Source: Patescibacteria group bacterium (GTDB lineage: Bacteria > Patescibacteriota > Patescibacteriia > S139-126 > S139-133). From it: a stretch of DNA of 64,000 bases. The stretch lies in NCBI GenBank assembly GCA_049604715.1, contig JBMYTV010000001.1, forward strand, positions 91,610-155,609. Reading direction: 5' to 3'. The translations under genes and the position numbers were made by a program. Of this stretch, positions 1-64,000 are shown in pieces (within the stretch, counting starts at the first letter, position 1; the number at the start of each line of letters is the position of its first letter). The notes below the pieces were generated by a model that was not told the origin of the DNA, searched no databases, and worked only from the letters and a program-made list of their open reading frames with translations.

Positions 1-449
1 GGGTCGCTTTGAGTTTGAGAAAAGTTGTGATCACTGTCGCGGTGGAACATGATCTTGATTTTATACGTTTTACTCTCTTTACCTTGCTCTATCTTGAACA
101 AGATATAGGCTTCGTTATAGTAATCAGTGTAACCTTGAACCGCTACCCAGCCGTCGTGAGTAAACTCTGCTTCTGAGACATACCTCCTTTGGTCAGATGT
201 GATTTCAAGCTCCATTGAAGATCCGGGGCCGAGTTTCTTGATGTAATCACTTACTCTGAATATAGGGTATGGCGTGAAGGAGTTTACTGCATCAAAAGTT
301 TTCTCTTCTGGTGATTTAATCTCGAAGCTCGGCGGTTGGCTACTGCATCTCAAGGTCAGCATGGTCATTAACGCTAATAGAAAGAAGAGAAGCATTGTTC
401 TGCTAAACCACCAATTCAGTGGACGGCGAAAGCTTGTTAGCTTGTGCAT
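1..449 (-). CDS. hypothetical secreted protein, N-terminal part only (C-terminus runs off the window)
   Basis: Minus-strand reading frame open from ATG (complement of 447-449) to the window edge. AGGAG lies 7 nt upstream of the ATG. N-terminus MHKLTSFRRPLNWWFSRTMLLFFLLALMTMLTL looks like a signal peptide. Absent from the ORF track because no stop falls inside the window. Confidence 0.5.
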   Translation of the reverse strand, partial: MHKLTSFRRPLNWWFSRTMLLFFLLALMTMLTLRCSSQPPSFEIKSPEEKTFDAVNSFTPYPIFRVSDYIKKLGPGSSMELEITSDQRRYVSEAEFTHDGWVAVQGYTDYYNEAYILFKIEQGKESKTYKIKIMFHRDSDHNFSQTQSD

Positions 450-523
450 AATGATCTCCTGTTTTTGAAAGGACTTATTGTAAGTCCTGATATTACTCTA
501 AATGTTGTAATAAATCAAGACAC

Positions 524-553
524 AAAAACCCCCGCCGTAAAAGGCGGGGGTTT
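524..553 (-). terminator. rho-independent terminator downstream of efp
   Basis: GC-rich hairpin cccccgcc(529-536) / ggcggggg(543-550) with an A-run at 524-528, which is a T-run on the minus strand directly after the stem. Confidence 0.7.
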
Positions 554-571
554 GAGTTTCTAGTAAGCGGT

Positions 572-1129
572 CTAAGCTCTTTCTACGTAATTGCCAGTTT
601 CAGTATTAACTACCACATCTTCACCGGTTTTAATAAACAAAGGCGCTTGAATAGTTAGGTCATTTTCAAGAGTAATTTGTTTAGTTACTGAGCCGGCTGA
701 GTCGCCCTTAACCCCTGGAGGGGCATCTTTTACAGTATAGGTAACTTTGGTAGGTAGGTTAATAGCTACTGGACTGCCGTCAAATTTAAGTACATCTACA
801 TCAAGACCTTCTTTAAGATATGGAATTTGTGCTTCCACAACTGATTTGTCTAGGAAGAACTGTTCATAACTGTCGCTTTCCATGAAATGGTACTCACTAC
901 CTTCAGCATACAAGAATGATGCTTTGCGTCTTTCAATTTCAGCAGGTTCAATAGATTCTGATGATTGAAAAGTGACAGGTAGTTGATCGCCTGATACTAG
1001 ATTTTTAATTTTGGTCTTAAGTACTGCGCCCCCGCGACCCATCTTGAGGTGTTCTGCTTTTACCACAACATAGGGCTGCTCACGGTAGGTGATAACAGTA
1101 CCAATTTTAATATCACTTATACTAAGCAT
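572..1129 (-). CDS. efp: elongation factor P
   Basis: Translation from the internal Met (MLSISDIKIGTVITYREQPYVVVKAEHLKMGRGGAVLKTKIKNLVSGD) matches the EF-P KOW-like N-terminus and the PGKG-like loop. The 186-aa length fits. The longer ORF running to 1222 would overlap rpsR and is rejected. Confidence 0.9.
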   Translation of the reverse strand: MLSISDIKIGTVITYREQPYVVVKAEHLKMGRGGAVLKTKIKNLVSGDQLPVTFQSSESIEPAEIERRKASFLYAEGSEYHFMESDSYEQFFLDKSVVEAQIPYLKEGLDVDVLKFDGSPVAINLPTKVTYTVKDAPPGVKGDSAGSVTKQITLENDLTIQAPLFIKTGEDVVVNTETGNYVERA

Positions 1130-1140
1130 AGAGAAACAAA

Positions 1141-1365
1141 TTAACGAGTTGTGTAAGGAATGAGCGCTAAGAAACGTGCGCGTTTGATTGCTTGTGATAG
1201 CTTGCGTTGATGCCATGCGCATACGCCTGTTCGACGACGAGGTCGAATTTTGCCGTATTGAGACATGAAACGAAGCATAAGCTGTGTATCCTTATAATCA
1301 ATCTCGTCAATCTGATTCACACAGAAGTGACAATATTTATCTTTTTGGAGGAGATTATGTTTCAT
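1141..1365 (-). CDS. rpsR: 30S ribosomal protein S18
   Basis: 74 aa. CHFC..IDYKDTQLMLRFMSQYGKIRPRRRTG..QRKLSQAIKRARFLALIPY is the S18 signature. Confidence 0.9.
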   Translation of the reverse strand: MKHNLLQKDKYCHFCVNQIDEIDYKDTQLMLRFMSQYGKIRPRRRTGVCAWHQRKLSQAIKRARFLALIPYTTR

Positions 1366-1373
1366 ATAATTTC

Positions 1374-1820
1374 TTAAAATGGTATTTCGTCTACGTTAAT
1401 TTCATCTTCATCAGCACCTGCATCTTGATTCTGTGTTTCTTGTGGCGCTGATTGCGCGTAGTCATTGCTATTGCTTGGACCTGAATTTGCGCCTGCACGA
1501 TCAAGCATGATCATGTTTTCAGCAATAATTTCAGTTTTATATTTTTTCTGACCACTTGGATCATCCCAGCTACGTGTCTGCAACCGACCTTCAAGATAGA
1601 CTTTGCTGCCTTTTTTGAGGTATTGTGCGCAGATCTCACCAAGCTTTCGCCAAGCGACAATGTTGTGAAATTCAGCACGTTCTTGTCGGTTGCCCTGTTG
1701 GTCAGTCCAAACAAGGTTGGTAGCTACAGAAAAACTAGTTACGTTGGTACCTTGGGGAGTGGTTCGGTTTTCTGGATCACGGGTAACGTTACCGATGATC
1801 ATGACTTTGTTTAAATCCAT
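1374..1820 (-). CDS. ssb: single-stranded DNA-binding protein
   Basis: OB-fold N-terminus (MIIGNVTRDPENRTTPQGTNVTSFSVATN...FHNIVAWRKLGE). Gly/Gln/Asp-rich tail ending in DEIPF, the canonical acidic SSB tip. Confidence 0.9.
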   Translation of the reverse strand: MDLNKVMIIGNVTRDPENRTTPQGTNVTSFSVATNLVWTDQQGNRQERAEFHNIVAWRKLGEICAQYLKKGSKVYLEGRLQTRSWDDPSGQKKYKTEIIAENMIMLDRAGANSGPSNSNDYAQSAPQETQNQDAGADEDEINVDEIPF

Positions 1821-1868
1821 ATGTAGTTTTCAACAATTAATGTGACCCTCCTAATAATGAGTCATGGA

Positions 1869-2402
1869 TTACTTGATTTCTTCTTCAAGGATTTCATCAA
1901 GTTTCTTTTCTAGTTGATCGAGATCAACTGGCTCTTTTGGTTCTTGAGCCTTTTCTTCTTTTTTGGTTTCAGGAGGAGTACTTGCTGGTTTTGTTTCTTG
2001 ACGTTCTGATCGTTTGTGACGTCGTCTTGGTTTTTCATCAGAAGATGCTGGTTCTGGTGAAATGTTAGCTTGACGTGCAAGACGTTCTTTTTCTTTTTTG
2101 ATATCCTCTTCGGTCTTTGGTCTATTTTTGGTAATCAAAAACCGAACAACGCTGTTTTGGAGTTTGAGTTTTTTTTCAATCTCAGCCAAAGCTGATTGTT
2201 CCATATCAGCGCCAATAAGGAAATAGTACCCGTGTCGCATGCCATCAATAGCATAGGCGAGTTTACGGCGGCCAATGAGCTCTTTGCGCTTAATGTCAGC
2301 GCCTTGAGCATCAAAAAAACCTGCTACTTCCTCAAGTACAGGTTGAACTTCATTCTCGGCTAAGTTACCAGGAATGAGCCCAACGCATTCATAATACTGC
2401 AT
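1869..2402 (-). CDS. rpsF: 30S ribosomal protein S6 with long Lys/Glu-rich C-terminal extension
   Basis: The first ~95 aa match S6 (IGRRKLAYAIDGMRHGYYFLI). Classic rpsF-ssb-rpsR order. The remaining ~80 aa are a low-complexity KE-rich tail. Confidence 0.85.
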   Translation of the reverse strand: MQYYECVGLIPGNLAENEVQPVLEEVAGFFDAQGADIKRKELIGRRKLAYAIDGMRHGYYFLIGADMEQSALAEIEKKLKLQNSVVRFLITKNRPKTEEDIKKEKERLARQANISPEPASSDEKPRRRHKRSERQETKPASTPPETKKEEKAQEPKEPVDLDQLEKKLDEILEEEIK

Positions 2403-2647
2403 AGACGTATATCCTTACTTTTAGCCAAAAAGCCACGTAAAAACCTAATATTAGGTTATTTACTGCACTTCTTGGCTCTCTTTAGATTTAGAGATCCCCT
2501 TCATACTCGCAGGAGGGAAGGAGAAAAGTGTGCTTAATAATTATCAAATTGTGTGCTTATTGTAGGGAAATTCAAGATATTTGTCAAGGATATATATTGC
2601 GCTTTATTCTGACTTTCTTTCCGCGCTAGCTTTGCTATAATAAACAT

Positions 2648-3175
2648 ATGTTTATCCTATATATTTTAGTAATAGTTATCTTGTTAACATTAGCCCTGAC
2701 TCTTTTTTCTGGGTATAGAAATGGTGCGCCATATGTGCCATCATCAATGGCCTCTGTAAAGCATATGCTTGAACTAGCTGATGTTAAACCAGATGAGGTG
2801 GTTCTTGATATGGGATCGGGTGATGGGCGTGTCTTGATCGAGGCAGTAAAAGACTTTAATGCTCGTGGTTTGGGTATTGAGATTACGCCGCTTTTATACA
2901 TTTATTCAAAGTTTAAGGTTGCGAGCAAAGGCATGTCTGACAAAATTGAACTTCGTAGAGAAAACATGTATAACTCCGATATCTCAAAGGCAGATGTTGT
3001 TACTATGTTCTTGATGCAAGATACCAATCAAAAACTCAAAGAGAAGTTACAAAACGAACTAAAACCTGGAACAAGGATTGTATCGCATTACTTTACTTTT
3101 GATGATTGGCAACCAGTAAAAACTGACGAAAAGTATCATAACAATTTGTATATTGTCCCAGATAATAATTCTTAA
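2648..3175 (+). CDS. small class I SAM-dependent methyltransferase with N-terminal membrane anchor
   Basis: N-terminal hydrophobic helix. Motif I VLDMGSGDGRVLIEA. Acidic post-I and motif II-like DVVTMFLM. 175 aa. Confidence 0.6.
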   Translation: MFILYILVIVILLTLALTLFSGYRNGAPYVPSSMASVKHMLELADVKPDEVVLDMGSGDGRVLIEAVKDFNARGLGIEITPLLYIYSKFKVASKGMSDKIELRRENMYNSDISKADVVTMFLMQDTNQKLKEKLQNELKPGTRIVSHYFTFDDWQPVKTDEKYHNNLYIVPDNNS

Positions 3176-3184
3176 AGTTTATTT

Positions 3185-4204
3185 ATGAAAGTACTTTTTT
3201 TACAAGCTAAGGAATGGGAAGTAGAGTACATACAAGAACAAATGCAAAGCCTCTCAAACATTGAGCAGGTTGATTTTATTGTTGAGCCAGTCGATGAGGT
3301 ACCTGTTGAAAAGCTTTTAGAATATGATGTCATCTCGCCATTTATTCATTCTCCATTTAGTAAAGAGCTTCTTGATAAGTTGCCTAATTTGAAATTGATT
3401 CCAACACGTTCAACAGGATTTGACCATGTGGATTTGGATGCAGCTGCTGCCAAGAATATTGTTGTTTGTAATGTACCAAGTTACGGTGTAAATACAGTGG
3501 CTGAGCAGGCATTTGCGTTGCTATTGTCATTATCACGTAAGATACCTGAGTCAATTGACCGCACCCGCGAGTCAGACTTTGATCGCGACGGATTGCAAGG
3601 ATTTGATTTGGCAGGGAAAACTATGGGAGTTGTGGGTACTGGTCGTATTGGTTATCACACAGTAAAGATTGCAAATGGTTTTGGTATGAAAGTTATCGCA
3701 TATGACCCATACCCAAATGACAAAGTAAAGGAGGAATTTGGCGTAGAATACATGGAACTTCATGATCTACTTGCAGAATCTGATGTAGTATCACTGCATG
3801 TGCCATATATGAAAGAAACACATCATCTACTTGATGCTCAAGCCTTTAGTAAAATGAAAAAAGGTTCAGTGCTGATTAACACAGCTCGTGGGCCGTTGGT
3901 TGATAATGATGCCCTTATTGATGCACTTAAAGACGGTACACTAGCTGGCGCTGGTCTTGATGTAATGGAAGGTGAGGAGCTACTTGAGGATGAGCTAGAA
4001 TTACTTGATAACAAGAAGGTAAGCAAAGAATCACTCGAGACTTTGCTTGAAGGGCATGTCATATTAACTTTTGACAATGTTATTGTCACGCCGCATAATG
4101 CATTCAATACACGCGAAGCTTTGATGCGTATTATTGATACAACTATTGGTAACATCAAAGGATTTGCAGATGGTGCTCCTGAGAATGTAGTAGAGAAAAA
4201 ATAA
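3185..4204 (+). CDS. D-isomer-specific 2-hydroxyacid dehydrogenase (D-lactate/phosphoglycerate dehydrogenase family)
   Basis: NAD-binding GKTMGVVGTGRIGYHTVKIANGFGMKV. Catalytic region ...VTPHNAFNTREA. 339 aa. Confidence 0.8.
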   Translation: MKVLFLQAKEWEVEYIQEQMQSLSNIEQVDFIVEPVDEVPVEKLLEYDVISPFIHSPFSKELLDKLPNLKLIPTRSTGFDHVDLDAAAAKNIVVCNVPSYGVNTVAEQAFALLLSLSRKIPESIDRTRESDFDRDGLQGFDLAGKTMGVVGTGRIGYHTVKIANGFGMKVIAYDPYPNDKVKEEFGVEYMELHDLLAESDVVSLHVPYMKETHHLLDAQAFSKMKKGSVLINTARGPLVDNDALIDALKDGTLAGAGLDVMEGEELLEDELELLDNKKVSKESLETLLEGHVILTFDNVIVTPHNAFNTREALMRIIDTTIGNIKGFADGAPENVVEKK

Positions 4205-4206
4205 AT

Positions 4207-4434
4207 ATGGCAGATAGAGTAGCAAAAGTAGAAATAGACAGAGAGCTTTGTATTGGTGTTGCATCATGTATTGCTATTGCGCCCGAGGCGTATGTACTTG
4301 ATGAAGAGAATATAGCCATTTTGACAAAAGAATGGCAACAATATGATGATGATGTACTTATACAATCCGCTGAAGTATGTCCAGTCAAAGCCATTTATCT
4401 TTATGATTCAGGTGGCGAACAGCTGTATCCATAG
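4207..4434 (+). CDS. small ferredoxin with three Cys ligands
   Basis: 75 aa. CIGVASC ... CP pattern typical of single-cluster ferredoxins, but the second Cys is replaced (Cys15, Cys21, Cys58 only). Starts 2 nt after the dehydrogenase stop. Confidence 0.65.
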   Translation: MADRVAKVEIDRELCIGVASCIAIAPEAYVLDEENIAILTKEWQQYDDDVLIQSAEVCPVKAIYLYDSGGEQLYP

Positions 4435-4516
4435 TAGTGATTTTATTTGCATAGATCCAAAAAGCAGTGTACGCTATTAGCACCACTGTTTTTTATAACC
4501 CTAATCAAAACATCGA

Positions 4517-4867
4517 TTGGAGTGGATAATGCAGAAGAAAATCCTAAGAGAGTTACCACAAGGGACTAAGGTAAGGGGACGTAATGGCCGAGTCGGATCA
4601 TATAGTAACGTTGTTCTTGTTGATCATGACTTCCATGTCCCTTATAGCGCTGCTCAAGAATTCAGAACTGTAGAAAAGTTCTTCGCAGCCCACATTAAAC
4701 CGCGCTTTAAGGGGCGCAAACGTGTACGAAAAAAGGATTTGCCGTATGGTACGTGGCACATCATGCAAAAAAAAGATAACACATCTACCACCTTTGTTAT
4801 TACGGTTTCTGTGCTTGATTATGAAAAAGGCTTTTCTGTCTTTTCGGTGACAATATCTGAAGCGTAA
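4517..4867 (+). CDS. hypothetical protein
   Basis: 116-aa ORF in an otherwise empty gap. No family recognised. Start could be the second Met (MQKK). Confidence 0.4.
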   Translation: MEWIMQKKILRELPQGTKVRGRNGRVGSYSNVVLVDHDFHVPYSAAQEFRTVEKFFAAHIKPRFKGRKRVRKKDLPYGTWHIMQKKDNTSTTFVITVSVLDYEKGFSVFSVTISEA

Positions 4868-4916
4868 TATAAAAAGCTATCCAAAATGGATAGCTTCATT
4901 TTTTGACGAAAGTTGG

Positions 4917-6551
4917 TTAGTCTACTTCTTCTTTTTTGTCTCGGACAAAAGATGTGATCTCTTCAAATGATGACACAATAAACTTATATGGTGCCTCAAT
5001 CACATAATCAAGGAAGAAGATGAAAAAGTTGATGCGTCGTGAGTTAAGTGAGATAAAGCGACCAGCTCTGATAATTGGTAGTGTAAACAAGTCAAAGATA
5101 AAGGTGAAAATGTTCTCTCTTTTACCAAGAACATTGAGTTCACGGGCACCAAGCCTCAAGCGAATACCAAAGAATGAAATCAATGTTAGGAATAAGATAA
5201 ATAGGAGACTAGAGACAATACTGAAGTTAAGACTTCGTAGTAGGTAGATGATTAGGCCAAATGTAATCAAGTAAATGATCAAATAAAATACATTGATAAA
5301 TATCCAACTGGCTGATCCAAACTGCGATGATTTGCGGAATTTTGCAACAATGGGCTTCATCTCTTCTCCATATACTAACTTTTTCACACCTTCCAAGATT
5401 TTCTTGGTATTTTTTTCTTTTGGAACACGTGTTGTTAATATTATAAGTGCCATCAAAAATGGAGGGAATAAGACATTGATCAAGACAGAGGGGTAGTGTA
5501 TTTCCTGTAGAATAAACATGTCATACGGTACTTCAACAGCTACCGCAACAATAACTTTAGTAAGGAAAATGTAAATCACAGATCTTATAGCGCCGCGGCG
5601 AAGTTTTTTGCGGGCGTTACCGTACCGTTTGTTTGCAGCCTTTTTTATCTCGTCTTCAAGTTGATTTGTGTAGCTAAGCGTGCGTTTCAGATGATCTCTA
5701 TTCTCTGCAAAGAGATCATTTAGGATCAAAAAGTAAACAGACAAGTTGTGTAGTCGTTTTTGTAGTATTTCACCAAGGGGGTGCTTGATCTGATGACTAA
5801 TAGCATGAACGAGCTTTGGGAAGTTGTCAGCAACTTTCATGATCACATCAGTCTGCGTGCCATCCCAGTTAGGGAAATAGAATTTGAACAAATAATATCG
5901 GAGTAGTGTTTCGTCTGATTTAATAATGTTTCTGTGAATAGCAATATAAATCTGGATATTTCGTTCCTTGTCGGTCGCAGGGAAGTTTCGGATATCTATC
6001 CTGGGTTTAACTATTCTGTAGAGTGTTTCAACTAGCGCGTCTTCACGAATAGGGGGTATGATTGATTCTTCAATTTCAGCTGCCATGATCTCCCAGATGA
6101 ACTGGTGGTACTCTTTAAGTTCATTACGTTTGTAGCGCATTCCGAGCTGGTCATAAAGCGTGATGTACTTATTGATAATGTTGGCTACGTCTTTGGCTTT
6201 GTCTTCAGGAATAGCATCATTTGGGAGGTATTGAGCGCGGATAAGTTCATGTAAAAGTGTTTCAGCAATGATCCCTGGATCTTTTCTGTTCATGCTCACT
6301 ACGCGCTTTGATATACGCTCAATAGCACTGCGTCTGAGAAGGTGGTCGTCTTTGTAATCAACGCTGTAGCGTAGCTTTTCATACAAGAGCGCCATTTTGC
6401 TTGTTATATAATTGAGCTTTATTTTGGGTTCTTTGTCTTTGTATAGCTCAATACCAAAAGGACCCTCATACACTTGTGCGAGGTTCTGGATGTCACTGTC
6501 TATGTCTTGTGTGCGGGATGGTTGACTCTGTGAAACTGCTTGCAGCGGCAT
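4917..6551 (-). CDS. hypothetical protein: large soluble N-terminal region with polytopic membrane C-terminal region
   Basis: 544 aa. About 330 aa of charged alpha-helical-looking sequence, then about 5 hydrophobic segments in the last 200 aa. No confident family assignment. Confidence 0.6.
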   Translation of the reverse strand: MPLQAVSQSQPSRTQDIDSDIQNLAQVYEGPFGIELYKDKEPKIKLNYITSKMALLYEKLRYSVDYKDDHLLRRSAIERISKRVVSMNRKDPGIIAETLLHELIRAQYLPNDAIPEDKAKDVANIINKYITLYDQLGMRYKRNELKEYHQFIWEIMAAEIEESIIPPIREDALVETLYRIVKPRIDIRNFPATDKERNIQIYIAIHRNIIKSDETLLRYYLFKFYFPNWDGTQTDVIMKVADNFPKLVHAISHQIKHPLGEILQKRLHNLSVYFLILNDLFAENRDHLKRTLSYTNQLEDEIKKAANKRYGNARKKLRRGAIRSVIYIFLTKVIVAVAVEVPYDMFILQEIHYPSVLINVLFPPFLMALIILTTRVPKEKNTKKILEGVKKLVYGEEMKPIVAKFRKSSQFGSASWIFINVFYLIIYLITFGLIIYLLRSLNFSIVSSLLFILFLTLISFFGIRLRLGARELNVLGKRENIFTFIFDLFTLPIIRAGRFISLNSRRINFFIFFLDYVIEAPYKFIVSSFEEITSFVRDKKEEVD

Positions 6552-6621
6552 ATATTTTATGCTAGGTTAACATAATTATAGTACCAAATAAGGCGATCAT
6601 TTACAACCAGGGGAGAAAGCC

Positions 6622-6957
6622 ATGAATGCAACATCGCGAGTGCATGTAGGGCTGTACTGTACCATTTATATGGACGCAACAGATGGTCTTACCACGCTTG
6701 GTGGGATTATTCAACTGTTAGACACAATGACGTATGATAATACCAAGATTTTTTTGGAGCGCAGTATTACTGTGGGCAAAAGTTTCGGTATTATTATTCA
6801 CATTATTACCCCTCTAGAAAATATTCATCATGAAGGCGGAAGTTTGATTCATGATATTGCAAGCCGGGTATTTGAAGTGAGTGATAGCGTTACAGAAATA
6901 TCTGGGATTTTTCTGGGTAGTGAAATATTCATCATAAAGCAAGAGGAGCCAAAATGA
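6622..6957 (+). CDS. hypothetical protein
   Basis: 111-aa ORF whose stop overlaps the pgsA-like start (ATGA), suggesting translational coupling. Confidence 0.45.
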   Translation: MNATSRVHVGLYCTIYMDATDGLTTLGGIIQLLDTMTYDNTKIFLERSITVGKSFGIIIHIITPLENIHHEGGSLIHDIASRVFEVSDSVTEISGIFLGSEIFIIKQEEPK

Positions 6958-7496
6958 ACAAAGTGAAAAATTTCGAATTTAGACATTTTTTGTTACTGCC
7001 AAATCTTCTATCATTCAGCCGGATACCGGTTGCGATTCTGTTTGTTATTTTCCTGGCTACAGAGCAGTGGATAGCAATGTGGTTGACAGCAGCATTCGGA
7101 GCATGGACTGATTGGGCTGACGGGCACTATGCTCGGCGAAATGACGAAGTCACTGAGCTTGGGGTTATTGCTGATCCGGTTGCTGACAAAATCGGCATCG
7201 CAATAATCGTTACCTCAATGTGGTTTCTTGGTTATTTACCAACATATCTTTTTGCATTAGTTGTCGGTCGCGATGTTTTGATTGTTTCTGCAGTTGCATG
7301 GTATCGATACCGATATCCAGGTGCTTCCACTCCCATGTCTGATATTTATGGCAAAGTAGCTATATGCGCAATTGCGCTTGGTATGCTTTTGCATCTGACG
7401 CCATATTGGTTAGCTAGAGAGTGGATGATTATGATTGCGGTTTTTGTATCACTTACTCGGTATGGCTATCGTATGTATCAGTTGTCCTCCAAATAA
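6954..7496 (+). CDS. pgsA: CDP-alcohol phosphatidyltransferase (phosphatidylglycerophosphate synthase-like)
   Basis: Signature D-x2-DG-x2-AR...G-x3-D-x3-D present as TDWADGHYARRNDEVTELGVIADPVADK. Several TM helices. 180 aa. Confidence 0.8.
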   Translation: MNKVKNFEFRHFLLLPNLLSFSRIPVAILFVIFLATEQWIAMWLTAAFGAWTDWADGHYARRNDEVTELGVIADPVADKIGIAIIVTSMWFLGYLPTYLFALVVGRDVLIVSAVAWYRYRYPGASTPMSDIYGKVAICAIALGMLLHLTPYWLAREWMIMIAVFVSLTRYGYRMYQLSSK

Positions 7497-7520
7497 TACT
7501 AAAGTGAACAATAATTTTTA

Positions 7521-7548
7521 AACCAAGCACATGTGCTTGGTTTTAAGT
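7521..7548 (+). terminator. rho-independent terminator after the pgsA-like gene
   Basis: Perfect 18-nt palindrome ccaagcacatgtgcttgg (7523-7540) followed by tttt. Confidence 0.7.
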
Positions 7549-7719
7549 TGCATTTTTATTTTTTCCAAGGTAAGGTAATCGCGCACGTTTACAATATGTT
7601 TAATGCGAAAGTTTTTGACACATACATTTAGAGGAGGTGTACATTTTATAATGTGTCACAGTACGTTTTCGCACGTTCCCAGAGGCTAAAAGAGAAACTA
7701 TTGTATAGGTGATGTCCAA

Positions 7720-8115
7720 ATGAAAAAGAACAACAGAAAAAAGACTAGGAAACGTCAAGCTCGTAGAAAAAAGGCAAAAATGCGTTTATTGGTCAGAATG
7801 CCAAACACATTTTCTGCTGAGGTTCGTAGTGATTTGAGGAAGTTAATTCGACAGGTGGTCAGCAGGGTGTTAGTGGCGGAACTTCAAAAGTCTGCGTCTG
7901 TTGGTAATACTATATCTGAAAAACACTGCGAAACATTGCTTCCTTTGAGCGAGAGATCATCTCTGTATCCTAGAATTTCTAAGTACTCGTTTGTTATTAC
8001 TGTAGATAGGCTAAGCGATGGTCAATTGCGTCAGTTCAAAGATGAAGTGCTGACAAATCAGACTTTTGGAAAGGGCCAGGCCTGCCAGTTGCTTATTACC
8101 CGCATTGAAGATTAG
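7720..8115 (+). CDS. hypothetical protein with highly basic N-terminus
   Basis: 131 aa. MKKNNRKKTRKRQARRKKAK... GGTGA-type RBS upstream. No family recognised. Confidence 0.5.
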   Translation: MKKNNRKKTRKRQARRKKAKMRLLVRMPNTFSAEVRSDLRKLIRQVVSRVLVAELQKSASVGNTISEKHCETLLPLSERSSLYPRISKYSFVITVDRLSDGQLRQFKDEVLTNQTFGKGQACQLLITRIED

Positions 8116-8129
8116 AATACCTTATTTTA

Positions 8130-8165
8130 TAAAAAAATCCGTTGAAACCAACGGATTTTAATATT
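8130..8165. terminator. bidirectional terminator between convergent genes
   Basis: Hairpin atccgttg-aaac-caacggat (8137-8158). A-run on the left and T-rich run on the right. Confidence 0.65.
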
Positions 8166-9229
8166 TATACATTGAATTTAAACAACATTACATCTCCATC
8201 TTGTACCACATAGTCTTTACCTTCTTGCCTGAGAGCGCCACTATCGCGGGCCCCGGCCCAGCCATTGCCTTGAGTAAATTTGTCAAAGGCAACAGTCTCA
8301 GCTCGAATAAAACCTTTTTCAAAGTCAGTATGAATTTGTCCAGCCGCATGCGGCGCCTTGCTGCCGCGTTTTACTGTCCAGGCTCTGGTTTCTTTTTCTC
8401 CAGAAGTGAAAAATGTAATTAGCTCAAGTAGTTCATATGATGCAGTGATAAGTTTATCAAGTCCAGTTTCAGTAACGCCACTGCTCTCTAAGTATTCTCT
8501 CATTTCAGTATCGTCTAGCTCAGAAAGCTCTGCTTCAATTTTCGCACAAACCTTTATGGTATTTGGCGGTAGATCATCAGACGAACCAAGTGCGTCTTCG
8601 TCTACATTGTATGCATACAAGAGTGGTTTGCTTGTGAGTAGGTTGAGTTGTTTTAACACAGTTTGTTCCTCGTCACTATACTCAGCAGTTGAAACCCATT
8701 TACCTTGTTCAAGTATAGGATGTATTTTTTCCAGTAGTGCAAGCTCTGCTTTAGCATCTGCATCGAGTCCACCCTTTGCATTGCGGCGTGCCTTATCAAG
8801 CCTCTTATCAACGCTAGCTAGATCGGCAAACACAAGTTCGAGATTTATGGTTTCCTTATCACTTTCTGGATCTACTTTGCCATCAACGTGGATAATGTTT
8901 GGATCATGAAAATTCCTAACAACTTCCAAAATGGCATCTACTTCACGGATGTGTGATAAGAATTGATTTCCCAAACCTTCACCTTGGTGTGCATTTTTAA
9001 CCAAACCTGCAATATCAACAAATTCAATACTTGTGGGGATGATTTTTTCTGATTTGCTTATCTGCGCGAGTTGAGCGAGTCTTTCATCAGGCACCTCAAC
9101 AACACCCACATTTGGATCAATAGTACAAAATGGAAAGTTAGCCGCATCGACTTCATTGCGGGTTAGGGCTTTAAATAGAGTTGATTTGCCAACATTGGGA
9201 AGGCCGACAATGCCAATCTGAAATGACAT
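8165..9229 (-). CDS. ychF: ribosome-binding ATPase YchF (Obg-like GTPase family)
   Basis: MSFQIGIVGLPNVGKSTLFKALT (G1). NFPFCTIDPNVGVV. Full-length 354 aa with C-terminal TGS-like MLFKFNV. Confidence 0.95.
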   Translation of the reverse strand: MSFQIGIVGLPNVGKSTLFKALTRNEVDAANFPFCTIDPNVGVVEVPDERLAQLAQISKSEKIIPTSIEFVDIAGLVKNAHQGEGLGNQFLSHIREVDAILEVVRNFHDPNIIHVDGKVDPESDKETINLELVFADLASVDKRLDKARRNAKGGLDADAKAELALLEKIHPILEQGKWVSTAEYSDEEQTVLKQLNLLTSKPLLYAYNVDEDALGSSDDLPPNTIKVCAKIEAELSELDDTEMREYLESSGVTETGLDKLITASYELLELITFFTSGEKETRAWTVKRGSKAPHAAGQIHTDFEKGFIRAETVAFDKFTQGNGWAGARDSGALRQEGKDYVVQDGDVMLFKFNV

Positions 9230-9541
9230 GTATAAATTTAAAATTGAAAATTAAAAAATGTAAAATCAAAAGTTATGTATCAAATTTTTTCCTACGTTTA
9301 GTACCAAGTCCGTTTAGTCTGCAATATTTATGTTACTAACTGCCCCTGACTTATACAGCTTTTAATCGCGTGTATTGTAGCTAAAATAGCATAAAAAGCA
9401 AGTTTTGTTTGTGCTAAATAGTTTTATAGACAAATACTTGTCATGGATGGTTGTTATTTGCTAAGATAAGGCATTGTATGGGTATACTGGATTATTTTAA
9501 CCTAACTTTAGCGAAAAGGTAGAGCAAGCGAATACATACAC

Positions 9542-9570
9542 TTGACAAAAGTTTATTTATGTGTTATTAT
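9542..9570 (+). promoter_or_regulatory. near-consensus sigma70-type promoter (TTGACA-N17-TATTAT)
   Basis: TTGACA at 9542-9547, 17-nt spacer, TATTAT at 9565-9570. A second TATAAT follows immediately at 9571-9576. Confidence 0.6.
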
Positions 9571-9604
9571 TATAATATAAGCTAGTACAGTAATTTAACA
9601 TAAC

Positions 9605-9653
9605 TGGTTGGTTATATAGGTAAATGAAGTTCGTTTGTCTATATAACCAACCA
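9605..9653 (+). promoter_or_regulatory. 15-bp perfect inverted repeat (leader hairpin or operator)
   Basis: tggttggttatatag (9605-9619) is the exact reverse complement of ctatataaccaacca (9639-9653), with a 19-nt loop. Lies between the promoter and the RBS of the small ORF. No adjacent U-tract, so it is not a canonical intrinsic terminator. Confidence 0.6.
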
Positions 9654-9668
9654 CAATAGGAGAGAATA

Positions 9669-9842
9669 ATGTATAAAGATCAATACGGCAATACAAGCAC
9701 GGGATTACTCTATAACCTATTAACATTAGAAGGCAATCCCAATGCACCACTTCCGGGCGGAAAAAAGGCTGCCAAGGTAATTAGCATCACACTCACCGCA
9801 TTTGGTGTCATTACTTCTATCGCATGCCTTATCTTTATGTAG
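9669..9842 (+). CDS. unannotated small ORF (57 aa) with predicted C-terminal TM helix
   Basis: ATG at 9669 preceded by AGGAGAG (9659-9665). MYKDQYGNTSTGLLYNLLTLEGNPNAPLPGGKKAAKVISITLTAFGVITSIACLIFM. Below the ORF-track length cutoff. Confidence 0.35.
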   Translation: MYKDQYGNTSTGLLYNLLTLEGNPNAPLPGGKKAAKVISITLTAFGVITSIACLIFM

Positions 9843-9998
9843 TTCTTCAATCTTCAAAAAATTGGGTCATTAATACAATCTTTAATGACCTACCCCCTGA
9901 AATTTTAAGCACAGTTTAAAGTTTCGGGAGGTTACAAAAGCTCTGCATCAGCAGGGCTTTTGTGTTATACTGTTATACCTATAGTAAAAATAGATAAT

Positions 9999-10586
9999 AT
10001 GGTGAACAAAAAAGCATTCATTTTTGACGCTGATGGTGTGGTTATAAATAGACCAATGGTTTTTAGTAGGGTTTTGGAAAAGGATCACGGAATAACCATA
10101 AAGCAAACAAAGGATTTTTTTACAGGACCTTTTCAAGAATGTTTAGTTGGTACTGGGGACTTAAAACAATTATTGCCAGAGTATTTAAATAAATGGAATT
10201 GGGAGGGGGGTGTAGATGAGTTTCTGAGATACTGGTTTAAGAGCGAACATTATATTGATTTAGATTTGATAAAAGGAATTGATACGCTGCGAAAGAGAGG
10301 GGGTCGGTTCTATATCGCAACTAACCAAGAGAAGTATCGTACAGAGTATATACGCAGTGATATGGGTTTGCATCAGCATTTTGATGATATTTTTTCATCA
10401 GCCTATTTGGGTGTTACAAAGCCACATAAAAGTTTTTATGATTCTATTTCATCAAAGCTTGAAAATCATGATATTTACTTTTGGGATGATGATGAGGATA
10501 ATGTGCGAGCGGCACGTGAAACCGGCTGGCGTGCCACACACTATAGCCGCCTGGATGATTTTACTAAAGTAATCAATAATTTATAA
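9999..10586 (+). CDS. HAD-superfamily hydrolase
   Basis: Motif I FIFDADGVV from the internal Met (MVNKKAFIFDADGVV). Motif III-like K...FWDDDEDNV. The ORF-track start at 9960 is probably too far upstream. Confidence 0.75.
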   Translation: MVNKKAFIFDADGVVINRPMVFSRVLEKDHGITIKQTKDFFTGPFQECLVGTGDLKQLLPEYLNKWNWEGGVDEFLRYWFKSEHYIDLDLIKGIDTLRKRGGRFYIATNQEKYRTEYIRSDMGLHQHFDDIFSSAYLGVTKPHKSFYDSISSKLENHDIYFWDDDEDNVRAARETGWRATHYSRLDDFTKVINNL

Positions 10587-10597
10587 CTTGTAGCTAT

Positions 10598-11836
10598 ATG
10601 AAAGATTTTGAAAAACACTTGGAAAAATATGCCAAACTTTTGGTAAGCACTGGTCTTAATATTCAACCAGGACAGCGCGTTCTTGTAAGTGCATCACTTG
10701 AACAAGCTGTTTGCGTGCGTGCGTTTGTAAAAGAAGCATACCGTGCTGGAGCAAAATACGTGGCAGTGTTTTGGGCTGATGAAGAAGTTACAAAGACGCG
10801 ATTTTTAGAAGCACCTGACGAATCATTTGACTATGCGCCGCAGTGGCGAGCAGATGCGTATAATGACATTGCGAAGAACGCTGACTGTATGGTCGGGTTT
10901 ACTGGTGGTGATCCTGATTTGCTTCGTGATATTGATCAAGAAAAATTGCAAAGATCTCGCATAGCAGGTGAGAGTAAAATTCGTGAGTTTAGGAAAATTC
11001 AAAAAAGTAACGGCATGAGCTGGTTGGTAGCATCTGCACCAACAGCGGCATGGGCAGCAAAGATTTTTGCCAGCGATCCTTCGGAGGATCAAATGGACAA
11101 GCTATGGGATGCTATTTTTACTACTTGCCGCGTATACGAGGATGATCCAATCGCAGCATGGCGTCAACACAATCAAGAACTACAAGCAAGGGCTTCGTAT
11201 ATGAATGAGAAGCAGTATGATGCCCTTCGCTATACCGGTGGTGGTACAGATTTTACGCTTGGTTTGCCTGAAGGACATATATGGGCATCAGGTGCGTCAG
11301 AGACAAAGCAAGGAATCGAGTATATCGCAAATATGCCCACAGAAGAGATTTTTACCCTGCCGCATCGTGATCAAGCTGATGGCGTGGTTAAAGCAACAAA
11401 GCCACTTAACTACGGTGGTACTGTGATTGAGGATATTGAGATTACTTTTAAAGACGGTAAGATCGTAAAGGCATCAGCATCAACCAATCAAGATTCGCTT
11501 GATAAGATTATTAGTATTGATGATGGAGCCAAAAAGCTTGGTGAAGTCGCGCTGGTGCCACACAGTTCAGCTATCTCACGTTCTGGTATTTTATTTTTCA
11601 ATACTTTATTTGATGAAAATGCTTCATGTCATTTAGCAATTGGTAGTGCATATAATTTTACACTTAAAGGCGGGGACGACATGGATGATAAAGCATTTAA
11701 CAAAGCTGGTGGAAATACTAGCCTTACACATGTCGACTTTATGATTGGTTCAGATAAACTTGATATTTTTGGTATAACAAAAGACGGAAACGAAGAGCCT
11801 GTTATGAAGCAGGGTGAATGGGCATTTGAAATTTAA
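10598..11836 (+). CDS. aminopeptidase, M29 family (AmpS/PepS-like)
   Basis: 412 aa. The KLLVSTGLNIQPGQRVLV... architecture and length are typical of thermophilic-metalloprotease M29 aminopeptidases. Confidence 0.8.
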   Translation: MKDFEKHLEKYAKLLVSTGLNIQPGQRVLVSASLEQAVCVRAFVKEAYRAGAKYVAVFWADEEVTKTRFLEAPDESFDYAPQWRADAYNDIAKNADCMVGFTGGDPDLLRDIDQEKLQRSRIAGESKIREFRKIQKSNGMSWLVASAPTAAWAAKIFASDPSEDQMDKLWDAIFTTCRVYEDDPIAAWRQHNQELQARASYMNEKQYDALRYTGGGTDFTLGLPEGHIWASGASETKQGIEYIANMPTEEIFTLPHRDQADGVVKATKPLNYGGTVIEDIEITFKDGKIVKASASTNQDSLDKIISIDDGAKKLGEVALVPHSSAISRSGILFFNTLFDENASCHLAIGSAYNFTLKGGDDMDDKAFNKAGGNTSLTHVDFMIGSDKLDIFGITKDGNEEPVMKQGEWAFEI

Positions 11837-11863
11837 AACGTACCATTATCTGGTACGTTTGGT
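11836..11863 (+). terminator. hairpin terminator after the aminopeptidase gene
   Basis: aaacgtacca-ttatc-tggtacgttt stem-loop. T-rich run a few nt further downstream (tgttttttgg). Confidence 0.5.
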
Positions 11864-12124
11864 AACTTTCTGTTTTTTGGATGTACGAGGTGCTCGGAGT
11901 TTTCTACTGCACATAGGGCAATGCTTTGTAAACGTTGTTTGAGTTCGACCTTTGCAGTGTTTACAAGGAGGTTTTGGCAGTTTGCCATTTACTCCAATTT
12001 GTTGGCCGCACCCTCGACAAAATACATCTCCTTCATAAATAGGGTAGCGGCACGGTGGTCCGTGTTGTGCTTTCGGATAAGCTCCGGCATTAATTTCAGG
12101 GAGCTTCTTTTTTCTTTGTCTCAT
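11846..12124 (-). CDS. small basic zinc-ribbon protein
   Basis: 92 aa with CRGC ... CKHC ... CPMC Cys pairs. GGGAG lies 7 nt upstream of the ATG. Convergent with the aminopeptidase gene. Confidence 0.5.
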   Translation of the reverse strand: MRQRKKKLPEINAGAYPKAQHGPPCRYPIYEGDVFCRGCGQQIGVNGKLPKPPCKHCKGRTQTTFTKHCPMCSRKLRAPRTSKKQKVTKRTR

Positions 12125-12215
12125 ATGTATCTCCCATAGGCTTATGTAAATATGCTATTATACTCATAGAGTATCTTAAAGGTAGAAACATTTTTTGTAA
12201 AATTAAATCAATCGT

Positions 12216-13103
12216 ATGATCACAACAATTATCGGTACTGGTCGCATAGGTAAGGCATTAGAGCACTTACTTGCGCAGGCTGGACAAACCCCACGAATGT
12301 GGGATGCAGTACCTGAGATGCCCCGCACTGTAGAGACTCTGGAGGAAGCTTGCAAAGATGCTGGTATTATTATCTTAGGTACTCCATCATGGGCAGTTAG
12401 GGAAGTTGTTTCAGAAGCAAGAGAATATGCAGCGCGTGATGCGTTGTTTGTTATTTTGTCCAAGGGCATAGAAGAAGATACACAGAAAACTATGGACTTG
12501 GTAATGGCTGAACTTATGCAAGATGCGCAGAGTTTTGCCTTATTGTCAGGACCAACAATGGCAGAAGAAATTATGCAAGATGCAAGAGCAGCTGCTGTAG
12601 TTGCAAGTCCAAATCCTGATAGCTTTGATCGTTTGCAGGAGGCATTTGCAGGCTCAAAGCTAACCCTTGAGTTCTCTGATGAGCTCAGGAGTGTAGCTCT
12701 GGCTGCAGTGTTAAAGAATATTTATGCTATGCTATTAGGCATCTCAAGTGCACTTGAGATTTCAGGAAATGCGCAAGGTTATTTGTTTGTACATATTATT
12801 AAGGAAATGAAGATTGTTATTGAGCGGCTTGGTGGTGATCCTGAGCAGGCACTATCATTAGCTGGTCTTGGGGATATGGTTTTGACTGGATTTAGCCCAC
12901 ATTCACGTAACCGAGCATCAGGCAAGGAGCTTGTTGCAGACGGAAAGCTTAGTAAAAAGAGCGAAGGCTTTACTGCATTGCCTTCACTAGTGTCGCTACT
13001 AGATAATGACCTTGAAGATTTGCCGCTTTTGCAAATGCTCCAATCTATTGTTGTTGATAATGTATCAGCCCAGGAGGTGATGGAGGCGTATTTGGACTCA
13101 TAA
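12216..13103 (+). CDS. gpsA: NAD(P)H-dependent glycerol-3-phosphate dehydrogenase
   Basis: N-terminal Rossmann IIGTGRIGKAL. Conserved GLGDMVLTGFSPHSRNRASG block. 295 aa. Noticeably GC-richer than its neighbours. Confidence 0.75.
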   Translation: MITTIIGTGRIGKALEHLLAQAGQTPRMWDAVPEMPRTVETLEEACKDAGIIILGTPSWAVREVVSEAREYAARDALFVILSKGIEEDTQKTMDLVMAELMQDAQSFALLSGPTMAEEIMQDARAAAVVASPNPDSFDRLQEAFAGSKLTLEFSDELRSVALAAVLKNIYAMLLGISSALEISGNAQGYLFVHIIKEMKIVIERLGGDPEQALSLAGLGDMVLTGFSPHSRNRASGKELVADGKLSKKSEGFTALPSLVSLLDNDLEDLPLLQMLQSIVVDNVSAQEVMEAYLDS

Positions 13104-13107
13104 ACCT

Positions 13108-14238
13108 ATGAACAAGATAAGTGTTCGGAACGCACTACTGCGTTTTGTCTATACAAAATTAGTTAAACCGATATTTTTTACTCAAGATCCTGAGAAGGTA
13201 CATGATCGTGCTGTCAGGACAGGTAGGGTTTTGGGTCGTTATCCGTTTGGTCGAAGTATAACCCGAGTTCTTTTTGGGTATAAGCATCCAATGCTTGAAC
13301 AGACCATCCATGATGTCCTGTTCCCAAATCCTATAGGATTAGCTGCGGGCTTTGATAAAAATGCTCAGTTGACTGACATTTTACCGAGCGTGGGATTTGG
13401 ATTTGCAGAAGTTGGATCAGTGACAGGGGAGGAGTGTTCCGGGAATGAAAAGCCCCGACTTTGGCGTTTGCCTAAGTCAAAATCTTTGGTTGTATACTAT
13501 GGGCTTATGAACGACGGGGCTGATGCGATTAGTAAACGATTGACTGACAAACATTTTCGATTTCCAGTTGGAATTAGTGTTGCTAAGACAAATTCTCCAG
13601 ATACATGCCAGCTTGATAGTGGTGTTGCTGATTATGCAAAGGCATTTAGTGCGTTTACAGAGATTGGTGACTACATAACCATTAACATAAGCTGTCCTAA
13701 TGTGTTTGGTGGTGAGCCGTTCACGCATCCTGAGCGCTTAGAAAAGTTACTTGAGAGGCTGGATACTATTTCGTATGAAAAGGCAGTGTTTATCAAGCTT
13801 GCAGCTGACCTTTCAGATGATGAGCTAAACGACATTTTGGACGTTGCTGCACGTCACCGTGTACATGGATTTGTTTGTACAAATTTGGCAAAGGATAGAA
13901 ACAATCAAATGACAATGCAAAAAGTAAAAGAAGAGAGAATTCCAGATAAAGGCGGTATGAGCGGAAAGGTAGTTGCTGGTCTCGCAACAGATACAATAAG
14001 ACGAGTGTATACGCGTACTCGCGGTGCTTATACAATCATTGGAGTTGGAGGTGTGTTTTCTGCAGAAGATGCGTATGAGAAAATAAAGGCAGGCGCGTCA
14101 TTGCTGCAGCTGATAACAGGTATGATTTATATGGGGCCGCAAGTCATCTCAGAGATAAATCAAGGCTTAGTTGAACTTCTTAAAAAAGATGGGTATAAAA
14201 ATATATCAGAAGCAGTAGGCGCAGATGTCACTTTTTGA
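13108..14238 (+). CDS. pyrD: dihydroorotate dehydrogenase (quinone), class 2
   Basis: N-terminal membrane-association extension. GLAAGFDKN. NISCPN active-site Cys/Ser region. C-terminal GVGGV FMN-binding block. 376 aa. Confidence 0.9.
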   Translation: MNKISVRNALLRFVYTKLVKPIFFTQDPEKVHDRAVRTGRVLGRYPFGRSITRVLFGYKHPMLEQTIHDVLFPNPIGLAAGFDKNAQLTDILPSVGFGFAEVGSVTGEECSGNEKPRLWRLPKSKSLVVYYGLMNDGADAISKRLTDKHFRFPVGISVAKTNSPDTCQLDSGVADYAKAFSAFTEIGDYITINISCPNVFGGEPFTHPERLEKLLERLDTISYEKAVFIKLAADLSDDELNDILDVAARHRVHGFVCTNLAKDRNNQMTMQKVKEERIPDKGGMSGKVVAGLATDTIRRVYTRTRGAYTIIGVGGVFSAEDAYEKIKAGASLLQLITGMIYMGPQVISEINQGLVELLKKDGYKNISEAVGADVTF

Positions 14239-14287
14239 TTTTTTATTTAAATAGCAGTATACTACTTATATACATAGTGTATCCCCC

Positions 14288-14527
14288 ATGTTATCAAAAG
14301 AATTTTTTCATTATCTAAATCGTACTATTAATTCCATTTTTTGGGCGTTATTTTTGCAAGGCGTGACACTTGTTGCACTTGCTGTTCTGATTTTCTTTTT
14401 TCCACAAGCGCTGGTTATCTTGGCGGTTGTTTTCTTTTTGTGGATCGGCATTATGTTTATTTTGCTGGCGCTTAAGATTTATGCCGCAAAGAAGCGTTAT
14501 CACAAATACTGGAAGTTAATGGAATAA
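14288..14527 (+). CDS. small two-TM membrane protein
   Basis: 79 aa with two hydrophobic helices. Confidence 0.45.
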   Translation: MLSKEFFHYLNRTINSIFWALFLQGVTLVALAVLIFFFPQALVILAVVFFLWIGIMFILLALKIYAAKKRYHKYWKLME

Positions 14528-14598
14528 TAGGAGGGAGTACCTAAACAAGAAAGGTGATTGGTAATCATTACCTTTTTTATTATTGTCACGTGAATTGT

Positions 14599-15393
14599 AT
14601 GGGTCATGTATTGGTCTATGACTTAGAAACAAAAAAAACTTTTGACGAAGTAGGCGGTCAGGGAAACCCGCATCTTCTTGAGGTTTCGCTTGCAGGTATT
14701 TATAACTACACTGATGATCAATATCATGCGTTGAAAGAGAATGAGCTTGATCGTTTTAAGGATATGCTCAAAGAGTGTGAGCTTTTGGTAGGATTCAACT
14801 CTCGTCATTTTGATAACAAAGTACTGCAGCCGTATTACAAGGATTTTGATGTTGATAGTGTACCTCATTTAGATATGCTTGAAGTTGTGTCAAACCACTT
14901 GGGTTTTCGTGTGAAGCTTGATAACCTTGCACAAACAACACTACTTGAAGGTAAGTCAGGCAGTGGCTTGGATGCTATTCGGTATTATCGCCTTGGTCAA
15001 TGGGATCAGCTGACACAGTACTGTCTTGACGATGTGCGTGTAACTCGCGATGTGTATGAATACGGAAAAACGCATGGCTATATTTGGTATATAGAGTCTG
15101 GAACACCTACAAAGATTCCAATCACATGGGGTGAGGGGGAGACAGTTGATGATATGGTTGATAAGGCGCTGGCTGAGCATCGTCAGCTTGAGATCGAGTA
15201 TATTGTTCCGGGTGCAACAAGCAAGGAAAAAACTATCCGGTACAAGACAAAGCTTGATGTAGAGTCAATTGATGGAGATGCGATTGTTGCATTTTCACAT
15301 AAAGATCAAAAGAAAAAAACATTTCAGAGACCAAGGATATTCACAGCACATCTCAATGGTAAATCGTCAGCCTATCAACAATCACTTATTTAA
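14599..15393 (+). CDS. 3'-5' exonuclease, PolB-exonuclease-like (RNase H fold) with extra C-terminal domain
   Basis: Exo I LVYDLETKK, Exo II VGFNSRHFDNKVL and Exo III YCLDDVRVTRDVY, from the internal Met (MGHVLVYD...). About 100 extra C-terminal residues of unknown function. Confidence 0.65.
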   Translation: MGHVLVYDLETKKTFDEVGGQGNPHLLEVSLAGIYNYTDDQYHALKENELDRFKDMLKECELLVGFNSRHFDNKVLQPYYKDFDVDSVPHLDMLEVVSNHLGFRVKLDNLAQTTLLEGKSGSGLDAIRYYRLGQWDQLTQYCLDDVRVTRDVYEYGKTHGYIWYIESGTPTKIPITWGEGETVDDMVDKALAEHRQLEIEYIVPGATSKEKTIRYKTKLDVESIDGDAIVAFSHKDQKKKTFQRPRIFTAHLNGKSSAYQQSLI

Positions 15394-15420
15394 AAACCCC
15401 ACCTTTGGCGGGGTTTTTTG
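15393..15420. terminator. bidirectional rho-independent terminator
   Basis: aaaaa-ccccacc-tttg-gcgggg-tttttt. A-run before, T-run after. Confidence 0.7.
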
Positions 15421-15691
15421 TTAGCGTGCTCGTTTTCGGATAAATGTGATGTCTGCTTTGCCAGCAGTTTTAATCTCAAAGATATAATTTGGTATGCTGG
15501 ACGACACATCAATTCCAAACTTTTCTGAATGGCCGGTATTCCATCGCCATCCAGTATTGATGGTGATTTTTTTTGTCCGGGCGGCATTTTCTTCAGAATA
15601 CGTATTATCTCTGGAATGCTATTGGCATGCTGGTTTGGCATGAATTTCCCCCATTGTTAAAGGTTCCGGTGACAGATTAATATAGCTTATA

Positions 15692-16546
15692 TTATTCTTT
15701 GTGTCCAGTATGTATACGATGTAGGGTTACGACATTTTGCAGAAGACAGGCAATGGTCATAGGTCCAACTCCACCTGGTACAGGTGAAAGTGCGCCGGCG
15801 ATATTTTGCACTGAGTCTACATCAACATCTCCGACTGTTTTGCCATTTTTTTTGTTTGTGCCTACGTCTATAACAATTGCATCTTCTTTAAGGTAGCTGC
15901 CAGTGATGAAGTTAGCTCTGCCAACTGCAACAACTACGATGTCAGCTTTGGTTAGGAGTTCATATAGATTTTCTTTTTCGTCAGGTCCAACAAAATGCGT
16001 GTCACAGTGGTATTCGTCAAGTGCATGTTTGATTGGTTTGTAGAAAATGTCATGATTCGCAATCACAACTGCTGTGCTGTTTGCTCGGAAAAGCTCAGAT
16101 GAGACAATAAGTCTCACAACTGCTTCGGCTGGTGCTGGCCTTAAGTCGGTACTGTTATCGTATAATTTTTCTAAATTTTTAGGATGAAAACCATCAGCGT
16201 CTTTTCCTGGATCAATTTTATCTATAACCTCATTTTCATCAATTCCATCAGGCAAGGGAAGTTGTACTAAGATTCCATCAATCTGATCATCCTGATTGAG
16301 CCAGTCAATGGTTTTTATAATCTCTTCTTGGCTTGATGTATTTGGTAGTTTGTATATTGATACATCTATACCGACTTTATGTGCTGCTTTTTGTTTTAGT
16401 GATACATATAAGTGTGAGGCAGGGTCATCGCCAACAAGCACCACTGCCAAAGATGGAGTGGCGTCATGTTCAACTATGTATTGACGCAGATCTTGTTGAA
16501 TTTCGCTTGCTAGTGTGCGCCCGTTTAATATTTGTGTTGTGTCCAT
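15692..16546 (-). CDS. folD: bifunctional methylenetetrahydrofolate dehydrogenase/cyclohydrolase
   Basis: 284 aa. ILNGRTLASEIQ...LAVVLVGDDPASHLYVSLKQKA...PVPGGVGPMT. Confidence 0.95.
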   Translation of the reverse strand: MDTTQILNGRTLASEIQQDLRQYIVEHDATPSLAVVLVGDDPASHLYVSLKQKAAHKVGIDVSIYKLPNTSSQEEIIKTIDWLNQDDQIDGILVQLPLPDGIDENEVIDKIDPGKDADGFHPKNLEKLYDNSTDLRPAPAEAVVRLIVSSELFRANSTAVVIANHDIFYKPIKHALDEYHCDTHFVGPDEKENLYELLTKADIVVVAVGRANFITGSYLKEDAIVIDVGTNKKNGKTVGDVDVDSVQNIAGALSPVPGGVGPMTIACLLQNVVTLHRIHTGHKE

Positions 16547-16670
16547 ATTTTTACTATACGATGAATATACATGCTAGCAAAGGGGGGAATAATTGACAAC
16601 ATAGTAGTATTTACCTAAGGTGTGGTATAAGTATCAATAACCGATCGTTTACATTTATAGGAGATTAGCC

Positions 16671-17174
16671 GTGAAAAAAGCTGCAATTGAAATCATGGAG
16701 TATATCCGTCGTAAAATTGAGGAAAAAGATCAACTCAAGATGTGGAATAGTGCGGCACTTTTGTTTGCCGTAATTTATCTTATGATGTCGTTTCAGGGTG
16801 GAGAAAAAGAGTACATTTACTACTTCGAGGATCCTGTTTATTTTATGACAGCAATTATTGCTTTAGTACTTTCGCTTTTTGGTTTTGTTGTTTCGATACT
16901 TTTTATTGGTATTATGTATACCAATTATCATTTTAAACCACTGCGGAACAATTGGTACCAAGCAAAAAAGTATGTCATTGTGTTTGGAATAGTGTATTAC
17001 TTGGTCGCACGTTTAGGTGTTGATATATACAACCAGATCGTTTGGTTTGTTGCTATATATGATCCGAGTATTATGCCGACTTTATACATCGATCCTTTAT
17101 TTGATGCGATAGTATTATTCGCTTCGATCGGCTATAGTCAGTTTTATTTTGATGTGGTAACAACTTCAAGATAA
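16671..17174 (+). CDS. hypothetical polytopic membrane protein
   Basis: 167 aa with 4-5 hydrophobic segments. RBS GGAGAT upstream. Confidence 0.5.
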   Translation: MKKAAIEIMEYIRRKIEEKDQLKMWNSAALLFAVIYLMMSFQGGEKEYIYYFEDPVYFMTAIIALVLSLFGFVVSILFIGIMYTNYHFKPLRNNWYQAKKYVIVFGIVYYLVARLGVDIYNQIVWFVAIYDPSIMPTLYIDPLFDAIVLFASIGYSQFYFDVVTTSR

Positions 17175-17277
17175 CAAAGATCCGTTGCATAAAGCAGCGG
17201 ATTTAAAATTGACAATGTTGATATATTCTAATACGCTTGGTTTGAGTCCTGAACATTACTAAACGGAAGGGGGATGT

Positions 17278-17670
17278 ATGAACTATGGAGCAGTAGTATA
17301 TCGTTACTTGCAAGTGTGGGGAATTGTGCATTTGGTTGGTGCGTTTATGGCCTTTGTGTGGATGATTGATCACTCGGAAGTGTTTTATGCAGGTTCTTGG
17401 TTTACAAGCTTTGGATATATTTGGCTAGTTGTATGTATGGTTCTTATCGCCTTGTTTTGTAGTCGTATTTTTTATAAAAGGCCATTTTGGCCTATGGTAT
17501 TTCAGATTCTGTTTCTGATATTTGTAATCGTCTGTGCTAATAGCACAAATGAGGTATTCAAGAATTTTTACTTATTATTGTGTTTTAGCGCTGGGCTTTG
17601 CACTTCGGTTATGGCCGTCAACAGATGGCGCGAAATTACCAGCACAAAAATGAAAGGCTGGAATAGTTAG
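17278..17670 (+). CDS. hypothetical membrane protein
   Basis: 130 aa, 4 hydrophobic segments. GGGGGATGT-type RBS. Confidence 0.5.
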   Translation: MNYGAVVYRYLQVWGIVHLVGAFMAFVWMIDHSEVFYAGSWFTSFGYIWLVVCMVLIALFCSRIFYKRPFWPMVFQILFLIFVIVCANSTNEVFKNFYLLLCFSAGLCTSVMAVNRWREITSTKMKGWNS

Positions 17671-17677
17671 ATATCAA

Positions 17678-17705
17678 AAAACCGTCACCAAAGGTGACGG
17701 TTTCG
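17678..17705. terminator. bidirectional terminator between convergent genes
   Basis: aaaaa-accgtcacc-aaa-ggtgacggt-ttcg. Confidence 0.7.
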
Positions 17706-18947
17706 TTATGTGTAGAGCGGGAAGCGACTTGTTAGTTCAATTACTTTTTGTCTTATTGAGGCAAGTCTGTCTTGATCAGTGTGATGTGTCAGTGCTTCGT
17801 TGATATATTCAGCAATAAGTTTCATTTCAGGTTCTTTCATACCTCGTGTAGTAACTGCTGGCGTTCCAAGTCTGATACCTGATGGATCAAGCGGCTTTCG
17901 GGGATCATCTGGTATCATGTTCATGTTGAGGGTGATGTAAGCTTGATCAAGCGCTTCCTGGGCTTGTTTGCCAGTTATACCAAGCGGAGCAACATCTATA
18001 AGCAGCAAATGGTTGTCTGTTTGGCCAAAACATATGGTCATTCCATAGTCTTTTAGTTCTTGCTCAAGGATTTTTGCGTTACTCAAAATTTGCTTTGCAT
18101 ATGTTTCAAATCCAGGCTCAAGAGCTTCTTTAAATGCAATTGCCTTAGCAGCAATATTATTTTCGTGTGGCCCGCCTTGTAGGCCAGGAAAAACTGCTTT
18201 GTCTATTGCTTTTGCATGTTCTTTTTTGCACATGATCATACCACCACGCGGCCCACGGAGTGTTTTGTGTGTTGTGGTACTCACCACATCAAAAAGCGGC
18301 ACAGGACTACTCATAACACCAGCTGCAATCAGTCCAGCAATATGAGCAATATCTGCCATAGTAAGCGCACCCACTTCATCGGCGATGTGTTTTATTTTTT
18401 CATAGTCAATTTCACGTGAATATGCTGAGTATCCAACCAAGATCATTTGAGGCTTGTGCTCGCGTGCCATGCTTGCAAGATTGTCATAGTCAATAAGGCC
18501 AGTCGTGGAATCAGTTGTGTATCTTACAAAGTTGTATATATGTGACATAAATGTAACTGGATGACCATGAGTCAGATGTCCGCCGTGTCCTAAGTCCATA
18601 CCAAGTACGGTGTCTCCTGGTTTGAGCAGTGCCGAGTATACTGCAATATTTGCTGGCGCACCTGACAGAGGTTGGACATTAACGTGCTCAGCATCAAAGA
18701 GTTGTTTTGCTCGTTCAATCGCCAGTTGTTCTAGAATATCTATGTGTTGATTGCCGCCATAGTAGCGTTTGCCAGGGTATCCTTCTGAGTATTTATTTGT
18801 TGCAACTGAACCAAGTGCTTCAAGTACAGCAGAGGAAACATAATTCTCTGATGGAATAAGCTCAAGACCTTCTTGCTGACGCTTTTTTTCTTTTTCTAGC
18901 GCATCATAGATGTCTGGATCGTATTGGTTTAGAGGTTGTGTGTTCAT
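17706..18947 (-). CDS. glyA: serine hydroxymethyltransferase
   Basis: 413 aa. LIPSENYVS...TTTHKTLRGPRGG PLP-lysine region. Confidence 0.95.
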   Translation of the reverse strand: MNTQPLNQYDPDIYDALEKEKKRQQEGLELIPSENYVSSAVLEALGSVATNKYSEGYPGKRYYGGNQHIDILEQLAIERAKQLFDAEHVNVQPLSGAPANIAVYSALLKPGDTVLGMDLGHGGHLTHGHPVTFMSHIYNFVRYTTDSTTGLIDYDNLASMAREHKPQMILVGYSAYSREIDYEKIKHIADEVGALTMADIAHIAGLIAAGVMSSPVPLFDVVSTTTHKTLRGPRGGMIMCKKEHAKAIDKAVFPGLQGGPHENNIAAKAIAFKEALEPGFETYAKQILSNAKILEQELKDYGMTICFGQTDNHLLLIDVAPLGITGKQAQEALDQAYITLNMNMIPDDPRKPLDPSGIRLGTPAVTTRGMKEPEMKLIAEYINEALTHHTDQDRLASIRQKVIELTSRFPLYT

Positions 18948-18988
18948 TGATTTTTGTTATATGCTATTTGTAGAATACACACTAATCA

Positions 18989-19753
18989 GTGCTTATGCAA
19001 TTGTTAGAAATTCCGTTTGATAATTCAGTTCTGCGAGCTCTCCATAGTCCTGCTGAAAGTGACTCAGCGGTTATTTTTATACATGGCTTAGAAGGTTCAA
19101 CTGTTTATACAAAGTTTCGGAGACTAGAAAGACAACTCCGGTCCCATATACATGTTGTTAGATTTGATTGCATTGGTCAGGGTATGAGTGACGGGGAGTT
19201 TGAACATTTTACCATCAAGTCTGGAGTTGATCAGATCTCTGCAATTATTGAACATATGAAATTTAAGTATGGGATTACTAAGTTCAGTTTTGCAGCACAT
19301 AGCCTTGGCGGTGTTATGGCAGTAGAGTACATGCATCTGTATGAACATATACAAAAGGCACTGCTTATTTCTCCAGCGCTTAACCAGCGAGGGTTGCTGC
19401 GATATTTGTTTGCAAAGCGATTGCACCCAAATAAGCATATTGAGTGGAATAATTACCAAGAGTTTGCGCCAGAAAAGTTATTTTTACTTGCTACAAATAG
19501 AAAAGTGCCGGTTAGCTTTGGTTTTTTGGATAAGAAATTTTTTAAGGAGAATAGAAACATTGATTATAACAAGCGAGCGATTGCCTTTAGGGATAAGTTG
19601 TTTCTTGTTCATGGCACTCATGATGATACGGTTCCTATTCAGAGCAACAGCATAAAGCCGAATATAATTGTGTCTGATGGTGACCATCACTTAGAGCGTC
19701 CAAAGATGATTCGTCAGTGGCTAAAACAGGGAGTGAAGTTTCTGTTGGGTTAG
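18989..19753 (+). CDS. alpha/beta-fold hydrolase
   Basis: Nucleophile elbow AHSLGG. HG oxyanion motif FIHGLEG. C-terminal His. Confidence 0.7.
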   Translation: MLMQLLEIPFDNSVLRALHSPAESDSAVIFIHGLEGSTVYTKFRRLERQLRSHIHVVRFDCIGQGMSDGEFEHFTIKSGVDQISAIIEHMKFKYGITKFSFAAHSLGGVMAVEYMHLYEHIQKALLISPALNQRGLLRYLFAKRLHPNKHIEWNNYQEFAPEKLFLLATNRKVPVSFGFLDKKFFKENRNIDYNKRAIAFRDKLFLVHGTHDDTVPIQSNSIKPNIIVSDGDHHLERPKMIRQWLKQGVKFLLG

Positions 19754-19754
19754 G

Positions 19755-20153
19755 TTATATAGAAGCGAGAACAGGCGCAATGTTTGGTGCGCAGTTATCA
19801 GGTAAGTTATGTATAGGAATCCAGTCCCAGTCATCGATATCATCGCCAGGATTAATGTCGCCAATACGCTTAGCTAAAAAGTGTATGAGAATAACATACT
19901 CATCTTTATGATTTGGCCGCGGTGTTATGAGCGGCTTTAGCGGTTTGATAATTTTTATATCAATACTCATCTCTTCTCGAACTTTACGTTTGGCTGTTTC
20001 CTCAAGGGCTGTATTCCAGTCATCAAATTTAAAGTTTTCAAGCTGACCACCAGGGAACTTCCACATTTTTTTGTCGCCATGTTGAACGAGTAATACTTTG
20101 TCATCTTCTATAATAATCGGACCTGAAGCTATAATAATTTGTTTTGCCATCAA
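19755..20153 (-). CDS. NUDIX hydrolase
   Basis: Nudix box GGQLE-x7-ALEETAKRKVREEMSI. 132 aa. Confidence 0.8.
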   Translation of the reverse strand: MMAKQIIIASGPIIIEDDKVLLVQHGDKKMWKFPGGQLENFKFDDWNTALEETAKRKVREEMSIDIKIIKPLKPLITPRPNHKDEYVILIHFLAKRIGDINPGDDIDDWDWIPIHNLPDNCAPNIAPVLASI

Positions 20154-20199
20154 TTTATTTTAATACTCTAAACTTAATATATCGAATATTTGGAGGATA

Positions 20200-21834
20200 T
20201 TATAGGTCTTTTGTCATATACGTTCCTTCAAGTTCGTAGCCAAGGCGGTCTTTATAGTATTGACGCACTCCAATTCCTGAGATAACAGCCATTTTTGTAA
20301 GGCCGTGCTTTTTAGCAATGTCTTCAGCATGCCTCATGAGCTTACTACCAAGTCCTTTGTGTTGGACTCGTTTGTTTTCCTTGTCATCATGTCTAACAAC
20401 CTGTCCGTATACATGTAGTTCGCGAGTTAGTGCAGCACCTTCTAGTTCTGGAAATAGAACTTTTGTTTTTGGATCATTGAGTCTTACGCGAACAAATCCA
20501 TAGAGTATAGTACGGTCAGTATTTTCATATGATACAAAAAATTCTTTTCCTCCGGCGGCCTCAAATTCGTCAATATAAAGTTGAATATCATTGTGTGTTT
20601 CGATTTTGCGTGCTTCGCGACAACGAATACAATGACAGCGCATGCCGCGTTTTTTCATTTCTTTTTCAAGCATTTCTCTTAAATTGGTGATTTTGTTACC
20701 AGCTTGTATGCTTGTTTCTGGGAAGTCGCGGATAACTCGGTTAATGCGACAGTAGTAGGGAACTATTTGCTTGAGATCGATAAGTAGCTCAAATAGTTTG
20801 TCATGACCATACGGTTTATACACACCACTTTTCCACCAGTGGTAGAGTGGTGCAAATTTGTTAACAATTGTTGGATATATTTTTACTTGGTCTGGCTTAA
20901 ATCCAGGATCATCAAAAATTCGGTGTAGTGTATCATGGTCAATCTCTGGAGTTGCGCCAGGGAGATTTTGCATAATGTGATGGTCTATCTTAAAACCGTT
21001 TTGGCGAAGTAGCGATGTTGCTCGGATTGAGTCCTCAACAGTATGTCCTCGTTCTATTTTTTCTAAAATTGCATCATCAAGAACTTGAATACCAAGTTGT
21101 ACGCGTGTACATCCAAGTTTACGTAGGTGACGAATCTCGTTTTCGTCAACCCAGTCGGGCCTGGTTTCAAGAGTAATGCCAATTATTCGGTAATGCGCAG
21201 TCTCGTTAATTTTTTGTGCTTGTTGGAGTGTATATGAGCGAACTTTTTTGGGGATAGGTTTTTTTTCAAGTTTGAATTTAAAATAATTTGCTCCTTCAAA
21301 ACAACGCTTGATGAACCACTCACGGTAGTCCCTTGGATAGGCTGACCAGGTTCCACCAAGTACAAGAAGTTCAATTTTATCAGGCTCATGACCATTTATA
21401 TAAAGCGCGCGAAGACGGTTGTATACTTGCATGAAAGGATCAAACTTGTTGGCTTTGGCCCGCATTGCGCCAGGTTCATTGGAAAGGTAGCTTTTCGGCA
21501 TACCAGGTTCAAGTGGGCAGTAAATACATTTACCAGGACAGGCAAATGGTTTGGTGAGAACAGTTACTGGAGTTACACCAGAAAGCGTTCTAATGGGTCT
21601 AATTTTCAAGAATTTGTTTAGATGAACACTTGGGCTAATCTCTCCATTTTTGAGCATGGTTTGATATACTGTACGTAGATCATTTTTAGGCTGAGGGGGT
21701 AGATTATGTTTGGCAGCTATAGTACGATTTAAGCGCATAAACGCATCGTCATCTTGCGGTTTTGATGCGATTGTTTCTGATAATATTAAATGTAATACTT
21801 TTTCACGTTCCATATGTTGAAGCGAGTACAGCAA
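20200..21834 (-). CDS. elp3: Elp3-like tRNA uridine(34) modification enzyme (radical SAM plus GNAT acetyltransferase domains)
   Basis: N-terminal region aligns with eukaryotic/archaeal Elp3 (IRPIRTLSGVTPVTVLTKPFACPGKCIYCP radical-SAM Cys cluster). Central TIM-barrel region. C-terminal GNAT with acetyl-CoA motif QHKGLGSKLM. 544 aa (537 if the second Met is the start). Confidence 0.85.
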   Translation of the reverse strand: MLYSLQHMEREKVLHLILSETIASKPQDDDAFMRLNRTIAAKHNLPPQPKNDLRTVYQTMLKNGEISPSVHLNKFLKIRPIRTLSGVTPVTVLTKPFACPGKCIYCPLEPGMPKSYLSNEPGAMRAKANKFDPFMQVYNRLRALYINGHEPDKIELLVLGGTWSAYPRDYREWFIKRCFEGANYFKFKLEKKPIPKKVRSYTLQQAQKINETAHYRIIGITLETRPDWVDENEIRHLRKLGCTRVQLGIQVLDDAILEKIERGHTVEDSIRATSLLRQNGFKIDHHIMQNLPGATPEIDHDTLHRIFDDPGFKPDQVKIYPTIVNKFAPLYHWWKSGVYKPYGHDKLFELLIDLKQIVPYYCRINRVIRDFPETSIQAGNKITNLREMLEKEMKKRGMRCHCIRCREARKIETHNDIQLYIDEFEAAGGKEFFVSYENTDRTILYGFVRVRLNDPKTKVLFPELEGAALTRELHVYGQVVRHDDKENKRVQHKGLGSKLMRHAEDIAKKHGLTKMAVISGIGVRQYYKDRLGYELEGTYMTKDL

Positions 21835-22563
21835 AAGATTTTGAGAAAAACTAAAGAAAATTATGATATTGTAGCTGCTGATTATGCAGGTACACGCGAT
21901 CGTTCCTGGCCATCAGGGAAAAGCATTTTACCTGAATTGAAAGAAAAGCTGAAGGCTCAGGATAATATTTTAGACCTGGGTGCTGGAAGTGGCATTTTAG
22001 TTCAAGAATTGGCAGAATTTGGGATGCCACTTAACTATACAGGATATGATGTTTCAGAAAAGCTTGTAGCTATAGCTAAAAATAAATTTGGATCTAAGTA
22101 TAGCCAAATACAGTGCACGTGGCAAGTCGGAAGTGCACTCAAATTACCATTTGCAGACAACACATTTGATCACTGCGCTGCAGTGGCTGTTTTGCATCAT
22201 ATTCCTTCAGTAACTTTGCGGCGCGAGGTATTGAGGGAGATTTACCGTGTGTGTAAGCCAGGAGCGTTTGTGTATATAACAAACTGGTACTTGTGGACTT
22301 CTGTAGCGTTTAAAAAATACAATTTGTATAGACAACTACTGAGAATATTTGAAGGTTATGACATAGGTGATTTTTATATCCCATGGCGTGATAACAAAGG
22401 CAAAATAAAGGCGCGTCGTTATGTGCACTCATTTTGGTCATTTGAGGTAGATTTGTTATGTAGAACTACAGGGTTTTCAGTGCTCACACCCACTCATTTA
22501 GAGAAGGCGCCAGGACAAACCCTGGCTCAACGGATTGTGACAATTGCACAAAAACCAAATTGA
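21814..22563 (+). CDS. Trm9/ALKBH8-type tRNA methyltransferase (class I SAM-MTase)
   Basis: N-terminal AADYAGTRDRSWP resembles the Trm9 HFSxTRYKPWP block. Motif I LDLGAGSG. C-terminal RRYVHSFWSFEV resembles RYYHVF(R)EGE of Trm9/ALKBH8. Start may be the in-frame TTG at 21844. Confidence 0.65.
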   Translation: MLKRVQQKILRKTKENYDIVAADYAGTRDRSWPSGKSILPELKEKLKAQDNILDLGAGSGILVQELAEFGMPLNYTGYDVSEKLVAIAKNKFGSKYSQIQCTWQVGSALKLPFADNTFDHCAAVAVLHHIPSVTLRREVLREIYRVCKPGAFVYITNWYLWTSVAFKKYNLYRQLLRIFEGYDIGDFYIPWRDNKGKIKARRYVHSFWSFEVDLLCRTTGFSVLTPTHLEKAPGQTLAQRIVTIAQKPN

Positions 22564-22608
22564 AAATCTACATGATTAGTGGTAGATTGAGTATACTATT
22601 TTGTACAT

Positions 22609-23115
22609 ATGGGCTTTGATATTACTCCTCCGAAAAAAAGACGACCAGTAAAGCAGCCGCAGGCAAAACCTGCGTCTCGTCCTGCTGCGCCAAAGGCTAC
22701 CACACCACCAAAATCAAATACTCCAAAGAGACAAGCGCCAAAGCAAACAAAGCCTAAGCGCAAAAAGAAGGTTTTTGGAAAAGTTATATCTATGTTGATC
22801 ATTTTAGCCTTGGTCGCAGGAGTTGTGTATGCGTTTAGGGAAGGGTATATTGTGTTACCTGAAACAGCTGACAATACTATTACGGATACAGTAGATGACA
22901 ATACGATCGTAGCGACGTTTGGAGATGAGCCAGCAGAAGATGATTTGGAAGAGGAGGAGACAGAGGATGAGGGTGTGGATGTTATAAATGATCCACTCAT
23001 GAGTGCACACCTTGATTTTGTACAAATGGTTGAGTCTTTGCCAGAGGAGCCGCAGCTGGCTGGTTATGATTTACGTGAGGTTCAATTGTTAAATACATAT
23101 GTTAATGACTTTTAG
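22609..23115 (+). CDS. hypothetical membrane-anchored protein (Pro/Lys-rich N-terminus, one TM, acidic C-terminal region)
   Basis: 168 aa. PPKKRRPVKQPQAKPASRPAAPK...TM...EDDLEEEETEDEG. Confidence 0.5.
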   Translation: MGFDITPPKKRRPVKQPQAKPASRPAAPKATTPPKSNTPKRQAPKQTKPKRKKKVFGKVISMLIILALVAGVVYAFREGYIVLPETADNTITDTVDDNTIVATFGDEPAEDDLEEEETEDEGVDVINDPLMSAHLDFVQMVESLPEEPQLAGYDLREVQLLNTYVNDF

Positions 23116-23920
23116 ATCAGTTACAACTTTTTTTGTGTTACTCACTATGGTGTTTTCCATAGGGTATGTTGCAGTGGCACAAGAATTGGATAGTGATCCT
23201 GGTGATCTGCGAGAAGTATTTTTGGATGCTCGTGATACTTTTTTTGAAAGTCAGACCACTGCTAATCAGGAGATTTATATAGAACAAGCTCGTCAGTATG
23301 CGCTGGCAATAACTGAAGCTCAAGAAACATTTATCATAGCTACTGAGAAATCAATGTATGATAGTCTTCGTATTAAGGATACTGTTCCACAAAATTGGCT
23401 TGAACAGGAGAAAGTTGACATTGATACATTTCGAGTGAGCCTAGATGATGCAACCAACTATGCACGGATACAAGCGATTATGCGTGATAATGCCGAGTAT
23501 TGGCAAAGAGTACAAAACAAGATTCAGGAAATGCGAGCATGGTATGCGTTTGATCAATATGCAGTACTATTAACTAACTCGCGCCTTATCCGCGACGCGT
23601 TATTGTCAGCACAAATAGATGTTGAGCAGCAGCTACAGGTTACGGGAGTTGCTGATGTTGACTTTGATTCTTGGCGCAGTGTGTTTGATGCTTACTCTGA
23701 GAAGTTGGTTGTTCTTGAGGATGAACTAGATCAACAGCGCGGTGTATTTTCTGAAACCGACTATACCACACTTGATGAAGAGGATGCTGAATGGCAGAAG
23801 GACCTTGAATACCTAAGAACACTAAAAGTAGAGATGTTGGCACTTAGTCAATTACAAGAAGCTTCTATCAACCAATTTCTAGCAACAGTATCAGCTTATG
23901 TCGTTCCAGTAACAGAATAG
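23099..23920 (+). CDS. hypothetical secreted protein
   Basis: Signal peptide MLMTFRSVTTFFVLLTMVFSIGYVAVAQ. Helical/coiled-coil-like remainder. Overlaps the previous gene by 17 nt. Confidence 0.5.
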   Translation: MLMTFRSVTTFFVLLTMVFSIGYVAVAQELDSDPGDLREVFLDARDTFFESQTTANQEIYIEQARQYALAITEAQETFIIATEKSMYDSLRIKDTVPQNWLEQEKVDIDTFRVSLDDATNYARIQAIMRDNAEYWQRVQNKIQEMRAWYAFDQYAVLLTNSRLIRDALLSAQIDVEQQLQVTGVADVDFDSWRSVFDAYSEKLVVLEDELDQQRGVFSETDYTTLDEEDAEWQKDLEYLRTLKVEMLALSQLQEASINQFLATVSAYVVPVTE

Positions 23921-23921
23921 T

Positions 23922-25361
23922 ATGACCAAAGACAAGACAATTGTTGAATCATTTTCAGGGGTAAGAGGGGTTTTTGGTGAAGGAATTACAACTGAACTTG
24001 CACGCGCGTATGCGCGTGCTTTTGTTGATATTTTACTTGAGCGTAATGATTCAGTTATATTCGTTGTTGCATCTGATACAAGAGACTCATCAAAAGAACT
24101 GCGTAGTATATGGGTTGAAGAAGCGCAGAAAGCTGGCGCCCTAGTATATGATATAGGTGCTACTACTACACCGGTTGCATTTCACTATGTACGAGAAGTC
24201 AAAGCGCATGGCGGTGTGATGATAACTGCATCACATAACCCACCAGAGTATAATGGCTGGAAGTGCATTAGCGCTTTGGGTACTATGCTTGAGCCAGATG
24301 ATATGGATGAGTTGATTGATAAAGCGCACAGTAATAGCAACCCTAAAGGAAGTGGTAAGGGAGAAGTAAAAGAACATAAAGCAGTGGCTGTTGATGCGTA
24401 TATACAGTATCTGAAGTCGCACTTCTCTGAGCAAGAAGTTGAGATGATTAAATCTTTTTCAGGTAATGTTGTTCTAGATCCAAACGGAAGTGCTGTCTGG
24501 AGTGTTTTGCAAAAGGTGTGTGATAACTTTGGTATTGCACATCATGGTATAAGAACAAGAGAAGGTATATTTGAGAGGCTTATTGAGCCAAACAATGAAT
24601 CACTCCAAGACGTAGCTGAGATTGTATCGGAGCAAGGTGCTTTATTTGGCTGCGGGTTTGATTGTGATGCAGATCGGGTTGAGTTAGTGTTGCCTCACGA
24701 TTGTGAGCGAGCAAAAAGTTATGGCCCAGTTGTATCTGGACAGTACGTGCTAGCCCTTGGGGTTGATGCAGTATTATCATCAGCACAGGGTAAGGTGCCA
24801 AAGTCTCCACCAGTTGTAGTGAACTATGCAACATCTTCTTTGGTTCGTGATATCGCCAAGAAATATAAAACAGAAACAATTGAAGTGGATGTAGGTGAGA
24901 TTGTAGTCATTATGGCTATGCGTAAATATGGGTCACTTGTCGGAGGGGAAGGTAGTAGCAGTGGTATGATTGCAAAAGATGGGGTTTGTAGAGATGGTGT
25001 TTTAGTTTTTTTACTTACCATTTTGCTGTTATCCAGTAGAGGCAAGACTTTAGTTGAGCAACTAGATTCATATCCCCAGTACTATGATTTACGAAGCAAG
25101 GAGACTGTTGATCCAGATAAGATGTTGGCTATTCGAGAGGGTCTTTTGAGTTACTACGGTAAATTGGGGTATACTATTGTTACTAATGAAGATGATCCTA
25201 GCTCAGGGATAAAGATAAATATTGATAATCAGGCTTGGGTTTTTTATAGGGCTTCAAGAACTGAACCTGGTCAATATAGAATTATTGTAAATGGACCTGA
25301 TAAACAGCAGCTTGATATACTACTTGCTCAGGCTCAAGAGTTATTTAAATCATTAACGTAA
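23922..25361 (+). CDS. phosphoglucomutase/phosphomannomutase family protein (paralog 1)
   Basis: Active-site serine loop TASHNPPEYNGWK. Metal-binding GFDCDADR. 479 aa. Confidence 0.85.
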   Translation: MTKDKTIVESFSGVRGVFGEGITTELARAYARAFVDILLERNDSVIFVVASDTRDSSKELRSIWVEEAQKAGALVYDIGATTTPVAFHYVREVKAHGGVMITASHNPPEYNGWKCISALGTMLEPDDMDELIDKAHSNSNPKGSGKGEVKEHKAVAVDAYIQYLKSHFSEQEVEMIKSFSGNVVLDPNGSAVWSVLQKVCDNFGIAHHGIRTREGIFERLIEPNNESLQDVAEIVSEQGALFGCGFDCDADRVELVLPHDCERAKSYGPVVSGQYVLALGVDAVLSSAQGKVPKSPPVVVNYATSSLVRDIAKKYKTETIEVDVGEIVVIMAMRKYGSLVGGEGSSSGMIAKDGVCRDGVLVFLLTILLLSSRGKTLVEQLDSYPQYYDLRSKETVDPDKMLAIREGLLSYYGKLGYTIVTNEDDPSSGIKINIDNQAWVFYRASRTEPGQYRIIVNGPDKQQLDILLAQAQELFKSLT

Positions 25362-25368
25362 AGAATAT

Positions 25369-26805
25369 ATGCAGATTAATCCACTTGTGTATCGCGGATA
25401 TGACATCCGTGGCGTGGCAGGAGAAGATTTTACTCCAGAAAAAGTTGAGGCACTTGGCCGTGGTTTTGGTACTATGCTTCGCAAAAGAAAGATTCGTCAA
25501 ATGGTTTTGGGGTATGATGCTCGTTTAACAGGGCCCGAATACTCAGAAGCTTTTGCAAAAGGTGTTATATCAACAGGTGTTGATGTAATTGATATCGGCA
25601 TGGTCATGATTCAGACTATTTATTTTGCTCAGTATTATTTTCAAGTAAATGGAGCTGTGATGATTACTGCATCTCATAATCCAGCAAGTGATAACGGGTT
25701 CAAAATGGGCATGCGTTTTTCACAGACGATTGTAGAGGAGATTCAAGAGCTCAAAGATATTGTGGCAAGCGACGCTTACTGGGATAAGGACGACTTAGTC
25801 GGTACAATTAGAAAGGATGATGTAAATGAAGCTTACTACCAAGACATCATTAAGCGGAGTAACATTACCAAGAAGTTTAAGGTGGTTGTTGATACAGGTC
25901 ACGGAGTTGCGGGAAAATTCATACCTGAGCTTCTTGAGAAAGTAGGTTGTGAGGTTGTTGGGCAGATGCTTGAGCCAGATGGCTCATTCCCAGCAGGTAC
26001 ACCTGACCCAACTGATAATGAAATGATTAAACGTGTTCAAGAGCGTGTCAAAAAAGAAAACGCTGATCTTGGTTTTGCATTTGATGGTGACGGCGACAGA
26101 ATTGGTATAGTTGATGATCAGGGTGAGGTCATTTGGAATGATGAGTTGTTGGCTATTTTTGCGCGAGAAATTCTTACACGTTTTCCAGGAGCAAAGATCA
26201 TTTATAACACTCTTTGTTCACAAGCAGTAAAGAAAGTTATTGAACAGTACAAAGGAGAGCCAATTATGTGGCGGGTAGGGCACTCATACTTAAAGGAGAA
26301 ATTAGTTGCAGAAAAAGCCTTTTTCGCTGGTGAGCTTTCAGGGCACATGTTCTTTGCAGATAACTTTTATGGTCATGATGATGGTAGTTTTGTTGCATGT
26401 CGGTTACTCGACTTTTTGAGTGAAGTAGATAAGCCCCTGAGCGAGGTTAGAAAAGAGATGCCGCAGTATATCTCTTCACCTCAAATTAAGATTGGTTGTG
26501 ATGATAAAAAGAAGATAGAAGTAATAAAAAGATTAGCTCAAGAGTTTCGTGATGACTTCAAAGGCGCTGAAATTACTGACGATACAGTAATTCCAGGAGA
26601 TGACGGGGTAAGAGCTGACTTTGATGATGGTATGATAGTGCTTCGATATAGTCAAAATGGTCCTTATGTTACATTCAAATTTGAAGCTAGCAACGAAGAT
26701 GTATATGAAGAACGTCGTTTGTATTTAAAAGAAAAGCTACAGGCTGTAGAAGAGCTCGAGTGGGAGAGTAATCACAGTACAAATGCAGATTTTATTTTAA
26801 AATAA
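25369..26805 (+). CDS. phosphomannomutase/phosphoglucomutase (paralog 2)
   Basis: YDIRGVAGEDFT N-terminus. TASHNPASDNGFK. GFAFDGDGDR. 478 aa. Confidence 0.85.
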   Translation: MQINPLVYRGYDIRGVAGEDFTPEKVEALGRGFGTMLRKRKIRQMVLGYDARLTGPEYSEAFAKGVISTGVDVIDIGMVMIQTIYFAQYYFQVNGAVMITASHNPASDNGFKMGMRFSQTIVEEIQELKDIVASDAYWDKDDLVGTIRKDDVNEAYYQDIIKRSNITKKFKVVVDTGHGVAGKFIPELLEKVGCEVVGQMLEPDGSFPAGTPDPTDNEMIKRVQERVKKENADLGFAFDGDGDRIGIVDDQGEVIWNDELLAIFAREILTRFPGAKIIYNTLCSQAVKKVIEQYKGEPIMWRVGHSYLKEKLVAEKAFFAGELSGHMFFADNFYGHDDGSFVACRLLDFLSEVDKPLSEVRKEMPQYISSPQIKIGCDDKKKIEVIKRLAQEFRDDFKGAEITDDTVIPGDDGVRADFDDGMIVLRYSQNGPYVTFKFEASNEDVYEERRLYLKEKLQAVEELEWESNHSTNADFILK

Positions 26806-26831
26806 AGTATTTTTGTCATTAATACATACAT

Positions 26832-28235
26832 ATGATATCAAGAGTATTTTTTTCCTTTTTAGCAGCCGTTATGCTGGTGACAGCTCTCCCAGTAGTTGCT
26901 GAAAGTGATCTCAATTCTGAGATTAGTGCCGAAGAAGTCGGTGAATCATCGGCAGAGGTTAATGAGGCTGATGATGAAGAAGCAATTACCGTTGATAGGC
27001 GCGGTATGCTTATTGAAATTGGTAATACAACTGCTGAGCAAACAACTATCATTGTCCGCGTAGGTGAGGGTGAAGAAGAGGAGGATGTTACATTGGAGAT
27101 TACATCTGACACTGTTTTGAATACTCAGTCAGGCACAACAGCTGACCTCTCAGATTGGATAGCTGGCGACCAAATTCGTTTTGTTGCGGAGGAATTTCAA
27201 AATAGTGAACAGTTAGTTGCTACCAAGGTGTGGAATCTATCGTTTGAGCGGAGACACAAAGGTAGAAATGGATGGATTGCTGCGATTCGTTTGGATGAAA
27301 ATGAAATGGATGTTGAGTGGGCTGACCAGATTTACACACTTGATGTTTCTGATGCTCGTATGGTTGCTGGTAATGTTAATCCAGCATCACTTGAAGACTT
27401 TGAGGTTGGCGATCGTATTCGTGCTCGTGTGACCGAGGATGGTGATGGTAATAACTTAACTTGGGATGCTGAGATTGTAGTTGTGCTTCGTAGGGGCAAT
27501 GACTTGTTTATGCGCGTGACACGTTGGGTAGTCCCTGGTGTTATTGTCGCCATGCCAAGTGATAACACAGTGCCAACAACAATAGATGTTGAAGTTCTAG
27601 ATAGTAAGTTCTATGAAGAAGGGGATGTGAACAACTTGGTTGGCGCTCCAGGAAGTATTATTCAGGTTGATATTACTGAAGATACAAAACTTGTCCGTCG
27701 TTTTCTTGGTAGAACTAATTTGGATGAGTTTAGTGAAGGTGATGTAGTTAGGGTTATTGGTAGGCGCGATGAAAACACAGGCCACCTTGTAGCAAAGGTA
27801 GTTAAGAATAACAATATACAGAGACTAGGAGTAGGTAATAAGATTGGTTCGGTTGTAGAAGTAAATGAAGAAGATGGCACTATTGTTGCTGAGCTCACAC
27901 ACGCAGATGTTGATGGTACATATACAGTAACGGTCAATGGCGATACACTGGTTATGAAACTCGGACAGGAGATTAACTTGAGTGATATTTCTGAAGGTGA
28001 TCTAATCCGCGTACGTGGTACATACCATCGTTCTGATCGCAATGTGGTCAGTAATAAAGTCAGTGTAGTTGTGAGAAGTGATGAGATAGGTGATGATGTT
28101 GTTGATGTAGATGAACTTCGTGAGCGTTTTGAAATTAGATTAGAAGAGCAAAGAGCGCGTATGCGAGATTTTCTTGATAATCGATTTGAAGCACTACGAA
28201 CTCGTATGCAAGAGCGTTTTGAATCTCGTTTTTAG
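26832..28235 (+). CDS. secreted acidic protein with four internal beta-type repeats and C-terminal coiled coil
   Basis: Signal peptide. Four ~35-aa repeats sharing the core [DE]-x-S/F-x-GD-x-[IV]R[VFA] (DWIAGDQIRFVAEE, DFEVGDRIRARVTED, EFSEGDVVRVIGRRD, DISEGDLIRVRGTYH). C-terminal ELRERFEIRLEEQRARMRDF. Confidence 0.6.
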   Translation: MISRVFFSFLAAVMLVTALPVVAESDLNSEISAEEVGESSAEVNEADDEEAITVDRRGMLIEIGNTTAEQTTIIVRVGEGEEEEDVTLEITSDTVLNTQSGTTADLSDWIAGDQIRFVAEEFQNSEQLVATKVWNLSFERRHKGRNGWIAAIRLDENEMDVEWADQIYTLDVSDARMVAGNVNPASLEDFEVGDRIRARVTEDGDGNNLTWDAEIVVVLRRGNDLFMRVTRWVVPGVIVAMPSDNTVPTTIDVEVLDSKFYEEGDVNNLVGAPGSIIQVDITEDTKLVRRFLGRTNLDEFSEGDVVRVIGRRDENTGHLVAKVVKNNNIQRLGVGNKIGSVVEVNEEDGTIVAELTHADVDGTYTVTVNGDTLVMKLGQEINLSDISEGDLIRVRGTYHRSDRNVVSNKVSVVVRSDEIGDDVVDVDELRERFEIRLEEQRARMRDFLDNRFEALRTRMQERFESRF

Positions 28236-28254
28236 GCTAATATAAACGACATAG

Positions 28255-28286
28255 TAAACCCTCGCTTTGTGAAGCGGGGGTTTTGG
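28255..28286 (+). terminator. rho-independent terminator
   Basis: ccctcgctt-tgtga-agcggggg followed by ttttggttt. Confidence 0.7.
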
Positions 28287-28318
28287 TTTATGATGAAGCT
28301 ATATGATAAAACGAAAAA

Positions 28319-29116
28319 ATGATAGGTATTTTTGATTCAGGAATAGGCGGTCTAACAGTCGCTAGCGAAATACAATACCATATGCCAGAGCACGATATAG
28401 TGTACTTAGGTGATACACTGCGTGCACCCTATGGAGATGCCTCAGTTAATGAAATTAGGCAGTACGCAAAGCAGCAGGCTAGTTGGCTCAAAGAACGTGG
28501 TGCACATGTTATTGTGACAGCTTGCCATACATTATCGACACTTGCATATGATGATATTAGTAGCGCAGCTGGTGTTCCTGTACTTGGTATGGTGAATCCG
28601 GTTATTATTTCAGCTTTGAAACATTCACGAAAAGGGAATATAGGGATTATTGCAACACAAGGAACTATCAATTCTGGTGTGTATCAGAAAAGAATTACAG
28701 CATATGCAGCAAACAGAAACCAAAATGTTGAGGTTCATCCATTAGCAACGCCAGAGCTAGTTCCTTTGATAGAAGGAAATACATTAGTAGAGACTCTTGA
28801 GGAGACGCTCGAACGTATTTTGGCGCCACTTATAAAACGAAAAATAGACACTCTAATTTTAGGGTGCACCCATTACCCGCTTATCAGGCAACATATTGAG
28901 AGGGTGGTTGGTCATAAAGTAGTAGTCATTGATCCTAGCGTGGAAATGACCAAGCAGTTGATCGACTATCTTGCCAAGCACGAGAGTTTTTCTGAAAATC
29001 TTAGTACAACTCAAAAACGCCAGTATTACTTTACTGACGTTTCGGATCATTTGAAATCTGCGTTAGCGTTTATGTTTGATGAGAGAATAAATCCACAAAA
29101 GACCGTATTACCGTAG
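28319..29116 (+). CDS. murI: glutamate racemase
   Basis: IGIFDSGIGGLTVASEI. Second active-site Cys region LGCTHYPL. 265 aa. Confidence 0.9.
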   Translation: MIGIFDSGIGGLTVASEIQYHMPEHDIVYLGDTLRAPYGDASVNEIRQYAKQQASWLKERGAHVIVTACHTLSTLAYDDISSAAGVPVLGMVNPVIISALKHSRKGNIGIIATQGTINSGVYQKRITAYAANRNQNVEVHPLATPELVPLIEGNTLVETLEETLERILAPLIKRKIDTLILGCTHYPLIRQHIERVVGHKVVVIDPSVEMTKQLIDYLAKHESFSENLSTTQKRQYYFTDVSDHLKSALAFMFDERINPQKTVLP

Positions 29117-30088
29117 TCCAATTAGTTCATGTACCTCCATAAGAGTTTTGTGCGCCCTCTCTTTAGCTGTTGCGTCACCTTCAGCTATTATGCGTTTTAC
29201 ATCAGCATCAGAAATGGTGCTTCTTTTTTCTTGTATAGGAGAAAGCATAGCATTGATTGCTTCTGCGGCAGCATCTTTGAGAGTACTGTATTGGAGTGAC
29301 CCTTCAGAATATAATTCATGTAGCTTTGTGTGTACATCATCTGCACCGCAATAGTGTAGTAGGTCAAATAAGTTCTGGACACCTTCCGACATGCCACCAT
29401 CTTTTTTATCACCTGCGTCAGTGACTGCTTTGCGTATTTTTTTGACTACAGTATCAGGGTCATCAGTAAGTGCTATGTAATTTGCCTCACCGTGACTCTT
29501 GCTCATTTTTTTACTTGGTTCAGACAAAGACATTATACGTTTTGCTTCAGTAAGGTGGCCTTCAGGTTCAACAAAAAAACCTTCTTTGTACTTGTTATTA
29601 AATTTGCGTGCAACAATTCGTGCTAGTTCAATGTGTTGTAGTTGATCATCTCCCACTGGCACAACACCTGCTTGATAAAGAAGAATGTCAGCTGCCATTA
29701 GAAGTGGGTATGTAAGTAGGCCAGCGTTGCTGCTTTTCTGCGTTGTTGATTTGTCTTTGTACTGAGTCATGCGCTCGAGCTCACTCACAGGAGTTAGTGT
29801 GTTGAAGATCCATGCAAGTTCAGCATGTTCAGATACATGTGACTGAACAAAAATAGGAGCCTTATCTGGATCAAGGCCAATAGCCAGCAAATCTTTAACT
29901 GAGTTAGTAATGTTGTTTCTTAGTTCATCAGGGTCGCGGTCTATGGTTAGCGCATGCAGGTCAACAATGCAGTACAGTGCATCGTAGTCATTTTGCGTGG
30001 CAACCCAGTTTTTGAGCGCTCCGAGATAATTACCAATATGAGGTGTTCCTGTTGGTTGGATACCAGAAAGAAGTACTTGTTTAGACAT
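29108..30088 (-). CDS. trpS: tryptophan--tRNA ligase
   Basis: SGIQPTGTPHIGNYLGA (HIGH-type). KMSKS present. 326 aa. The 3' end overlaps the murI 3' end by 9 nt (convergent). Confidence 0.95.
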   Translation of the reverse strand: MSKQVLLSGIQPTGTPHIGNYLGALKNWVATQNDYDALYCIVDLHALTIDRDPDELRNNITNSVKDLLAIGLDPDKAPIFVQSHVSEHAELAWIFNTLTPVSELERMTQYKDKSTTQKSSNAGLLTYPLLMAADILLYQAGVVPVGDDQLQHIELARIVARKFNNKYKEGFFVEPEGHLTEAKRIMSLSEPSKKMSKSHGEANYIALTDDPDTVVKKIRKAVTDAGDKKDGGMSEGVQNLFDLLHYCGADDVHTKLHELYSEGSLQYSTLKDAAAEAINAMLSPIQEKRSTISDADVKRIIAEGDATAKERAHKTLMEVHELIGLR

Positions 30089-30184
30089 ACATATTATTCA
30101 TCATTATGCTTATATAGTAGCAAAAAGCAAAGATATATGACAACTTGGCCGAAAAGTATGATGTGTTATACTAGTTATACATTT

Positions 30185-30547
30185 ATGAAGCTATTCTTAT
30201 CCATTACTATTCTAATAGCAATGTTGTTGTGCTCTTTTGGGTATCATCTCGCCGAGCATTGTATTTCAGTTACATCTGATCAGTCGGTCCTTCTCAATCA
30301 ATGTAGGGTAGATACAGTTTCTTCTTCAGTTGGATTTTTATTAGACTATCTGGCGGCTGTAAGTGTGTTACCGATTGTGTTGGGATTGGGTGCTATTGCA
30401 ACAATATTTGTAGCAATTCGAGTTCGGATCACGAATCGACTTGGGTTTAGTATACGGTTACGAAATGCATTAGAACGTTTTTATACATCCTGGCTTCGTC
30501 TTTTTGGTACTGGGGTGTACACGGCATACTACCGTATCAGTAGGTAG
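30185..30547 (+). CDS. hypothetical small membrane protein
   Basis: Internal Met MKLFLSITILIAMLL... chosen as start because the longer ORF overlaps trpS. Two or three hydrophobic segments. Confidence 0.35.
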   Translation: MKLFLSITILIAMLLCSFGYHLAEHCISVTSDQSVLLNQCRVDTVSSSVGFLLDYLAAVSVLPIVLGLGAIATIFVAIRVRITNRLGFSIRLRNALERFYTSWLRLFGTGVYTAYYRISR

Positions 30548-30581
30548 TGCTTAGGAGGATTTATTGAATTAACTTAAAAAT

Positions 30582-31361
30582 ATGTCAGAAAACAAACAGT
30601 CATTATTGGACTTTTTAGGACCAAAGAAAAGTTTTGGTTTTGGATTTTTAACAGCCATCGTGCTTGTTATTGTCGTCGGATTCTTTATGCAAGCTGGTGG
30701 CAATTTCCCAGGGTTTGGTGGTGAAAAGGTAACTACATTTGGCACCCCAACAGGTTCAACCGGAACAACCAACGATGGTGGTAGTGATACTACAGGCACA
30801 GCTGGCCAAGCAGCAGTTGAGCTGAATGATATTACTTCAGATGATCATATTCGTGGAGACCTAGAAGCAGCTCAGGTGGTATTAGTAGAATTTTCAGATT
30901 TGGACTGCCCATTTTGTACCCGTTTTCACTCAACCGTACAGCAAGTACAGGCTGAGTATGGTGATCAAGTTGCGTGGGTGTATAGACATTTTCCTTTAGA
31001 CTCACTACACCCAGAAGCACGTAGTAAAGCAGAAGCAACAGAATGTATTGCTGAGCTTGGTGGTAACGAAGTATTTTGGGCAGCAATTGACGCATTGTTT
31101 GATGATAGCCGTACCATTGCTCTAGCTCAAATGGGTGATTTGGCAGAGGAAGTTGGTGTGAGTCGTGCAGCATTTGATACGTGTATGGCAGAAGATCGTT
31201 ACGCAGACGAAGTGCAGAAAGACTACAATGATGCTGTTGCAAGCACAGGACGTGGTACGCCGCATACTATTGTTGTAACAAGAGATGGACAACGCATCCC
31301 ATTATCAGGTGCATTGCCAGTTGATCAAATTAAGAGTGTGATTGATCCGCTTTTACAATAA
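30582..31361 (+). CDS. membrane-anchored DsbA-family thiol:disulfide oxidoreductase
   Basis: N-terminal TM. Gly/Thr-rich linker. Thioredoxin-fold active site FSDLDCPFCTRFH (CPFC). 259 aa. Confidence 0.8.
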   Translation: MSENKQSLLDFLGPKKSFGFGFLTAIVLVIVVGFFMQAGGNFPGFGGEKVTTFGTPTGSTGTTNDGGSDTTGTAGQAAVELNDITSDDHIRGDLEAAQVVLVEFSDLDCPFCTRFHSTVQQVQAEYGDQVAWVYRHFPLDSLHPEARSKAEATECIAELGGNEVFWAAIDALFDDSRTIALAQMGDLAEEVGVSRAAFDTCMAEDRYADEVQKDYNDAVASTGRGTPHTIVVTRDGQRIPLSGALPVDQIKSVIDPLLQ

Positions 31362-31371
31362 GACTTTTTTA

Positions 31372-31394
31372 CAGGCCGCCTTTCAGGCGGCCTG
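31372..31394 (+). terminator. GC-rich hairpin between the dsbA-like and pilin-like genes (no clear U-tract)
   Basis: caggccgcc-tttca-ggcggcctg perfect 9-bp stem. T-run lies upstream rather than downstream. Confidence 0.35.
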
Positions 31395-31402
31395 CTAACC
31401 CT

Positions 31403-31762
31403 TTGCTTATGAAAAAAATATACACATGGATAATTGTATATCTATTTCTCCCAGGCATGGCACTCGCGCAACAGGCTGACTTTGGTACTGGTTATCTAAC
31501 CGGTGTAGGTCTTGGCACGTCGGATATTCGGCTTACTGTTGTGAATCTTATACGTGTAGGCCTTGGTATTTTGGGGGTGCTACTTTTGGTGCTTATTATT
31601 TATGGTGTTGTTGCATCAGCAGGTGGTGGGCGCGATGGTGGGGCAGAGCGGGGAAGAAAGATAATCTCAGGGGCTGTTATTGGACTTATTATTATAGTTG
31701 TAGCCTATGCGCTTACAACCTGGGTGTTTAATTCTATTTTGGAGGCTACTTTGACTGCATAA
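31403..31762 (+). CDS. candidate VirB2/TrbC-like pilin (signal peptide plus two hydrophobic helices)
   Basis: 119 aa. Signal peptide ending ALAQQ. Mature part has two ~22-aa hydrophobic helices separated by the charged Gly-rich loop GGGRDGGAERGRK. This topology is characteristic of type IV secretion/conjugative pilins. Confidence 0.4.
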   Translation: MLMKKIYTWIIVYLFLPGMALAQQADFGTGYLTGVGLGTSDIRLTVVNLIRVGLGILGVLLLVLIIYGVVASAGGGRDGGAERGRKIISGAVIGLIIIVVAYALTTWVFNSILEATLTA

Positions 31763-32081
31763 TATATTACTTTCCACAATGCACGTTTGTCACGTTTTGA
31801 TGTGGTTGGTACAGTATATACACAAAGTTCATTTGCAACCGAATAAACAATAATCCAATATAAGGATTTGGCACACTGTAGGTGAAGCACGTGATGATCA
31901 TTGACTGGTCACTACATGTTTCACCTACATCAAAAACTTCTTTCACGCGACCATACCTTCACAGCACCTTTTTCTCAGTTTTTACCACACCCGACCAAAT
32001 ACACAATGTCGCAAAACCTACCCCCCCACAAACGCCAAATCCTTTTTTTAATGGCTAAAAAATTTGCTATACTATATACAT

Positions 32082-32336
32082 ATGAAATCACCCTTTACTA
32101 TAGCAACAGCTGCTATACTCGCCTTCACGCCCGTGTTGGTGGTTGCGCAGTTATTTGAGACTAGTACACATACGTACTATATATCAGTGAGTAATGTTTC
32201 TTTACTTCAACGTGTATTTGGTATTTCTACATCACCTGAGGTGCTTATGTTTATGGCAATATTGTCTTTGATGGCATTTATTGGCTTCACATACATAGCT
32301 TTTGGTGTCATTGTTTTTTATTTATTTAGAGATTAA
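32082..32336 (+). CDS. small secreted/membrane protein
   Basis: MKSPFTIATAAILAFTPVLVVAQ signal peptide then a C-terminal hydrophobic helix. 84 aa. Confidence 0.4.
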   Translation: MKSPFTIATAAILAFTPVLVVAQLFETSTHTYYISVSNVSLLQRVFGISTSPEVLMFMAILSLMAFIGFTYIAFGVIVFYLFRD

Positions 32337-32341
32337 CTCAT

Positions 32342-33052
32342 ATGAAAGAAGCGCCGTTTACTATCAAGAAAGTGTTTTCCTATAGCTGGACAATGTATAA
32401 ACATCATATTGGCTTTTTGGTTTTGTTGATGCTCGCACTGTTTGGGGTATCAATGTTCTTTGGGTGGGTACAAGGTTTAGCAGAGGATTCACAGATGCTA
32501 TTGATGTTGATTACTGGTATTAGCTGGCTCGTTCAGATAATCATAGGTATGATTTTAATACATGTTGTTTTGCAACTGCTTGATACTCACAAGGCCAGCT
32601 TGCAGACAGCAACAGAAAGCTTTGTATCATTTTGGCGGTATTTAGGAGGTGTTTTGTTGACGTCGCTTATTGTGACTGCTGGCTTCTTTTTGCTTATTAT
32701 TCCTGGTGTATATCTAGCTATACGTCTACAGTTTGTTCAGTATTTGATTATAGATAAAAATTACAGCCCACTGGATGCGATTCAGAAAAGTTTTGAGCTC
32801 ACTCGTGGGGTTGTATTTGAACTGTTTTTGCTGGCAATTGTTTTCTTCGTGATCAACGTGGTCGGAGCAGCGCTCTTTGGTCTGGGCTTATTTGTGTCTG
32901 TCCCTCTTACACTTCTTGCAACCGCTTATGTATATCGTTTGCTTCTAGGTATGTCACCTGAACTTCCGGTCGTAGCAGAGGCTAGTATAGGGCCAGCTGT
33001 GCAGAGTCAAACCCCACCAGGGCAATTGTCTGACCATTCAGAAAATCAGTAA
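32342..33052 (+). CDS. hypothetical polytopic membrane protein
   Basis: 236 aa. About 5 TM segments, with a Pro/Gln-rich C-terminal tail. Confidence 0.55.
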   Translation: MKEAPFTIKKVFSYSWTMYKHHIGFLVLLMLALFGVSMFFGWVQGLAEDSQMLLMLITGISWLVQIIIGMILIHVVLQLLDTHKASLQTATESFVSFWRYLGGVLLTSLIVTAGFFLLIIPGVYLAIRLQFVQYLIIDKNYSPLDAIQKSFELTRGVVFELFLLAIVFFVINVVGAALFGLGLFVSVPLTLLATAYVYRLLLGMSPELPVVAEASIGPAVQSQTPPGQLSDHSENQ

Positions 33053-33066
33053 AAGGTTGTCTTGTC

Positions 33067-33702
33067 ATGGCAAATAAACTTTTTTCATTTTTGATAGTTA
33101 GTGCCACCGTAGTTTTGTTACTCGGTGGTTCTGTGTTTTTAGTTATATATGATTATCAGATTTACGAACCGCTTTACTCAGATTCTTTCAAGACAGGTAA
33201 GGGTGATCAGCAGTTTTTAACTGAGCTTGCTGTTGATTATATTAGTGGTATTGATGTGTCGCTGTTTCCGTTTGAACGAGAGGAAAAAGATCATTTAGAT
33301 GATGTTCGAGCTTTGGTTAGTACAACTGAAGTTGTTACAGTAGTTTCGTTAGTGTTGCTCATATTACTTATTCCTTATGCCTGGTTTTATAAAAAGGAAA
33401 AGAGGCGTGTACTTTGGGCAGTGTGGTATGGTAGCTTATCAGTTACAGTCCTCGCGCTTGTGGTTGTATTTGGGGCGCTTGTACAGTTTGATAATTTCTT
33501 TACTAATATTCATTATGTCTTATTTCCACAAGGTGGATGGGCATTTGGAGAAAATAGTTTACTTTTGCTCTTGTTCCCGCAAGAGTTCTTCTTCTACATG
33601 TTTGAGCGTATTGTCATGTTTATGCTAATGGGAGGTGCGCTTGTGTGGTTGGTTGTGTCTACGGTTCTTGGGCTTAATCCAGAAAAATTTCGATTGAATT
33701 GA
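33067..33702 (+). CDS. integral membrane protein, DUF1461/TIGR01906-like
   Basis: N-terminal TM. FPFEREEKDHLDDVRALV resembles the conserved hM-DV block of that family. C-terminal TM helices. 211 aa. Confidence 0.5.
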   Translation: MANKLFSFLIVSATVVLLLGGSVFLVIYDYQIYEPLYSDSFKTGKGDQQFLTELAVDYISGIDVSLFPFEREEKDHLDDVRALVSTTEVVTVVSLVLLILLIPYAWFYKKEKRRVLWAVWYGSLSVTVLALVVVFGALVQFDNFFTNIHYVLFPQGGWAFGENSLLLLLFPQEFFFYMFERIVMFMLMGGALVWLVVSTVLGLNPEKFRLN

Positions 33703-34934
33703 TTTTTATGCGTGAAAAACCTTCGCTTTGGCTTATTTTTTTTATTTCATTCCTTGACCTTCTAGGTATCAGTATAATCATACCGATATTGGCACCCATG
33801 TTTTTAGGTGACAATTCGTTTTTGCCAGCAGATGCTTCATTTGGTACTCGTACGGTTATATTGGGATTTTTATTAGCAATTTACCCGCTAGCTCAGTTTT
33901 TTAGTGCTCCACTGCTTGGGGCGTGGTCAGATAAGATAGGTAGGAAGCCAGTGCTCGCACTAGCTTTTACTGGCACTATGTGTGCGCATATTATGGTGGC
34001 GCTGGGTATTGTACTGGGTAATTTGCCCCTTTTGTTTTTCGCGCGGTTGCTTGATGGATTCACAGGAGGAAACATTTCGGTTGTGCATGCAATTACAGCT
34101 GATATTTCAAAGCAGAAACAAAGAGCAAAGAATTTTGGGTTAGTTGGTATGGCATTTGGTGCAAGTTATGTAATAGGACCCTTTTTTGGTGGAAAATTAT
34201 CTGACCCAGGTGTAGTTGAGTGGTTCACATATGCTACTCCGTTTTGGGTTGCGTCAGCTTTGTCAGCTTTGACAGTTGTGCTTACACTTACTCAACTTAG
34301 AGAAACACTACTCGAGAAAAAGAAGCAATCTGACTTTTCTTTGTTGTCAGGGCTGAAGAGTATTTATAGAGTGATGAGCAGTGCAAAAACTAAGCTTATT
34401 ATGTGGATTTTGTTCCTGCATGCAGTTGGATTTACTTTTTTTACTCTTTTTTATCAGGTTATTTTGGTGGAAAGCTTTGACTTCACCCCAAATGATATTG
34501 GTCAGTTTTTTGCTTATATTGGCGTATGGATAGTAATAACACAGGGTCTTGTTAATCCATGGGTCAGCAAGAGGCTATTGCCAAGGAATATACTGCCTTA
34601 TTCAATCATTGCTCTGGTGGTCCTGTATATACTATTATTATTTATAGAGGAAGCGTGGTTGATTTATGTGCTTGGGCCGTTTATAGCGCTGGCGCAGGGC
34701 ATGACTATACCGAGTCTGCTCGCTACTGTATCAAATAGCGTGAGTGGCGCTGAGCAGGGTGAGGTGCTAGGTGTACAGCAGTCGCTGACATCAATTGCAG
34801 TTGCACTTCCACCAGTGATAGCAGGTTTTCTAGCAATTATACACATATCACTTCCGCTTATAGCTGCGGCGATGATAACAGCGATTGGCTGGACATTATA
34901 CACATTTATTTATCGTACAAAAACTCATTTTTAA
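33699..34934 (+). CDS. MFS transporter
   Basis: 12 predicted TM segments. Motif-A-like GAWSDKIGRKPVL between TM2 and TM3. 411 aa. Confidence 0.85.
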   Translation: MIFMREKPSLWLIFFISFLDLLGISIIIPILAPMFLGDNSFLPADASFGTRTVILGFLLAIYPLAQFFSAPLLGAWSDKIGRKPVLALAFTGTMCAHIMVALGIVLGNLPLLFFARLLDGFTGGNISVVHAITADISKQKQRAKNFGLVGMAFGASYVIGPFFGGKLSDPGVVEWFTYATPFWVASALSALTVVLTLTQLRETLLEKKKQSDFSLLSGLKSIYRVMSSAKTKLIMWILFLHAVGFTFFTLFYQVILVESFDFTPNDIGQFFAYIGVWIVITQGLVNPWVSKRLLPRNILPYSIIALVVLYILLLFIEEAWLIYVLGPFIALAQGMTIPSLLATVSNSVSGAEQGEVLGVQQSLTSIAVALPPVIAGFLAIIHISLPLIAAAMITAIGWTLYTFIYRTKTHF

Positions 34935-34945
34935 CTTATTATTAT

Positions 34946-35605
34946 ATGTCTATGAAAAAAGAAAGGCTCGATGGGTTGGCTGATGGTATATTTGCCATTG
35001 TTATTACGTTACTTGTAATTGAGATTCGAGTACCTGAGCTTACTGGTATTGTTACCAACAAAGAACTTTGGCATGAGCTTGTTGAACTTTACCCATTGTT
35101 CTTAAGTTATTTACTTAGTTTCGCACTGCTATTTACTTATTGGCGAGCTCACAACTACTTAATGTCATTTTTTGCAAAAAATATTGATACACCCCTTTCA
35201 AATTTAAATGCCATTTTTTTCTTCTTTGTGGCGTTAGTCCCGTTTTCTTCTCACATGCTTGGTCGTTACAGTGATACACAGGTTGGTGTACTTATACTTG
35301 GTGGTAATACGATTTTGATTGGTCTGTCACTTATCTTGATGCGTCGTTATATCATAAAGGCAAAAACAATCGAGAATGTAGAGTTTACATCACGAAGCTT
35401 GCGTCATGGGACTATTCGTACAGTTTTTCCAACACTGTGTGCTGTTGTTGCAATAGCGCTTAGTTTTGCAAACATACAGGTAGCGCTCTTTATATTTACC
35501 ATTGCAGTATTATTCAACTTAATCCCGTACTCAGCTGATTTAGTTGATAAAATATTTTTCCGCAAAGCAATAGTTGCTGAGCAGTCAGATAATTCACCTA
35601 CATAG
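34946..35605 (+). CDS. TMEM175/DUF1211-family potassium channel-like membrane protein
   Basis: N-terminal signature RLDGLADGIFAIVITLLVIEIRVP (RxxxFSDGVFAIAITLLVLE consensus). 6 TM segments. 219 aa. Confidence 0.75.
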   Translation: MSMKKERLDGLADGIFAIVITLLVIEIRVPELTGIVTNKELWHELVELYPLFLSYLLSFALLFTYWRAHNYLMSFFAKNIDTPLSNLNAIFFFFVALVPFSSHMLGRYSDTQVGVLILGGNTILIGLSLILMRRYIIKAKTIENVEFTSRSLRHGTIRTVFPTLCAVVAIALSFANIQVALFIFTIAVLFNLIPYSADLVDKIFFRKAIVAEQSDNSPT

Positions 35606-35611
35606 TTTTTT

Positions 35612-36484
35612 ATGGCTCTTGATCCATACACAGCAGTTTGGGTTTCACACACTTCTATAAGTGATTTTTTGGCCTGTCCAAGAAGTTATTTTTTAAAAAA
35701 CGTGTATAAGGATCCAAAGACAGGGAATAAGATTCAGGTTATGTCACCACCACTGGCGCTTGGTCAGGCTGTGCATGAGGTTTTAGAGAACTTGTCAGTT
35801 GTACCAACAGATAAGCGTTTTGACACTCCGTTGATTGAGAAATTTGAGGAATCCTGGAAAAGAGTTGCCGGCAAAAAGGGTGGTTTTTGGGATAAGGACA
35901 CTGAGCATAGGTATAAGCAACGTGGCATTGATATGATCAAAAGGGTTCAGGCACATCCGGGTGTTTTGGCAAAAAAGGCAGTAAAGATTAACATGGATTT
36001 GCCGCATTTTTGGCTTTCAGAAGAAGAGGAGATTATTTTGTGCGGCAAGATTGATTGGCTCGAATACAATGAAGAAAATGATTCAGTGCATATTGTAGAC
36101 TTCAAAACAGGGAAATCAAGACAAACTCAAGAGTCACTGCAGCTTCCAATATATATGCTACTAGTAAATGAGTGTCAAAAAAGAGAAGTTGAAGCTATTA
36201 GTTATTGGTATCTTGAGTCAGCTGACGAGCCAGAAACACAGCCTTTGCCAGATCCGGATCAGTCACGCAAGAAAGTTCTTGATATTGCACGGCGCGTGAA
36301 AGTCGCCAGAAAGCTAGAAAAGTTTGATTGTCCGCATAATGGATGCTCAAACTGTGCGCAGTACGAGGCTGTATTGAGAGGAGAAGGGGAGCATGTTGGG
36401 GTGAATGCATTTCGCCAGGACGTATACATTGTGAAGCCAAAAGCAAAATTATCAGACAGTGAGGAGGATAGTCGGATATTATAA
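35612..36484 (+). CDS. PD-(D/E)XK nuclease with Cas4/AddB-like Cys cluster
   Basis: Motifs GKIDWLE, IVDFKTGK (D..E-K core) and QLPIYM (Q-h-x-x-Y). Cys22 plus C-terminal CPHNGCSNC gives the 1+3 Cys arrangement of Fe-S nuclease domains. 290 aa. Confidence 0.7.
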   Translation: MALDPYTAVWVSHTSISDFLACPRSYFLKNVYKDPKTGNKIQVMSPPLALGQAVHEVLENLSVVPTDKRFDTPLIEKFEESWKRVAGKKGGFWDKDTEHRYKQRGIDMIKRVQAHPGVLAKKAVKINMDLPHFWLSEEEEIILCGKIDWLEYNEENDSVHIVDFKTGKSRQTQESLQLPIYMLLVNECQKREVEAISYWYLESADEPETQPLPDPDQSRKKVLDIARRVKVARKLEKFDCPHNGCSNCAQYEAVLRGEGEHVGVNAFRQDVYIVKPKAKLSDSEEDSRIL

Positions 36485-36485
36485 C

Positions 36486-37151
36486 ATGCATCAAGAGTAC
36501 GACATTAGGCGGAGTAAACGCAAAACATTAGCACTGGAGATTGATGCCAGTGCTCGTTTAATAGTACGCGCGCCTATGCGTCTTGCGCTTCGTGATATAG
36601 AGGCTTTTATTCGACAAAAAAGAACATGGATACGAAAAGGTCTTCAAGAAATGGAAAAGGTAAAGCAAGTCCGAGAACGAGAGCGTTTTTTTGAAGGAGA
36701 CACAGTGTTGTATTTAGGAAAAGAGCATACAGTTCGTTTTGATGATGTGAAAAGATGTACCATAGTAGATGGTATTTTTATTCTGCCGATCGCCGTACAA
36801 GGTCAGGCACAAAAGTATGTTCACATGTGGTATGCCAAACAAGCTCGTTTGTATATAGCGCCGCGGATTCGTGAGCTGGCAAGTGTTTTGGGGTATAGGA
36901 TTACAGGTATTAGGATAACATCAGCAAAAACGCGCTGGGGTTCATGTAGTGCTAAGGATACGATCAGTATCTCGTGGAGATTGCTGCAAGCACCGTCTAA
37001 AGTTATAGAGTATGTGATAATACATGAACTCGTTCATACTATACATAAAAATCACAAAACTAGATTTTGGCAACGAGTAGCAAAGCACTGCCCTGAATAT
37101 AAAAAGCATGTGAAGTGGCTAAGGGATAATAGTCATGTTTTGGGAATGTAA
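36486..37151 (+). CDS. DUF45/YgjP-family zinc metallopeptidase-like protein (M48-like)
   Basis: HELVHTIHKNHKTRFW (HExxH...NH..FW) signature. Start at the internal Met 1 nt after the nuclease stop. 221 aa. Confidence 0.75.
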   Translation: MHQEYDIRRSKRKTLALEIDASARLIVRAPMRLALRDIEAFIRQKRTWIRKGLQEMEKVKQVRERERFFEGDTVLYLGKEHTVRFDDVKRCTIVDGIFILPIAVQGQAQKYVHMWYAKQARLYIAPRIRELASVLGYRITGIRITSAKTRWGSCSAKDTISISWRLLQAPSKVIEYVIIHELVHTIHKNHKTRFWQRVAKHCPEYKKHVKWLRDNSHVLGM

Positions 37152-37181
37152 AAACCCTACTCATTTTGAGCAGGGACGTTG

Positions 37182-37717
37182 TTATCTTTTGTAGCAAATA
37201 TTACCTTCACCAGTACCTCTTTTGGCAGAGGTTTTATACCATTGGTGTGAGAGTTTCTGTACATTGATTCTTAATCTTCCGGCGATGGTGGACAGGTCCG
37301 TGCTGGTGAGACAGACTCCAGAATATTGTGTGGACGGTTTTTGTCTGAGTTCACTGACCAGGCGGTCGATCAGTTTGGAGCTCGCGTTTCGTTTGAGTGA
37401 TCTCCCTCGTTTTTTTTGGCGCCGGCGAAGCAGAGAGTATCCGATTGCGCTAAGTAGCAGCGTCAGTTTTGAGTCCGGTTTCAGTTGAAGCATAATCTAC
37501 TCCTTTACAGGTTTGCCATTTTAACTTTTACAGTTTGTTCACTTCTGGAGTGAGACAGCTTTACTCTTCTGATGCCAAGTAGCTGTGCGAGGCGTTCCAG
37601 CTCTGGGTTGGTTAATTTTTTACCACTGTACTTGTGGTCATTGCCTGGGTAAGTTTCCAACCTTTCAGCTAGAAGCAAGATTCTATCTCTTCCTTTCATC
37701 TTGGTAAATCCTTTCAT
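37182..37717 (-). pseudogene. GC-rich degenerate gene remnant (two adjacent short ORFs in different frames), possibly mobile-element derived
   Basis: 70-aa and 103-aa minus-strand ORFs separated by 11 nt. Basic HTH-like N-terminus (KGRDRILLLAERLE...LTNPELERLAQLLGI). Local GC is clearly higher than the flanks. No intact family recognised. Confidence 0.3.
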
Positions 37718-37866
37718 TGCTTAGTTTAACTTGTGAAGTTGCATTTACGAGAAAATTATCTCGACATGCTTTACTATACTGATATTTTATTAAACTGTCA
37801 ATATAAAGTTCACAATCTGTATTTGTTTCCGTTTTTGTGCTATAGTTAGCTTAAATAAGCTATTTT

Positions 37867-38202
37867 ATGGTAGAGGCATTGCAACCATTTTTAATATTCG
37901 TTTATTTACTGGGTATGGCAGCGCTACTTGGCGGCTTAATCGCTCAGTGGGGTGAGCGAACATATCATGTAGAACGAGCGCTATTGTATGGCGTTTTTTT
38001 GCAGCTTATCGCAAGTGTTGTTTATGTGTTCACAAGTAGTGTGGCAACAGAGCTGTTATCTCATATGCTCAGAGTGATAGTGCTATGTGCTATTATAGTT
38101 ATTTTGCTTGTGGCAAAACAAAGAAAATTTTCATGGAACGCATACCATAGCGTACTTGTGTTGGTAATAGCAGAGCTTGCTATAGGGGTATTTTGGTTTT
38201 GA
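37867..38202 (+). CDS. small membrane protein
   Basis: 111 aa, three hydrophobic helices. Confidence 0.45.
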   Translation: MVEALQPFLIFVYLLGMAALLGGLIAQWGERTYHVERALLYGVFLQLIASVVYVFTSSVATELLSHMLRVIVLCAIIVILLVAKQRKFSWNAYHSVLVLVIAELAIGVFWF

Positions 38203-38276
38203 TAGGTTAATTGACACTACAGTTGAAGAGTAATATACTACCTCTCTTAAGTCTAAAGGGGAGTTATTTATTTGCT

Positions 38277-39746
38277 ATGAAGGTATTAGTAGTAAAAAAC
38301 TATAAAGAGCTGTCGCAACGTGCGGCAACTTTTTTATTAAATCATGTTGCGCTTGAGCCACGCAGTGTATTTGGTTTGGCCACAGGTTCAACTCCAGAAG
38401 GAATGTATAAAGAGATTATAAATGCTACAAAAAATTTGTCTTATGACTTTTTTCATTGTAAAACTTTTAATCTTGATGAGTATGTGGGGTTAAACCCCGA
38501 GCATGAGCAAAGCTATCATGCGTACATGAACAGAGAGCTCTTTGATCATATACAGATTCAGAAAGAAAATATTCATATTCCAGAAGGACACAAGAATAAT
38601 CTTGAAAAACAGTGCGAGGCTTACGAGAGACATTTAGAACGACACCAGGTAGATGTTCAGGTATTGGGTTTGGGGGCTAATGGGCATATTGGTTTCAACG
38701 AGCCAGGTAGCGCGTTTACATCTCGCACACGTGTTGTTGATTTAACTCCTGCAACCATCAAGGCAAATTCTCGGTTTTTTGATACCAAAGCTTCTGTACC
38801 AAAAAAAGCTATAACAATGGGCATAGCGACCATTATGCAGGCAAAGAAGATAGTGATCATTGCAAATGGTGAGCATAAAGCGCGAGCAGTAAGACAAATG
38901 GTAGAAGGAAAGGTGAGTACAGCATGCCCTGCAAGTATTTTGCAGAACCATCCAGATGTGACCGTTATAGTTGATAGAGCGGCAGCTAAGCTTTTGAAAA
39001 ATGATTATTCAGATCATAAAAACGGTTGGACTGACGTGCGTATTCTAAACAAAAACGTGTTACCGCAATACAAAAATGTGTTAGTGGTATCACCGCATCC
39101 AGATGACTCAGCAGTTAGCAGTGGTGCAACTATTAGGGCTCTATTTGAGCAAAACAATGTCACTATCATGGCGATGACGTCAGGGTATCGTGCTGCTATA
39201 CCCGGAGCTGACAAAAAGAAACGTATTGCTGCCCGAAAAAAAGAAGCTTTGGCTGAGGCAAAAAAGCTGCAAGCAGATTTGTTGTTCCCAGAGTTTCATT
39301 TTTATGACCAAGGAAGAAAAAAATGGAAGCAAGATCTTAAGAAATTCGGTAAACTCTGGAAGTCAATCAATCCGTCTGTGGTTATACTTCCGCATCAGTA
39401 TGATGAGCACCCAACTCATAGATATAGCACAGCGCTTGTAGAGGACTATATCAAGCAAGAAAAGGTTAAGCAGTTAGAGCTTTGGTATTATGAGAGTGTC
39501 TGGTCGCAGCATTTGCTTACAAGTATTTCACAAGTCTTTTGTTACAACGAAGAATTGCATGATGTTAAGAATGCTGCAATTAACAGCCATACTAGTCAGG
39601 TAAAGCGAATACCGCTTGTAGAGATTACTGAGAATTTATCTCGTTTTAGGGCTCTTACTATACCTGAGCAGAAGTTTGTAACCTATGGACAAGAGCCTAT
39701 TAACCTAAGTAGTTTTGTAGAGGCGTATCATATAGAGAAAAGGTAA
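38277..39746 (+). CDS. nagB: fusion protein: glucosamine-6-phosphate deaminase (NagB) domain plus PIG-L/LmbE-family N-acetylglucosaminyl deacetylase domain
   Basis: N-terminal ~265 aa: GLATGSTPEGMY, FNLDEYVGL, LGLGANGHIGFNEPGS (NagB/6-phosphogluconolactonase fold). C-terminal ~210 aa: VLVVSPHPDDSAVSSGATI (PIG-L HPDD motif) and further His/Asp metal ligands. Start at the internal Met MKVLVVKNY. Confidence 0.75.
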   Translation: MKVLVVKNYKELSQRAATFLLNHVALEPRSVFGLATGSTPEGMYKEIINATKNLSYDFFHCKTFNLDEYVGLNPEHEQSYHAYMNRELFDHIQIQKENIHIPEGHKNNLEKQCEAYERHLERHQVDVQVLGLGANGHIGFNEPGSAFTSRTRVVDLTPATIKANSRFFDTKASVPKKAITMGIATIMQAKKIVIIANGEHKARAVRQMVEGKVSTACPASILQNHPDVTVIVDRAAAKLLKNDYSDHKNGWTDVRILNKNVLPQYKNVLVVSPHPDDSAVSSGATIRALFEQNNVTIMAMTSGYRAAIPGADKKKRIAARKKEALAEAKKLQADLLFPEFHFYDQGRKKWKQDLKKFGKLWKSINPSVVILPHQYDEHPTHRYSTALVEDYIKQEKVKQLELWYYESVWSQHLLTSISQVFCYNEELHDVKNAAINSHTSQVKRIPLVEITENLSRFRALTIPEQKFVTYGQEPINLSSFVEAYHIEKR

Positions 39747-39784
39747 GTGGTTGATTATTTTTACATTCTCATTCATAATCGCTA

Positions 39785-40960
39785 GTGAAATATATGCAAA
39801 CATCACTAGTTGAACAAATATTTTACTCAAGCAAAGAACTGTTGAATTCTGTCCGAACTGAACATGGTTTTATTGCGGCTGCAGAAAGCGCTGCTTCTCA
39901 AAAAAGAGGATATACAAGTATATTTGGTAGGGACGCTAGCATGTGCGCACTTGCAGGCCTTGTTTCTGAGGACGAGGGGCTAATTGAGGCAGGAAAGCAA
40001 TCTCTTATTACTCTTGCTGAACATGCTTCTGATATTGGTCAGATACCATTTTCTGTAAATACAGAGCGCAAGCTTGTGAAGTACCGAATGCCACAAAGTA
40101 TTGATAGTACTATTTGGTGGCTTTTAACTTTTTGGTTATATACTCAAAAATTATCTGACACATCATTAAAGGCACAGTATTATGCTGCGTTTCAGGAAGG
40201 TATTACTTGGCTTCAAAACCGCATGCAATATGGCTTGCTGGAGGAGGGAGAGGGAGCGGGTTGGGCTGATGAATTACCTCGTAGTGGTATGGTTTTGTAT
40301 ACGAACGCATTGTGGCTTCTCTTTTTAGAGCATATTAAAAGTGCAGAACGTAAAGCTATTTATCATAATTTTCTATACTTTTTTGATTATCATACTGATA
40401 CTGTAAGGGGTTACCCAGAGCTGCAACGTCAGTTCCCAAACTTTAGGAATAATCTCAAGAAGACAAAGCGGAAAAGTCAGACATTTTATGCAAGTGTGTC
40501 ACGGTTTAATTTGAATGAAAGTATAGATGTATTTGGCAACACACTCGCTTGTATATCAGGAGCGCTACCACGTACACGAGAGCGTGCGATTTTAAAAGAA
40601 CTACAGGATGTTGCAGACGAGAGCCCGTTTTTGATTCGAAGTATGCCTGAGCCAGAACGACTTCACCAGGGAATCTTTGAGGCAACATTTCAAAATCGTG
40701 CTTGGCAATACCATAACGCTGGGGTGTGGCCGATGATTGGTGGTTGGTATGTGTATGCGCATGCTAAGGCTGGTAATATGCGAGTTGCTCATGAAGCACT
40801 TGAGAGGCTCGCAGAGGTTAATAGTCTCGAAAAGCATCCATTTCCAGAGTGGATACATGGAAGGACAGGTAAAACTATGGGACTTGATAGGCAAGCATGG
40901 AATGCAGCTGTCTATATACTAGCTTATAAGGCTGTAACCGAGGGTACCTTCTTGGTGTAG
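39785..40960 (+). CDS. (alpha/alpha)6-barrel glycoside hydrolase (GDE_C / GH100 invertase-like)
   Basis: 391 aa. Pattern of Trp/Gly-rich helices (IWWLLTFWLY, GAGWADE, NAGVWPMIGGWYVYA) typical of six-hairpin glycosidases. Assignment by fold resemblance only. Confidence 0.55.
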   Translation: MKYMQTSLVEQIFYSSKELLNSVRTEHGFIAAAESAASQKRGYTSIFGRDASMCALAGLVSEDEGLIEAGKQSLITLAEHASDIGQIPFSVNTERKLVKYRMPQSIDSTIWWLLTFWLYTQKLSDTSLKAQYYAAFQEGITWLQNRMQYGLLEEGEGAGWADELPRSGMVLYTNALWLLFLEHIKSAERKAIYHNFLYFFDYHTDTVRGYPELQRQFPNFRNNLKKTKRKSQTFYASVSRFNLNESIDVFGNTLACISGALPRTRERAILKELQDVADESPFLIRSMPEPERLHQGIFEATFQNRAWQYHNAGVWPMIGGWYVYAHAKAGNMRVAHEALERLAEVNSLEKHPFPEWIHGRTGKTMGLDRQAWNAAVYILAYKAVTEGTFLV

Positions 40961-41010
40961 CGGCAACACAACAAAATGTAGTACACTACATGTATAGATA
41001 ATATTACATT

Positions 41011-42069
41011 ATGAAATTTCAATCATTTCAAAGAGGACTGTTTATCAGCATGCTATTTGTGGTTACAGCCCTTTTTCTATGGCTTATTCAGCCATTTTTG
41101 TTAGCTCTTTTTTGGGCTATTGTTTTAACAATACTATTTTATCCTTTGCGAAGTTGGTTTGTTGAGATACTACAAGGAAGAGAAGTTGCTGGAGTCATTC
41201 TGACCATTTTTGTTGTGTTTGCAGCTGTGTTTTTGCCTTTGTACGGATTAACAGTCGCAATGGTACATGAGCTTACTAGCATGTATCAGATTGCTGTTCA
41301 GCAAGATTATTCAGTTGTTGAGACAGTAAGTGTTGTAGAAGATTATATTCCAGTTTTTGAGTGGCTTGAAACATTTAACATTTCTCGTGATGATGTTCAG
41401 ACTAAGATCACTAGTAGTCTGGGATCAATTAGTTCATATATCGCACAGTCACTCGCAAATTTGGGTCAACAAACATTTAGATTTTTCTTACAGTTTTTCA
41501 TAATGATGTACGCGCTGTTTTTCTTTCTCAAAGATGGCGCTCGAATACTTCATGTTTTACAGCACATGTTACCCCTTGGTGATAAGCGAGAGAAAAGACT
41601 ATATGATAGATTTTCTTCAACAGTACGCGCAACCATAAAGGGAACTATTATTATTGGCATTATACAAGGTGCTCTCGGCGGCATTATGTTTTGGGTAGCT
41701 GGTATTCCTGGTGCAATTATGTGGGCAGCGATTATGACAGTCCTGTCCATTATCCCAGCAGTTGGTAGTGGTTTGATCTGGGGGCCTGCTGGTCTGATTC
41801 TTATATTATCAGGAAATGTAGTTACTGGCGTTAGTATCTTGGTTGTTGGTGTTCTGCTGATAAGTTTTGTTGATAATATACTTCGCCCACCATTGGTAGG
41901 AAAAGACACGGAGATGCCAGATATTTTAGTGTTACTTTCTACACTTGGTGGTTTGGCTACATTTGGTATTAGTGGGTTTGTTATTGGTCCGGTAATAGCT
42001 GCATTTTTCCTAACATTTTGGAGGATGTTTGGTGAAGACTACGCAAAGGACTTGTCATTGTTTGGATAA
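41011..42069 (+). CDS. AI-2E family transporter (PerM/UPF0118)
   Basis: 8 TM segments and a central cytoplasmic loop. 352 aa. N-terminal LFWAIVLTILFYPL topology. Confidence 0.8.
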   Translation: MKFQSFQRGLFISMLFVVTALFLWLIQPFLLALFWAIVLTILFYPLRSWFVEILQGREVAGVILTIFVVFAAVFLPLYGLTVAMVHELTSMYQIAVQQDYSVVETVSVVEDYIPVFEWLETFNISRDDVQTKITSSLGSISSYIAQSLANLGQQTFRFFLQFFIMMYALFFFLKDGARILHVLQHMLPLGDKREKRLYDRFSSTVRATIKGTIIIGIIQGALGGIMFWVAGIPGAIMWAAIMTVLSIIPAVGSGLIWGPAGLILILSGNVVTGVSILVVGVLLISFVDNILRPPLVGKDTEMPDILVLLSTLGGLATFGISGFVIGPVIAAFFLTFWRMFGEDYAKDLSLFG

Positions 42070-42071
42070 GT

Positions 42072-42821
42072 ATGCACACACTCCGTACTCGTTTTGCAAA
42101 TGAAATTGTAACTGAATTTCTACCGCCGCGAAAAAAGTCGCGGCGTGTAGTGATTTTGTGTGGCGGTATGCCTTCAATACCTGCCAAAAAGGCAGTGATT
42201 GAATATTTTGCAAAAAATAATTTCTGGGTATTTTTTCCAAGGTATCGAGGTACATGGGAGAGTGACGGAAAATTTCTGAAACGATCACCTCACGAAGACG
42301 TCATAGATATTATCAATGGTTTGTCTGATGGTTTTGTGAGTTACTGGGATCATGAGTCTTACCGAGTGCAGCCGGAAGAGATATACATAATAGGAGCAAG
42401 TTTTGGTGGACCGGCTGCAATTCTTGCAAGTAAGGATGAACGAGTAACAGCTGCTGTTGCAGTGTCGCCTGTTATTGACTGGCAGCATGAGAGTGAGGAT
42501 GAGCCGCTAGATTTTCTTAAAACTTTTGTACGTGAGGGTTTTGGAAATGGTTACCGTTTTGAAGATGCAGAGTGGAATAAGTTAGCTGAAGGAAATTTTT
42601 ATAACCCAGCCGCGCAAGTCAGTAGTATTGATGGTTCTAAGATTTTTATTATGCATTCACTTGATGATCGCGCTGCTCCATATGAAGCAAGTCATGACTT
42701 CTCGCTAAAGACAGGGGCAAAACTTTGGACTTTGAAGAAATATGGCCATTTAGGTTTGTCTTTTGCCACACGGTTTGTGCCATTTATGCGAATCAAACAT
42801 TTTTTTAGAAGCGTAAGATAG
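42072..42821 (+). CDS. alpha/beta hydrolase (S9 peptidase/dienelactone hydrolase-like)
   Basis: Nucleophile elbow GASFGG. HSLDD plus C-terminal His. 249 aa. Confidence 0.7.
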   Translation: MHTLRTRFANEIVTEFLPPRKKSRRVVILCGGMPSIPAKKAVIEYFAKNNFWVFFPRYRGTWESDGKFLKRSPHEDVIDIINGLSDGFVSYWDHESYRVQPEEIYIIGASFGGPAAILASKDERVTAAVAVSPVIDWQHESEDEPLDFLKTFVREGFGNGYRFEDAEWNKLAEGNFYNPAAQVSSIDGSKIFIMHSLDDRAAPYEASHDFSLKTGAKLWTLKKYGHLGLSFATRFVPFMRIKHFFRSVR

Positions 42822-42822
42822 T

Positions 42823-44124
42823 ATGGGTAGAAAAACACCTCCACAGTTTCCACTTACCATTGAGCATATAGTATTTGGAGGGGAAGGAATGGGGTATTTT
42901 GAAAATAGGCCCGTTTTTGTTTATGGAGTTTTTCCAGGAGAAGAGGTAGTGGTTGCTCCTATTAAAGTTAATAGCAGGTTTGTGAAGGCACGGCTTGTGT
43001 CAGTTACCAAGTCTTCACCAAAACGTATACCAGCACTCGAGGAGCATCATTTAACCTGTAGTCCATGGCAAACTATTTCATATGATGAGCAGGTGGTGTA
43101 TAAGACAAGCATGGTGAAATCTATGTGGGAACATATGACTAAAGACGTGAGCAAAGAGACGCTCACCATTTTGCCTAGTGATGAGCAGTGGAATTATCGT
43201 AATAAGCTAGAGTTTTCAGTTATAGAGGGTGATGGAGGTGGTATGCAGTTAGCATTTCATAAACGTTACCGTCACAGTCAGTATTATGGTCTAGATAAGT
43301 GTGTACTTGGTATGCCGCAGATGAATACAGCAGCAACAGCTTTGCTCGGTCAGCTACAAGATTTGGGAGTAACTGCAGATATGATAAAGAACATTTTAGT
43401 ACGAGGTACAAATACAGGAGATGTAGTTGCTGTGGTATACGCAATGACAAAAAAGTTTCCAGATGTAGATTTTTCAAAATTATCAATACAAGGAGGTGCG
43501 GTCGTTTACTCTGATCCAAAATCGCCAGTCGCAAAAACAGATGAAGTTCTTCTGAGTTTTGGGATTCTTGATCTTACAGAAAGTGTAAATGAAAAAAAGT
43601 TAACTTACGGGTATGAAAGTTTTTTCCAAGTACATACACCGATGTTTACAAAGCTTATACAAGAACTGAAGAAGCACTTGCCCAAGTCTATTCCAAGATT
43701 GCTAGACTTATACTCAGGTGTTGGAACTATTGGGATTGCTCTCTCAGATATTGTAGGTCATATTACTGCAATAGAGAATCATAGTAAGTCTAAGTACTAT
43801 GCAGAGATTAATTTCTCACAAAATGGTATTAACAATTTTGATTTTATGCAGATTGAGGTAGAGAAAAGTGAAATGCATGATTTGTTTACATCACATGATG
43901 TGATATGCGTTGATCCTCCTAGAGCTGGCTTACATCCGAAGGTATCTGAGATGTTGAGTGAAAGTGGTTCAGATATTATTGTATACGTATCATGTAACCC
44001 AGCAACACAGGCAAGAGATTGGAACATTTTGAAGAAAAATTATATCATAAAGACATGGTATCTTGTGGATATGTATCCGCAAACACCACATGTAGAAAGT
44101 GTACTAGTTTTAAAACGTACGTAA
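42823..44124 (+). CDS. RNA (uracil-C5)-methyltransferase, TrmA/RlmD family with TRAM domain
   Basis: N-terminal TRAM-like beta barrel. Motif I DLYSGVGTIG. Motif IV DPPRAG. C-terminal catalytic Cys region VSCNP. 433 aa. Confidence 0.85.
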   Translation: MGRKTPPQFPLTIEHIVFGGEGMGYFENRPVFVYGVFPGEEVVVAPIKVNSRFVKARLVSVTKSSPKRIPALEEHHLTCSPWQTISYDEQVVYKTSMVKSMWEHMTKDVSKETLTILPSDEQWNYRNKLEFSVIEGDGGGMQLAFHKRYRHSQYYGLDKCVLGMPQMNTAATALLGQLQDLGVTADMIKNILVRGTNTGDVVAVVYAMTKKFPDVDFSKLSIQGGAVVYSDPKSPVAKTDEVLLSFGILDLTESVNEKKLTYGYESFFQVHTPMFTKLIQELKKHLPKSIPRLLDLYSGVGTIGIALSDIVGHITAIENHSKSKYYAEINFSQNGINNFDFMQIEVEKSEMHDLFTSHDVICVDPPRAGLHPKVSEMLSESGSDIIVYVSCNPATQARDWNILKKNYIIKTWYLVDMYPQTPHVESVLVLKRT

Positions 44125-44125
44125 T

Positions 44126-44548
44126 ATGCTTTTCACAGTTTTAGTTTCATTTTTCTTCGCAGGACTTTGTACTATACTTTGGCAGCGAATTATAACCGCG
44201 ACTGACGGCGGGAGATTGTCATGGCTCTTTATACCAATAGAGTCACTCATTGGCGATGAATACAATGTCAATGTTCGGACAGTGGTTGGAATCATCGTGT
44301 GGTTTTTCTTGTCCATAGTATTTGGGCTTTTGTACTGGTACTTGGTTGAGTCAAATGTTTTGACGTATTATGATGGTTTGTCAGTAGGTATTTTTACATT
44401 TGTATTGTACAGTATTAGTCAGATAGGTGTGTTGCCGTTTTTTTCACAAGGAGTTGGTGGCTGGAAGATAAGTACATGGCTGTGGCTTGAGTCTATTGTT
44501 TCTTGGGTCTTATTTGGAGTGGTACTGTGGGTATTTGTTCACGTGTAA
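44126..44548 (+). CDS. hypothetical membrane protein
   Basis: 140 aa, 4 hydrophobic helices. Confidence 0.5.
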   Translation: MLFTVLVSFFFAGLCTILWQRIITATDGGRLSWLFIPIESLIGDEYNVNVRTVVGIIVWFFLSIVFGLLYWYLVESNVLTYYDGLSVGIFTFVLYSISQIGVLPFFSQGVGGWKISTWLWLESIVSWVLFGVVLWVFVHV

Positions 44549-44549
44549 T

Positions 44550-45239
44550 ATGGAAAATAAGTTACAACATATAGGTATTATAATGGACGGAAATAGACGT
44601 TGGGCGCGCAAGCGCGGTATGCCTACTTTTGCTGGCCACAAAGCAGGTGTTGATTCTCTTAAAAAGGTCGCAAAAGCTGCCATAAATAACAACATACCAT
44701 ATATAACAATATATGCTTTTTCAACTGAGAATTGGAAGCGTGCACAAGATGAAGTTAAGTACTTGATGAAGTTGATAAAAAATTCGATAGCAAAGGGGAC
44801 GGAATTTTTTAATACAAACAATATTAAAATCCGCATCTTTGGTGATTTAGATAACATGGTCGAGCCATCGTTAGCTGACGCGCTGCGCGCAGTAGAGAAG
44901 GGTACTGCTTCCAATACAGCTGTGCAGTGTAATGTGTGTTTTAATTATGGAGGGCGTGATGAAATAGTAAACGCTGTGCGGAAGCTAGTTGATAAAAAAA
45001 TACCTGCAGATGAGGTAACAGCAGATGCTATATCAAAAGAATTATATTCAGTTGGTGTGCCAGATCCTGATATTATAGTTCGCACTAGTGGGGAGCAGCG
45101 ACTATCTAATTTCTTACTATGGCAATCAGCTTACAGTGAGCTTTATTTTGTCGATACATTGTGGCCTGACTTTGACGAAGAGGCGCTAGTTGATGTTATT
45201 GAGGAGTATGGTCGCAGACAGAGGAGATTTGGGCAATAA
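44550..45239 (+). CDS. uppS: undecaprenyl diphosphate synthase
   Basis: HIGIIMDGNRRWA. AFSTENWKR. C-terminal RFG. Start at the internal Met after the previous stop. Confidence 0.9.
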   Translation: MENKLQHIGIIMDGNRRWARKRGMPTFAGHKAGVDSLKKVAKAAINNNIPYITIYAFSTENWKRAQDEVKYLMKLIKNSIAKGTEFFNTNNIKIRIFGDLDNMVEPSLADALRAVEKGTASNTAVQCNVCFNYGGRDEIVNAVRKLVDKKIPADEVTADAISKELYSVGVPDPDIIVRTSGEQRLSNFLLWQSAYSELYFVDTLWPDFDEEALVDVIEEYGRRQRRFGQ

Positions 45240-45241
45240 CA

Positions 45242-45703
45242 TTACCAAAGTGTAATCATCAAACCTAAGAACACTATCTGAACGAGAATGCCGTATTTGA
45301 ACGGTATTTCTTTTTTGAAAAAACCGTGCAAATAAGTGTGCATTTTTTGATGGGTATGAATAAGTTTGAACCTTCCTTTGGTTTTTATTTCTATGAATTG
45401 AAGGCCGTCAGGGAGGCATGCTAAAAAGGCAGCAATTATTCCTCTCCAAAGTGGAGTTGATGGGTGAGTATAAAAGTATGCCCCTAAAATGAGTAGAATA
45501 ATTAAGCCATCAATACCTGCTATTAGTAGCATGCGTTTTTCTTTCTGCTTTTCAGTAAATGAATCTGGTATAAGGTGTTCATCACCGTGAGGTATGCTAT
45601 CTACTATGTAGTGCGATATAAACGATATTGGAAAGAGAAGAGCAGCATGCAGTGGCATTGTTGCGAGTACAAGCGCAGCTGAAGAGTGGACAGATAAAAA
45701 CAT
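45242..45703 (-). CDS. hypothetical membrane protein (possible YdjM-like membrane-bound metal-dependent hydrolase)
   Basis: 153 aa. His/Asp-rich segments (HYIVDSIPHGDEH) between TM helices. Confidence 0.45.
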   Translation of the reverse strand: MFLSVHSSAALVLATMPLHAALLFPISFISHYIVDSIPHGDEHLIPDSFTEKQKEKRMLLIAGIDGLIILLILGAYFYTHPSTPLWRGIIAAFLACLPDGLQFIEIKTKGRFKLIHTHQKMHTYLHGFFKKEIPFKYGILVQIVFLGLMITLW

Positions 45704-45792
45704 AAAAAAATTATAATAACTTTATACAGTATAGCATGCTGGATTACATTGTGCTGGTACTAAAAAACAACCTCTAAAACGAGATTGTTTTT

Positions 45793-45813
45793 TGGTGGCG
45801 GGGGTGGGATTTT
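45793..45813 (-). repeat. partial duplicate of the 3' end of tRNA-Met (20-nt identity), att-site-like
   Basis: tggtggcgggggtgggattt at 45793-45812 is identical to 45907-45926, which is the tRNA 3' acceptor/T-arm region. Flanking bases are also similar. Confidence 0.6.
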
Positions 45814-45869
45814 CCGCCCAAGGCGGACCAGCCTTGGGCTGGGAACCCACTTAGTTTATATTCTAGACC

Positions 45870-45900
45870 CATAACACAACAACCTCACTAAAAAGTGAGG
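45870..45900 (-). terminator. hairpin terminator downstream of tRNA-Met (minus strand)
   Basis: cctcact-aaaaa-gtgagg (45883-45900). On the minus strand it is followed by ttgttgtgtt. Confidence 0.55.
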
Positions 45901-45906
45901 TGTTTG

Positions 45907-45983
45907 TGGTGGCGGGGGTGGGATTTGAACCCACGACCTCCAGGTTATGGGCCTGGCGAGCTGCCGGACTGCTCTACCCCGCG
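45907..45983 (-). tRNA. tRNA-Met (anticodon CAT)
   Basis: Manual fold: D-arm GAGC/GCTC. Anticodon stem CCAGG/CCTGG with loop CCCATAA. T-arm GTGGG-TTCAAAT-CCCAC. Encoded CCA. 77 nt. First acceptor pair appears to be C:C in my fold. Confidence 0.8.
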
Positions 45984-46023
45984 TCGATCGTAGTATCCAC
46001 TATAGCTTGATTTTTAGCATATG

Positions 46024-47034
46024 TCAAGCTGTCTTAGCGTAAAATTGGTCAGATTCTTCTTTGAGTGGTTTCCACCATGATTCATTTTCTTTGTACCAGA
46101 TAATAGTTTTTTCAAGCCAGTCAGCTGTATTATGTAGTGGTTCCCAGCCTAAGTCCTTTTTGATAAGACTCCAATCAACAGCATAGCGTCTGTCATGACC
46201 AGCGCGATCTCGTACAGTCTCAAGCCAAGATTCGTCGTACCCAAAGTGTTCAAGCACCATAAGCGCTAAGTCCTTGTTAGACGTGTCTTCAGTTGACCCT
46301 CCGACGCAGTATGTTTTTCCTAAAGTGTCTTGATTTTGCACAATGAGATCAATAGCACGGCAGTGATCATCAACATATAGCCAATCTCTGACATAGAGAC
46401 CATCTCCATAGATTGGAATTTTTTCACCATGCATAACATTTGTAATCATGCGGGGTAGGAATTTCTCAGGGTATTGGTAAGGGCCATAGTTGTTTGAGCA
46501 GTTAGTTATAGAGAAGGGTAGGTCAAATGATTCACCAAACGCTCTTACAAGATGATCAGCAGCAGCCTTGCTGGCTGAGTACGGGCTACGTGGATCATAG
46601 GGGGTGTTTTCTGAAAACTTTTCTTGATCACCAAGTTTTAGTGAGCCAAATACTTCATCAGTGGAGATATGGTGAAATCGTTGTATACCGTGATCACGCG
46701 CAGCTTCAAGTAGGTTGTGTGTTCCTAGTATGTTTGTCTCCAAAAAAACATGGGAGTTATCAAGAGAGCGATCAACATGTGTCTCGGCTGCAAAATGAAC
46801 AAGCATATCAGGTTTTACTTTTTCAAAAATGGCATACACTCCCGTTTTGTCATTTATTGATTGCTCAATGAAGGTCACATTTCCAGCATCAATTTCATTT
46901 TGAATATTGGCCTTATTACCTGCGTAGGTGAGTGAGTCGATGACTGTAAGATTATCATCTGGATGATTTGCGCGCCAATAGTGGACGAAGTTTGATCCTA
47001 TAAAGCCCGCCCCTCCGGTAATAAGAATATTCAT
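46024..47034 (-). CDS. rfbB: dTDP-glucose 4,6-dehydratase
   Basis: MNILITGGAGFIGSNF. Catalytic YSASKAAAD (YxxxK). 336 aa. Confidence 0.9.
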   Translation of the reverse strand: MNILITGGAGFIGSNFVHYWRANHPDDNLTVIDSLTYAGNKANIQNEIDAGNVTFIEQSINDKTGVYAIFEKVKPDMLVHFAAETHVDRSLDNSHVFLETNILGTHNLLEAARDHGIQRFHHISTDEVFGSLKLGDQEKFSENTPYDPRSPYSASKAAADHLVRAFGESFDLPFSITNCSNNYGPYQYPEKFLPRMITNVMHGEKIPIYGDGLYVRDWLYVDDHCRAIDLIVQNQDTLGKTYCVGGSTEDTSNKDLALMVLEHFGYDESWLETVRDRAGHDRRYAVDWSLIKKDLGWEPLHNTADWLEKTIIWYKENESWWKPLKEESDQFYAKTA

Positions 47035-47525
47035 AGTAGTTGTTTTAAATAATGAGTGATGAAGTCTGCATGCATTGTACCAAAAAATAGAAAATCATTC
47101 AGCTCTATAAAAACTCGTCTTGTTGCTGGATAAAAATGTAGTGTAGTCGAGGAGTTTTGTTGTGAGATGTGAGATTCTTGTATTGTATTTGAAACAAATG
47201 TTTCTTTAAGATCATGACCATGCAATATAATAACAGAGTCTTGTAGCGATGCAGTTGCTTCATAGCACATGAGTTTTTGTTTGTGACATAGGTTGCCGAC
47301 AATAGGAATGTTTACTTGTAGGCTACATATATTATCTTTTTTGATTTTGGTAAAAGCATCACCACAACCAGAGTTCTTGTATGTATACAGAATTTGCTTG
47401 GTAGTGTCTGATATGCATGTTTCGCGAACTATGGTTGGTGTGCATACTCTTGCTAGGGTTGTATTTGGTAATAGTAAAAAAATGCCGTACACGACGACAT
47501 ACAAGTAAATATTCTCCCTCCTCAT
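47031..47525 (-). CDS. hypothetical Cys-rich secreted protein
   Basis: Signal peptide. 8 Cys. Stop overlaps the rfbB start (ATGA). 164 aa. Confidence 0.5.
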   Translation of the reverse strand: MRRENIYLYVVVYGIFLLLPNTTLARVCTPTIVRETCISDTTKQILYTYKNSGCGDAFTKIKKDNICSLQVNIPIVGNLCHKQKLMCYEATASLQDSVIILHGHDLKETFVSNTIQESHISQQNSSTTLHFYPATRRVFIELNDFLFFGTMHADFITHYLKQLL

Positions 47526-47646
47526 ATGTGTTTGATTAATGTTAAAAATACATTACCACATGACGTATATTTAGCAAGATTGCATTGACACTCCAAGGGT
47601 GGTATAGTATGGTAATAATTGCTATTTTAAGCAAATATACATTTTT

Positions 47647-47734
47647 GCCGCGGTGGCGGAACTGGTAGACGCGCGGGACTCAAAATCCCGTATGCTTTTC
47701 GCATGTGAGAGTTCGATTCTCTCCCGCGGCACCA
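47647..47734 (+). tRNA. tRNA-Leu (anticodon CAA)
   Basis: Acceptor GCCGCGG/CCGCGGC. Anticodon stem CGGGA/TCCCG with loop CTCAAAA. Long variable arm TATGCTTTTCGCATGTG. T-arm GAGAG-TTCGATT-CTCTC. CCA encoded. 88 nt. Confidence 0.85.
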
Positions 47735-47737
47735 TAC

Positions 47738-47814
47738 GGCAGGGTAGCTCAGGTGGTTAGAGCGAGGGAATCATAACCCCTAGGTCGTGGGTTCAAGTCC
47801 CACCCCTGTCACCA
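47738..47814 (+). tRNA. tRNA with CAT anticodon (Met or lysidine-modified Ile2)
   Basis: GGCAGGG acceptor. D-arm GCTC/GAGC. Anticodon loop ATCATAA. T-arm GTGGG-TTCAAGT-CCCAC. CCA encoded. 77 nt. G1:C72 is paired, so not an initiator by that criterion. Confidence 0.8.
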
Positions 47815-47843
47815 AAAACTCACTTTTTTAAAGTGAGTTTTTG
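47814..47843 (+). terminator. rho-independent terminator after the tRNA pair
   Basis: aaactcacttt-ttt-aaagtgagttt followed by tt. Confidence 0.75.
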
Positions 47844-47912
47844 ATTGGATTTGGCTAATTATAGCAGTAAAATATTCAAAAAGTAGGTATCCAGGTTTAT
47901 TGTAAAAAATCC

Positions 47913-47940
47913 TTGACAAATTTTGATATACTTGTATAAT
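47913..47940 (+). promoter_or_regulatory. consensus sigma70-type promoter (TTGACA-N16-TATAAT) with no downstream long ORF
   Basis: TTGACA at 47913-47918 and TATAAT at 47935-47940. Confidence 0.55.
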
Positions 47941-48156
47941 ATATGTACAAGTTTAGACAACGCGTATCCCTGTGTTATTAATTAGAAAAAGAGTAATATA
48001 TGTTACTTTGTTTACCACATTCAATTAAAAACAACCAACGCGTTGTGAACAAAGCGGTTAGCCGACAGGCTATAGGTTGTTTTGCTTTTTCAGGAAATAA
48101 CGGTTGATTTCACACTCCGATATTTGTTCACGCAATCTAGTATCCCTCCATGCATT

Positions 48157-48188
48157 AGCACGTTAGTACGTGCTATTTATTTTTTTTC
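48157..48188 (+). terminator. plus-strand rho-independent terminator
   Basis: agcacgt-tagt-acgtgct followed by atttattttttttc. The U-tract exists only on the plus strand, although the stem overlaps the stop of the minus-strand trmB-like gene. Confidence 0.6.
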
Positions 48189-48940
48189 AGTTCCTCTTTT
48201 AAATTTGAAATTAGAGTTCGAATTGAGTTAGCAATATGTTGGTTCTTGATGATAAAAGACTTCACATCATCGTCGATAAATGAAAAACATACCTTATCAT
48301 CATAAACGTCTATTTCAGCAGTAGGGAGGGCTACTTGATCTTTACTTAGCTTAACCTCATTTGTTTCAATAGTTGACTTACTACCTTCTTCCTTGGCTGT
48401 ATAGATGACCTCAAAGTTAATATTATTCTTTTCAAATAGTTTTTTGTGGTCTATCTTATCTTTACTTTTGTTATATACAAGTAGATCACGGTCATAAAAT
48501 TCATAGACTGTTTTGTTTTGTGCTGCTGCAATTTGTTGAGCAATGATGTTTGAACCTTCTTTGCCTTTATAAAATTCTAAACCAATTTCACTGTCTGTAC
48601 TAATGTTGGTTTTTGTCTCCAAGATTTGATCAATAGACTTTGCTAAGTCAATCTTTTTGTTGTTCTCTTTGACACTTTTTTCAGCAAGGTTCTTAACATA
48701 CTCTACAAGATTGTCACTGTCTTCTGGAAAATAAAATGTTGATTTGCCATATGTGCCAATACGAATAAGTGCTTTGTGAACAAGACTATCAAGAATTTTT
48801 TTTGCAGCTGGATGAGTAACATCAAGATGACGTGCAATTTCTGATGCTTTAGCCTTATAATTCTCAGTTAAGTAAATATATGTCTCAGCTTCATTGTTAG
48901 TTAGACCGAGTTGTACCAAATTATCCTTTAACATAGCCAA
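48173..48940 (-). CDS. TrmB-family transcriptional regulator
   Basis: N-terminal winged HTH LVQLGLTNNEAETYIYLTENYKAKASEIARHLDVTHPAAKKILDSLVHKALI. C-terminal TrmB-like effector domain. 255 aa. Very AT-rich. Confidence 0.7.
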   Translation of the reverse strand: MAMLKDNLVQLGLTNNEAETYIYLTENYKAKASEIARHLDVTHPAAKKILDSLVHKALIRIGTYGKSTFYFPEDSDNLVEYVKNLAEKSVKENNKKIDLAKSIDQILETKTNISTDSEIGLEFYKGKEGSNIIAQQIAAAQNKTVYEFYDRDLLVYNKSKDKIDHKKLFEKNNINFEVIYTAKEEGSKSTIETNEVKLSKDQVALPTAEIDVYDDKVCFSFIDDDVKSFIIKNQHIANSIRTLISNLKEELKKNK

Positions 48941-49148
48941 ATAAAATTAAACCTCATTAAACAACTATACTTAATTAATTTAATCGAGTTAAGTATAGCA
49001 TATATTTATCATAGCTGTTTAGGGAAGTCAAATGACATTTTCTCTTTCTGTGGATAAGTTTGTGGCACTTTGGTTCATTTTACTATTTTAGTTACATACG
49101 TAATAACTTTCTATTATTTTTTCCTTAAAATAAGGTAAAAAAAGGTAA

Positions 49149-49176
49149 CTTGACGAATTTAATAATAGGAATATAA
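49149..49176 (+). promoter_or_regulatory. near-consensus sigma70-type promoter (TTGACG-N16-TATAAT)
   Basis: TTGACG at 49149-49154 and TATAAT at 49171-49176. Confidence 0.55.
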
Positions 49177-49293
49177 TAGTAAGTGAAGATAATCTACGAT
49201 TTATGCAGAAAGCAACCGTTACAAAACATTTCGCAACAAACATGTTGTTTTGCTGCACAAATCCAGGGCCAGTATTAATCAGTTAGCACATAA

Positions 49294-49320
49294 AACCAGA
49301 GAGTCTCTCTGGATTTTTTG
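49294..49320 (+). terminator. rho-independent terminator/attenuator in the leader upstream of the GreA_C-like ORF
   Basis: ccagagag-t-ctctctgg followed by attttttg. Ends 20 nt before the ATG at 49341. Confidence 0.65.
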
Positions 49321-49340
49321 TGCCTTAAACAAGCGTACAT

Positions 49341-49562
49341 ATGCAGTATGCAAATGCAGGGTCAAAAGTCACAGTCAAGCTCAATGGTATTGAGCAGGAT
49401 TTGACGATTGTTGACCCTGAGTCAATTGACCCAAATAGCGGCTGCATTTCTTTTAATTCACCAATTGCGCAAGCTCTTATTGGGACAGAGCCTGGTGATA
49501 CTCGAGAAATTGATTTGCCAAACGGCAATCATGTGAGTCTCGAGATAGTTTCTGTCATATAG
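49341..49562 (+). CDS. GreA/GreB C-terminal (FKBP-like) domain-only protein
   Basis: 73 aa. DPNSGCISFNSPIAQALIGTEPGDTREIDLPNGNHVSLEIVSV parallels the GreA C-terminal domain ...DPSNGKISISSPLARALIGK.VGD.VEV..P.G...EILEV. No N-terminal coiled-coil domain is encoded upstream. Confidence 0.6.
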   Translation: MQYANAGSKVTVKLNGIEQDLTIVDPESIDPNSGCISFNSPIAQALIGTEPGDTREIDLPNGNHVSLEIVSVI

Positions 49563-49661
49563 TCTTGAGAAAGTTCTTTATGTGAAGACCCTTCGTTTTG
49601 AGAATGGGTTTTTTATTTTTGTGAGTACTTTTGTCATTTGGTATAATACAGGTATAAATAT

Positions 49662-50423
49662 ATGGGTACTATAATAGCACTAGTTAATCAAAAGGGTGGT
49701 GTAGGCAAGACCACAACAGCTGTGAACTTAGCAGCTTTTTTGGCGCGGTCTGATAAGCGAGTGCTTATTGTTGACCTTGATCCACAAGCAAATGCATCAT
49801 CGGGTCTAGGTGTAAAGTTATCTGATGACGATCCGCACATTTATCATGCCATGCTCGAGCCAGGGCAGTCATCAAGTAGTGTGAAGTCAACTGCTGTGGA
49901 TAGTTTGCATGCTATGCCGTCACACCGTGATTTAGCAGGTGCTGCGGTTGAGTTGGTGAGTGTTGAAGAGCGTGAGTATCGTTTGCGTAAGGCACTTGAT
50001 GCTCTGCGTCCAATGTATGATTACATTATTATTGATTGTCCGCCTTCACTTGGTTTATTGACGATCAACGGGCTTGTAGCTGCAGATCACATTATCATCC
50101 CAGTACAGGCAGAGTATTATGCTCTTGAAGGGCTAGGGCAGCTACTTCACACAATTCAGTTAATACAAACACACCTGCATCCGGAGTTAAATATTCTTGG
50201 CGCTGTTATCACTATGTATGATCAGCGCAACAAACTATCTCAGTCAGTCATGCAAGAGCTATACGGTTACTTTCCAAATAGGATTTTCCGTAGTGTAATT
50301 CCGCGTAATGTCAGACTTGCTGAAGCGCCGTCATATGGACAGGCTATTGCAGATTATGATCCGGGTAGCAAAGGAGCTAAAGCATATGAGCGTTTAGCTC
50401 GAGAGTTGTTAACGCGTTTTTAG
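49662..50423 (+). CDS. parA: chromosome partitioning ATPase ParA/Soj
   Basis: Deviant Walker A NQKGGVGKTTTAVNLAAFLA. 253 aa. Confidence 0.9.
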   Translation: MGTIIALVNQKGGVGKTTTAVNLAAFLARSDKRVLIVDLDPQANASSGLGVKLSDDDPHIYHAMLEPGQSSSSVKSTAVDSLHAMPSHRDLAGAAVELVSVEEREYRLRKALDALRPMYDYIIIDCPPSLGLLTINGLVAADHIIIPVQAEYYALEGLGQLLHTIQLIQTHLHPELNILGAVITMYDQRNKLSQSVMQELYGYFPNRIFRSVIPRNVRLAEAPSYGQAIADYDPGSKGAKAYERLARELLTRF

Positions 50424-50464
50424 CAGTGTATACTAAGATATAACAAGTAAAAGCATATCCCTAC

Positions 50465-51442
50465 ATGCCACAAACAGGACTTGGTCGAGGCCTTGCGTCA
50501 CTTATCCCTGATGCGCCTAAGCCAGAAAAAAAAGAACAAAAGATTGCAGACCGCGCGAGTAAGGCGTGGGGCGGTGTTAATGTGCCAGTAAGTACAGGAG
50601 ATAGTGACACGGCAACTACAAAAGCAGAGAGTAAAGAGGTTCAGGCACCGAGTAAAAATCAAGTTGTTGACATTCCTGTTGAGTTGATTGACGCAAATCC
50701 GTACCAGCCGCGTAAAACATTTGAAGAGCAAGCACTTGATGACTTGGTGGCATCTATTAGTACACATGGAATTCTTCAGCCACTTGTTGTTGTTACGCGA
50801 GGTGATCGCTTTGAGCTTATTGCTGGTGAGCGGCGTTTTCGTGCAGCGCAAAAGGCAGAACTTACACATGTCCCGGTCATTACTCGCGATGTGCCTGAGC
50901 AAGAGCAACTCGAGCTTTCATTGATTGAAAATATTCAGCGACAGAATCTTAATCCAATAGAAGAAGCAGAGAGTTTCACTCAGCTTGGTGACGAGTTTTC
51001 ACTGTCGCAAGAAGAAATAGCAAAAAGAGTAGGCAAGTCACGATCTAGTGTTGCTAACACAATGAGGCTTTTACAATTACCACAAGAGGTAAAGCAATAC
51101 GTAAGGGATGGTAAGCTAACAGAAGGTCATGCAAAGGTTTTGCTTGAGCTAGATTCAGAAGCAAAACAAGTGGCGCTAGCAAAGAAGATCATCAGGCAGC
51201 AATTAACAGTCCGTGATACCACCGCAACAGTGAAGGAGGTTACAGGTAAGTCATCACCACAAAAAAAGAGCGCGACTGATGGTCGGCTCCATGCATGGGA
51301 GCAAAAGTTACAAGCACTTTACGGAACAAAGGCTCATATCAAGGATACAAAAGGAAAGGGTAGGGTTGAACTTGAGTATTTTTCAAATGAAGAGCTAATG
51401 GCGCTTCTTGATAAGCTTACGAGTGTTGATGATTTGAGTTAG
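50465..51442 (+). CDS. parB: chromosome partitioning protein ParB/Spo0J
   Basis: GLGRGLASLIP N-terminus. ParB box LELIAGERRFRAAQKAELTHVPV. HTH SQEEIAKRVGKSRSSVANTMRLL. 325 aa. Confidence 0.9.
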   Translation: MPQTGLGRGLASLIPDAPKPEKKEQKIADRASKAWGGVNVPVSTGDSDTATTKAESKEVQAPSKNQVVDIPVELIDANPYQPRKTFEEQALDDLVASISTHGILQPLVVVTRGDRFELIAGERRFRAAQKAELTHVPVITRDVPEQEQLELSLIENIQRQNLNPIEEAESFTQLGDEFSLSQEEIAKRVGKSRSSVANTMRLLQLPQEVKQYVRDGKLTEGHAKVLLELDSEAKQVALAKKIIRQQLTVRDTTATVKEVTGKSSPQKKSATDGRLHAWEQKLQALYGTKAHIKDTKGKGRVELEYFSNEELMALLDKLTSVDDLS

Positions 51443-52941
51443 CTTTTATTAAACCCAGGAAAGTTAAATATTCCGCGTGAAGATTTTCTGATCGCGGTTT
51501 TTATGTGATCGCGAGCAGAGCGAGTTTTCACAAAATCAAGCCAGTCTTTTGAGGGGCTTTTTCTATTTTTATCAACTATAATTTCTACAACATCACCACT
51601 TTGTAGGTGTGTATCAAGGCCTGCGATATTGTCATTTATTTTTGCGCCACCGCAGTGGTTGCCAAGGTATGTATGCACATGATAAGCAAAGTCGACAGGG
51701 GTGGCTTCTTCAGGTAGCTCAATAACGTCACCTCGAGGTGTAAAGATAAAAATTCGGTCAGTAAAGAAATCAAGCTTAATCTCTTTTAGATACTCTTCTG
51801 TTGCGCCAGTTCTTTTTTGTATATGCGCAAGCTCTTCGATCCATTTCTTTTGTTCTGGAGGGAGCTGGATAGATCCTGAGCGCTTATAGTGCCAATGAGC
51901 CGCTACACCATACTCAGCCTGTTCATGCATTTCTTGAGTTCTGATTTGGATTTCAACTATTTGTCCGTTGTCAGCGAATACAGTTGTATGAAGTGACTTA
52001 TAACCATTTGGTTTTGGCACTGAAATATAGTCTTTGATTCGTCCAGGCATAGGACGCCAAATACTATGCAGCACTCCCATTGATTTATAACAATCAGCAA
52101 TTGAAGGTACAATAATCCGAAGCGCAATAACATCATAGATGTTATTGATATCTCTATTTTTCCGAAGTAGTTTTTTGTACAGACTGTAAACCATTTTCTG
52201 TCTACCAACCACAACAAATGTTTCAATGTCATGTAGGTGTAGTTCTTTGAGAATGCGTTTCTTGATATTTTCTAGGTTCTTGAGCAAGATTCTTTCTGGT
52301 TCTTTACGGAGTGATATAACCCAGTCGTATTCTTTTGGGGACAGCACACGAAATGATGCGTCTTCCAGCTGATGTCTAATTTCATTCATACCAAGTCTGT
52401 TTGCAATAGCAGCGTAAATTTCCAAACTTTCCAGTGCAATACGTCTTTGTTTTTCTGGTGGTAGGAATTGGAGCGTCTGTAGATTATGAAGGCGATCAGC
52501 AAATTTGATAAAAATTACACGAATATCATCAGCCATCGCTAAGAACATTTTACGAAGATTTTCTGCATAGCGTTCAAGTCCACGATATTTCAGTGTACCT
52601 AGTTTTGTTACTCCTTGTACAAGATGTGTAATTTCGCGACCAAAGTTTTTTTCTACGTCTTCAAATGTTCGTTCTGTATCTTCTGGAACATCATGTAGAA
52701 TACCTGCAATAACCATGGTGACGTCCATTTTTAGCCTAGCGAGATTATACGCAGTGTGAAGTGAGTGAATGATATATGGATCACCTGAAGCCCTTTTTTG
52801 GCCGCGGTGAGCTTCCTCAGCAAATTCATACGCAAGCATCAATAAATCAGTGTCAGCATCTGGCTCATACTCCTGAACTTTTTCGATCACATCGTCAATT
52901 GTGATTTGGCTGATTTGGATTTTCTTAATCAATGGCTTCAT
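51439..52941 (-). CDS. rel: (p)ppGpp synthetase/hydrolase, RelA/SpoT family (short form ending after the TGS region)
   Basis: HD domain (HSLHTAYNLA...ILHDVPEDT). Synthetase domain (..YKSLHTTV..). TGS-like IFIFTPRGDVIELPEEATPVDFAYHVHTYLG. 500 aa. No ACT/RRM C-terminal part. Confidence 0.9.
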   Translation of the reverse strand: MKPLIKKIQISQITIDDVIEKVQEYEPDADTDLLMLAYEFAEEAHRGQKRASGDPYIIHSLHTAYNLARLKMDVTMVIAGILHDVPEDTERTFEDVEKNFGREITHLVQGVTKLGTLKYRGLERYAENLRKMFLAMADDIRVIFIKFADRLHNLQTLQFLPPEKQRRIALESLEIYAAIANRLGMNEIRHQLEDASFRVLSPKEYDWVISLRKEPERILLKNLENIKKRILKELHLHDIETFVVVGRQKMVYSLYKKLLRKNRDINNIYDVIALRIIVPSIADCYKSMGVLHSIWRPMPGRIKDYISVPKPNGYKSLHTTVFADNGQIVEIQIRTQEMHEQAEYGVAAHWHYKRSGSIQLPPEQKKWIEELAHIQKRTGATEEYLKEIKLDFFTDRIFIFTPRGDVIELPEEATPVDFAYHVHTYLGNHCGGAKINDNIAGLDTHLQSGDVVEIIVDKNRKSPSKDWLDFVKTRSARDHIKTAIRKSSRGIFNFPGFNKS

Positions 52942-53027
52942 ATACTATAGTGTAGTCATAAATAGTCTCATAATGCAATAAACCCCCGAATATGTCGGAG
53001 GTTTAGTGTGTGGGGTAAAAATGAGAG

Positions 53028-53261
53028 TTATTTTGTAACAAGTTCTCTGAGGTCATACTGCTTGCCTTCAGCTTGCCATTTTTGCAGGGTCTTGAGCGCT
53101 TTTGCAGAAAGTGTAACTTTCATAATTTCTCCTGTAGCAGGATTAAGCAATCGTTTGGTTTGCAAATTTGGCTTGAACTTACGTTTAGTTTTGTTCTGTG
53201 CGTGACTGACGTTATGACCGCTCTGTGCTTTTTTACCTGTGATTTCGCATTTCTTTGCCAT
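53028..53261 (-). CDS. rpmB: 50S ribosomal protein L28
   Basis: MAKKCEITGKKAQSGHNVSHAQNKTKRKFKPNLQ matches the L28 N-terminus. 77 aa. Confidence 0.9.
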   Translation of the reverse strand: MAKKCEITGKKAQSGHNVSHAQNKTKRKFKPNLQTKRLLNPATGEIMKVTLSAKALKTLQKWQAEGKQYDLRELVTK

Positions 53262-53318
53262 ATGTGTGTGATTAATACGTACGATAAACTTTACTATACA
53301 TACTGTGCTTTGTCAAGG

Positions 53319-55577
53319 CTATTTTTTACGCCCTCGACCTCTTTTTGGCTTTTTTGCAGCTTCTTCTAGAAGCTCCTCACATTGTGCTTGTGTTAGACTT
53401 TCAGGCTCTGTATCTTTTGGAATCTTAGCATTTGTTTTACCATCGGTAATATATGGACCATATCTGCCATGTTGTACAATGATGTCTGTGCCTTCAAATG
53501 TTTTGATGATTTTTTCAGCTTCTTTTTTCTTGTATTCAGCTACAAGCTCTCGGGCACGCGCTTCTTCAATTTCGTATGGGTCATCTTCTTTTAGTGAAAT
53601 ATATTTTTTGCCAAGTTGTAGATATGGACCATATCGACCAATATTTACAATAATGTCACCATCATCAGTATCAGAGTAGACAACGCGGGGAAGTTTTAGT
53701 AGATGAAGCGCTTGATCGAGTGTAATGGTTTCAATAGAGAGCTCTTTTGGAATTGATGCAAAAACTGGCTTTTCTTCATCATCCTTTGAGCCATGTTGTA
53801 CAAATGGTCCAAAGCGGCCAATACGCACGTAAATAGGCTTATCCGTTTCAGGATGTTTGCCAAGTTCTTTCATTTCTGTTGCTTCTTCCTTAGTAATGCT
53901 CTCTTCTTTTTCTTCAATTGTGGCGTGAAATGGTTTGTAAAATTTTTGTAGCATAGTGACACGTTCTAAGTTTCCATTTGATATTTCGTCAAATTCATTT
54001 TCGACCTCTGCGGTAAAATCAAAGTCAACAATATTTGGGAAATGCTCTACAAGGAGGTCAGTTACAAGCTTTGCAACATCAGTTGGTTTCAATGCATTGC
54101 CTTCTTTGTATACGTAGTTGCGAGCTTGTACTGTACTGATCGTAGGTGCATACGTAGATGGACGACCAATGCCAAGCTCTTCTAGTTTCTTAACCAAACT
54201 TGCCTCAGTGTATCGCCCTGGCGGCTGAGTAAAGTGTTGTTCTGGTCGGATTTTTTCAAGCTTTAGTGTTTGTCCTTTTTCTACCTGAGGAAGTTCGTTT
54301 TCTTGAATCTTATCTGGATATACTTTGAGCCAACCTGGGAAATCAATAACTGAGCCACTTACTCTAAATGTATATACATTAGCAGCGATAGCAATGGTTG
54401 TTTGTTTGGTCTTGGCTGGTTTCATTTGACTTGCGACCGCGCGCTGCCAGATAAGTTGATACAACTTAAACTGTTTGCTATCAAGATGAGTTTTTATACT
54501 CTCTGGTGTACGACTGGCACTTGTAGGTCTGACTGCTTCGTGGGCTTCTTGGGCATTTTTAGTTTTGCCAGCAAATTGTTTTACCTCTACGTATTCTTTA
54601 CCGTATTCAGACTCAACATGTGATGCTGCCTCTGCCTGAAAGCGTTTTGCTAGGGTTGTTGAGTCAGTACGCATGTATGTGATCAAACCAACAGCACCTT
54701 CGCTACCAAGGTCAATGCCTTCGTATAATTGTTGTGCTAGTACCATTGTTTGTTTTGCTGAATATCCAAGTATAGTATTAGCAGCTTGCTGTAGGGTTGA
54801 TGTAGTAAATGGCGGGTATGGTTTTTTATTGACTGTCTTTTGTGTAATGTCGTCTACAGTAAATGGCTCTTTTTCAAGTTTTTTTACAATCTCTGTAGCA
54901 TCCTTTTCGTTGTTAATTGCAAACTTGTCTAGAGTTTTACCATCTTTTTTTGCAAGTACCGCTTCAAAGTTGTCTTTGTCATTATTCAACAGAGCATGGA
55001 TTGACCAGTATTCTTGTGGGTCAAATGCTTCAATTTCGCGTTCACGTTCTACGATAAGTCTGACGGCAACAGATTGTACGCGACCAGCAGATAATCCGCG
55101 GGCAATTTTCTTCCAAAGAAGAGGAGATAGTTCGTATCCTACAAGTCTATCAAGAATACGGCGAGCTTGCTGCGCTTCTACAAGGTTGAAATCAATAGTT
55201 CGAGGGCTTTCAAGTGATTCAAGAATGGCTTCTTTAGTAATTTCATGAAATACTATTCGCTTGATTTTGTCCTCTGGGGCCTCAAAGATCTGTTGTAAGT
55301 GCCATGAAATAGCCTCACCTTCGCGATCTTCATCAGTAGCATAATAAATTTCACTAGCTTTATTGGCTAGCTTTTTTAGTTCTGTGACCTTTTTTTGTTT
55401 GTCTTTAGGGATTACATAGTCAGGTGAAAAGTCACCATCGACATCAACGCCCATTTTGCTTTTTGGTAAGTCTCTGATGTGACCAAAAGAAGACATAACA
55501 GTAAATTCTTTGCCTAAGAACTTACTTATAGTCTTTGCTTTGGTTGGAGACTCTACAATTACTAGTTTGTCTGCCAT
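53319..55577 (-). CDS. topA: DNA topoisomerase I
   Basis: TOPRIM N-terminus MADKLVIVESPTKAKTISKFLG. Active-site Tyr region. 752 aa with a Lys/Arg-rich tail instead of multiple Zn ribbons. Confidence 0.95.
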   Translation of the reverse strand: MADKLVIVESPTKAKTISKFLGKEFTVMSSFGHIRDLPKSKMGVDVDGDFSPDYVIPKDKQKKVTELKKLANKASEIYYATDEDREGEAISWHLQQIFEAPEDKIKRIVFHEITKEAILESLESPRTIDFNLVEAQQARRILDRLVGYELSPLLWKKIARGLSAGRVQSVAVRLIVEREREIEAFDPQEYWSIHALLNNDKDNFEAVLAKKDGKTLDKFAINNEKDATEIVKKLEKEPFTVDDITQKTVNKKPYPPFTTSTLQQAANTILGYSAKQTMVLAQQLYEGIDLGSEGAVGLITYMRTDSTTLAKRFQAEAASHVESEYGKEYVEVKQFAGKTKNAQEAHEAVRPTSASRTPESIKTHLDSKQFKLYQLIWQRAVASQMKPAKTKQTTIAIAANVYTFRVSGSVIDFPGWLKVYPDKIQENELPQVEKGQTLKLEKIRPEQHFTQPPGRYTEASLVKKLEELGIGRPSTYAPTISTVQARNYVYKEGNALKPTDVAKLVTDLLVEHFPNIVDFDFTAEVENEFDEISNGNLERVTMLQKFYKPFHATIEEKEESITKEEATEMKELGKHPETDKPIYVRIGRFGPFVQHGSKDDEEKPVFASIPKELSIETITLDQALHLLKLPRVVYSDTDDGDIIVNIGRYGPYLQLGKKYISLKEDDPYEIEEARARELVAEYKKKEAEKIIKTFEGTDIIVQHGRYGPYITDGKTNAKIPKDTEPESLTQAQCEELLEEAAKKPKRGRGRKK

Positions 55578-55637
55578 AAAGTGCGTAAAAAATAAACTAG
55601 TATGTGTTATAACGAAAAACTTTTATTCTGTCAAAAA

Positions 55638-56729
55638 TTATACAATTTTGACGTACTGCCGTCCGCCAGTATCAGTGATGTACCCTTTCATTTCTAGGTG
55701 GGTAATAAGGCGTGCTGTACTTGCTGCATCAAGGCCTGTTTTTTGTACAATAGAGTCAAATGAGGTAGGTTCAAATGATATAAATGCATAAAGAGCCTCC
55801 TCTTGTTCAGTAAGTAGATCGCGGGGTATTGCTTTGTCTTTCATGCTATGATCAGAGATTCCTAAAAGAGAAAGCACATCATCAGCAGAGGATACGACAG
55901 CCGCGCCTTTTTGAAGTAGTGCATGGCATCCAGTAGACAGTGGTGAGAACATAGAGCCAGGCACTGCTCCAACTGATCGGTTGTATTCTAGTGCTTGGTA
56001 GGCAGTGATATTTGCTCCTGACTTTTGTGCTGCTTCAATAACCAAGGTTGCCTGAGAAAGTCCAGCTATGATTCGGTTTCGTTGCGGAAAATGAGTTTTT
56101 AGAGGGGTTGCGCCTATAGGTCTCTCTGATACAAGCAGTCCACCCTCACTTATAATCTTTTTAGCTATGAATCTATTGTGAGATGGGTATATGCTGTTGG
56201 TATCAAGGCCAGATGCAAGTACAGCTATAGTACGTCCATTTCTGGTAAGGCATGTTGTATGTGCATGCGCATCAACTCCAAGAGCCAGTCCAGATACAAT
56301 AGTTGCCCCAGCACGTATAGCAGATGGTACAAGTGTTTCGACAACTTGTTTGCCATATGGTGACATTTTTCGTGTACCAACTACTGACAAAAGCAGCTCA
56401 TCGTCCCCAAGGTCGCCTTTGTAATATAGCACTGGGGGAGCGTCAGGAATTTCTTTAAGTAGTTTTGGATAGGCTTCATCTTCAAGTGTGACAGCAAGTA
56501 CTTTATTTTGTACAAGTTCTGCAATAAGGCTGTCAGGATTTACTTCACTGCGCCTGAGTGTAATCTCTTGGGCTATGTTAGATGGAATGCCGGCAGTTAT
56601 AAAGTCACCATGCGGGGCATGCCAGGCTTCTTCAAGTGAATTAAAGTGTTTACGTATTTTTTGAAAACGCACTGGGCCAATGTTTGGAATTTTTGTAAAC
56701 GCTAGCCAATACGATAGTTCTGAGTTCAT
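55638..56729 (-). CDS. dprA: DNA-processing protein DprA (Smf)
   Basis: N-terminal SAM-like LSYWLAFTKIPNIGPVRFQKI. Rossmann-like core. Classic dprA-topA arrangement. 363 aa. Confidence 0.9.
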   Translation of the reverse strand: MNSELSYWLAFTKIPNIGPVRFQKIRKHFNSLEEAWHAPHGDFITAGIPSNIAQEITLRRSEVNPDSLIAELVQNKVLAVTLEDEAYPKLLKEIPDAPPVLYYKGDLGDDELLLSVVGTRKMSPYGKQVVETLVPSAIRAGATIVSGLALGVDAHAHTTCLTRNGRTIAVLASGLDTNSIYPSHNRFIAKKIISEGGLLVSERPIGATPLKTHFPQRNRIIAGLSQATLVIEAAQKSGANITAYQALEYNRSVGAVPGSMFSPLSTGCHALLQKGAAVVSSADDVLSLLGISDHSMKDKAIPRDLLTEQEEALYAFISFEPTSFDSIVQKTGLDAASTARLITHLEMKGYITDTGGRQYVKIV

Positions 56730-56873
56730 ATGGTTCCCTCCTTCTTAATTAAGGTCATATTGTACCATTATATATAAGTGTGTGAATACCTTGACTATAT
56801 GCTTATTTTATGGTTTAAGGAAGATAGGTAGTATACCGTTCACATAAACGGCACTTAAGCCGGGAGGTATATA

Positions 56874-57125
56874 ATGAAAACTAAAAAAAAGAGAAGACGC
56901 AAACGCGAAAGTAGGAGGAAGGTAGTAAAGAGAAAAAGAGCAGTGAAGCGTAAGTCAGGAAATGAGTTTCGGGCACATTACAAACATGGAAGGCAACCGG
57001 GTGAAGTTCAATGCCCAGAGTGTAGCGGTACTATAAGTCATGACTCACCGCTTAATGCAGCGGGTGAGTGCCCACATTGCCGAGTTCGCGTACGCGATCG
57101 CCTTAACTTTCGTTGCTCAGCGTAG
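56874..57125 (+). CDS. small highly basic zinc-ribbon protein
   Basis: 83 aa. KKKRRRKRESRRKVVKRKRAVKRK N-terminus, then CPEC...CPHC. Stop overlaps the mfd 3' end by 9 nt (convergent). Confidence 0.45.
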   Translation: MKTKKKRRRKRESRRKVVKRKRAVKRKSGNEFRAHYKHGRQPGEVQCPECSGTISHDSPLNAAGECPHCRVRVRDRLNFRCSA

Positions 57126-60113
57126 TAGTTGAGCTAATTTTGTCAGCCAGTCGTCACCAAGATGACTGGTTTTAATTTTTAGTTCAGTGCCATCATAGAT
57201 AAAGTTGTCATTTTTATCTAGCAGAGATCGTATGTGTTTTTTATTTACATCAGGAACAAACTGCATTTTAATAAGCGCCTCAAAGGGGTCTTTTTTTTGT
57301 ACAAGCCCATGCATGGAGTAAATACCGAGCCGTTGGCAAGATATACGCAAGGTATGAATAGCTAAAATATTTTGTGCGTACTGCGACCGCGGGACAGGGA
57401 GTAGCCTGTCAGCTGCTTCTTTTAATTCATCAGTGTTTTTTGTATAAGCAAGTTCCTGATAAACGCGTAGTCGCTCGCCAATAGGCATGGCTGATTCATG
57501 TTCAAGCGTTGCTGGAATAGGTAGGTCAATGGTTGGGTCGATTGCATACACTTTTTCGTCTGTATTTTTTTCTTGAGTAATTGCTTCTTCTATTAGTTCA
57601 GTATAAAGCGCAAGTCCAACAGCTGCGATCTGACCATGTTGTTCTTTGCCAAGGAGATTGCCAGCACCACGGATTTCTAGATCACGGACTGCTATATCAA
57701 AGCCAGCGCCAAGCTCGTATGCTGACTGTAGGGCTTGGAGGCGTTTAGCTGCAATGCCTGATAGCTTTTGTTTTTGAAATAAGAAAAATGCATACCCTTG
57801 CGTTTCAGAGCGACCAATACGACCGCGCAATTGATAAAGTTGTGACAAACCAAAGTGGGCCGCATTATCTACGATCAGAGTATTTGCATTAGCAACATCA
57901 AGACCATTTTCGATGATGGTTGATGCAACAAGTACATCAAGCTTTCCTTGATCAAAGGCGCCCATAACGTGCGCTAGTTCTTTTGGAGGAAGTGAACCAT
58001 GAGCTACACCAATCCGTGCAGTTGGTACAAGTTTTTCTAATTGTTTCACAATACCAGGTATTTCTTTTACTTTTCGTACCAGGTAGTAGCACTGACCGTT
58101 TCGTTTCATTTCGCGTTCAATAGCGTCGCGGATAAGTTCTTTGTTGTGTGGGGTTATGCTCGTGGTTACAGGTAAGCGCCCAGGTGGCGGAGTTTGAATA
58201 ATAGAAATATCACGAATACCTGCTAGTGAATAGTTAAGTGTACGTGGGATTGGAGTTGCGGACAGAGAAAGTGTATGCAAGCGTGGCTTTGCTTTTTTAA
58301 GTTTTTCTTTGTCTTTCACGCCAAATTTCTGTTCTTCATCGACTATTAGCAGTTCAAGATTTTTAAATGATACATCTCGAGAAAGTAGTCGGTGAGTACC
58401 AATGATGATATCAACTTCTCCTGATTTTACTTTTTCAACTATTTCTTTTTGTTCTTTGCTTGTTTGCCAGCGTGATAGCAAGGAAACAGTAATTCCTCGT
58501 CCTGAAAGACGTTTGGCAAATGTATCAAAGTGTTGCTGTACAAGAATTGTTGTTGGCGCAAGTAGCGCAACCTGGCCACCGTGGAGTGCGATGCGATATG
58601 CAGAGCGTAAGGCAAGTTCAGTTTTGCCAAAGGCGACATCACCGCATAGTAGACGATCCATCGGATGACCAGACGCCAGGTCTGTATTGATATCAGAGAG
58701 CGCCTGTGATTGGTCGGGCGTGAGTTCATATGGAAAATCATCAGCTAAAGATTCTTCTTCAGGGAGTACTGCTAACGGACGGACACGTGCTAGTTGGCGC
58801 TTTGCTGAAAGCGCGATAATGTCATGGGCTATGAGTATAGTTTCTTCTCTGATTTTTTTAACAATTGATGGCCAGGTAGATCCTGAGAGTCTGTTAACTT
58901 TCGGGTGTGCCTCTCCGATGTACTTGGTTATTTTGTGTATTTGGTAGGGCGGTACATATAGCTTGTCTCCTTGAGCATAGGTGAGCATCAGGTATTCAAA
59001 TTCTATGTCATCAATGATTTGCGTCACCATACCGCTAAATCGTCCAACGCCATGATCTTGATGTACAACATACTCACCAACATTAAGAGAGCTGAGTAGT
59101 AGTTTGGTTTTTTTCGTATTTGTTTTTTTAATTTTTTGTTTTGCTTCAATAAAGCACGCAGTTTTAAAAAAGTGCGAATACCACGGAGTCATGTAGGGGA
59201 ATGGATCAACTATTGTTTTAGCACATGGAAACTTCGTTTTATTCGAAGTGATGGTTGTTTCAATATCAAGTGATTCTAACTTTTTCGACAAAAGACTCGC
59301 AGGAATTTTTGTAGGCAATTCAGTAAAGCCAAATGAGATAGCATGCTCGTGAGATCCCAAGGAAATTATTATTTGCTTTTTTGGCAGTTCCTTTTTGAGG
59401 AATGGTTGTATGAGTGTTTGTTCAGATAAAACTACTATACCTGCTGTTTTGAGCCACGATCCAAAAGAGAACACTGCTTCTTTTTCTTGCTGCGGGATGG
59501 TGAGTGATGTGATAGCCTCTTTCTTGTCATCAGTAATTTTTGCAATACTCTCTATAGTCTTATTATCTAGTGTTATCCGAATGTATGTATCAAATCCAAA
59601 TGGCCATATATCTATAACTGAGCCTCGAATAGAAAACATACCCTCTTCATGTATTGAGGAAACCTCAAAGAAGCCAAGTTTTAGTAGTAGTGATCGTATA
59701 GCTCGCGTACTTATCTGACTCTTTTTTGTCAGAGTGGTATATGTATCAGGGTCTGGTATATACGCTGTTTTTGCTTGTAGTTCTTGCGTTGTAGTTAGGA
59801 TTATCTCAGGCTGCTGGTTAAGTAGCGGCATAAGCCAAGGCGTAGATTCATCCTTGGTGTTAGTAATGGCATACGGATGGTTGTGGTATTGTTTCCAATA
59901 CTCAAGTAATAGTAGTGCTTTTTCGCGTTCTTGCTGCGTATGTAAACACCACAAAATGGCTGTTGGTGATTTCGGATGGGGGTCCGACAACAGCTTAGTT
60001 ATGACAAATGTTTGACTGGATAGATTGGGTACATCTGAGACAGTTGTTTGCTTCTGATTATGTATTGTCTGCCAAACATCTGCAATTTTAGCTTGTAGAT
60101 GTGTTTTTGTCAT
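57117..60113 (-). CDS. mfd: transcription-repair coupling factor
   Basis: 998 aa. Superfamily-2 helicase motifs (LLCGDVAFGKTELA, LLIVDEEQKFGV). RNA-polymerase-interacting and TRG-type C-terminal region. Confidence 0.9.
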   Translation of the reverse strand: MTKTHLQAKIADVWQTIHNQKQTTVSDVPNLSSQTFVITKLLSDPHPKSPTAILWCLHTQQEREKALLLLEYWKQYHNHPYAITNTKDESTPWLMPLLNQQPEIILTTTQELQAKTAYIPDPDTYTTLTKKSQISTRAIRSLLLKLGFFEVSSIHEEGMFSIRGSVIDIWPFGFDTYIRITLDNKTIESIAKITDDKKEAITSLTIPQQEKEAVFSFGSWLKTAGIVVLSEQTLIQPFLKKELPKKQIIISLGSHEHAISFGFTELPTKIPASLLSKKLESLDIETTITSNKTKFPCAKTIVDPFPYMTPWYSHFFKTACFIEAKQKIKKTNTKKTKLLLSSLNVGEYVVHQDHGVGRFSGMVTQIIDDIEFEYLMLTYAQGDKLYVPPYQIHKITKYIGEAHPKVNRLSGSTWPSIVKKIREETILIAHDIIALSAKRQLARVRPLAVLPEEESLADDFPYELTPDQSQALSDINTDLASGHPMDRLLCGDVAFGKTELALRSAYRIALHGGQVALLAPTTILVQQHFDTFAKRLSGRGITVSLLSRWQTSKEQKEIVEKVKSGEVDIIIGTHRLLSRDVSFKNLELLIVDEEQKFGVKDKEKLKKAKPRLHTLSLSATPIPRTLNYSLAGIRDISIIQTPPPGRLPVTTSITPHNKELIRDAIEREMKRNGQCYYLVRKVKEIPGIVKQLEKLVPTARIGVAHGSLPPKELAHVMGAFDQGKLDVLVASTIIENGLDVANANTLIVDNAAHFGLSQLYQLRGRIGRSETQGYAFFLFQKQKLSGIAAKRLQALQSAYELGAGFDIAVRDLEIRGAGNLLGKEQHGQIAAVGLALYTELIEEAITQEKNTDEKVYAIDPTIDLPIPATLEHESAMPIGERLRVYQELAYTKNTDELKEAADRLLPVPRSQYAQNILAIHTLRISCQRLGIYSMHGLVQKKDPFEALIKMQFVPDVNKKHIRSLLDKNDNFIYDGTELKIKTSHLGDDWLTKLAQLLR

Positions 60114-60157
60114 CAGTATTGAAAGTGTACCAATGAAGAATTATCAATGCAAATAAA

Positions 60158-60181
60158 ATACCGCCTATAAGCGGTTTTTTG
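60158..60181. terminator. bidirectional hairpin terminator between pth and mfd
   Basis: aaataaaat-accgc-ctataa-gcggt-tttttg. A-run and T-run on the two sides. Confidence 0.6.
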
Positions 60182-60358
60182 ATTATACACATCATGCTCG
60201 CTATCAGCGCAAGGGAAGTAGAGCATAAGCTTCACGTCCCTAGCTATAGGCTACTTGATGAGGGAGGAGGGGGCCCTTACCGTTCACCACTGATAGTGAG
60301 CATGATAGGTACAATCTTCTGGTACCTAATCTTAGGAAAGACCCGTAATTTTGTCAAC

Positions 60359-60958
60359 CTATGTTTTTGTGAGTATTGTGTGGAGTACTTTTGGAAGATC
60401 AGCAAAGACATGAGCAAATATAGTGTTCAGCTCATGTAGTTCATCACTAGAGAACGATTGCAGTACATATGCGTCAGTTGGAATGGTGTCTGATTTGCCA
60501 ACTCCGATGCGGATTCGAGTGATTTCTTTTGTCTTAAGTAGTCGTTGAATTGATCCTACTCCGCGGTGACCTGCGTCTCCTGAGTTTGTAGCCACTTTGT
60601 ATTCGCCAAATGGTATATCAACATCATCATGAATAACGACAACATGGTTCTTTGTGGTTTTATAAAAAGAGAGTAGCTTTTGTACTGTTTCGCCTGATTT
60701 ATTCATAAATGTACCAGGTTTAACAAGCATGAATTGCTGATTTTGCGCATTCACAGATGTAACAGTTGCTGTTAGTTTTTTCTGATCATGCCAGTCAGTT
60801 TGATCAAGCTTTCTTGCTATATAGTCGAGAAAAAGAAAGCCTACATTATGCCTTGTGTCTTCGTATTTAAGTCCTGGATTGCCAAGTCCCACTAGATAGA
60901 TTGTATCTTCATGCGCTTGAACGCTGTTTTCTTGAGATTTTGAAAAAAATGAGAACAT
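60359..60958 (-). CDS. pth: peptidyl-tRNA hydrolase
   Basis: IYLVGLGNPGLKYEDTRHNVGF. Start set at the internal Met so as not to overlap der. About 199 aa. Confidence 0.85.
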   Translation of the reverse strand: MFSFFSKSQENSVQAHEDTIYLVGLGNPGLKYEDTRHNVGFLFLDYIARKLDQTDWHDQKKLTATVTSVNAQNQQFMLVKPGTFMNKSGETVQKLLSFYKTTKNHVVVIHDDVDIPFGEYKVATNSGDAGHRGVGSIQRLLKTKEITRIRIGVGKSDTIPTDAYVLQSFSSDELHELNTIFAHVFADLPKVLHTILTKT

Positions 60959-60959
60959 G

Positions 60960-62303
60960 TTATTTGAGTGCTGTAATGTATATTTTGATCGGTACACCGT
61001 GGAAGCCAAATTGTTCACGTAGTTGATTTTCTAAAAAGCGAACATATGATCCATGAAGGGATCTTTGGTATTTTATCGTAAGTTCAAACACAGGCGGGTT
61101 TACTGATACTTGTCGCATACGGTAGATATATGGATGTGCCACGCCTTTATCGCGTGAGGGTTTGTGTCTTTTTATAACTTTCTTGATAAATTTATCGAGT
61201 GCATTGTCATCAATCTTTCGGAAACGTTCTTCCCAAACATCTAGTGTTACATCTAATATGTTTGATACGCGTTGGTTTTCCATAGCTGATGTAAATATAA
61301 TTGGTGCAAAGTCTAGGAACGGCAAGTTAGCGCGTATGTACTTTTCGTATTCGTTGATAGTATTAGTTTCTTTGTCCTGAATAAGATCCCACTTGTTGGC
61401 AATCAATATAACGCTATTGCCGGTTTCGATAACTCTCTCTGCTAAGTGCTTGTCCTGGTGACTAAGTCTCTTTGTAATATCAAGTACAAGTAGCGCAACA
61501 TGAGAGTGGCGTAGGTTTTTGAGAGAAAGATCAATGCTGTATTTTTCAATGAGATCTCCTTTTGTTTTTTTGCGTCTAATTCCTGCAGTGTCAATGATTT
61601 GGATGCGATGCTGTTTATAATCAATGTGAATGTCGTGCGCATCGCGGGTTGTGTGGGCAATGGGAGAGACGATAGCGCGCTTTTTTCCAGCTAGAGAATT
61701 TAATATAGAAGATTTGCCAACATTAGGCTGTCCGATGATGGCTAGTTTGATATCAGGATTTAGGATAGATTGGCCAGCTTCATCAGCTTCTTTGATATGA
61801 GGTATATACTTCAAAATTGCATCAAGCAGCTCATCAGTACCTTCGCCAGTAACAGCAGAAACAGGATAAAGGTCGTTGGTGCCGAGTGGTGATGCCTCAA
61901 GAAGGGCTTGGTCTCTCTCTTTAGTCTTATCAACTTTATTGATAGCTATGACTATCGGTTTGTTATATTTTTTACAAACAGAATAAAGTTCAGCATCAAA
62001 AGGCGTGAGTCCATCACGATGATCTATGACAATTACGATCATGTCAGCCTGATCAGCCTGTGTTTCAGCCTGCATGATTGTTTCTTCTTTTATATCCTCA
62101 TCTGACTCCTCTGATAGATAACCAGCTGTATCAATGAGTGAAAATGTTGCATCGCGCCACATAACAATACCTTGGTTATAGTCACGTGTGGTGCCGGCCA
62201 CTGGGCTTTCGAGTGCTTTGCGTTGTCCTACTAGGGTATTGAATAGTGTTGACTTTCCAACATTTACACGTCCAATAAGCGCAACTTGTGGTAGTTTTTT
62301 CAT
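60960..62303 (-). CDS. der: ribosome-associated GTPase Der (EngA), tandem GTPase domains plus KH-like domain
   Basis: Two G-domains, each with a G1 loop: ALIGRVNVGKSTLFN and AIIGQPNVGKSSILN. 447 aa. Confidence 0.95.
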   Translation of the reverse strand: MKKLPQVALIGRVNVGKSTLFNTLVGQRKALESPVAGTTRDYNQGIVMWRDATFSLIDTAGYLSEESDEDIKEETIMQAETQADQADMIVIVIDHRDGLTPFDAELYSVCKKYNKPIVIAINKVDKTKERDQALLEASPLGTNDLYPVSAVTGEGTDELLDAILKYIPHIKEADEAGQSILNPDIKLAIIGQPNVGKSSILNSLAGKKRAIVSPIAHTTRDAHDIHIDYKQHRIQIIDTAGIRRKKTKGDLIEKYSIDLSLKNLRHSHVALLVLDITKRLSHQDKHLAERVIETGNSVILIANKWDLIQDKETNTINEYEKYIRANLPFLDFAPIIFTSAMENQRVSNILDVTLDVWEERFRKIDDNALDKFIKKVIKRHKPSRDKGVAHPYIYRMRQVSVNPPVFELTIKYQRSLHGSYVRFLENQLREQFGFHGVPIKIYITALK

Positions 62304-62617
62304 ACTTGTATATTAGCAAAAATCAGGAAAAAAAATAGTCTTGTGCTGCCGAACTGTAACTTTTTTTATACTTGTTCGTCAACTGCTATGTAGGATACTA
62401 ATTTATACATTATGATTATTATGCACACAACCAAGCAGTATATCGCGCCAGTGCCAGTTGGCCTTGTTCAGGCTGGGCGAGATACTACTAGCGTAAGGTG
62501 TGCTTATGATATAACTTAAAAATAGTGACTAAAGTTGAGTTGTTTCAGAAGCCTGCCTTATTTTAGAGGGAGGTTTAATCGTTAACAACCACATAATAAC
62601 CTAAAAAGAGGAAAGTT

Positions 62618-64000
62618 ATGGACGCACGAGTAAACAGAAAAGCGCCAAAATCCATCAAGGAATATTTGGCCGATATTAAGGAAACCATCGATGTATTTCG
62701 TTGGGTTGCTAGTGTGCTGATGGTTGATGAGACAAAACAATGGGTTAAACGCATGCTTATTTGGATGGTTATATCTGTTTCATCATCAATCGCACTACCA
62801 CTTCTTATTCGCTTGGTAATTGATGGACTCACTGAGCGAGACCAGCAGTACATTATGATTGGTATTGTTGGTTATGCAATAATTTTTACCATCAACGCAT
62901 TTGCAGCACACCGGCAGTCAGTTGCGCGAGAGTGGATACTAGGGCTCAACTGGGGACGACTTGATGATATGATTACACGGAAGTTTTTTGAGAAAAGTAT
63001 GAATCAGCATATTTTGCATGGCAGCATGCTCAGTATCTCAAATATTGATAAGGGTCGCTGGAAAGTTCTTGATTTGCAGGGCTTAGTATTGTTTGAAGGT
63101 CTCCCAGTTATTCTTACTACTTTGGTTTCATTTATTGCGCTGGCCATTATTAGTCCAATTGCAGGACTTATCATGGGGATTATTTTGCTGGTTCATTTTA
63201 GTTGGATGTTATTTTTGAACAGCAAAACTGTTCAGGAGTGTTTGCCAATTGAACGCGAGCTTAGAAGTCTCAACCGATACCGTATTGGACGTTGGGAGGC
63301 GATGGAAAGAGTAAAGACAAGCGGCAAGGAAGCTCATGAAAGTGAGCACATGGCAAAGCGTTTTGATGAATCAATCCGAAAGGATAGAAAATTCTGGGTA
63401 TGGTTTATTGGGCAAAGTTCTATCAGGGGGTACATTAACATTATCGCTCAGTTGGCTATTATGTTATATGGTGTATATCTTGTATGGAATGGTGCGTGGA
63501 CTGTAGGCCTGCTTTATCCGCTCATGAGTTGGACTATGCAACTAACAAGTAACATTTGGCGTTTTGGACATCTTGAGTATCAACTTAATTGGAATATGCC
63601 AGCAGTAAAATCAATGAAAGAAGCGCTTGAGATAGTTCCTGAGTTTGAACGCCGTCCTGATGCTTTGAAATTATCAGATACCGGAAGTGAGAAGGTTAGT
63701 GTATCTTTTGAAAACGTTTCTTATGCATATCCGATTGTGACAGATCCAGAAAGCCATGAATTATCTGAAAATAGTCAATTGCACACACTTAAAGGAATCA
63801 CTTTCAAAATTGATGAGGGAGAAAAAGTCGCTTTGATTGGTGAGAGTGGAGCTGGCAAAACAACTGTCATGAGACTTTTGTTACGCTTCACTGACCCAAC
63901 AAGCGGTATCATCCGAGTAAACGGACATGACCTAAGAGATATTGACTTAGAAGACTGGATGCACATGATCGGATATATTCCGCAGGAGTCTCAGGTCTTT
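62618..64000 (+). CDS. ABC transporter, fused permease/ATP-binding protein (exporter type), 3' end beyond the window
   Basis: ATG at 62618 preceded by AAGAGGAAAG. 6-TM N-terminal region. Walker A GESGAGKTT near the window end. Open to the last base, so absent from the ORF track. Confidence 0.8.
   Translation, partial: MDARVNRKAPKSIKEYLADIKETIDVFRWVASVLMVDETKQWVKRMLIWMVISVSSSIALPLLIRLVIDGLTERDQQYIMIGIVGYAIIFTINAFAAHRQSVAREWILGLNWGRLDDMITRKFFEKSMNQHILHGSMLSISNIDKGRWKVLDLQGLVLFEGLPVILTTLVSFIALAIISPIAGLIMGIILLVHFSWMLFLNSKTVQECLPIERELRSLNRYRIGRWEAMERVKTSGKEAHESEHMAKRFDESIRKDRKFWVWFIGQSSIRGYINIIAQLAIMLYGVYLVWNGAWTVGLLYPLMSWTMQLTSNIWRFGHLEYQLNWNMPAVKSMKEALEIVPEFERRPDALKLSDTGSEKVSVSFENVSYAYPIVTDPESHELSENSQLHTLKGITFKIDEGEKVALIGESGAGKTTVMRLLLRFTDPTSGIIRVNGHDLRDIDLEDWMHMIGYIPQESQVF

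What the first reader, a model, noticed from the sequence alone, without database searches (positions are those of the whole stretch)
35612..37151. Translationally coupled PD-(D/E)XK Fe-S nuclease and DUF45/YgjP-type metallopeptidase pair
A Cas4/AddB-like nuclease (D/E-K core motifs plus Cys22 and C-terminal CPHNGCSNC) ends 1 nt before a protein with the HExxH...NH..FW signature of the DUF45/WLM-like zinc peptidase family. That peptidase family is frequently embedded in restriction-modification and other defence loci. There are no CRISPR repeats or cas genes here. A GC-rich degenerate gene remnant follows, so this could be a small stand-alone defence or DNA-processing module acquired horizontally.
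Basis: partly seen in the sequence, partly recalled or inferred. Interest (0 to 1): 0.5.

Follow-up and report, generated by a model that had tools for sequence, protein, structure and literature searches.

The report
Core CPR nuclease with accessory zincin
The two genes are real and correctly identified, but the nuclease is a core chromosomal gene of Patescibacteria and the metallohydrolase downstream of it is an optional neighbour seen in only a few close relatives, so this is an ordinary operon tail and not a horizontally acquired defence module.

Summary
Both genes exist as described. ORF1 (35612-36484) is a single-domain RecB/AddB/Cas4-type PD-(D/E)XK nuclease. It has the D148/D163-x-K165/Q177..Y181 motifs and four invariant Cys. 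ORF2 (36486-37151) is a YgjP-like (PF01863) zincin, starting 1 nt after ORF1's stop.

The window is a Patescibacteria (CPR) chromosome. The nuclease is a core CPR gene:
- It occurs in at least 575 GTDB species at about 55-65% identity.
- Its flanks are syntenic with close relatives.
- No copy was found in viral contigs.

YgjP is accessory. It follows the nuclease only in the window and in the two contigs that carry its closest complete relatives (L089, L090). It is missing from that slot in seven close relatives. One-nucleotide gaps are common in this genome.

No CRISPR, cas, pAgo or R-M partner is present, so defence is unsupported.

The "GC-rich remnant" is a compositionally foreign two-gene cassette of small paralogous proteins. 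The cassette is conserved, again convergent with a YgjP gene, on one other contig.

One residual point of interest remains. YgjP-like genes lie within 6 kb of this nuclease, on the same strand, in 11 of 80 CPR species. In some they are coupled to a Pif1-like helicase. This hints at a DNA-repair role.

The parts
35612..36484 (+). Stand-alone RecB/AddB/AdnA/Cas4-type PD-(D/E)XK nuclease, 290 aa. It has a 1+3 Cys set (C22, C240, C245, C248), catalytic D148, D163 and K165, a Q177..Y181 motif, and a disordered acidic tail ending ...EEDSRIL-COOH.
   Evidence: PF12705 at E 2.7e-25. Invariant residues in A1. AF2 model with pLDDT 90.2. Best PDB matches are ACE1, AdnA, AddB and Dna2 nuclease domains. 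5418 homologues, the best of them at about 60% identity, from across Patescibacteria.
36482..36488 (+). Junction TAA-c-ATG: the nuclease stop and the YgjP start are separated by 1 nt. The nearest Shine-Dalgarno-like run (GAGGAGG, 36461-36467) lies 18 nt upstream of the ATG.
   Evidence: Sequence. The same 1-nt geometry occurs in L090. Such gaps are common in this genome.
36486..37151 (+). YgjP-like (DUF45) zincin hydrolase, 221 aa. The N-terminal beta-rich half has no structural match. A long helix follows, then a C-terminal minigluzincin catalytic domain carrying H180-E181-x-x-H184, N189-H190 and F194-W195.
37155..37175 (.). Nine-pair hairpin between the convergent YgjP gene and the small-ORF cassette. 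It is terminator-like for the minus-strand cassette, where a T-run follows the stem.
37182..37493 (-). Small ORF of 103 aa, the second gene of the minus-strand cassette. It is Arg/Lys-rich near the N-terminus (RRRQKKRGR) and has a C-terminal KRGTGEGNI motif. It is a compositional outlier (GC 0.47, GC3 0.47).
   Evidence: 45% identical (E 4e-27) to a 102-aa ORF in the same position on L088 (A4). No Pfam, PHROG, PADLOC or NCBIfam hit. No hit in the 5.8-billion protein search. GC3.
37505..37717 (-). Small ORF of 70 aa, the first gene of the cassette. Its true start is probably the internal Met at 37699, giving 64 aa. It shares the motif YSGxxLTxx(E/D)LxxxAxxLxIxxxKLSH with the 103-aa ORF.
   Evidence: One homologue among 1.84 billion representatives (P0241, 47% identity, E 6e-6). 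On L088 that homologue is followed after 11 nt by the 102-aa ORF. Paralogy with ORF-103 at E 2e-4. Alignment A5.
37773..37801 (-). Promoter-like site TTGACA-17-TATAGT (11 of 12 matches) upstream of the small-ORF cassette.
   Evidence: This is a consensus match only.

Best explanation
This is the tail of a compact housekeeping operon on a Patescibacteria chromosome. The gene order is DUF975, Lit, MFS, TMEM175, nuclease, YgjP.

Gene 1 is a vertically inherited, CPR-wide, single-domain Fe-S PD-(D/E)XK nuclease of the AddB/AdnA/Cas4 type. By analogy with its closest solved relatives (ACE1, AdnA, AddB), I infer the following:
- The four Cys hold a 4Fe-4S 'iron staple'.
- Single-stranded DNA or an unwound DNA end is threaded to a buried Mg2+ site made by D148, D163 and K165 and is cut there.
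- It has no helicase domain, so it must act on ssDNA, flaps or ends opened by another enzyme during replication or repair.
- Its disordered acidic tail ends in a nearly invariant [DE]-S-x-[IV]-L-COOH and probably docks it on a partner.

Gene 2 is an accessory YgjP-like zinc hydrolase with a minigluzincin catalytic domain. It occupies the slot just downstream of the nuclease only in a shallow sub-lineage. It is co-transcribed and probably translated by re-initiation at TAAcATG.

The pair is not a defence system, and the nuclease was not horizontally acquired.

Shown: the domain identities, the conservation and synteny pattern, and the distribution of the pair. Inferred: the substrates, the Fe-S cluster, co-translation and any functional link.
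For: Identity of the genes:
-.

CPR origin and core status of the nuclease:
- NCBI names the window's own proteins 'RecB family exonuclease' and 'M48 family metallopeptidase' of a 'Patescibacteria group bacterium'.
- At least 575 GTDB species encode a relative. The top 80 are 55-65% identical and are titled Woese-, Shapiro-, Levyi-, Roizman-, Beckwith-, Dojka-, Magasanik-, Pacei- and Saccharibacteria.
- No relative was found in IMG/VR.
- The window is collinear over 30-46 kb with L082 and L002.
- Recurrent neighbours in 80 species are housekeeping or replication-repair genes: RsuA, FtsEX, an RNase_H-fold exonuclease (immediately downstream in 7 species), RarA/MgsA and Pol IV. DnaE lies next to it in L173.

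YgjP is accessory:
- It is absent downstream of the nuclease in L082, L002, L003, L171, L172, L173 and L174.
- It is present downstream in L089 (nuclease C-terminus 72% identical, YgjP 53%, 14-nt gap) and in L090 (YgjP 46%, 1-nt gap, followed by the homologue of the window's 111-aa gene).
- Tight spacing is generic in this genome.
- YgjP has the genome's own GC and GC3 (0.41 and 0.33).

No defence context:
-.

Mechanistic analogy:
- The ACE1, AdnA and AddB descriptions in PMC12094033.
Against: - No biochemical or expression data exist for either protein.
- 'Core' rests on a capped pattern scan, not on a per-genome presence/absence census.
- A YgjP-like gene lies within 6 kb of the nuclease, on the same strand, in 11 of 80 other species and in at least 6 arrangements. 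By my estimate random placement of one gene in a roughly 1-Mb genome would put it there in about 1% of genomes. So the adjacency may not be functionally neutral.
- Solo Cas4-family enzymes have been proposed as stand-alone immune factors (cited in PMC12094033). A defensive side-role cannot be formally excluded.
Confidence: 0.62

Rival explanations
1. The pair is a true two-component DNA-repair module. The YgjP-like zincin acts on protein attached to or bound on DNA, for example DNA-protein crosslinks as SPRTN and Wss1 do, or on the nuclease or its partner. The Fe-S nuclease then processes the freed DNA end. In some CPR lineages a Pif1-like SF1B helicase would supply unwinding, giving a split Dna2-like arrangement.
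For: - The pair is kept at 1-14 nt spacing in three genomes whose YgjPs have diverged to 46-53% identity.
- YgjP-like genes lie within 6 kb, on the same strand, in 11 of 80 other species and in at least 6 arrangements. They fall into three or more divergent YgjP subgroups that are only 25-33% identical to the window's.
- YgjP ties for the second most frequent neighbour family of the nuclease.
- YgjP is directly coupled to a PF05970 PIF1 helicase in L033 (1-nt gap) and in L059 (overlap). All three loci that carry this helicase also carry YgjP.
- The nuclease N-terminus weakly matches PF08696 Dna2 (E 6e-4).
Against: - Seven close relatives of the nuclease lack YgjP at this site, so the nuclease works without it.
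- The genes between the two in other lineages are unrelated: PAP2, TraX, a DUF192-like ORF identified by eye, and an uncharacterised 237-aa ORF.
- SprT-like and WLM Pfam scores fall below their cut-offs (22.6 against 25.6, and 18.9 against 26).
- Outside CPR the same YgjP subfamily sits in unrelated contexts, for example downstream of a roughly 1,280-aa ORF that reads by eye as purL and upstream of a glutaredoxin-like ORF in 41 of 80 metagenome loci. None of those 80 loci has the nuclease.
- How many CPR genomes carry YgjP at all is unknown, so the enrichment is not calibrated. The 11 loci are not phylogenetically independent.
Confidence: 0.25
2. This is the first reader's reading: a small stand-alone anti-phage or anti-plasmid module made of a solo Cas4-like nuclease and a DUF45 peptidase, acquired horizontally.
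For: - PADLOC Cas4, Aga_Cas4-like and DruK models hit the nuclease domain (E 7e-11 to 1e-2).
- The best structural match is the Argonaute-associated Cas4-family enzyme ACE1 (E 4e-9, TM 0.61).
- From my own recollection, not tested here: DUF45/COG1451 genes occur in type I R-M loci.
- The adjacent small-ORF cassette is compositionally foreign.
Against: - The nuclease is conserved at about 60% identity across CPR classes in syntenic chromosomal positions. That is the opposite of the patchy, fast-evolving pattern of defence genes.
- No copy was found in viral contigs.
- There is no pAgo, cas, Druantia or hsd partner among the neighbours.
- TIGR00372 Cas4 scores below its cut-off.
- YgjP has no PADLOC hit and has the host's own composition.
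- There is no CRISPR array.
Confidence: 0.06
3. YgjP belongs functionally with the convergent small-ORF cassette rather than with the nuclease. The model is a zincin plus small DNA-binding proteins, as in ImmA/IrrE protease-repressor pairs. The three genes would have arrived together as one insertion next to the nuclease.
For: - YgjP (70% identity) and the 64-aa + 102-aa cassette occur in the same convergent arrangement on L088.
- The cassette has its own promoter-like site and terminator.
- The cassette is a GC3 outlier (0.42 and 0.47 against 0.33 +/- 0.04).
- The two small proteins share a helix-turn-helix-like motif.
- IrrE appears as a weak Foldseek match (rank 13).
Against: - L090 has nuclease-YgjP without the cassette.
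- YgjP has the host's composition while the cassette does not, which suggests separate histories.
- The HTH assignment is only a reading of the sequence. There is no Pfam hit.
- Only two instances are known, and there are none in IMG/VR.
Confidence: 0.07

Closest known systems
Nuclease domains of AddB and AdnA, and the stand-alone Cas4-family enzyme ACE1 (PDB 9iac/9iab, 6ppr, 4cej; PMC12094033)
   Same: PD-(D/E)XK core with D...D-x-K and QxxxY motifs. One N-terminal plus three C-terminal Cys for a 4Fe-4S 'iron staple'. The predicted fold matches (Foldseek E 4e-9 to 1e-4, TMq 0.42-0.61). Like ACE1 it is about 270-290 aa with no helicase domain.
   Different: Only 13-20% sequence identity. It is not fused to or encoded with a UvrD-like helicase, as AddAB and AdnAB are, and it is not next to a pAgo, as ACE1 is. 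It carries a family-specific disordered acidic tail ending [DE]-S-x-[IV]-L-COOH. It is near-ubiquitous in one bacterial superphylum rather than accessory.
CRISPR-associated Cas4 (TIGR00372 / PF01930)
   Same: Same superfamily, the same Cys pattern and the same catalytic motifs. PF01930 scores above its gathering score (26.0 against 22.7).
   Different: TIGR00372 scores 35.4 against a cut-off of 65. There is no CRISPR array or cas gene in 64 kb. The protein is about 100 aa longer than typical Cas4.
YgjP/DUF45 family (PF01863; E. coli YgjP)
   Same: Full-length match (profile positions 1-206 of 207, E 2e-56). HExxH...NH...FW signature. About 220 aa. Stand-alone.
   Different: Here it is operonic with a nuclease. 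From my recollection of UniProt P42597, not checked here, E. coli YgjP is annotated as a slow UTP pyrophosphatase from an in-vitro metabolomics screen. Nothing here tests the substrate.
Minigluzincins (proabylysin 4jiu, projannalysin 4jix, selecase 4qhf) and the DPC proteases SPRTN and Wss1
   Different: YgjP has an extra ~120-residue N-terminal half with no structural match. Pfam SprT-like and WLM scores fall below their cut-offs. No DNA-binding module was identified.
Dna2 (Fe-S PD-(D/E)XK nuclease fused to an SF1B helicase)
   Same: Same nuclease type (weak PF08696 hit, E 6e-4; Foldseek 5eaw at E 3e-4). In L033, L034 and L059 a Pif1-like SF1B helicase is encoded 1-5 genes upstream.
   Different: The proteins are separate. 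There is no helicase in this window. The helicase is present in only 3 of 80 species' loci.

Membership tests
PD-(D/E)XK RecB/AddB/Cas4-type nuclease (PF12705 PDDEXK_1) | Profile match above the curated cut-off | tested here: met
   90.2 bits against 22, E 2.7e-25, profile positions 2-241 of 247.
PD-(D/E)XK RecB/AddB/Cas4-type nuclease (PF12705 PDDEXK_1) | Catalytic D ... (D/E)-x-K and QxxxY motifs conserved | tested here: met
   GKID148W, IVD163-F-K165TG and Q177LPIY181 are invariant in 24 sequences. The pattern equals the RecB GxID...DYK motif, which is established knowledge.
PD-(D/E)XK RecB/AddB/Cas4-type nuclease (PF12705 PDDEXK_1) | 1+3 cysteines that bind a 4Fe-4S cluster | tested here: met
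   C22, C240, C245 and C248 are invariant. Actual cluster binding cannot be tested in silico.
PD-(D/E)XK RecB/AddB/Cas4-type nuclease (PF12705 PDDEXK_1) | Fold | tested here: met
   AF2 model with pLDDT 90.2. Foldseek matches to ACE1, AdnA, AddB, RecE, Dna2 and Cas4.
CRISPR-associated Cas4 | Equivalog score (TIGR00372) | tested here: not met
   35.4 bits against a cut-off of 65.
CRISPR-associated Cas4 | CRISPR array or cas1/cas2 nearby | tested here: not met
   No array or spaced repeats in 64 kb. The ORFs from 32342 to 40960 were scanned against Pfam and none is a cas gene. The rest of the window was not scanned for cas genes.
Argonaute-associated Cas4 (ACE1/ACE2) | Operon with a long-A pAgo | tested here: not met
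   The flanking genes are TMEM175 upstream and YgjP downstream. In 80 related loci no recurrent large neighbour of pAgo size was seen.
YgjP-like / DUF45 (PF01863) | Full-length profile match above the cut-off | tested here: met
   191.7 bits against 26, profile positions 1-206 of 207.
YgjP-like / DUF45 (PF01863) | HExxH plus the downstream NH..FW signature | tested here: met
   H180, E181, H184, H190 and W195 are invariant. N189 and F194 are at least 90% conserved.
SprT-like / WLM DPC proteases | Pfam SprT-like or WLM above the cut-off | tested here: not met
Type I R-M-associated DUF45 | Adjacent hsdR/hsdM/hsdS | tested here: not met
   No such genes occur in 32-41 kb of the window or around the nearest homologues.
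Known defence systems (PADLOC-DB v2) | All components of a system present | tested here: not met
   Only domain-level hits to the nuclease. There are none to YgjP or to the two small ORFs.

The most novel reading that the evidence does not exclude
In Patescibacteria, YgjP-like zincins have been repeatedly placed next to the superphylum's core Fe-S nuclease, and in some lineages coupled to a Pif1-like SF1B helicase. Together these would form a previously unrecognised bacterial repair module in which a SPRTN/Wss1-like protease clears protein from DNA before a split Dna2-like helicase-nuclease resects it. This would give the large, uncharacterised DUF45/YgjP family its first physiological role.
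Probability: 0.15. Interest if true: 0.6.

Novelty: new member of a known kind. Interest (0 to 1): 0.25.

Why it matters
As it stands, the finding corrects a tempting misreading. A Cas4-like nuclease next to a DUF45 peptidase looks like a defence island but is housekeeping in CPR bacteria.

Two things may be worth a specialist's time:
1. CPR genomes are minimal. A stand-alone Fe-S nuclease kept at about 60% identity across the whole radiation, with a conserved C-terminal docking peptide, is probably an important and unstudied part of their replication and repair toolkit.
2. The loose but recurrent linkage of YgjP-like zincins to this nuclease and to a Pif1-like helicase is one of the few contextual clues to the function of the DUF45/YgjP family.

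Tried and rejected
- Structured RNA in the GC-rich stretch: Rfam found nothing at E <= 1 in 35000-39000. Fold z-scores were -1.25 and -0.12. Rejected.
- tRNA or tmRNA there: none.
- Mobile-element boundaries around the 36485-37866 insertion: only short chance-level direct and inverted repeats. No support.
- Homologues of the 103-aa ORF in the 5.8-billion protein set: none. The cassette was found only through the 70-aa ORF.
- Viral origin of the cassette or of the nuclease: no relatives in IMG/VR.
- Metagenome scan for close YgjP relatives: the peptide patterns chosen returned only hits at 43% identity or less, mostly one marine clade. None had the nuclease. This was useful as a negative control but gave no new pair-clade members.
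- Organism names for the top YgjP hits: the listing of cluster members returned none.
- Literature on DUF45/YgjP function, on COG1451 with R-M systems, and on the CPR nuclease: nothing usable in the held library.
- My greedy ORF picker missed the nuclease and YgjP in L059 and the nuclease in L017, because spurious longer ORFs overlapped them. I corrected L059 by hand.
Full report
**1. What is at the coordinates**

ORF1 (35612-36484, +, 290 aa) and ORF2 (ATG at 36486, ending at 37151, +, 221 aa) are present. They are separated by one base, TAA-c-ATG.

ORF1 matches PF12705 PDDEXK_1 (E 2.7e-25) and, above its gathering score, PF01930 Cas_Cas4. ORF2 matches PF01863 YgjP-like over the whole profile (E 2.1e-56). 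It has sub-threshold SprT-like and WLM hits.

In a 24-sequence alignment of ORF1 homologues these residues are invariant: C22, C240, C245, C248, D148, D163, K165, Q177 and Y181. That is the canonical RecB-type GxID...(I/V)DxK...QxxxY catalytic set plus the 1+3 Cys of the AddB/Cas4 'iron staple'.

In 26 YgjP homologues H180, E181, H184, H190 and W195 are invariant, and N189 and F194 are nearly so.

No CRISPR array or spaced repeat exists in the 64 kb.

**2. Organism and status of the nuclease**

NCBI names the window's own two proteins as products of a 'Patescibacteria group bacterium' MAG, on a 208.7-kb contig.

The nuclease has 5418 homologues at E <= 1e-3. The best 120 are 58-69% identical and full-length.

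A capped scan of one genome per GTDB species found at least 575 species that encode it. The top 80 are 55-65% identical. They carry titles of Woese-, Shapiro-, Levyi-, Roizman-, Beckwith-, Dojka-, Magasanik-, Pacei- and Saccharibacteria. Several 'Gammaproteobacteria' and 'Pseudomonadales' titles are evidently placeholder taxonomy of binned CPR MAGs. No relative was found in IMG/VR viral contigs.

The window is collinear over about 15 kb (30-46 kb) with its nearest relatives L082 (nuclease 69% identical) and L002 (65%). The shared order is DUF975, Lit, TMEM175, nuclease, 111-aa membrane protein, GH100-like, AI-2E transporter and onward.

This is the signature of a vertically inherited core gene. 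It is not the signature of a horizontally acquired or defence gene.

Across 80 species no neighbour is fixed. The recurrent ones are housekeeping or replication-repair genes:
- RsuA-type pseudouridine synthase, in 12 loci.
- FtsE and FtsX, in 11 and 7.
- An RNase_H-fold exonuclease, in 10 loci and directly downstream in 7.
- RarA/MgsA, in 8.
- Pol IV, in 7.

DnaE lies next to the nuclease in L173.

**3. Structure and likely mechanism of the nuclease**

The AF2 model is confident (pLDDT 90.2) except for residues 279-290. Its best PDB matches are as follows:
- The stand-alone Argonaute-associated Cas4-family enzyme ACE1: E 4e-9, TM 0.61.
- The nuclease domains of AdnA, AddB and Dna2.
- CRISPR Cas4, more distantly.

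For those enzymes the Fe4S4 cluster is structural or acts as an end-recognition wedge. ssDNA is threaded through a narrow channel to the D-DxK/Mg2+ site. ACE1, which lacks a helicase, cuts only ssDNA (PMC12094033, read). By inference the CPR enzyme does the same on ssDNA, flaps or ends opened by another protein.

A family-specific feature is the disordered acidic tail. It ends [DE]-S-x-[IV]-L-COOH: L at the last position in 117 of 120 homologues, I/V/L at -2 in 120 of 120, and S at -4 in 102 of 120. It looks like a docking peptide for a partner. The partner is unknown.

**4. Is the pair conserved?**

There are two answers.

(a) Among close relatives of the nuclease (63-69% identity), seven have no YgjP downstream: L082, L002, L003, L171, L172, L173 and L174. 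In several the nuclease is followed directly by the homologue of the window's 111-aa gene. Relative to them, the window carries a 1382-bp insertion (36485-37866) that holds YgjP and the 'remnant'.

(b) The closest relatives of the window's YgjP do sit behind the nuclease.
- L089: the upstream ORF is the nuclease's C-terminal 166 residues, 72% identical and reciprocally closest to the window's. It stops 14 nt before a 53%-identical YgjP.
- L090: an ORF ending ...EFVGVGTYNQDLYLV...DSRIL* stops 1 nt before the likely ATG of a 46%-identical YgjP. The homologue of the 111-aa gene follows.
- L088: a fourth contig carries a 70%-identical YgjP but ends inside it.

So the pair exists in a shallow sub-lineage and has been kept there while YgjP diverged to about 50% identity.

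The next YgjP hits are 38-44% identical. They come from non-CPR organisms (named examples are Saccharicenans, Heimdallarchaeaceae and Lachnospiraceae) and sit in unrelated, non-defence contexts. In 80 metagenome YgjP loci none has the nuclease. Forty-one of them share a context that I read by eye from ORF translations as purL, YgjP, glutaredoxin.

**5. A wider, looser link**

In 11 of the 80 GTDB species a YgjP-like gene lies within 6 kb of the nuclease, always on the same strand. It is never immediately downstream, and there are at least six different arrangements:
- Directly upstream in L059.
- One or two unrelated genes away in L029, L034, L046, L065 and L074.
- Further away in L010, L011, L019, L020 and L033.

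These YgjPs are only 25-33% identical to the window's and fall into three or more groups on a rough NJ tree. The intervening genes are unrelated: PAP2, TraX, a DUF192-like ORF identified by eye, and an uncharacterised 237-aa ORF.

In L033 and L059 YgjP is directly coupled (1-nt gap, and an overlap) to a PF05970 PIF1-type SF1B helicase. All three loci that carry this helicase also carry YgjP. The window has no such helicase.

For one gene in a roughly 1-Mb genome, random placement within +/-6 kb would be about 1%. That figure is my estimate. Fourteen per cent is therefore enriched. It ties YgjP with FtsE for the second most frequent neighbour family of the nuclease, behind RsuA. However, the loci are not phylogenetically independent, and the prevalence of YgjP in CPR genomes is unknown. 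I treat this as a lead, not a finding.

**6. YgjP itself**

The model has pLDDT 93.5. Only the C-terminal ~100 residues match known structures:
- M48/M56 peptidases and YbeY.

The N-terminal half has no match. No NCBIfam or PADLOC model hits the protein. Its GC (0.41) and GC3 (0.33) equal the genome's means (0.404 +/- 0.026 and 0.332 +/- 0.040). There is therefore no compositional sign of recent transfer.

**7. 'Translational coupling'**

The 1-nt gap is real, and the only Shine-Dalgarno-like run lies 18 nt upstream of the ATG. Re-initiation is therefore plausible.

But of 41 same-strand neighbour pairs in the window, 6 have exactly a 1-nt gap, 9 have a gap of 1 nt or less, and 18 have a gap of 15 nt or less. 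The nuclease is itself only 6 nt from the unrelated TMEM175-like channel gene upstream. Spacing alone says nothing about a functional link.

**8. The 'GC-rich degenerate remnant'**

The stretch 37275-37500 is 50-53% GC. It contains two intact minus-strand ORFs:
- ORF-70 (37717-37505). Its start is probably the Met at 37699.
- ORF-103 (37493-37182), 11 nt downstream.

A TTGACA-17-TATAGT site at 37801-37773 precedes them. A 9-bp hairpin with a T-run at 37175-37155 follows them.

ORF-70 has a single homologue among 1.84 billion representatives (P0241, 47% identity, E 6e-6). On its contig (L088) that homologue is followed after 11 nt by a 102-aa ORF that is 45% identical to ORF-103 (E 4e-27). It is then followed, convergently, by the 70%-identical YgjP.

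The two small proteins are paralogues. They share the motif YSGxxLTxx(E/D)LxxxAxxLxIxxxKLSH. They have no match in any library. They are GC3 outliers at 0.42 and 0.47.

L090 has YgjP without the cassette. The cassette is therefore a real, rare and probably recently acquired two-gene unit of unknown function. It is neither a pseudogene nor a structured RNA.

**9. Verdict**

The best explanation (confidence about 0.62) is an ordinary operon tail. It combines a core CPR Fe-S ssDNA/end-processing nuclease with an accessory YgjP-like zincin that is co-transcribed in one sub-lineage.

A true nuclease-zincin(-helicase) repair module is a live alternative (about 0.25). A defence module is unlikely (about 0.06). 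A YgjP-cassette unit is also unlikely (about 0.07).

Both genes are new members of known, already annotated families. Interest is low to moderate.

Noticed in passing
window 37182-37801 (minus strand); L088 70-584: A two-gene cassette of small paralogous proteins (about 64 aa and 103 aa, 11-nt gap) has its own promoter-like site and terminator hairpin. It is a GC3 outlier. It is conserved at 45-47% identity on one other contig, where it is again convergent with a YgjP gene. It matches no known family and is absent from IMG/VR.
   Followed up: partly
window 36446-36481 (nuclease residues 279-290); P0001-P0120: The nuclease family ends in a disordered acidic linker plus a nearly invariant C-terminal peptide [DE]-S-x-[IV]-L-COOH (the last residue is L in 117 of 120). 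This looks like a short docking motif for an unknown partner such as a clamp, SSB or helicase.
   Followed up: partly
L033 1751-3767; L059 3656-5642; L034 1038-2402: In some CPR species a YgjP-like gene is directly coupled (1-nt gap or an overlap) to a Pif1-type SF1B helicase (PF05970, E 2.8e-34) a few genes upstream of the same Fe-S nuclease. The arrangement recalls a split Dna2.
   Followed up: partly
L-series loci, +1 position after the nuclease (e.g. L077 2057-2662): An RNase_H-fold (PF13482) exonuclease-like protein of about 200 aa lies in 10 of 80 nuclease loci. It is the immediate downstream neighbour in 7 of them. That makes it the most frequent immediate downstream neighbour, more so than YgjP.
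   Followed up: no
window 38211-39746: A 511-aa fusion of a glucosamine-6-phosphate isomerase/6-phosphogluconolactonase domain (PF01182) with a PIG-L/LmbE deacetylase domain (PF02585). It is absent from the syntenic slot in L082 and is replaced by two other genes in L002 and L172.
   Followed up: no
window 33699-34934: An MFS transporter gene is inserted between the Lit-like and TMEM175-like genes, compared with the syntenic relatives L082 and L171. Like the YgjP slot, this shows that intergenic positions of this conserved array accept lineage-specific genes.
   Followed up: no
window 45774-45812 and 45888-45926: A 39-nt direct repeat (82% identity, 114 nt apart). Its second copy overlaps the 3' end of the minus-strand tRNA-Met at 45907-45983. 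It may be a partial tRNA duplication or the scar of an old integration.
   Followed up: no

Follow-up and report, generated by a model that had tools for sequence, protein, structure and literature searches.

Joining a NagB domain to a PIG-L domain is not new as an architecture and is widespread in databases: a 'long nagB' was already described in 2006 (PMC1484493), and the fusion was named 'nagB-PIGL' in a 2026 paper (PMC13198582). The NCBIfam family PRK02122 (NF002557), 'glucosamine-6-phosphate deaminase-like protein', comprises proteins of ~600-690 aa, and the carriers of this long form include Bacteroides thetaiotaomicron (BT_0258), Gemmatimonadota, Planctomycetota, Entamoeba and ciliates. 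The BT_0258 isozyme is induced on mucin and GlcNAc and coexists with three NagA paralogues in B. thetaiotaomicron (PMC13634575); NagA is hence not necessarily replaced by the PIG-L domain. A literature search found no enzyme assay or biochemical study of any NagB-fused PIG-L domain, and expression of the F. johnsoniae ChiUL NagB failed for Larsbrink et al. (PMC5127042). Each half also has described stand-alone relatives. The B. subtilis NagB (PDB 2bkv) is a 242-aa enzyme encoded beside nagA, while the LmbE superfamily, whose known enzymes deacetylate GlcNAc moieties at a His2-Asp zinc site with a general-base Asp (HxDD ... HxxH), includes the Dac of Thermococcales (8bgn, 3we7, 3wl4, 4xm0), which has a role in amino-sugar catabolism and acts on unphosphorylated GlcNAc2 and GlcNAc (PMC4101496).

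Judged by its sequence, the protein studied here belongs to the 'long NagB'/nagB-PIGL family as a compact form of 489 aa. Its gene lies in the window, i.e. the whole 64-kb stretch of DNA that was analysed, with the following features:

38211..38239, forward strand: promoter-like site TTGACA-17 nt-TATACT, near-consensus (11/12 consensus matches)
38277..39746, forward strand: NagB–PIG-L fusion CDS, 489 aa plus stop, a single uninterrupted ORF
38277..39005, forward strand: NagB (glucosamine-6-phosphate deaminase) domain, residues 1-243, monomeric Bacillus type
38472-38483, forward strand: LDEY motif with D67, in the NagB domain
38679-38708, forward strand: NGHIGFNEPG motif with H137 and E142, in the NagB domain
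39006..39062, forward strand: interdomain linker, residues 244-262 (YSDHKNGWTDVRILNKNVL), delimited by alignment and pLDDT
39063..39743, forward strand: LmbE/PIG-L zinc-deacetylase domain, residues 263-489
39084..39746, forward strand: 220-aa 'PIG-L deacetylase family protein' MGB0756964.1 of the public NCBI annotation, with an internal GTG start (codon V270)
39096-39107, forward strand: HPDD (H274, D276, D277), metal motif of the PIG-L domain
39408-39419, forward strand: HPTH (H378, H381), metal motif of the PIG-L domain

The original prediction had placed a complete NagB-like domain and a PIG-L zinc deacetylase in one polypeptide, and this was borne out, with both profiles above cut-off in a single 489-aa ORF. 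The open frame runs continuously over 38211..39746 on the forward strand, and translation likely starts at ATG 38277, in register with the N-termini of all homologues in the alignment. The promoter-like site, putative as a consensus match alone, stands 37 nt upstream of this ATG with a Shine-Dalgarno-like GGGGAG sequence in between, and Rfam and tRNA scans yielded no RNA elements in or near the gene. On the NCBI record of the source contig only the C-terminal 220 aa of the ORF are annotated as a protein, as could be expected if two separate genes had been fused by a sequencing or assembly frameshift. However, that call begins at the internal GTG, no in-frame stop separates the NagB and PIG-L halves, dozens of homologues with 33-56% identity share the same colinear architecture, the AF2 model predicts one well-packed body, and the ORF recurs in an independent Logan assembly (protein P0386, 506/507 identical across the whole 507-aa fusion ORF). 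A frameshift origin is thus scarcely conceivable, and it was rejected on the continuity of the ORF and the Logan identity; the 220-aa call is in our reading an annotation artefact, because an upstream in-frame stop codon is absent.

A domain HMM scan assigned residues 20-225 to Pfam Glucosamine_iso (PF01182; E 5e-24, 85.8 bits versus a cut-off of 27), and NCBIfam TIGR00502 nagB scored 302.5 bits, above the curated equivalog cut-off of 236.9. D67, H137 and E142, which we take from the established NagB literature to be catalytic, and K201 and R166, presumably phosphate-binding, are all present and align with the corresponding residues of 2bkv. Across 58 homologues D67, E142 and K201 are invariant and H137 is at least 90% conserved, being invariant in the 23 short forms, in which R166 is also at least 90% conserved. 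The NagB half matched 2bkv at E 3e-67 in a PDB sequence search, and its AF2 model superposed on that structure with an rmsd of 1.0 Å and a TM of 0.96 over 242 residues at 47% identity, revealing a NagB fold; the two proteins share the catalytic motifs, and in both an N replaces the Asp of E. coli that we take to be residue 141. Taken together, the motifs and the fold strongly suggest NagB activity of the N-terminal domain (GlcN-6-P to Fru-6-P plus NH3). Unlike the B. subtilis enzyme, it has an LmbE domain attached at its C-terminus and no nagA nearby; among window ORFs of ≥300 aa, none gave a NagA/amidohydrolase match.

The C-terminal half matched the PIG-L model (PF02585) at residues 269-390 (E 7e-18, 65.9 bits versus a gathering cut-off of 28.2), spanning profile positions 1-127 of 129, and the HPDD motif originally quoted within VLVVSPHPDDSAVSS is indeed present. 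H274, D276, D277, H378 and H381 are invariant in the 58 homologues and align with Dac, TT1542 and BshB, which, with Dac as 8bgn/3we7, are also the PDB sequence matches of this half. Further conserved residues (W403, W409, K431, H438, S440, Q441, R444, R458 and E482) are specific to the subtype. Foldseek recognised a Rossmann-like LmbE fold (4xm0, 3dfi, 6iiy and 2ixd; E 1e-10 to 9e-10, probability 1.00), and the AF2 model of the 489-aa fusion forms one body with high confidence (pLDDT 94.8, pTM 0.91), with pLDDT falling to 78 at residues 241-250. Both domains are complete with conserved catalytic and metal-binding residues, and judging from these residues both appear catalytically competent. 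Although Dac is the best solved-structure match and shares the HPDD and HP(D/T)H zinc motifs in the alignment, the similarity is weak (E ~1e-7) and confined to residues ~259-393, and the window domain ends in ~95 residues that are particular to the subtype, unlike Dac. No amidohydrolase (Amidohydro_1/NagA) match was found in the fusion with Pfam and NCBIfam profiles. NagA, an amidohydrolase-fold GlcNAc-6-P deacetylase, has no homology to the PIG-L half and differs in fold and metal site, whereas the proposed reaction and pathway position, i.e. supplying GlcN-6-P for NagB and GlmM, are the same; the PIG-L half may work like NagA, by analogy and with no membership claimed.

Relatives with the same fusion had been proposed as a check, and the two domains recur together in about 39 database clusters of 475-525 aa; this compact clade occurs in Patescibacteria and small-genome archaea. 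The long form has the same NagB-then-PIG-L order in one polypeptide and the same PIG-L subtype, and shares with the window protein the metal motifs and the invariant W403, Y405, W409, K431, H438, S440, Q441, R458 and E482, at 31-37% identity over ~90% of the query. In contrast, the window protein is without the N-terminal extension of the long form, its ~60-aa interdomain segment and its ~45-aa insertion in PIG-L, and in the alignment the latter two are missing from all short forms; the linker is correspondingly ~60 aa shorter. The whole-protein score against NF002557 is 286 bits in three stretches, below the family cut-off of 384.

In metagenome loci with E≤1e-28, the PIG-L subtype was joined to NagB in all 45 cases, in 43 within the same ORF and in 2 through an adjacent gene. 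At least 15 distinct 90% clusters (940-946 aa; P0250 and P0387-P0400, loci L090 and L125) are NagB–PIG-L–PGM/PMM triple fusions. PIG-L–PGM fusions are seen in P0246 and at locus L101, where nagB is a gene of its own just before the fusion, and L095 has nagB and PIG-L as split genes with a 4 bp overlap. These proteins are of the short-form NagB/PIG-L subtype found in the window, their PIG-L parts being 33-36% identical to that of the window protein (E 8e-34 and 6e-37), and the short form P0028 is the nearest non-triple relative of the triple fusions. The added C-terminal mutase has archaeal GlmM as its best match (TIGR03990, 334 and 311 bits), whereas the mutase-like genes of the window are separate and 13 kb away:

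23922..25361, forward strand: phosphohexomutase with archaeal-type GlmM as best match (TIGR03990, 270 bits, below cut-off)
25369-26805: paralogue of this phosphohexomutase, following it

By analogy with the fusions in other genomes, through which we link it to the fusion gene, the first of these, upstream of the latter, is a candidate GlcN-6-P user.

On these grounds, the gene would encode one bifunctional cytoplasmic enzyme, in which the C-terminal LmbE/PIG-L domain would act as a zinc-dependent de-N-acetylase converting GlcNAc-6-phosphate into acetate and GlcN-6-phosphate, and the N-terminal NagB domain would isomerise and deaminate the latter into fructose-6-P and ammonium; alternatively, a GlmM-like mutase would divert GlcN-6-P to UDP-GlcNAc and the cell wall. 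That the two domains work consecutively in this way has, in our estimate, about an even chance of being right. Which substrate the deacetylase takes and which way the flux runs are inferred here: NagB and GlmM both use GlcN-6-P, so the simplest shared metabolite would be the product of GlcNAc-6-P deacetylation, and GlcNAc-6-P is therefore the most likely substrate. The wider proposal, that the NagB-fused PIG-L is a GlcNAc-6-phosphate deacetylase, i.e. an LmbE-fold non-homologous analogue of NagA, forming with NagB (and, in some lineages, a fused GlmM-like mutase) a one-polypeptide GlcN-6-P hub, is equally poised between acceptance and doubt. The linkage to NagB in all 45 loci and the mutase fusions of some lineages lend circumstantial support to the idea in the original prediction that NagB receives its GlcN-6-P from the PIG-L half.

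Several observations count against GlcNAc-6-P. We know of no characterised LmbE enzyme that uses a sugar phosphate, and the PDB sequences that match the PIG-L half best, those of diacetylchitobiose/GlcNAc deacetylases, belong to enzymes acting on unphosphorylated sugars. No GlcNAc kinase or transporter was linked to the fusion gene in the loci examined, where its neighbours are housekeeping genes varying by lineage; de novo neighbour clustering of 52 loci likewise recovered no nag operon, kinase or glycosidase, and displayed lineage-level synteny only (EF-Tu, ribosomal proteins, UvrD, RecX and KAS). The mutase domains of the fusions fall below the GlmM equivalog cut-off, and the main text of the LmbE review, in which all characterised substrates are unphosphorylated at C6, is without the word 'phosphate' (PMC4101496).

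The unphosphorylated substrates would suit a route like that of Thermococcales, in which PIG-L deacetylates free GlcNAc or chitobiose like the archaeal Dac, GlcN is phosphorylated by a kinase of its own, and NagB deaminates GlcN-6-P, so that the fused activities would be non-consecutive steps. Diacetylchitobiose deacetylases (8bgn, 3we7 and 3wl4; E 3e-8 to 7e-7) are the top solved-structure sequence matches, Foldseek also finds Pf-Dac (4xm0), and archaea carry the short form; yet the Dac matches are only marginally above those of TT1542 and BshB (E 5e-6 to 8e-6) and span just the N-terminal ~60% of the PIG-L domain, a linked glucosaminidase or GlcN kinase occurred in none of the loci, and the fusion partners, NagB as well as a GlmM-like mutase, suggest a sugar-6-phosphate hub, which makes this route unlikely. 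Somewhat more doubtful is an anabolic role, with NagB running in reverse (Fru-6-P plus NH4+ to GlcN-6-P) to provide envelope amino sugars without GlmS, and PIG-L acting, as MshB/BshB or PIG-L enzymes do, on a GlcNAc-glycoside intermediate instead of GlcNAc-6-P. GT4 and LmbE pairs operate in mycothiol and bacillithiol synthesis, and the arrangement in L090 and L101, where a GT4 glycosyltransferase and a GlmM-like mutase stand alongside the module, is reminiscent of these; the window itself holds GlmM-like genes and MurI, and protist NagB-type isomerases serve cyst-wall synthesis (PMC3581238). Nevertheless, the GT4 linkage is limited to two related loci, being absent from the window and the other short-form loci, and joining the two end steps of a pathway in one protein is a less parsimonious arrangement than joining successive ones.

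Should GlcNAc-6-P indeed be deacetylated by the PIG-L half, thousands of genes annotated simply as 'glucosamine-6-phosphate deaminase' in Bacteroidota, Gemmatimonadota, Planctomycetota, Patescibacteria, archaea and some protists would prove bifunctional, and nagA-based scoring of GlcNAc use would misjudge the genomes carrying the fusion. GlcNAc-6-P would then be the first sugar-phosphate substrate, and a new substrate class, of the LmbE superfamily, and genome-reduced Patescibacteria and DPANN-like archaea could use the GlcN-6-P hub both to burn the GlcNAc that they scavenge and to recycle it. Taken alone, the window is a modest result, namely a well-conserved copy of a known fusion that is half-annotated publicly.

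The gene following the fusion had been described as an (alpha/alpha)6 glycoside hydrolase-like protein, which agrees with its profile matches:

39785..40960, forward strand: GH100/GDE_C-like (alpha/alpha)6 protein (Pfam Glyco_hydro_100 E 7e-17, GDE_C E 7e-11)

The former match (PF12899, 61.7 bits versus 23.6) covers profile positions 293-430 of 435 only, and the latter (42 bits) the whole length. An identical NCBI entry is named 'glycoside hydrolase 100 family protein', and the 388-aa NCBI call implies a start at ATG 39794. The best PDB matches are the cyanobacterial alkaline/neutral invertases 5z73 and 5goo, than which the protein is ~70 aa shorter; its IDSTIWW and FPEW align with VDSCLWW and WPEY of 5z73, motifs of a type that presumably holds the GH100 catalytic residues. 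The gene is on the same strand as the fusion at a gap of 38 nt with no terminator-like site, and is probably co-transcribed with it here. This spacing would fit the full model first put forward, in which deacetylase and deaminase make up one compact amino-sugar salvage route together with the six-hairpin glycosidase downstream. The glycosidase, however, resembles GH100 enzymes and invertases; L084/L085, the syntenic relative, retains GH100–AI-2E–S9–TRAM methyltransferase with SpoU and PspC replacing the fusion, and in ~52 other loci the 10 kb around the fusion contain no GH100 homologue. Neither the synteny nor those loci revealed a functional link between the fusion and this glycosidase, and from both lines we regard the GH100-like gene as a chance neighbour and no third module; the three-domain route is largely refuted by synteny and very improbable.

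Weaker PIG-L matches fused to GT2 or radical-SAM (P0313, P0333, P0368 and P0377) belong to other PIG-L subfamilies and were set aside. A contig scan with NGHIGFNE, a pattern universal among NagB, retrieved mainly stand-alone Firmicutes NagB together with one full-length fusion (L004).

Two ORFs lie on one strand of the region, 38211..39746 and 39785..40960, and the former encodes NagB and PIG-L in one uninterrupted polypeptide, in agreement with the original prediction. Domain HMM scans placed Pfam Glucosamine_iso on residues 20-225 (E 5e-24) and PIG-L on residues 269-390 (E 7e-18) of the 489-aa product, both far beyond the gathering cut-offs; the NCBIfam nagB equivalog TIGR00502 scored 302.5 bits versus a cut-off of 236.9, and the predicted HPDD motif was located at 39096-39107. 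ATG 38277 is the biologically sensible start, because it matches the N-termini of 22 aligned homologues and the upstream TTG 38211 belongs to a promoter-like site as its -35 hexamer, downstream of which a GGGGAG ribosome-binding-like sequence is found.

Features of the fusion gene
38211-38239, plus strand: near-consensus promoter-like site, TTGACA-17-TATACT (consensus match)
38277-39746, plus strand: fusion CDS from the preferred start ATG 38277 (MKVLVVKNY...), 489 aa
39084-39746, plus strand: MGB0756964.1 as annotated, starting at an internal GTG (codon V270)

No in-frame stop codon separates the NagB and PIG-L halves, and a 507-aa copy from an independent Logan assembly (P0386) is identical to the window ORF at 506 of 507 residues, which speaks against two genes joined by a frameshift. 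The same fusion was also retrieved elsewhere, with ~39 database clusters of 475-525 aa carrying both domains at 33-56% identity, and AlphaFold2, run on a 58-sequence alignment, predicted a single well-packed body (pLDDT 94.8, pTM 0.91) whose confidence drop is confined to the linker, residues 241-250. Thus, by the Logan copy, the two-domain clusters and the single-body model, the fusion is real. It appears split or truncated in the public record: the sole product of this gene in the NCBI entry of the 208,711-bp source contig is MGB0756964.1, a 'PIG-L deacetylase family protein' of 220 aa, immediately preceding the GH100 protein MGB0756965.1, and neither the full-length protein nor its NagB half was recovered for this genome from the protein databases. 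We read the 220-aa call as an annotation artefact.

In the model, residues 1-243 superpose on the monomeric B. subtilis NagB (2bkv) at 1.0 Å (TM 0.96, 47% identity). The NagB catalytic and phosphate-binding residues are retained: across 58 homologues D67 (LDEY), E142 (NGHIGFNEPG) and K201 do not vary and H137 is conserved in at least 90%, and the 23 short forms keep H137 throughout and R166 in at least 90%. The C-terminal half is PIG-L by Foldseek as well as by Pfam: residues 263-489 adopt the LmbE fold, matching Pf-Dac 4xm0, Dbv21 3dfi, Orf2* 6iiy and BC1534 2ixd. Its H274, D276, D277, H378 and H381, i.e. the His2-Asp zinc site plus general-base Asp as defined for LmbE enzymes (PMC4101496), are invariant in the 58 homologues and line up with those of Dac, TT1542 and BshB. 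For a conserved set specific to the subtype within the last ~95 residues (W403, W409, K431, H438, S440, Q441, R444, R458, E482), no sequence counterpart is detectable in solved LmbE enzymes, and the Foldseek search with the AlphaFold2 model found no PDB chain covering both domains.

The NagB–PIG-L architecture is already known and is annotated widely, if superficially. In Entamoeba, ciliates, Bacteroidetes and Rhodopirellula, Andersson et al. (2006) reported a nagB 'long version' whose C-terminal extension is conserved (PMC1484493); a 2026 paper named the gene nagB-PIGL and counted CPR bacteria as one source from which ciliates received it (PMC13198582); and the nagB-PIGL-type protein BT_0258 of B. 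thetaiotaomicron, a genome with three NagA genes besides, is induced on mucin and GlcNAc (PMC13634575). The NCBIfam family for this long form is PRK02122/NF002557. Sequence comparison shows the window protein and the long forms to be of the same family. The compact window protein has no N-terminal extension, is ~60 aa shorter between the domains and goes without a ~45-aa insertion within PIG-L; owing to these three missing segments it scores 286 bits with NF002557 versus a cut-off of 384. The compact form was found in Patescibacteria-type contexts (L001, L086, L087) and in two clearly archaeal ones:

L088, 8001-9467, and L089, 8001-9458: compact fusion genes, 485-488 aa

The former lies with split Rpb1, L7Ae, Rpb4, L21e and Spt5, the latter with AcnX/UbiD mevalonate genes, suggesting exchange of the compact fusion between Patescibacteria and small-genome archaea. 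Peat/soil metagenome ORFs of ~560-740 aa (L107, L109, L111, L115, L116, L119, L120, L122, L123, L126, L128, L131, L132, L136) carry the same PIG-L subtype behind a far more divergent NagB-like domain (E ~1e-30 versus ~1e-100), with an apparent 80-340-aa N-terminal extension that may partly be an earliest-start-codon artefact.

When the PIG-L half alone was queried against 1.84 billion representative proteins, the strong matches comprised many ~480-510-aa fusions and, by Pfam and NCBIfam, two further architectures, each including a PGM/PMM mutase.

Recombined modules
P0250, 942 aa: NagB + PIG-L + PGM/PMM
P0246, 702 aa: PIG-L + PGM/PMM
L090, 10001-12829, and L125, 7756-10584: triple fusions; family proteins P0250, P0387-P0400
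L095, 9205-10658: separate nagB and PIG-L with 4-bp overlap, at the contig end
L101, 9169-12052: separate nagB, then a PIG-L–PGM fusion

The triple fusion is a real, conserved family: at 90% the 940-946-aa proteins form at least 15 distinct clusters, their contigs reaching 893 kb, and no mention of it was found in the literature searched. Its mutase part best matched the archaeal-type phosphoglucosamine mutase TIGR03990 (334 and 311 bits, under the 439 cut-off). Scanning metagenomes for this PIG-L subtype (E<=1e-28) yielded 45 loci, 43 of which had NagB in the same ORF, while nagB was the adjacent upstream gene in the other two (L095, L101). An SSF-family transporter adjoins the module in L095, L101 and L090. 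The NagB link of this subtype is not absolute, since in L091 (154-3227) P0242 (253 aa, 38% identical) stands alone without nagB beside it, near a GH15 glucoamylase-like and a LamG-domain gene.

By Rosetta-stone inference from these architectures, the PIG-L domain would make GlcN-6-P out of GlcNAc-6-P and supply NagB and GlmM; this is the most economical reading, as both use GlcN-6-P. The idea of a deacetylase-then-deaminase two-step is plausible and is aided by the fusion series. In E. coli the same branch point is served by NagA, of which the LmbE-fold domain may be an analogue. The window itself encodes two tandem mutases:

23922-25361: Arch_GlmM-like mutase, PGM/PMM family, TIGR03990 best, below the equivalog cut-off
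25369-26805: mutase paralogue, PGM/PMM family, PgmG NF046027 best, below the equivalog cut-off

NagA was not found among all window ORFs >=300 aa, the 64 kb being a small part of the genome.

Counting against GlcNAc-6-P as substrate, NagA and the long form occur together in Bacteroides. Among solved structures, Thermococcales diacetylchitobiose/GlcNAc deacetylases come closest to the PIG-L half, which would fit a route via free GlcN plus a separate kinase, a reading we consider rather unlikely. Across the loci compared, linkage to a sugar kinase, a transporter or a nag regulator was not consistent, and short-form neighbours are housekeeping genes varying by lineage. An anabolic or MshB/BshB-like role, to which the GT4 glycosyltransferase (L090, L101) and SSF transporter beside mutase-containing modules would point, seems improbable. 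The enzymes in the LmbE review are PIG-L, MshB, BshB, teicoplanin/A40926 deacetylases, Mca/Bca, BtrD and TkDac, and the word 'phosphate' is absent from its main text (PMC4101496); no assay of a NagB-fused PIG-L half was found in the searchable literature.

The next gene is six-hairpin glycosidase-like as predicted, matching Pfam Glyco_hydro_100 and GDE_C, and its product is 100% identical to an NCBI 'glycoside hydrolase 100 family protein'; the mechanical start is GTG 39785, and NCBI's 388-aa protein implies ATG 39794. Its best solved relatives are the cyanobacterial alkaline/neutral invertases 5z73 and 5goo, and its many 35%-identical Proteobacteria homologues go under the names glycogen debranching enzyme or GH100. 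Co-transcription with the fusion is possible in this genome, because the 38-nt gap lacks a terminator-like site. The proposed three-domain salvage route is not supported, however: a GH100 homologue lay within 10 kb of the fusion at 0 of ~52 loci elsewhere, and the syntenic relative L084/L085 (GCA_015485655.1) keeps GH100 with SpoU and PspC in the fusion's position. The backbone retained there runs Lit–TMEM175–PDDEXK–small TM on one side of this position and GH100–AI-2E–S9 hydrolase–TRAM methyltransferase–UppS–epimerase–ParAB on the other. The pairing is thus not conserved, and no link from GH100 to amino sugars was found.

Elsewhere in the window, three ORFs match nothing in Pfam at E<=1e-4: 544 aa (4917-6551, minus strand), 273 aa (23099-23920, plus strand) and 467 aa (26832-28235, plus strand; only a sub-threshold CusF-like match). 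The PD-(D/E)XK nuclease-to-GH100 stretch varies between the syntenic genomes (window 36459-38202 versus L084 5593-7952), holding a YgjP-like metallopeptidase, a 111-aa membrane protein, the fusion and two small minus-strand ORFs without Pfam matches (37182-37493, 37505-37717) in the window, and a SpoU methylase plus PspC in L084.

Follow-up and report, generated by a model that had tools for sequence, protein, structure and literature searches.

What left a second copy of the 3' end of an initiator tRNA gene just downstream of the gene itself in a Patescibacteria group bacterium, and what is the palindrome lodged beside it? The locus lies in a 64,000-nt stretch of DNA (GCA_049604715.1 JBMYTV010000001.1:91610-155609), here called the window, and all positions below are counted from its first letter. 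An initial annotation had noticed a 20-nt repeat of the tRNA end and had read the locus as an att-site-like scar.

The intact gene is a minus-strand tRNA-Met(CAT) with an encoded CCA at 45983..45907 (ARAGORN; Rfam RF00005, 59.6 bits), one of three tRNAs that ARAGORN finds in the window. Its C1xC72 mismatch and A11:U24 pair, both read from the sequence, identify it as the initiator type (tRNA-fMet). Relatives have the usual C1xA72 where this gene has C1xC72, and A29:U41 replaces the first of the three canonical anticodon-stem G:C pairs. A consensus scan placed a promoter-like site on the minus strand at 45999..46027 (TTGACA, 17-nt spacer, TATAGT; 11/12 matches), which is a consensus match only. 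Directly after the gene comes trailer X (56 nt, 45851-45906), which contains terminator-like hairpin 1 (45882..45901), a bidirectional structure seen in the terminator scan and in the fold. Beyond X lies the duplicate, here called copy B, and directly after it trailer Y begins with terminator-like hairpin 2 (45759..45796, arms 45759-45774 and 45781-45796; inverted repeat I18 and fold). The neighboring minus-strand ORF (45242..45703, 153 aa) has no Pfam match and served as the synteny anchor in homologue searches.

The 20-nt repeat is real: TGGTGGCGGGGGTGGGATTT occurs exactly at 45793-45812 and at 45907-45926, and ARAGORN and Rfam agree that the latter is the 3' end of the minus-strand tRNA-Met. 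Chance matches with three or fewer mismatches are expected 0.02 times in shuffles of the window, and the observed count was reached in 0 of 100 of them. The terminator hairpin at 45882-45901 and the palindrome (gcccaaggc...gccttgggc) that had been described between the repeats are both present as well. The exact 20-mer is, however, only part of a true duplicate of 28 nt that is interrupted by a 30-nt insert. On the tRNA strand, copy B reads GTGGGTTC, then the insert, then AAATCCCACCCCCGCCACCA, and once the insert (45813-45842) is taken out, it equals tRNA positions 49-77 with 28/28 identity. Its 5' part (45843..45850, minus strand; positions 49-56, the T-stem 5' strand plus TTC) has 8/8 identity at exactly that place, for which the chance is 4^-8. 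Its 3' part (45793..45812, minus strand) is the exact 20-mer and corresponds to positions 57-77, that is, the 3' part of the T loop, T stem, acceptor 3' strand, A73, and CCA. Copy B therefore spans the whole T arm and the acceptor 3' strand through CCA, with its break in the T loop. The uninterrupted junction, GGGATTTGAACCCA, occurs solely in the intact tRNA, 107 nt away. The second palindrome, first taken as spacer content, is instead a 30-nt insertion element, here called E, that divides the duplicate exactly in the T loop. The two direct repeats are 114 nt apart, and only 56 nt between the copies is neither tRNA nor E.

A stretch of 233 nt across copy B is identical in an independent Logan assembly (L001), so the locus in this metagenome-assembled genome (MAG) is no local misassembly. 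Logan contigs of the same organism (L171, end 3628, and the start of L001) have their break precisely at the 3' end of tRNA-fMet, with an overlap of ~30 nt, which suggests that other strains in the sample share the tRNA and differ in their trailers.

An unusual second tRNA, whether intron-containing, split, or permuted, would account for the T stem, acceptor 3' strand, and CCA kept in copy B. We give it next to no probability: ARAGORN calls no tRNA at 45793-45850, Rfam returns no match there at E-values up to 10, nothing upstream of copy B resembles a D arm, an anticodon arm, or a 5' acceptor strand, and none of the 13-mers of the tRNA-fMet 5' part recurs within 600 nt. The covariance-model check for a second tRNA at the repeat, which the initial annotation had proposed, was thus negative, and a second, split, or intron-bearing tRNA at copy B is largely refuted by ARAGORN, Rfam, and the missing 5' parts.

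Copy B might also work as a structured RNA, in the form of a tRNA-like 3' minihelix whose T hairpin is extended and whose CCCCGCCACCA tail is free; it could act as a decoy or substrate for the enzymes of the initiator tRNA 3' end or as a processing or termination module. Its fold is stable (-29.8 kcal/mol, z = -3.98), it has its own terminator, and the absence of substitutions in 28 tRNA-derived nt within unrelated surroundings could equally reflect selection on copy B. Similar T-arm-plus-E hairpins also follow other tRNAs, some with altered stems that still pair. We nevertheless regard this role as very improbable. The consensus scan called no promoter between the two terminators, copy B sits after hairpin 1 and before hairpin 2, and it is absent from L003 and L004, the sole relatives compared. 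E is promiscuous elsewhere, with random orientation, and the Rfam scan by E-value assigned the region of E and copy B to no known RNA family. With no promoter detected and a position between two terminators, copy B is probably silent or merely read through. Copy B is a pseudo-copy of the initiator tRNA gene beside it, truncated at the 5' end, without function, and with E in its T loop.

The two repeats had also been credited with similar flanking bases, a likeness that turned out to be that of two terminators in the genome's usual tRNA style. Trailers X and Y align with a score of 12, and X aligns with the trailer of the elongator tRNA-Met (47815 onward) with a score of 15, both far above shuffles. 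Since X is no more like Y than it is like an unrelated trailer, the flanks provide no evidence of a recent tandem duplication, and they fit a trailer X that was supplied from elsewhere. These scores bear on the idea of a local tandem duplication by slippage or unequal exchange, running from the T arm to the terminator, with E later entering the downstream copy. The spacing of the direct repeats and the hairpin plus T run after both copies agree with such an event, and contig L123 holds a true tandem amplification of such units. Had the trailers diverged since the duplication, however, 28/28 identity in the tRNA-derived part would be very unlikely, and we consider a tandem origin distinctly unlikely.

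Element E occupies 45813..45842 on the plus strand. It is antisense to the tRNA, and in copy B it separates T-loop positions 56 and 57. It consists of two abutting 6-bp hairpins with 3-nt loops, TCCGCC-CAA-GGCGGA and CCAGCC-TTG-GGCTGG, and is the sole GC-rich double hairpin in the window. The window copy scores 57.2 bits against covariance model R1, of which it is itself a seed member, and it matches exactly the family pattern TCCGCC-nnA-GGCGGA followed directly by YCAGCC-Tnn-GGCTGR, with Y:R pairing. Among the matches listed from metagenome, IMG/VR, and genome contigs, 135 distinct copies have full flanks. Near-identical copies occur in at least 120 metagenome contigs (at least four of them from Hainich groundwater assemblies), in 15 IMG/VR contigs, and ~70 nt downstream of tRNA-fMet in a Komeilibacteria genome (L031). 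E is a large family found in tRNA-gene remnants, in intergenic DNA, and in frame within protein genes of ultra-small bacteria (Patescibacteria) and of viral contigs. Neither GenBank phages nor PLSDB plasmids yielded a match, and we found no description of E in the searchable literature, the coverage of which is incomplete and hence no proof of novelty.

Invariance of the stems follows merely from the search design, in which the pattern fixed them. Among the 135 listed copies, the loops vary as nnA and Tnn, and the outer pair of hairpin 2 covaries (T:A in 81, C:G in 50, and T:G in 3). T stands at the two positions before E in 121/135 and 97/135 of these copies, and A or G at the two positions after E in 106/135 and 127/135, with no conservation beyond the adjacent bases. 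A scan with hairpin 1 alone returned mostly background in viral contigs (77 of 89 sites without a second hairpin); where an abutting second hairpin is present, it is nearly always YCAGCC or TCCGCC. The covariance model recovers E variants and half-elements, and together with the sequence specificity of hairpin 2 these variants argue that the family is conserved in sequence, not in structure alone. Across 20 related loci, the single match at the Rfam gathering threshold was an unrelated TPP riboswitch.

Several familiar categories were considered for E and rejected. It is not a CRISPR repeat: the window has one copy, and the multi-copy contigs L123 and L088 repeat the "spacer" too. Nor is it an intrinsic terminator, since on either strand T precedes it and A or G follows it, and the true terminator-like hairpins are separate. 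The consensus has no GTAG/CGTC tag and no Y1 transposase was found within the window, so that E does not qualify as a REP or REPIN. A strand-specific RNA function is not supported, because the orientation of E is random with respect to neighboring genes.

Comparison of filled and empty sites indicates how E inserts. Copy B reads ATTT[E]GAA where the intact tRNA reads ATTTGAA, a clean insertion without target-site duplication. Filled and empty paralogous sites were available in the window and in L070, L100, L122, L123, L089, L125, and L075, and none has a target-site duplication; E inserts after TT and before R/A. About a third of the copies among the matches listed (45/142) fall within long ORFs, and in 24 of these 45 the reading frame yields (F/I)SAxGGPAxGW. 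Each of the 24 belongs to the C:G type; in a T:A copy, this frame would contain TGA. One DnaJ has three copies in its G/F region, 25 of 120 Patescibacteria DnaJ homologues carry one to three E segments, and presence or absence of the segment varies among DnaJ proteins that are 70 to 85% identical. Such presence/absence patterns suggest that E is mobile. Among the matches listed, intergenic copies are co-directional with neighboring genes in 15 cases and opposite in 13, and this random orientation argues for a selfish element acting at the DNA level rather than a strand-specific RNA signal. An insertion into a real tRNA would destroy the gene, which may be why E is seen solely in dispensable tRNA remnants, intergenic DNA, and tolerant protein linkers.

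Transfer RNA genes are a favored neighborhood. Among the matches listed, 17 of 133 metagenome copies of E lie 100 nt or less from an intact tRNA, an interval that makes up 1.9% of the bases in the loci (6.9-fold enrichment, p = 6e-10), and these copies sit in a truncated copy of the same tRNA. An intact tRNA paired with an E-bearing truncated copy was found for at least 12 other tRNAs, often with small GIY-YIG ORFs adjoining; Arg, Pro, Val, Ser, Thr, Asn, and Lys tRNAs are represented, with E in the T, D, or anticodon loop. In the T loop, E lies between TTC and RAAT (the window tRNA-fMet, L131 Arg with 18 nt exact, L070 Pro, L162 Val, L057 Ser, L053 Thr, and L115 Pro). D-loop insertions occur in L122, L123 (four tandem units), L100, L056, and L101, and insertions in the anticodon loop or stem in L089, L068, L057, and L052. 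On the antisense strand, the T loop has the sequence ATT(T/C)^GAAC, which matches the TT^RA target well and explains why E is usually antisense. Other hairpin inserts and E-less fragments at tRNAs in the same contigs, including 3' fragments that start in the T loop near other tRNAs (L056 and L160), make tRNA loci evidently general targets of small mobile DNA.

Individual loci differ in their details. Upstream of an intact tRNA-Arg, L123 (2551-3000) has four tandem 70-nt units, each composed of tRNA-Arg positions 1-21, E in the D loop, and a 19-nt spacer. A fragment of positions 22-72 lies downstream. The spacers on the two sides of the gene form imperfect inverted repeats, so the dead halves add up to a single complete tRNA disrupted by E. 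A pseudo-tRNA-Ser downstream of the intact tRNA-Ser in L068 (895-1012) is altered at three places: E interrupts the anticodon loop, one E-type hairpin replaces the variable arm, and the T loop contains a variant double hairpin (TGCTCC../CCCGCC..). In L162 (1650-2260), tRNA-Ala is preceded by its own 5' half (positions 1-36) and a GIY-YIG ORF, and in the downstream fragment the T arm is replaced by a 24-nt perfect palindrome, CCCCTCCTCTCGCGAGAGGAGGGG. The T-arm-plus-E hairpins of L057 and L053 are followed by the acceptor strand, and their stems are altered and still pair. In L032 (2157-2360), a 3' fragment of tRNA-Leu(CAG) lies 93 nt downstream of the gene, and its T loop holds an insert of another kind, a single hairpin. 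The hairpins that follow the gene and the fragment share the loop TTA and differ in their stems.

Small GIY-YIG ORFs adjoin tRNAs at 13 places in the E-bearing loci, 8 of them in loci with an E-bearing tRNA fragment. These ORFs have ~75 to 155 codons and at most sites lie 0 to 30 nt from the tRNA, often between a 5' fragment and the intact gene (L057 3648-3881; L056 69-458; L162 1900-2151; L052 2447-2695; L100 11956-12225; L053 5285-5632 and 6665-7078; L101 177-464; L089 146-481; L032 7271-7600; L033 711-1181). They look like homing cassettes aimed at tRNA genes. Four loci have the order 5' fragment with E, a gap of 30 nt or less, GIY-YIG ORF, and intact tRNA. On the side of E towards the intact gene, the tRNA-derived sequence is short in all mapped cases (3 to 8 nt in downstream fragments and 8 to 12 nt in upstream ones), and on the far side it runs towards the tRNA end, reaching it wherever it can be traced.

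Both the four ordered loci and the consistently short side are in keeping with the idea that insertion of E is coupled, mechanistically or selectively, to the partial duplication, either because a cassette or patch rescues an E-hit tRNA or because a nuclease that recognizes E triggers a duplicating repair. In L123 and L162, likewise, a fresh tRNA cassette may be nested within a disrupted tRNA. We think such coupling rather unlikely: no GIY-YIG gene lies within the window, the short side is one stem strand and would be given equally by att-type identity blocks, the samples are small, and the mechanism is hypothetical. The short side does count against the explanation that we favor, in which the fragment came first and E later, because that order predicts it only if the fragments are att-type identity blocks.

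Our favored explanation is that copy B is a dead tRNA-fMet 3' fragment, probably produced by a partial duplication through mobile DNA, the T loop of which was then colonized by selfish E. Partial duplication of the 3' part of the tRNA would have regenerated an intact gene with a new terminator, in X, and would have left the displaced tRNA end with the original terminator, in Y, beside the 153-aa ORF. The agent would most likely have been mobile DNA acting at the tRNA gene, by att-type integration or as a tRNA-targeting cassette of the kind represented by the GIY-YIG+tRNA units in related contigs. This DNA may subsequently have been deleted down to 56 nt, and E would then have inserted into the dispensable T loop of the dead copy.

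A classical att scar would mean that integration of a tyrosine-recombinase element at the T loop/3' end of tRNA-fMet copied the 28-nt identity block and that deletion later removed nearly the whole element, with E an incidental later passenger. Williams (2002) reportedly defined sublocation classes of tRNA-gene att sites, among which T-loop-type elements are said to duplicate the gene from a T-stem strand to CCA; copy B has this extent. Like tRNA att sites, the window has a direct repeat that runs from a stem-loop to the 3' end and lies downstream of a regenerated intact tRNA, which has received a new trailer while the old one stays with the displaced end; X and Y have nothing in common except generic terminator design. 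The E-less fragments that start in the T loop (L056 and L160) would also be accounted for. The window differs from such sites in having no cargo, only 56 nt between the copies, and a displaced copy interrupted, in what would be the crossover loop, by a 30-nt element. A Pfam scan of the 59 ORFs in its 64 kb found no integrase, resolvase, transposase, or GIY-YIG gene, and all of these ORFs are housekeeping genes or have no match. Nor would an att scar account for the 5' fragments that lie upstream of other tRNAs and carry E in their D loops, or for the association with GIY-YIG ORFs. Lacking a recombinase, and with 56 nt as the only possible foreign DNA, the att-scar reading is plausible and unproven. 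Of that first proposal, a duplicate that is not a tRNA and that runs from the T-stem 5' strand to CCA has stood, whereas no integrase or transposase accompanies it; we rate a classical att scar as possible but doubtful.

Mobile DNA elsewhere does carry this tRNA end. A lone 21-nt tRNA-fMet 3' fragment, CAAATCCCACCCCCGCTACCA, is present in two high-GC viral contigs (L016 6001-6020 and L019 12420-12439), probably as an att site in both. A large serine recombinase gene of L016 (4496-6082) has the fragment at its 3' end, so the tRNA-fMet end occurs by itself beside a recombinase gene. No attP-like T-arm-plus-E arrangement was found among the 15 IMG/VR matches.

Relatives of the locus are scarce. 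The 153-aa ORF has only three homologues in 5.8 billion proteins, exact-protein look-ups returned the same organism and no close relative, and a search of genome contigs with the tRNA 3' half gave five loci, none of them syntenic. L003 and L004, in which the neighboring ORF is 54 to 55% identical, have a single tRNA-fMet in the opposite orientation and no duplicate. Their tRNA-fMet lies ~320 nt from tRNA-Leu, and they are without the two genes, an rmlB-like gene and a 164-aa ORF, that separate tRNA-fMet from tRNA-Leu in the window (46024-47525). Gene order thus points to an inversion and the gain or loss of two genes relative to L003 and L004. Farther along the window (47647-47814), tRNA-Leu(CAA) and the elongator tRNA-Met are just 3 nt apart, whereas the order is Leu-fMet-Met in two other Patescibacteria-type contigs (L031, the Komeilibacteria genome, and L035). 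The tRNA-fMet 3' half and terminator (45881-45949) form a 69-nt, 77% inverted repeat with the elongator tRNA-Met 3' half and terminator (47772-47840). L004, unlike L003, has a GC-rich double hairpin of another kind downstream of tRNA-fMet (230-275), in surroundings that resemble a T arm.

The 3' duplicate is in itself an ordinary feature, a tRNA-end repeat of the att or tyrT type. In Escherichia coli tyrT/rtT, the tRNA-Tyr 3' end is duplicated downstream of the gene. As in copy B, the last ~19 to 20 nt of the tRNA, including CCA, are repeated shortly downstream; the tyrT repeats differ in being 178-bp tandem units with no hairpin insertion.

For E, the likenesses that we can draw are of behavior or of form. 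The Rickettsia palindromic elements (RPEs) were reportedly described by Ogata et al. in 2000. RPEs are ~100 to 150 bp long, are confined to Rickettsia, and occur in frame in proteins as well as in RNA genes and intergenic DNA. E resembles them, by behavior only, as a selfish palindrome of a small genome that inserts in frame into proteins and adds a peptide, but it is 30 nt long, presumably differs in sequence, and is found in Patescibacteria-type and viral contigs. The double-hairpin elements (DHEs) of Allomyces and the GC clusters of yeast are organellar and variable in length. They share with E, again by behavior only, the form of short GC-rich double hairpins in AT-rich compact genomes, also inside genes, and in both cases mobility has been deduced from presence and absence. 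E differs from them in its fixed 30 nt, its TT^RA target, and its strong link to tRNA remnants, and it is presumably unrelated in sequence. Three papers mention mitochondrial DHEs (PMC10085805, PMC4618339, and PMC2800124).

Small hairpin-forming repeats are also known as REPs and REPINs, which are associated with RAYT, and as the PATEs derived from IS200/IS605, and E is comparable to both. Like E, IS200/IS605 elements have a hairpin at each end, insert on the 3' side of a specific short sequence, and leave no target duplication. E lacks the GTAG/CGTC tag of REPs. REPs are also extragenic, while ORFs contain a third of E copies, and the window yielded neither a RAYT nor a TnpA gene.

It is a possibility, which we advance tentatively, that E represents an undescribed class of ultra-small (30-nt, stop-poor, in-frame-compatible) mobile double hairpins that favor tRNA-gene loops, that the combination of tRNA and fragment, with or without a GIY-YIG ORF, records rescue or homing, and that the window is a decayed example. 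If so, tRNA-carrying cassettes would replace E-disabled tRNA genes, or nucleases would target E itself, and E would have spread through Patescibacteria and contigs classed as viral by IMG/VR.

A duplicate of a tRNA 3' end alone would be routine; the palindrome that interrupts it reveals a very abundant 30-nt insertion family in a bacterial radiation that is among the largest and the least understood. The greater value of the locus thus lies in the E family and in the tRNA/GIY-YIG architecture rather than in the tRNA repeat. For mobile-DNA mechanisms, E offers a hairpin-only unit with a defined target, with small GIY-YIG ORFs beside tRNAs in many of the same loci. For genome evolution, it is an instance of selfish DNA that apparently persists in streamlined genomes of ~1 Mb by means of a few tolerant sites. 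In annotation, in-frame copies add a recurrent 10-aa segment, usually SAxGGPAxGW, and tRNA pseudo-fragments also break assemblies. In practice, presence or absence of E could mark strains in groundwater metagenomes.

In one further contig (L088 1-300), three copies of E lie within short tandem repeats with AACTCAGGTTTC units. The GC content of this contig is 58%, so E is not confined to low-GC genomes.

Follow-up and report, generated by a model that had tools for sequence, protein, structure and literature searches.

A structured transcription unit in the slot of a conserved 35-codon gene beside a TrmB-like gene in Patescibacteria: a possible diverged microprotein gene

The locus lies in a 64,000-nucleotide stretch of a Patescibacteria metagenome-assembled genome (hereafter the window, meaning the whole stretch analysed; NCBI assigns a neighbouring protein to this group, and Logan has an identical contig) and fills the slot between a tRNA operon and a TrmB-like gene that is transcribed towards it. 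The flanks are as the earlier note had read them, with a tRNA pair at 47647-47814 on one side and, on the other, a convergent gene that matches Pfam TrmB at 9e-10. The features of the slot and its borders are the following.

47647-47814, plus strand: tRNA-Leu(CAA) and tRNA-Met, upstream of the unit
47813-47843, plus strand: terminator of the upstream tRNA operon, a 14-bp stem with a T-rich tail
47844-47912, plus strand: possible decayed relic of a family ORF, between the tRNA terminator and the promoter
47913-47940, plus strand: promoter TTGACA-N16-TATAAT, sigma-70-type, 12/12 match
47947-47999, plus strand: 5' leader of ~53 nt, carrying one arm (the 5' arm) of the closing helix of the 5' domain
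48000-48107, plus strand: 35-codon ORF with an ATG start, MLLCLPHSIKNNQRVVNKAVSRQAIGCFAFSGNNG; basic, with no acidic residue
48045-48131, plus strand: 3' domain of the predicted fold, GUGAACAAA (48045-48053) paired with UUUGUUCAC (48123-48131), spanning the end of the ORF and the 3' UTR
48156-48188, plus strand: intrinsic terminator, an 8-bp GC-rich hairpin (48156-48175) and then a U-run
48173-48934, minus strand: TrmB/TrmBL2-like winged-helix gene, 253 aa, convergent with the unit; Pfam TrmB 9e-10

The promoter is the sole 12/12 match on both strands of the 64 kb window, where 0.05 were expected and at least one perfect match arose in 4/100 shuffles, and the earlier judgement that it is as strong as any in the window was well founded. 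Transcription would start near 47947; the hairpin that ends the unit begins ~215 nt past the promoter, and the whole unit, from promoter to terminator, is ~240 nt long. The terminator stem has 8 bp with 4 GC pairs (TAGCACGT-TAGT-ACGTGCTA, 48156-48175) followed by TTTATTTTTTTT to 48188; it forms with a pair probability of 0.98 and is scored as a terminator on the plus strand only, and on the minus strand the sequence after this hairpin is AATGCATGG, which contains no U-run. The U-tract had been described as existing on the plus strand alone, and this is confirmed at 48156-48188. Read on the opposite strand, the U-run provides the final Lys/Asn codons (KKNK) of the convergent TrmB-like gene, whose stop codon sits within the 3' arm of the stem. 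As the tRNA-Leu/tRNA-Met operon is closed at 47843 by a terminator of its own, the unit requires its own promoter. The unit is bounded by the plus-strand terminator and by the upstream tRNA terminator and, judged from its sequence, 47913-48188 is self-contained and probably strongly transcribed.

Two short repeats were observed here: a 10-nt direct repeat, TAATATATGT, at 47937-47946 in the -10 box/start-site region and again at 47994-48003 across the start codon of the ORF, and an octamer, CAACGCGT, at 47958 and 48036, 78 nt apart and with one further copy in the whole window. One possibility is that these are operator sites. TRF found no tandem repeats in the slot. Neither the unit nor a peptide of the family described below had a BLAST match in phage and plasmid collections, so the unit is not a known mobile element.

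With ATG starts, the unit holds just the two ORFs that had been listed before, of 12 aa (47943-47981) and 35 aa (48000-48107); the statement that there are no others fails for TTG starts, which open further ones of 20 aa and 49 aa. The 35-codon ORF begins 60 nt past the -10 box, and 65 nt separate its stop codon from that of TrmB. An ATG ORF of exactly 35 codons placed 45-70 nt past the -10 box occurred in 0.24% of dinucleotide shuffles of the interval (0.0024), and one of 33-37 codons at the same offset in 1.2%. Its codon-usage score, -0.03 per codon, lies between those of genes (0.27) and of spurious ORFs (-0.31), with a likelihood ratio of 0.57, and falls inside the range of the family ORFs described below, -0.12 to 0.23. 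A Shine-Dalgarno sequence is absent from 29/53 long ORFs of the window and from one of the family ORFs (that of L010), and its lack is thus no argument against translation here. At -5.6 kcal/mol, local folding at the start codon is gene-like (genes -5.8+-3.3, random sites -9.3); an 8-bp hairpin at 47990-48009 carries the AUG in its loop. As coding indicators for this ORF, codon usage, the lack of a Shine-Dalgarno sequence and the folding of the start site are neutral. The predicted tryptic peptides of the product are MLLCLPHSIK and QAIGCFAFSGNNG.

Pfam and NCBIfam held nothing for the window peptide or for the family peptides, and PDB sequence searches with the peptides gave nothing either. 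Among 1.84 billion representatives, phmmer matched the window peptide to two sequences, a spurious tandem-repeat translation and an RCC1-repeat protein; both summed weak repeat matches and were rejected as not homologous. Across the whole window, several gene starts (e.g., 2648, 45703, 49662, 52941, and 16546) have a TATAAT-like box 6-8 nt upstream of the ATG, which suggests that leaderless mRNAs are widespread in the organism.

Four related lineages cover the region downstream of TrmB: L002, L003, L005, and L010 (L011 being identical to the last across the small ORF). In 4/4, the slot and its layout are the same, with a small gene convergent with the TrmB ortholog. The relatives' promoters combine a perfect TTGACA -35 box and a 17-nt spacer with a -10 box of 4-5/6 matches; the ATG follows the -10 box by 60 nt in L010, exactly as in the window, and by 45, 66, and 69 nt in the others; the ATG ORF is exactly 108 nt long (35 codons and stop) in all four; and the 41-56 nt that come after it contain a T-run or a terminator-like hairpin right beside the stop codon of TrmB. 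The encoded peptides are as follows.

L002: MIFLPKSTKMFRFIPARYPGPHGIVEHPNSGGDGG
L003: MLYLPAEIKIFRFIPKRYPGPHGIVEHPNSNNGAG
L010: MLFLPREIKIFRFVPARYPGPHGIVEHPNSAGGGG
L005: MNNYQKNNPSLMDRSQKYPGCCGIIEHSNSNEGDG

The peptides have the core Y-P-G-x-x-G-I-[VI]-E-H-x-N-S and, in most copies, a basic N-terminal half. Those of L002, L003, and L010 are 77-80% identical, while their TrmB proteins are just 51-53% identical, and the nucleotide differences between family copies fall on codon positions 1:2:3 as 3:5:17, 6:6:15, and 6:9:19. From such comparisons, we conclude that the family ORF in the relatives is a protein-coding gene under strong purifying selection. Alignment with the relatives' slot, to which the earlier note had looked for compensatory base changes, thus brought to light not an RNA but a conserved 35-codon protein gene in four lineages; the window peptide is itself not recognizably homologous to it, so a purely RNA function in the window genome is conceivable.

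Gene callers skipped the small ORF on every relative contig. None of the five peptides (that of the window and the four of the family) was present on exact look-up in a collection of 15 billion proteins, and a degenerate-codon scan for the core motif through GTDB species genomes, JGI metagenomes, and IMG/VR found no further copy of the small ORF; the matches that it did return, a CHAP-domain protein forced by the design of the pattern and chance matches in large high-GC proteins, were rejected. The 35-residue family has so far been found only in this rare Patescibacteria clade and is absent from every database searched. A 409-residue protein of Candidatus Saccharibacteria (L008, 146-205) contains AYPGHVGIVEHVN, near the microprotein core RYPGPHGIVEHPN, in a C-terminal domain that we take from its look to be CHAP-like; as the match was retrieved with a core-derived pattern, the likeness cannot be taken as independent support for a shared origin.

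At every related locus, the small gene has the TrmB-like gene as its conserved partner. The AlphaFold model of its product (pLDDT 84.7) has its best PDB match, over the whole length, in TrmBL2 (5bpd, E 3.6e-12), an archaeal chromatin protein, and a search of 5.8 billion proteins gave just eight matches, the full-length orthologs among them being 43-49% identical; over the related lineages recovered, the TrmB orthologs are 43-56% identical. The tail-to-tail layout, with 41-65 nt between the stop codons of the small ORF and TrmB, is conserved in five lineages. On one side, the loci share ParB-ParA, a stand-alone gene for the GreA C-terminal domain (GreA'), and TrmB; on the other side, L010 has the same tRNA-Leu(CAA)/tRNA-Met pair as the window. 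This tRNA pair has been inverted as a block, being divergent from the small gene in L010 (9147-9359) and co-directional and upstream in the window (47647-47814). Two extra TrmB-like paralogs lie directly beside the small ORF in L002 (1882-3465), L003 (3594-5187), and L010 (9325-10947); the window has one TrmB-like gene only in its 64 kb, and the loss of the paralogs coincides, in this one observation, with the loss of the peptide core. A closer lineage (contigs SRR33375167_4770 and SRR33375165_301336), reached via the GreA' neighbour, has a TrmB that is 68% identical; its contigs (L012 and L013), as well as L014, L015, and L016, stop inside or before this gene. Three independent assemblies, L012 (3-542), L014 (1-657), and L016 (1-417), all break inside the TrmB-like gene, for which paralogous copies or the neighbouring tRNA genes may be responsible.

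With the family of L002, L003, L005, and L010/L011, the window unit has in common the slot, the orientation relative to the TrmB-like gene, the type of promoter, the length of the leader, the number of codons (35), and a terminator placed right against the stop codon of TrmB. The ends of the peptides are also alike, with an N-terminal LP..IK motif (LLCLPHSIK in the window, MLFLPREIK in the family) and a Gly/Asn-rich C-terminal tail ending in Gly (...S-GNNG and ...S-NNGAG), although the Smith-Waterman comparison of the window peptide with the family is weak (P 0.03-0.1). The differences are that the core Y-P-G-x-x-G-I-x-E-H-x-N-S is missing from the window ORF and that the window RNA is far more structured. 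The family core (YPG..GI.EH.NS) is absent from all six frames of the window slot, an isolated RYPG at 47885 lying outside the ORF; the family HMM scored the ORF at 0.1 bit, rank 145/1849 among stop-to-stop segments; and neither tblastn nor nhmmer found any significant similarity. The idea that the core might have survived in a shifted frame after compensated frameshifts was dropped, with no support from HMM, tblastn, or nhmmer. The unit has, in short, the positional and architectural features of the small-ORF family and not its sequence features.

Traces of the family may exist outside the ORF. Between the tRNA terminator and the promoter, 47844-47912 carries blocks in family order, AAAATATTCA, GGTATCCAGG (which encodes R-Y-P-G), TATTGT, and ATCC, with 'SRYPG' in one frame. 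A gap-tolerant Smith-Waterman comparison of this segment with the 4 family ORFs gave P(sum)=0.001 against shuffles and placed it in the top 0.06% of 8524 natural windows; nhmmer returned just a 14-nt match at E=20 for 47844-47912, which is no support. For the leader (47941-47999), a weaker likeness to the L003 ORF was seen, and nhmmer gives no support there either. These possible relics hint that the slot may have gone through duplication and decay, with 47844-47912 perhaps left over from a second copy.

The predicted fold of the unit (MFE and centroid) consists of a 5' domain, an adjacent 3' domain, and the terminator, with the 5' and 3' ends unpaired. The 5' domain is closed by a helix of 9 perfect pairs between ACAACGCGU (47957-47965) and ACGCGUUGU (48038-48046), with a mean pair probability of 0.80; in the 3' domain, the closing helix has a pair probability of 0.60 and the inner hairpin (48059-48072) one of 0.96. 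Three perfect 9-nt complementarities (47957/48038, 48028/48075, and 48045/48123) stand against 0.14 expected (P ~0.007), and the alternative pairings of the unit overlap (47957/48038, 48006/48042, 48028/48075, and 48045/48123). The first 104 nt on the plus strand (47947-48050) fold with z = -3.1, 0/300 shuffles being as stable, and the whole unit with z = -2.5 on the plus strand vs. -0.9 on the minus strand. The RNA of the unit is structured beyond chance, whereas those of the relatives show no unusual structure (z = -0.45 and -0.70). The structure suspected in the earlier note is thus borne out, as is its mention of palindromes, with CAACGCGTTG at 48036-48045; the long-range complementarity is real as well, joining GTGAACAAA (48045-48053) with TTTGTTCAC (48123-48131), but its first arm had been placed at 48052-48060, ~8 nt off.

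Comparison with known RNAs was negative. At the gathering threshold, Rfam 15 found three tRNAs only and nothing for the unit; at E<=10, the sole match within 47800-48300 was a terminator-level resemblance to ncr1241 (17.8 bits vs. a 60-bit threshold); and scans of the relatives' loci gave tRNAs only. The covariance-model scan proposed earlier therefore assigns the unit to no family. The suggestion of a 6S-like RNA was rejected on the lack of an Rfam match at E<=10 and on the fold: the two domains lie side by side and, with its 5' and 3' ends unpaired, the unit does not close into a 6S-type rod. A leader peptide locus, likewise considered at the outset, was abandoned: no co-oriented gene lies past the terminator, the next feature being the 3' end of the convergent TrmB-like gene. 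There is no sign of an antiterminator, as no inverted repeat in 47815-48200 involves the terminator arms except the stem itself and, on reading the sequence by eye, no upstream segment is complementary to either arm. In a scan for targets in the window, 12-mer matches were few, close to the chance estimate, and no complementarity stood out; duplexfold predictions of RNA-RNA targets gave meaningless global duplexes only; and the literature on sRNAs, 6S RNA, and leaderless promoters in Patescibacteria yielded nothing relevant.

At roughly even odds (a probability of about 0.5), we read the unit as a diverged positional ortholog of the unannotated 35-residue microprotein gene, possibly with a dual function. 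This reading is supported by the promoter, the terminator, the ORF, the synteny, the selection seen in the relatives, an ORF that agrees with theirs in length and offset, the weakly similar peptide ends, the gene-like folding at the start codon, and the lack of an Rfam match. Against it count the missing core, the intermediate codon usage, and a structured transcript where the mRNAs of the relatives have no unusual structure. The presence of a conserved 35-aa gene at the same slot in the relatives makes a diverged tiny-protein gene more likely than a 6S-like or other known sRNA. The most telling argument is that the exact length and offset of the family have been kept behind the best promoter of the window while the similarity has been erased. 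Selection on translation would leave such a pattern; a matching frame length and offset would only rarely come from neutral decay or from an unrelated RNA gene. Of the small RNA candidate originally put forward, the structured stand-alone unit stands, and the small protein conserved in four relatives is the kind of finding that the earlier note itself had counted against an RNA.

As a diverged microprotein gene, the unit would be an independent transcript of ~240 nt with a consensus promoter, a 53-nt leader, the 35-codon ORF, a 3' UTR, and an intrinsic terminator; transcribed from 47947, it would serve as the mRNA for a basic peptide of 35 residues. The peptide would, in this lineage, have lost the family core and the transcript would have gained stable helices that enclose the start region; with the core lost and the helices gained, the transcript may in addition have a role, or be regulated, as an RNA, as dual-function RNAs do. 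The invariable tail-to-tail pairing with a TrmBL2-like gene, together with the basic N-terminal half, leads us to propose that the peptide acts with that protein, and from the conserved gene pairing it might be, for example, a small partner or modulator of the TrmB-like DNA-binding protein.

The structure of the transcript can also be read in another way. If the ORF is an inert shell and the transcript has been kept or re-used as a regulator, the unit would be a noncoding structured sRNA from an old microprotein gene, an explanation that we find possible but hold with clear reservations. In its favour are the three 9-bp helices (P ~0.007) and the z scores of the 5' domain (-3.1) and of the unit (-2.5 on the plus vs. 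-0.9 on the minus strand), the absence of such structure from the relatives' mRNAs, the lost core and a codon usage that is not gene-like (intermediate, within the family range), and the retention of a perfect promoter and terminator. Without selection on the reading frame, however, an exact-length ORF at the family offset (0.24%) is unlikely, and the sRNA has neither an Rfam match nor a target complementarity that stands out in the window. We are rather more doubtful of a structured regulatory or dual-function RNA derived from the conserved microprotein gene, with the promoter, the 35-codon shell, and the terminator kept and the peptide given up; if true, this would be a transition from protein gene to RNA gene caught in the act, coinciding with the loss of the neighbouring TrmB-like paralogs, and it would imply that the microprotein and the TrmBL2-like proteins constitute a previously unknown peptide-regulator module in Patescibacteria.

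A decaying remnant, that is, a pseudogenized small gene without function whose promoter and terminator still look intact, seems improbable to us: the lost core, the possible relics of family ORFs at 47844-47912 and in the leader, and the absence from the window of the paralogous pair of TrmB genes next to the small gene of L002, L003, and L010 would all fit decay, but the sole 12/12 promoter in 64 kb, a strong terminator, and an exact-length frame are not expected after a divergence so deep that no sequence similarity is left. We give still less credence to a convergent antisense or interference element, in which transcription towards the 3' end of TrmB sets TrmB expression, either through the firing of the strong promoter or through pairing of the overlapping 3' ends, and which can coexist with a diverged microprotein gene. 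The terminator U-run does lie inside the last TrmB codons, with the TrmB stop codon in the stem, the tail-to-tail arrangement with 41-65 nt between the stops recurs in all five lineages, and the TrmB mRNA, for want of a U-run, may continue antisense across the small gene; yet the terminator looks efficient, and the protein-level conservation of the ORF in the relatives would be left unexplained. A 6S-like or other known housekeeping RNA is hardly credible, as its strong promoter and size of ~240 nt are offset by an Rfam search that at E<=10 offered only the terminator resemblance to ncr1241 (17.8 vs. 60 bits) and by two adjacent domains with unpaired ends.

In form, the window unit appears closest to small-protein-coding or dual-function sRNAs. 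Known dual-function sRNAs that encode small proteins include SgrS/SgrT, RNAIII/delta-haemolysin, SR1/SR1P, and AzuCR; like the unit, they are stand-alone transcripts of ~200-250 nt with their own promoter and terminator, an ORF of 26-45 codons, and stable structure, whereas the unit has no identified base-pairing target or seed and no homology to them in sequence or structure. A review of the class is PMC12310071. The likeness to 6S RNA (Rfam RF00013 and related) lies in an abundant-looking small transcript from a consensus sigma-70 promoter, and the difference in the missing covariance-model match, the lack of a rod with a central bubble, and the absence of the typical gene context. The leader-peptide transcription attenuators trpL and pheL also combine a short ORF, overlapping alternative pairings, and a terminator, but at the window unit no same-strand gene comes after, there is no antiterminator, and the ORF has no run of regulatory codons. 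In Rgg/SHP and other RRNPP systems, a regulator is accompanied by an adjacent unannotated small peptide gene, and here too a helix-turn-helix regulator is conserved beside a tiny, usually unannotated ORF; unlike in those systems, the peptides lack a hydrophobic stretch of the signal type, the regulator is TrmB/TrmBL2-like and not a TPR receptor, and no export or processing genes are found near the window unit.

In the very small, poorly annotated genomes of Patescibacteria, genes of fewer than ~50 codons are regularly overlooked. The locus reveals a conserved 35-residue protein family that is strongly promoted, always placed tail-to-tail with a TrmBL2-like DNA-binding protein, and has no match in Pfam, NCBIfam, or PDB. 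The window copy is the odd one out, with the same architecture, another peptide, and much more RNA structure, and it thereby offers a natural case in which to test how a microprotein gene diverges or turns into an RNA gene. We regard the locus as an annotation lesson and a modest lead; no long-standing question is solved by it.

A separate observation concerns the GreA' gene of the shared flank. On the plus strand of the window, 49341-49562 is a stand-alone 73-residue gene that holds the GreA/GreB C-terminal domain only (Pfam PF01272, 1.4e-18), and no N-terminal coiled-coil part was seen upstream; the copies in relatives have 73-75 residues and are 58-76% identical. Upstream of its start, a near-consensus promoter, TTGACG-N16-TATAAT (49150-49177), is followed by ~120 nt and then, just before the GreA' start codon, by a terminator-like hairpin and T-run (49296-49320). 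MAFFT and RNAalifold found no shared structure among the GreA' leaders. A promoter and a hairpin/T-run of its own ~20 nt before the ATG are present at 7/7 loci (the window, L002, L003, L010, L012, L014, and L016), which points to a conserved leader terminator, reminiscent of the E. coli greA leader/GraL.
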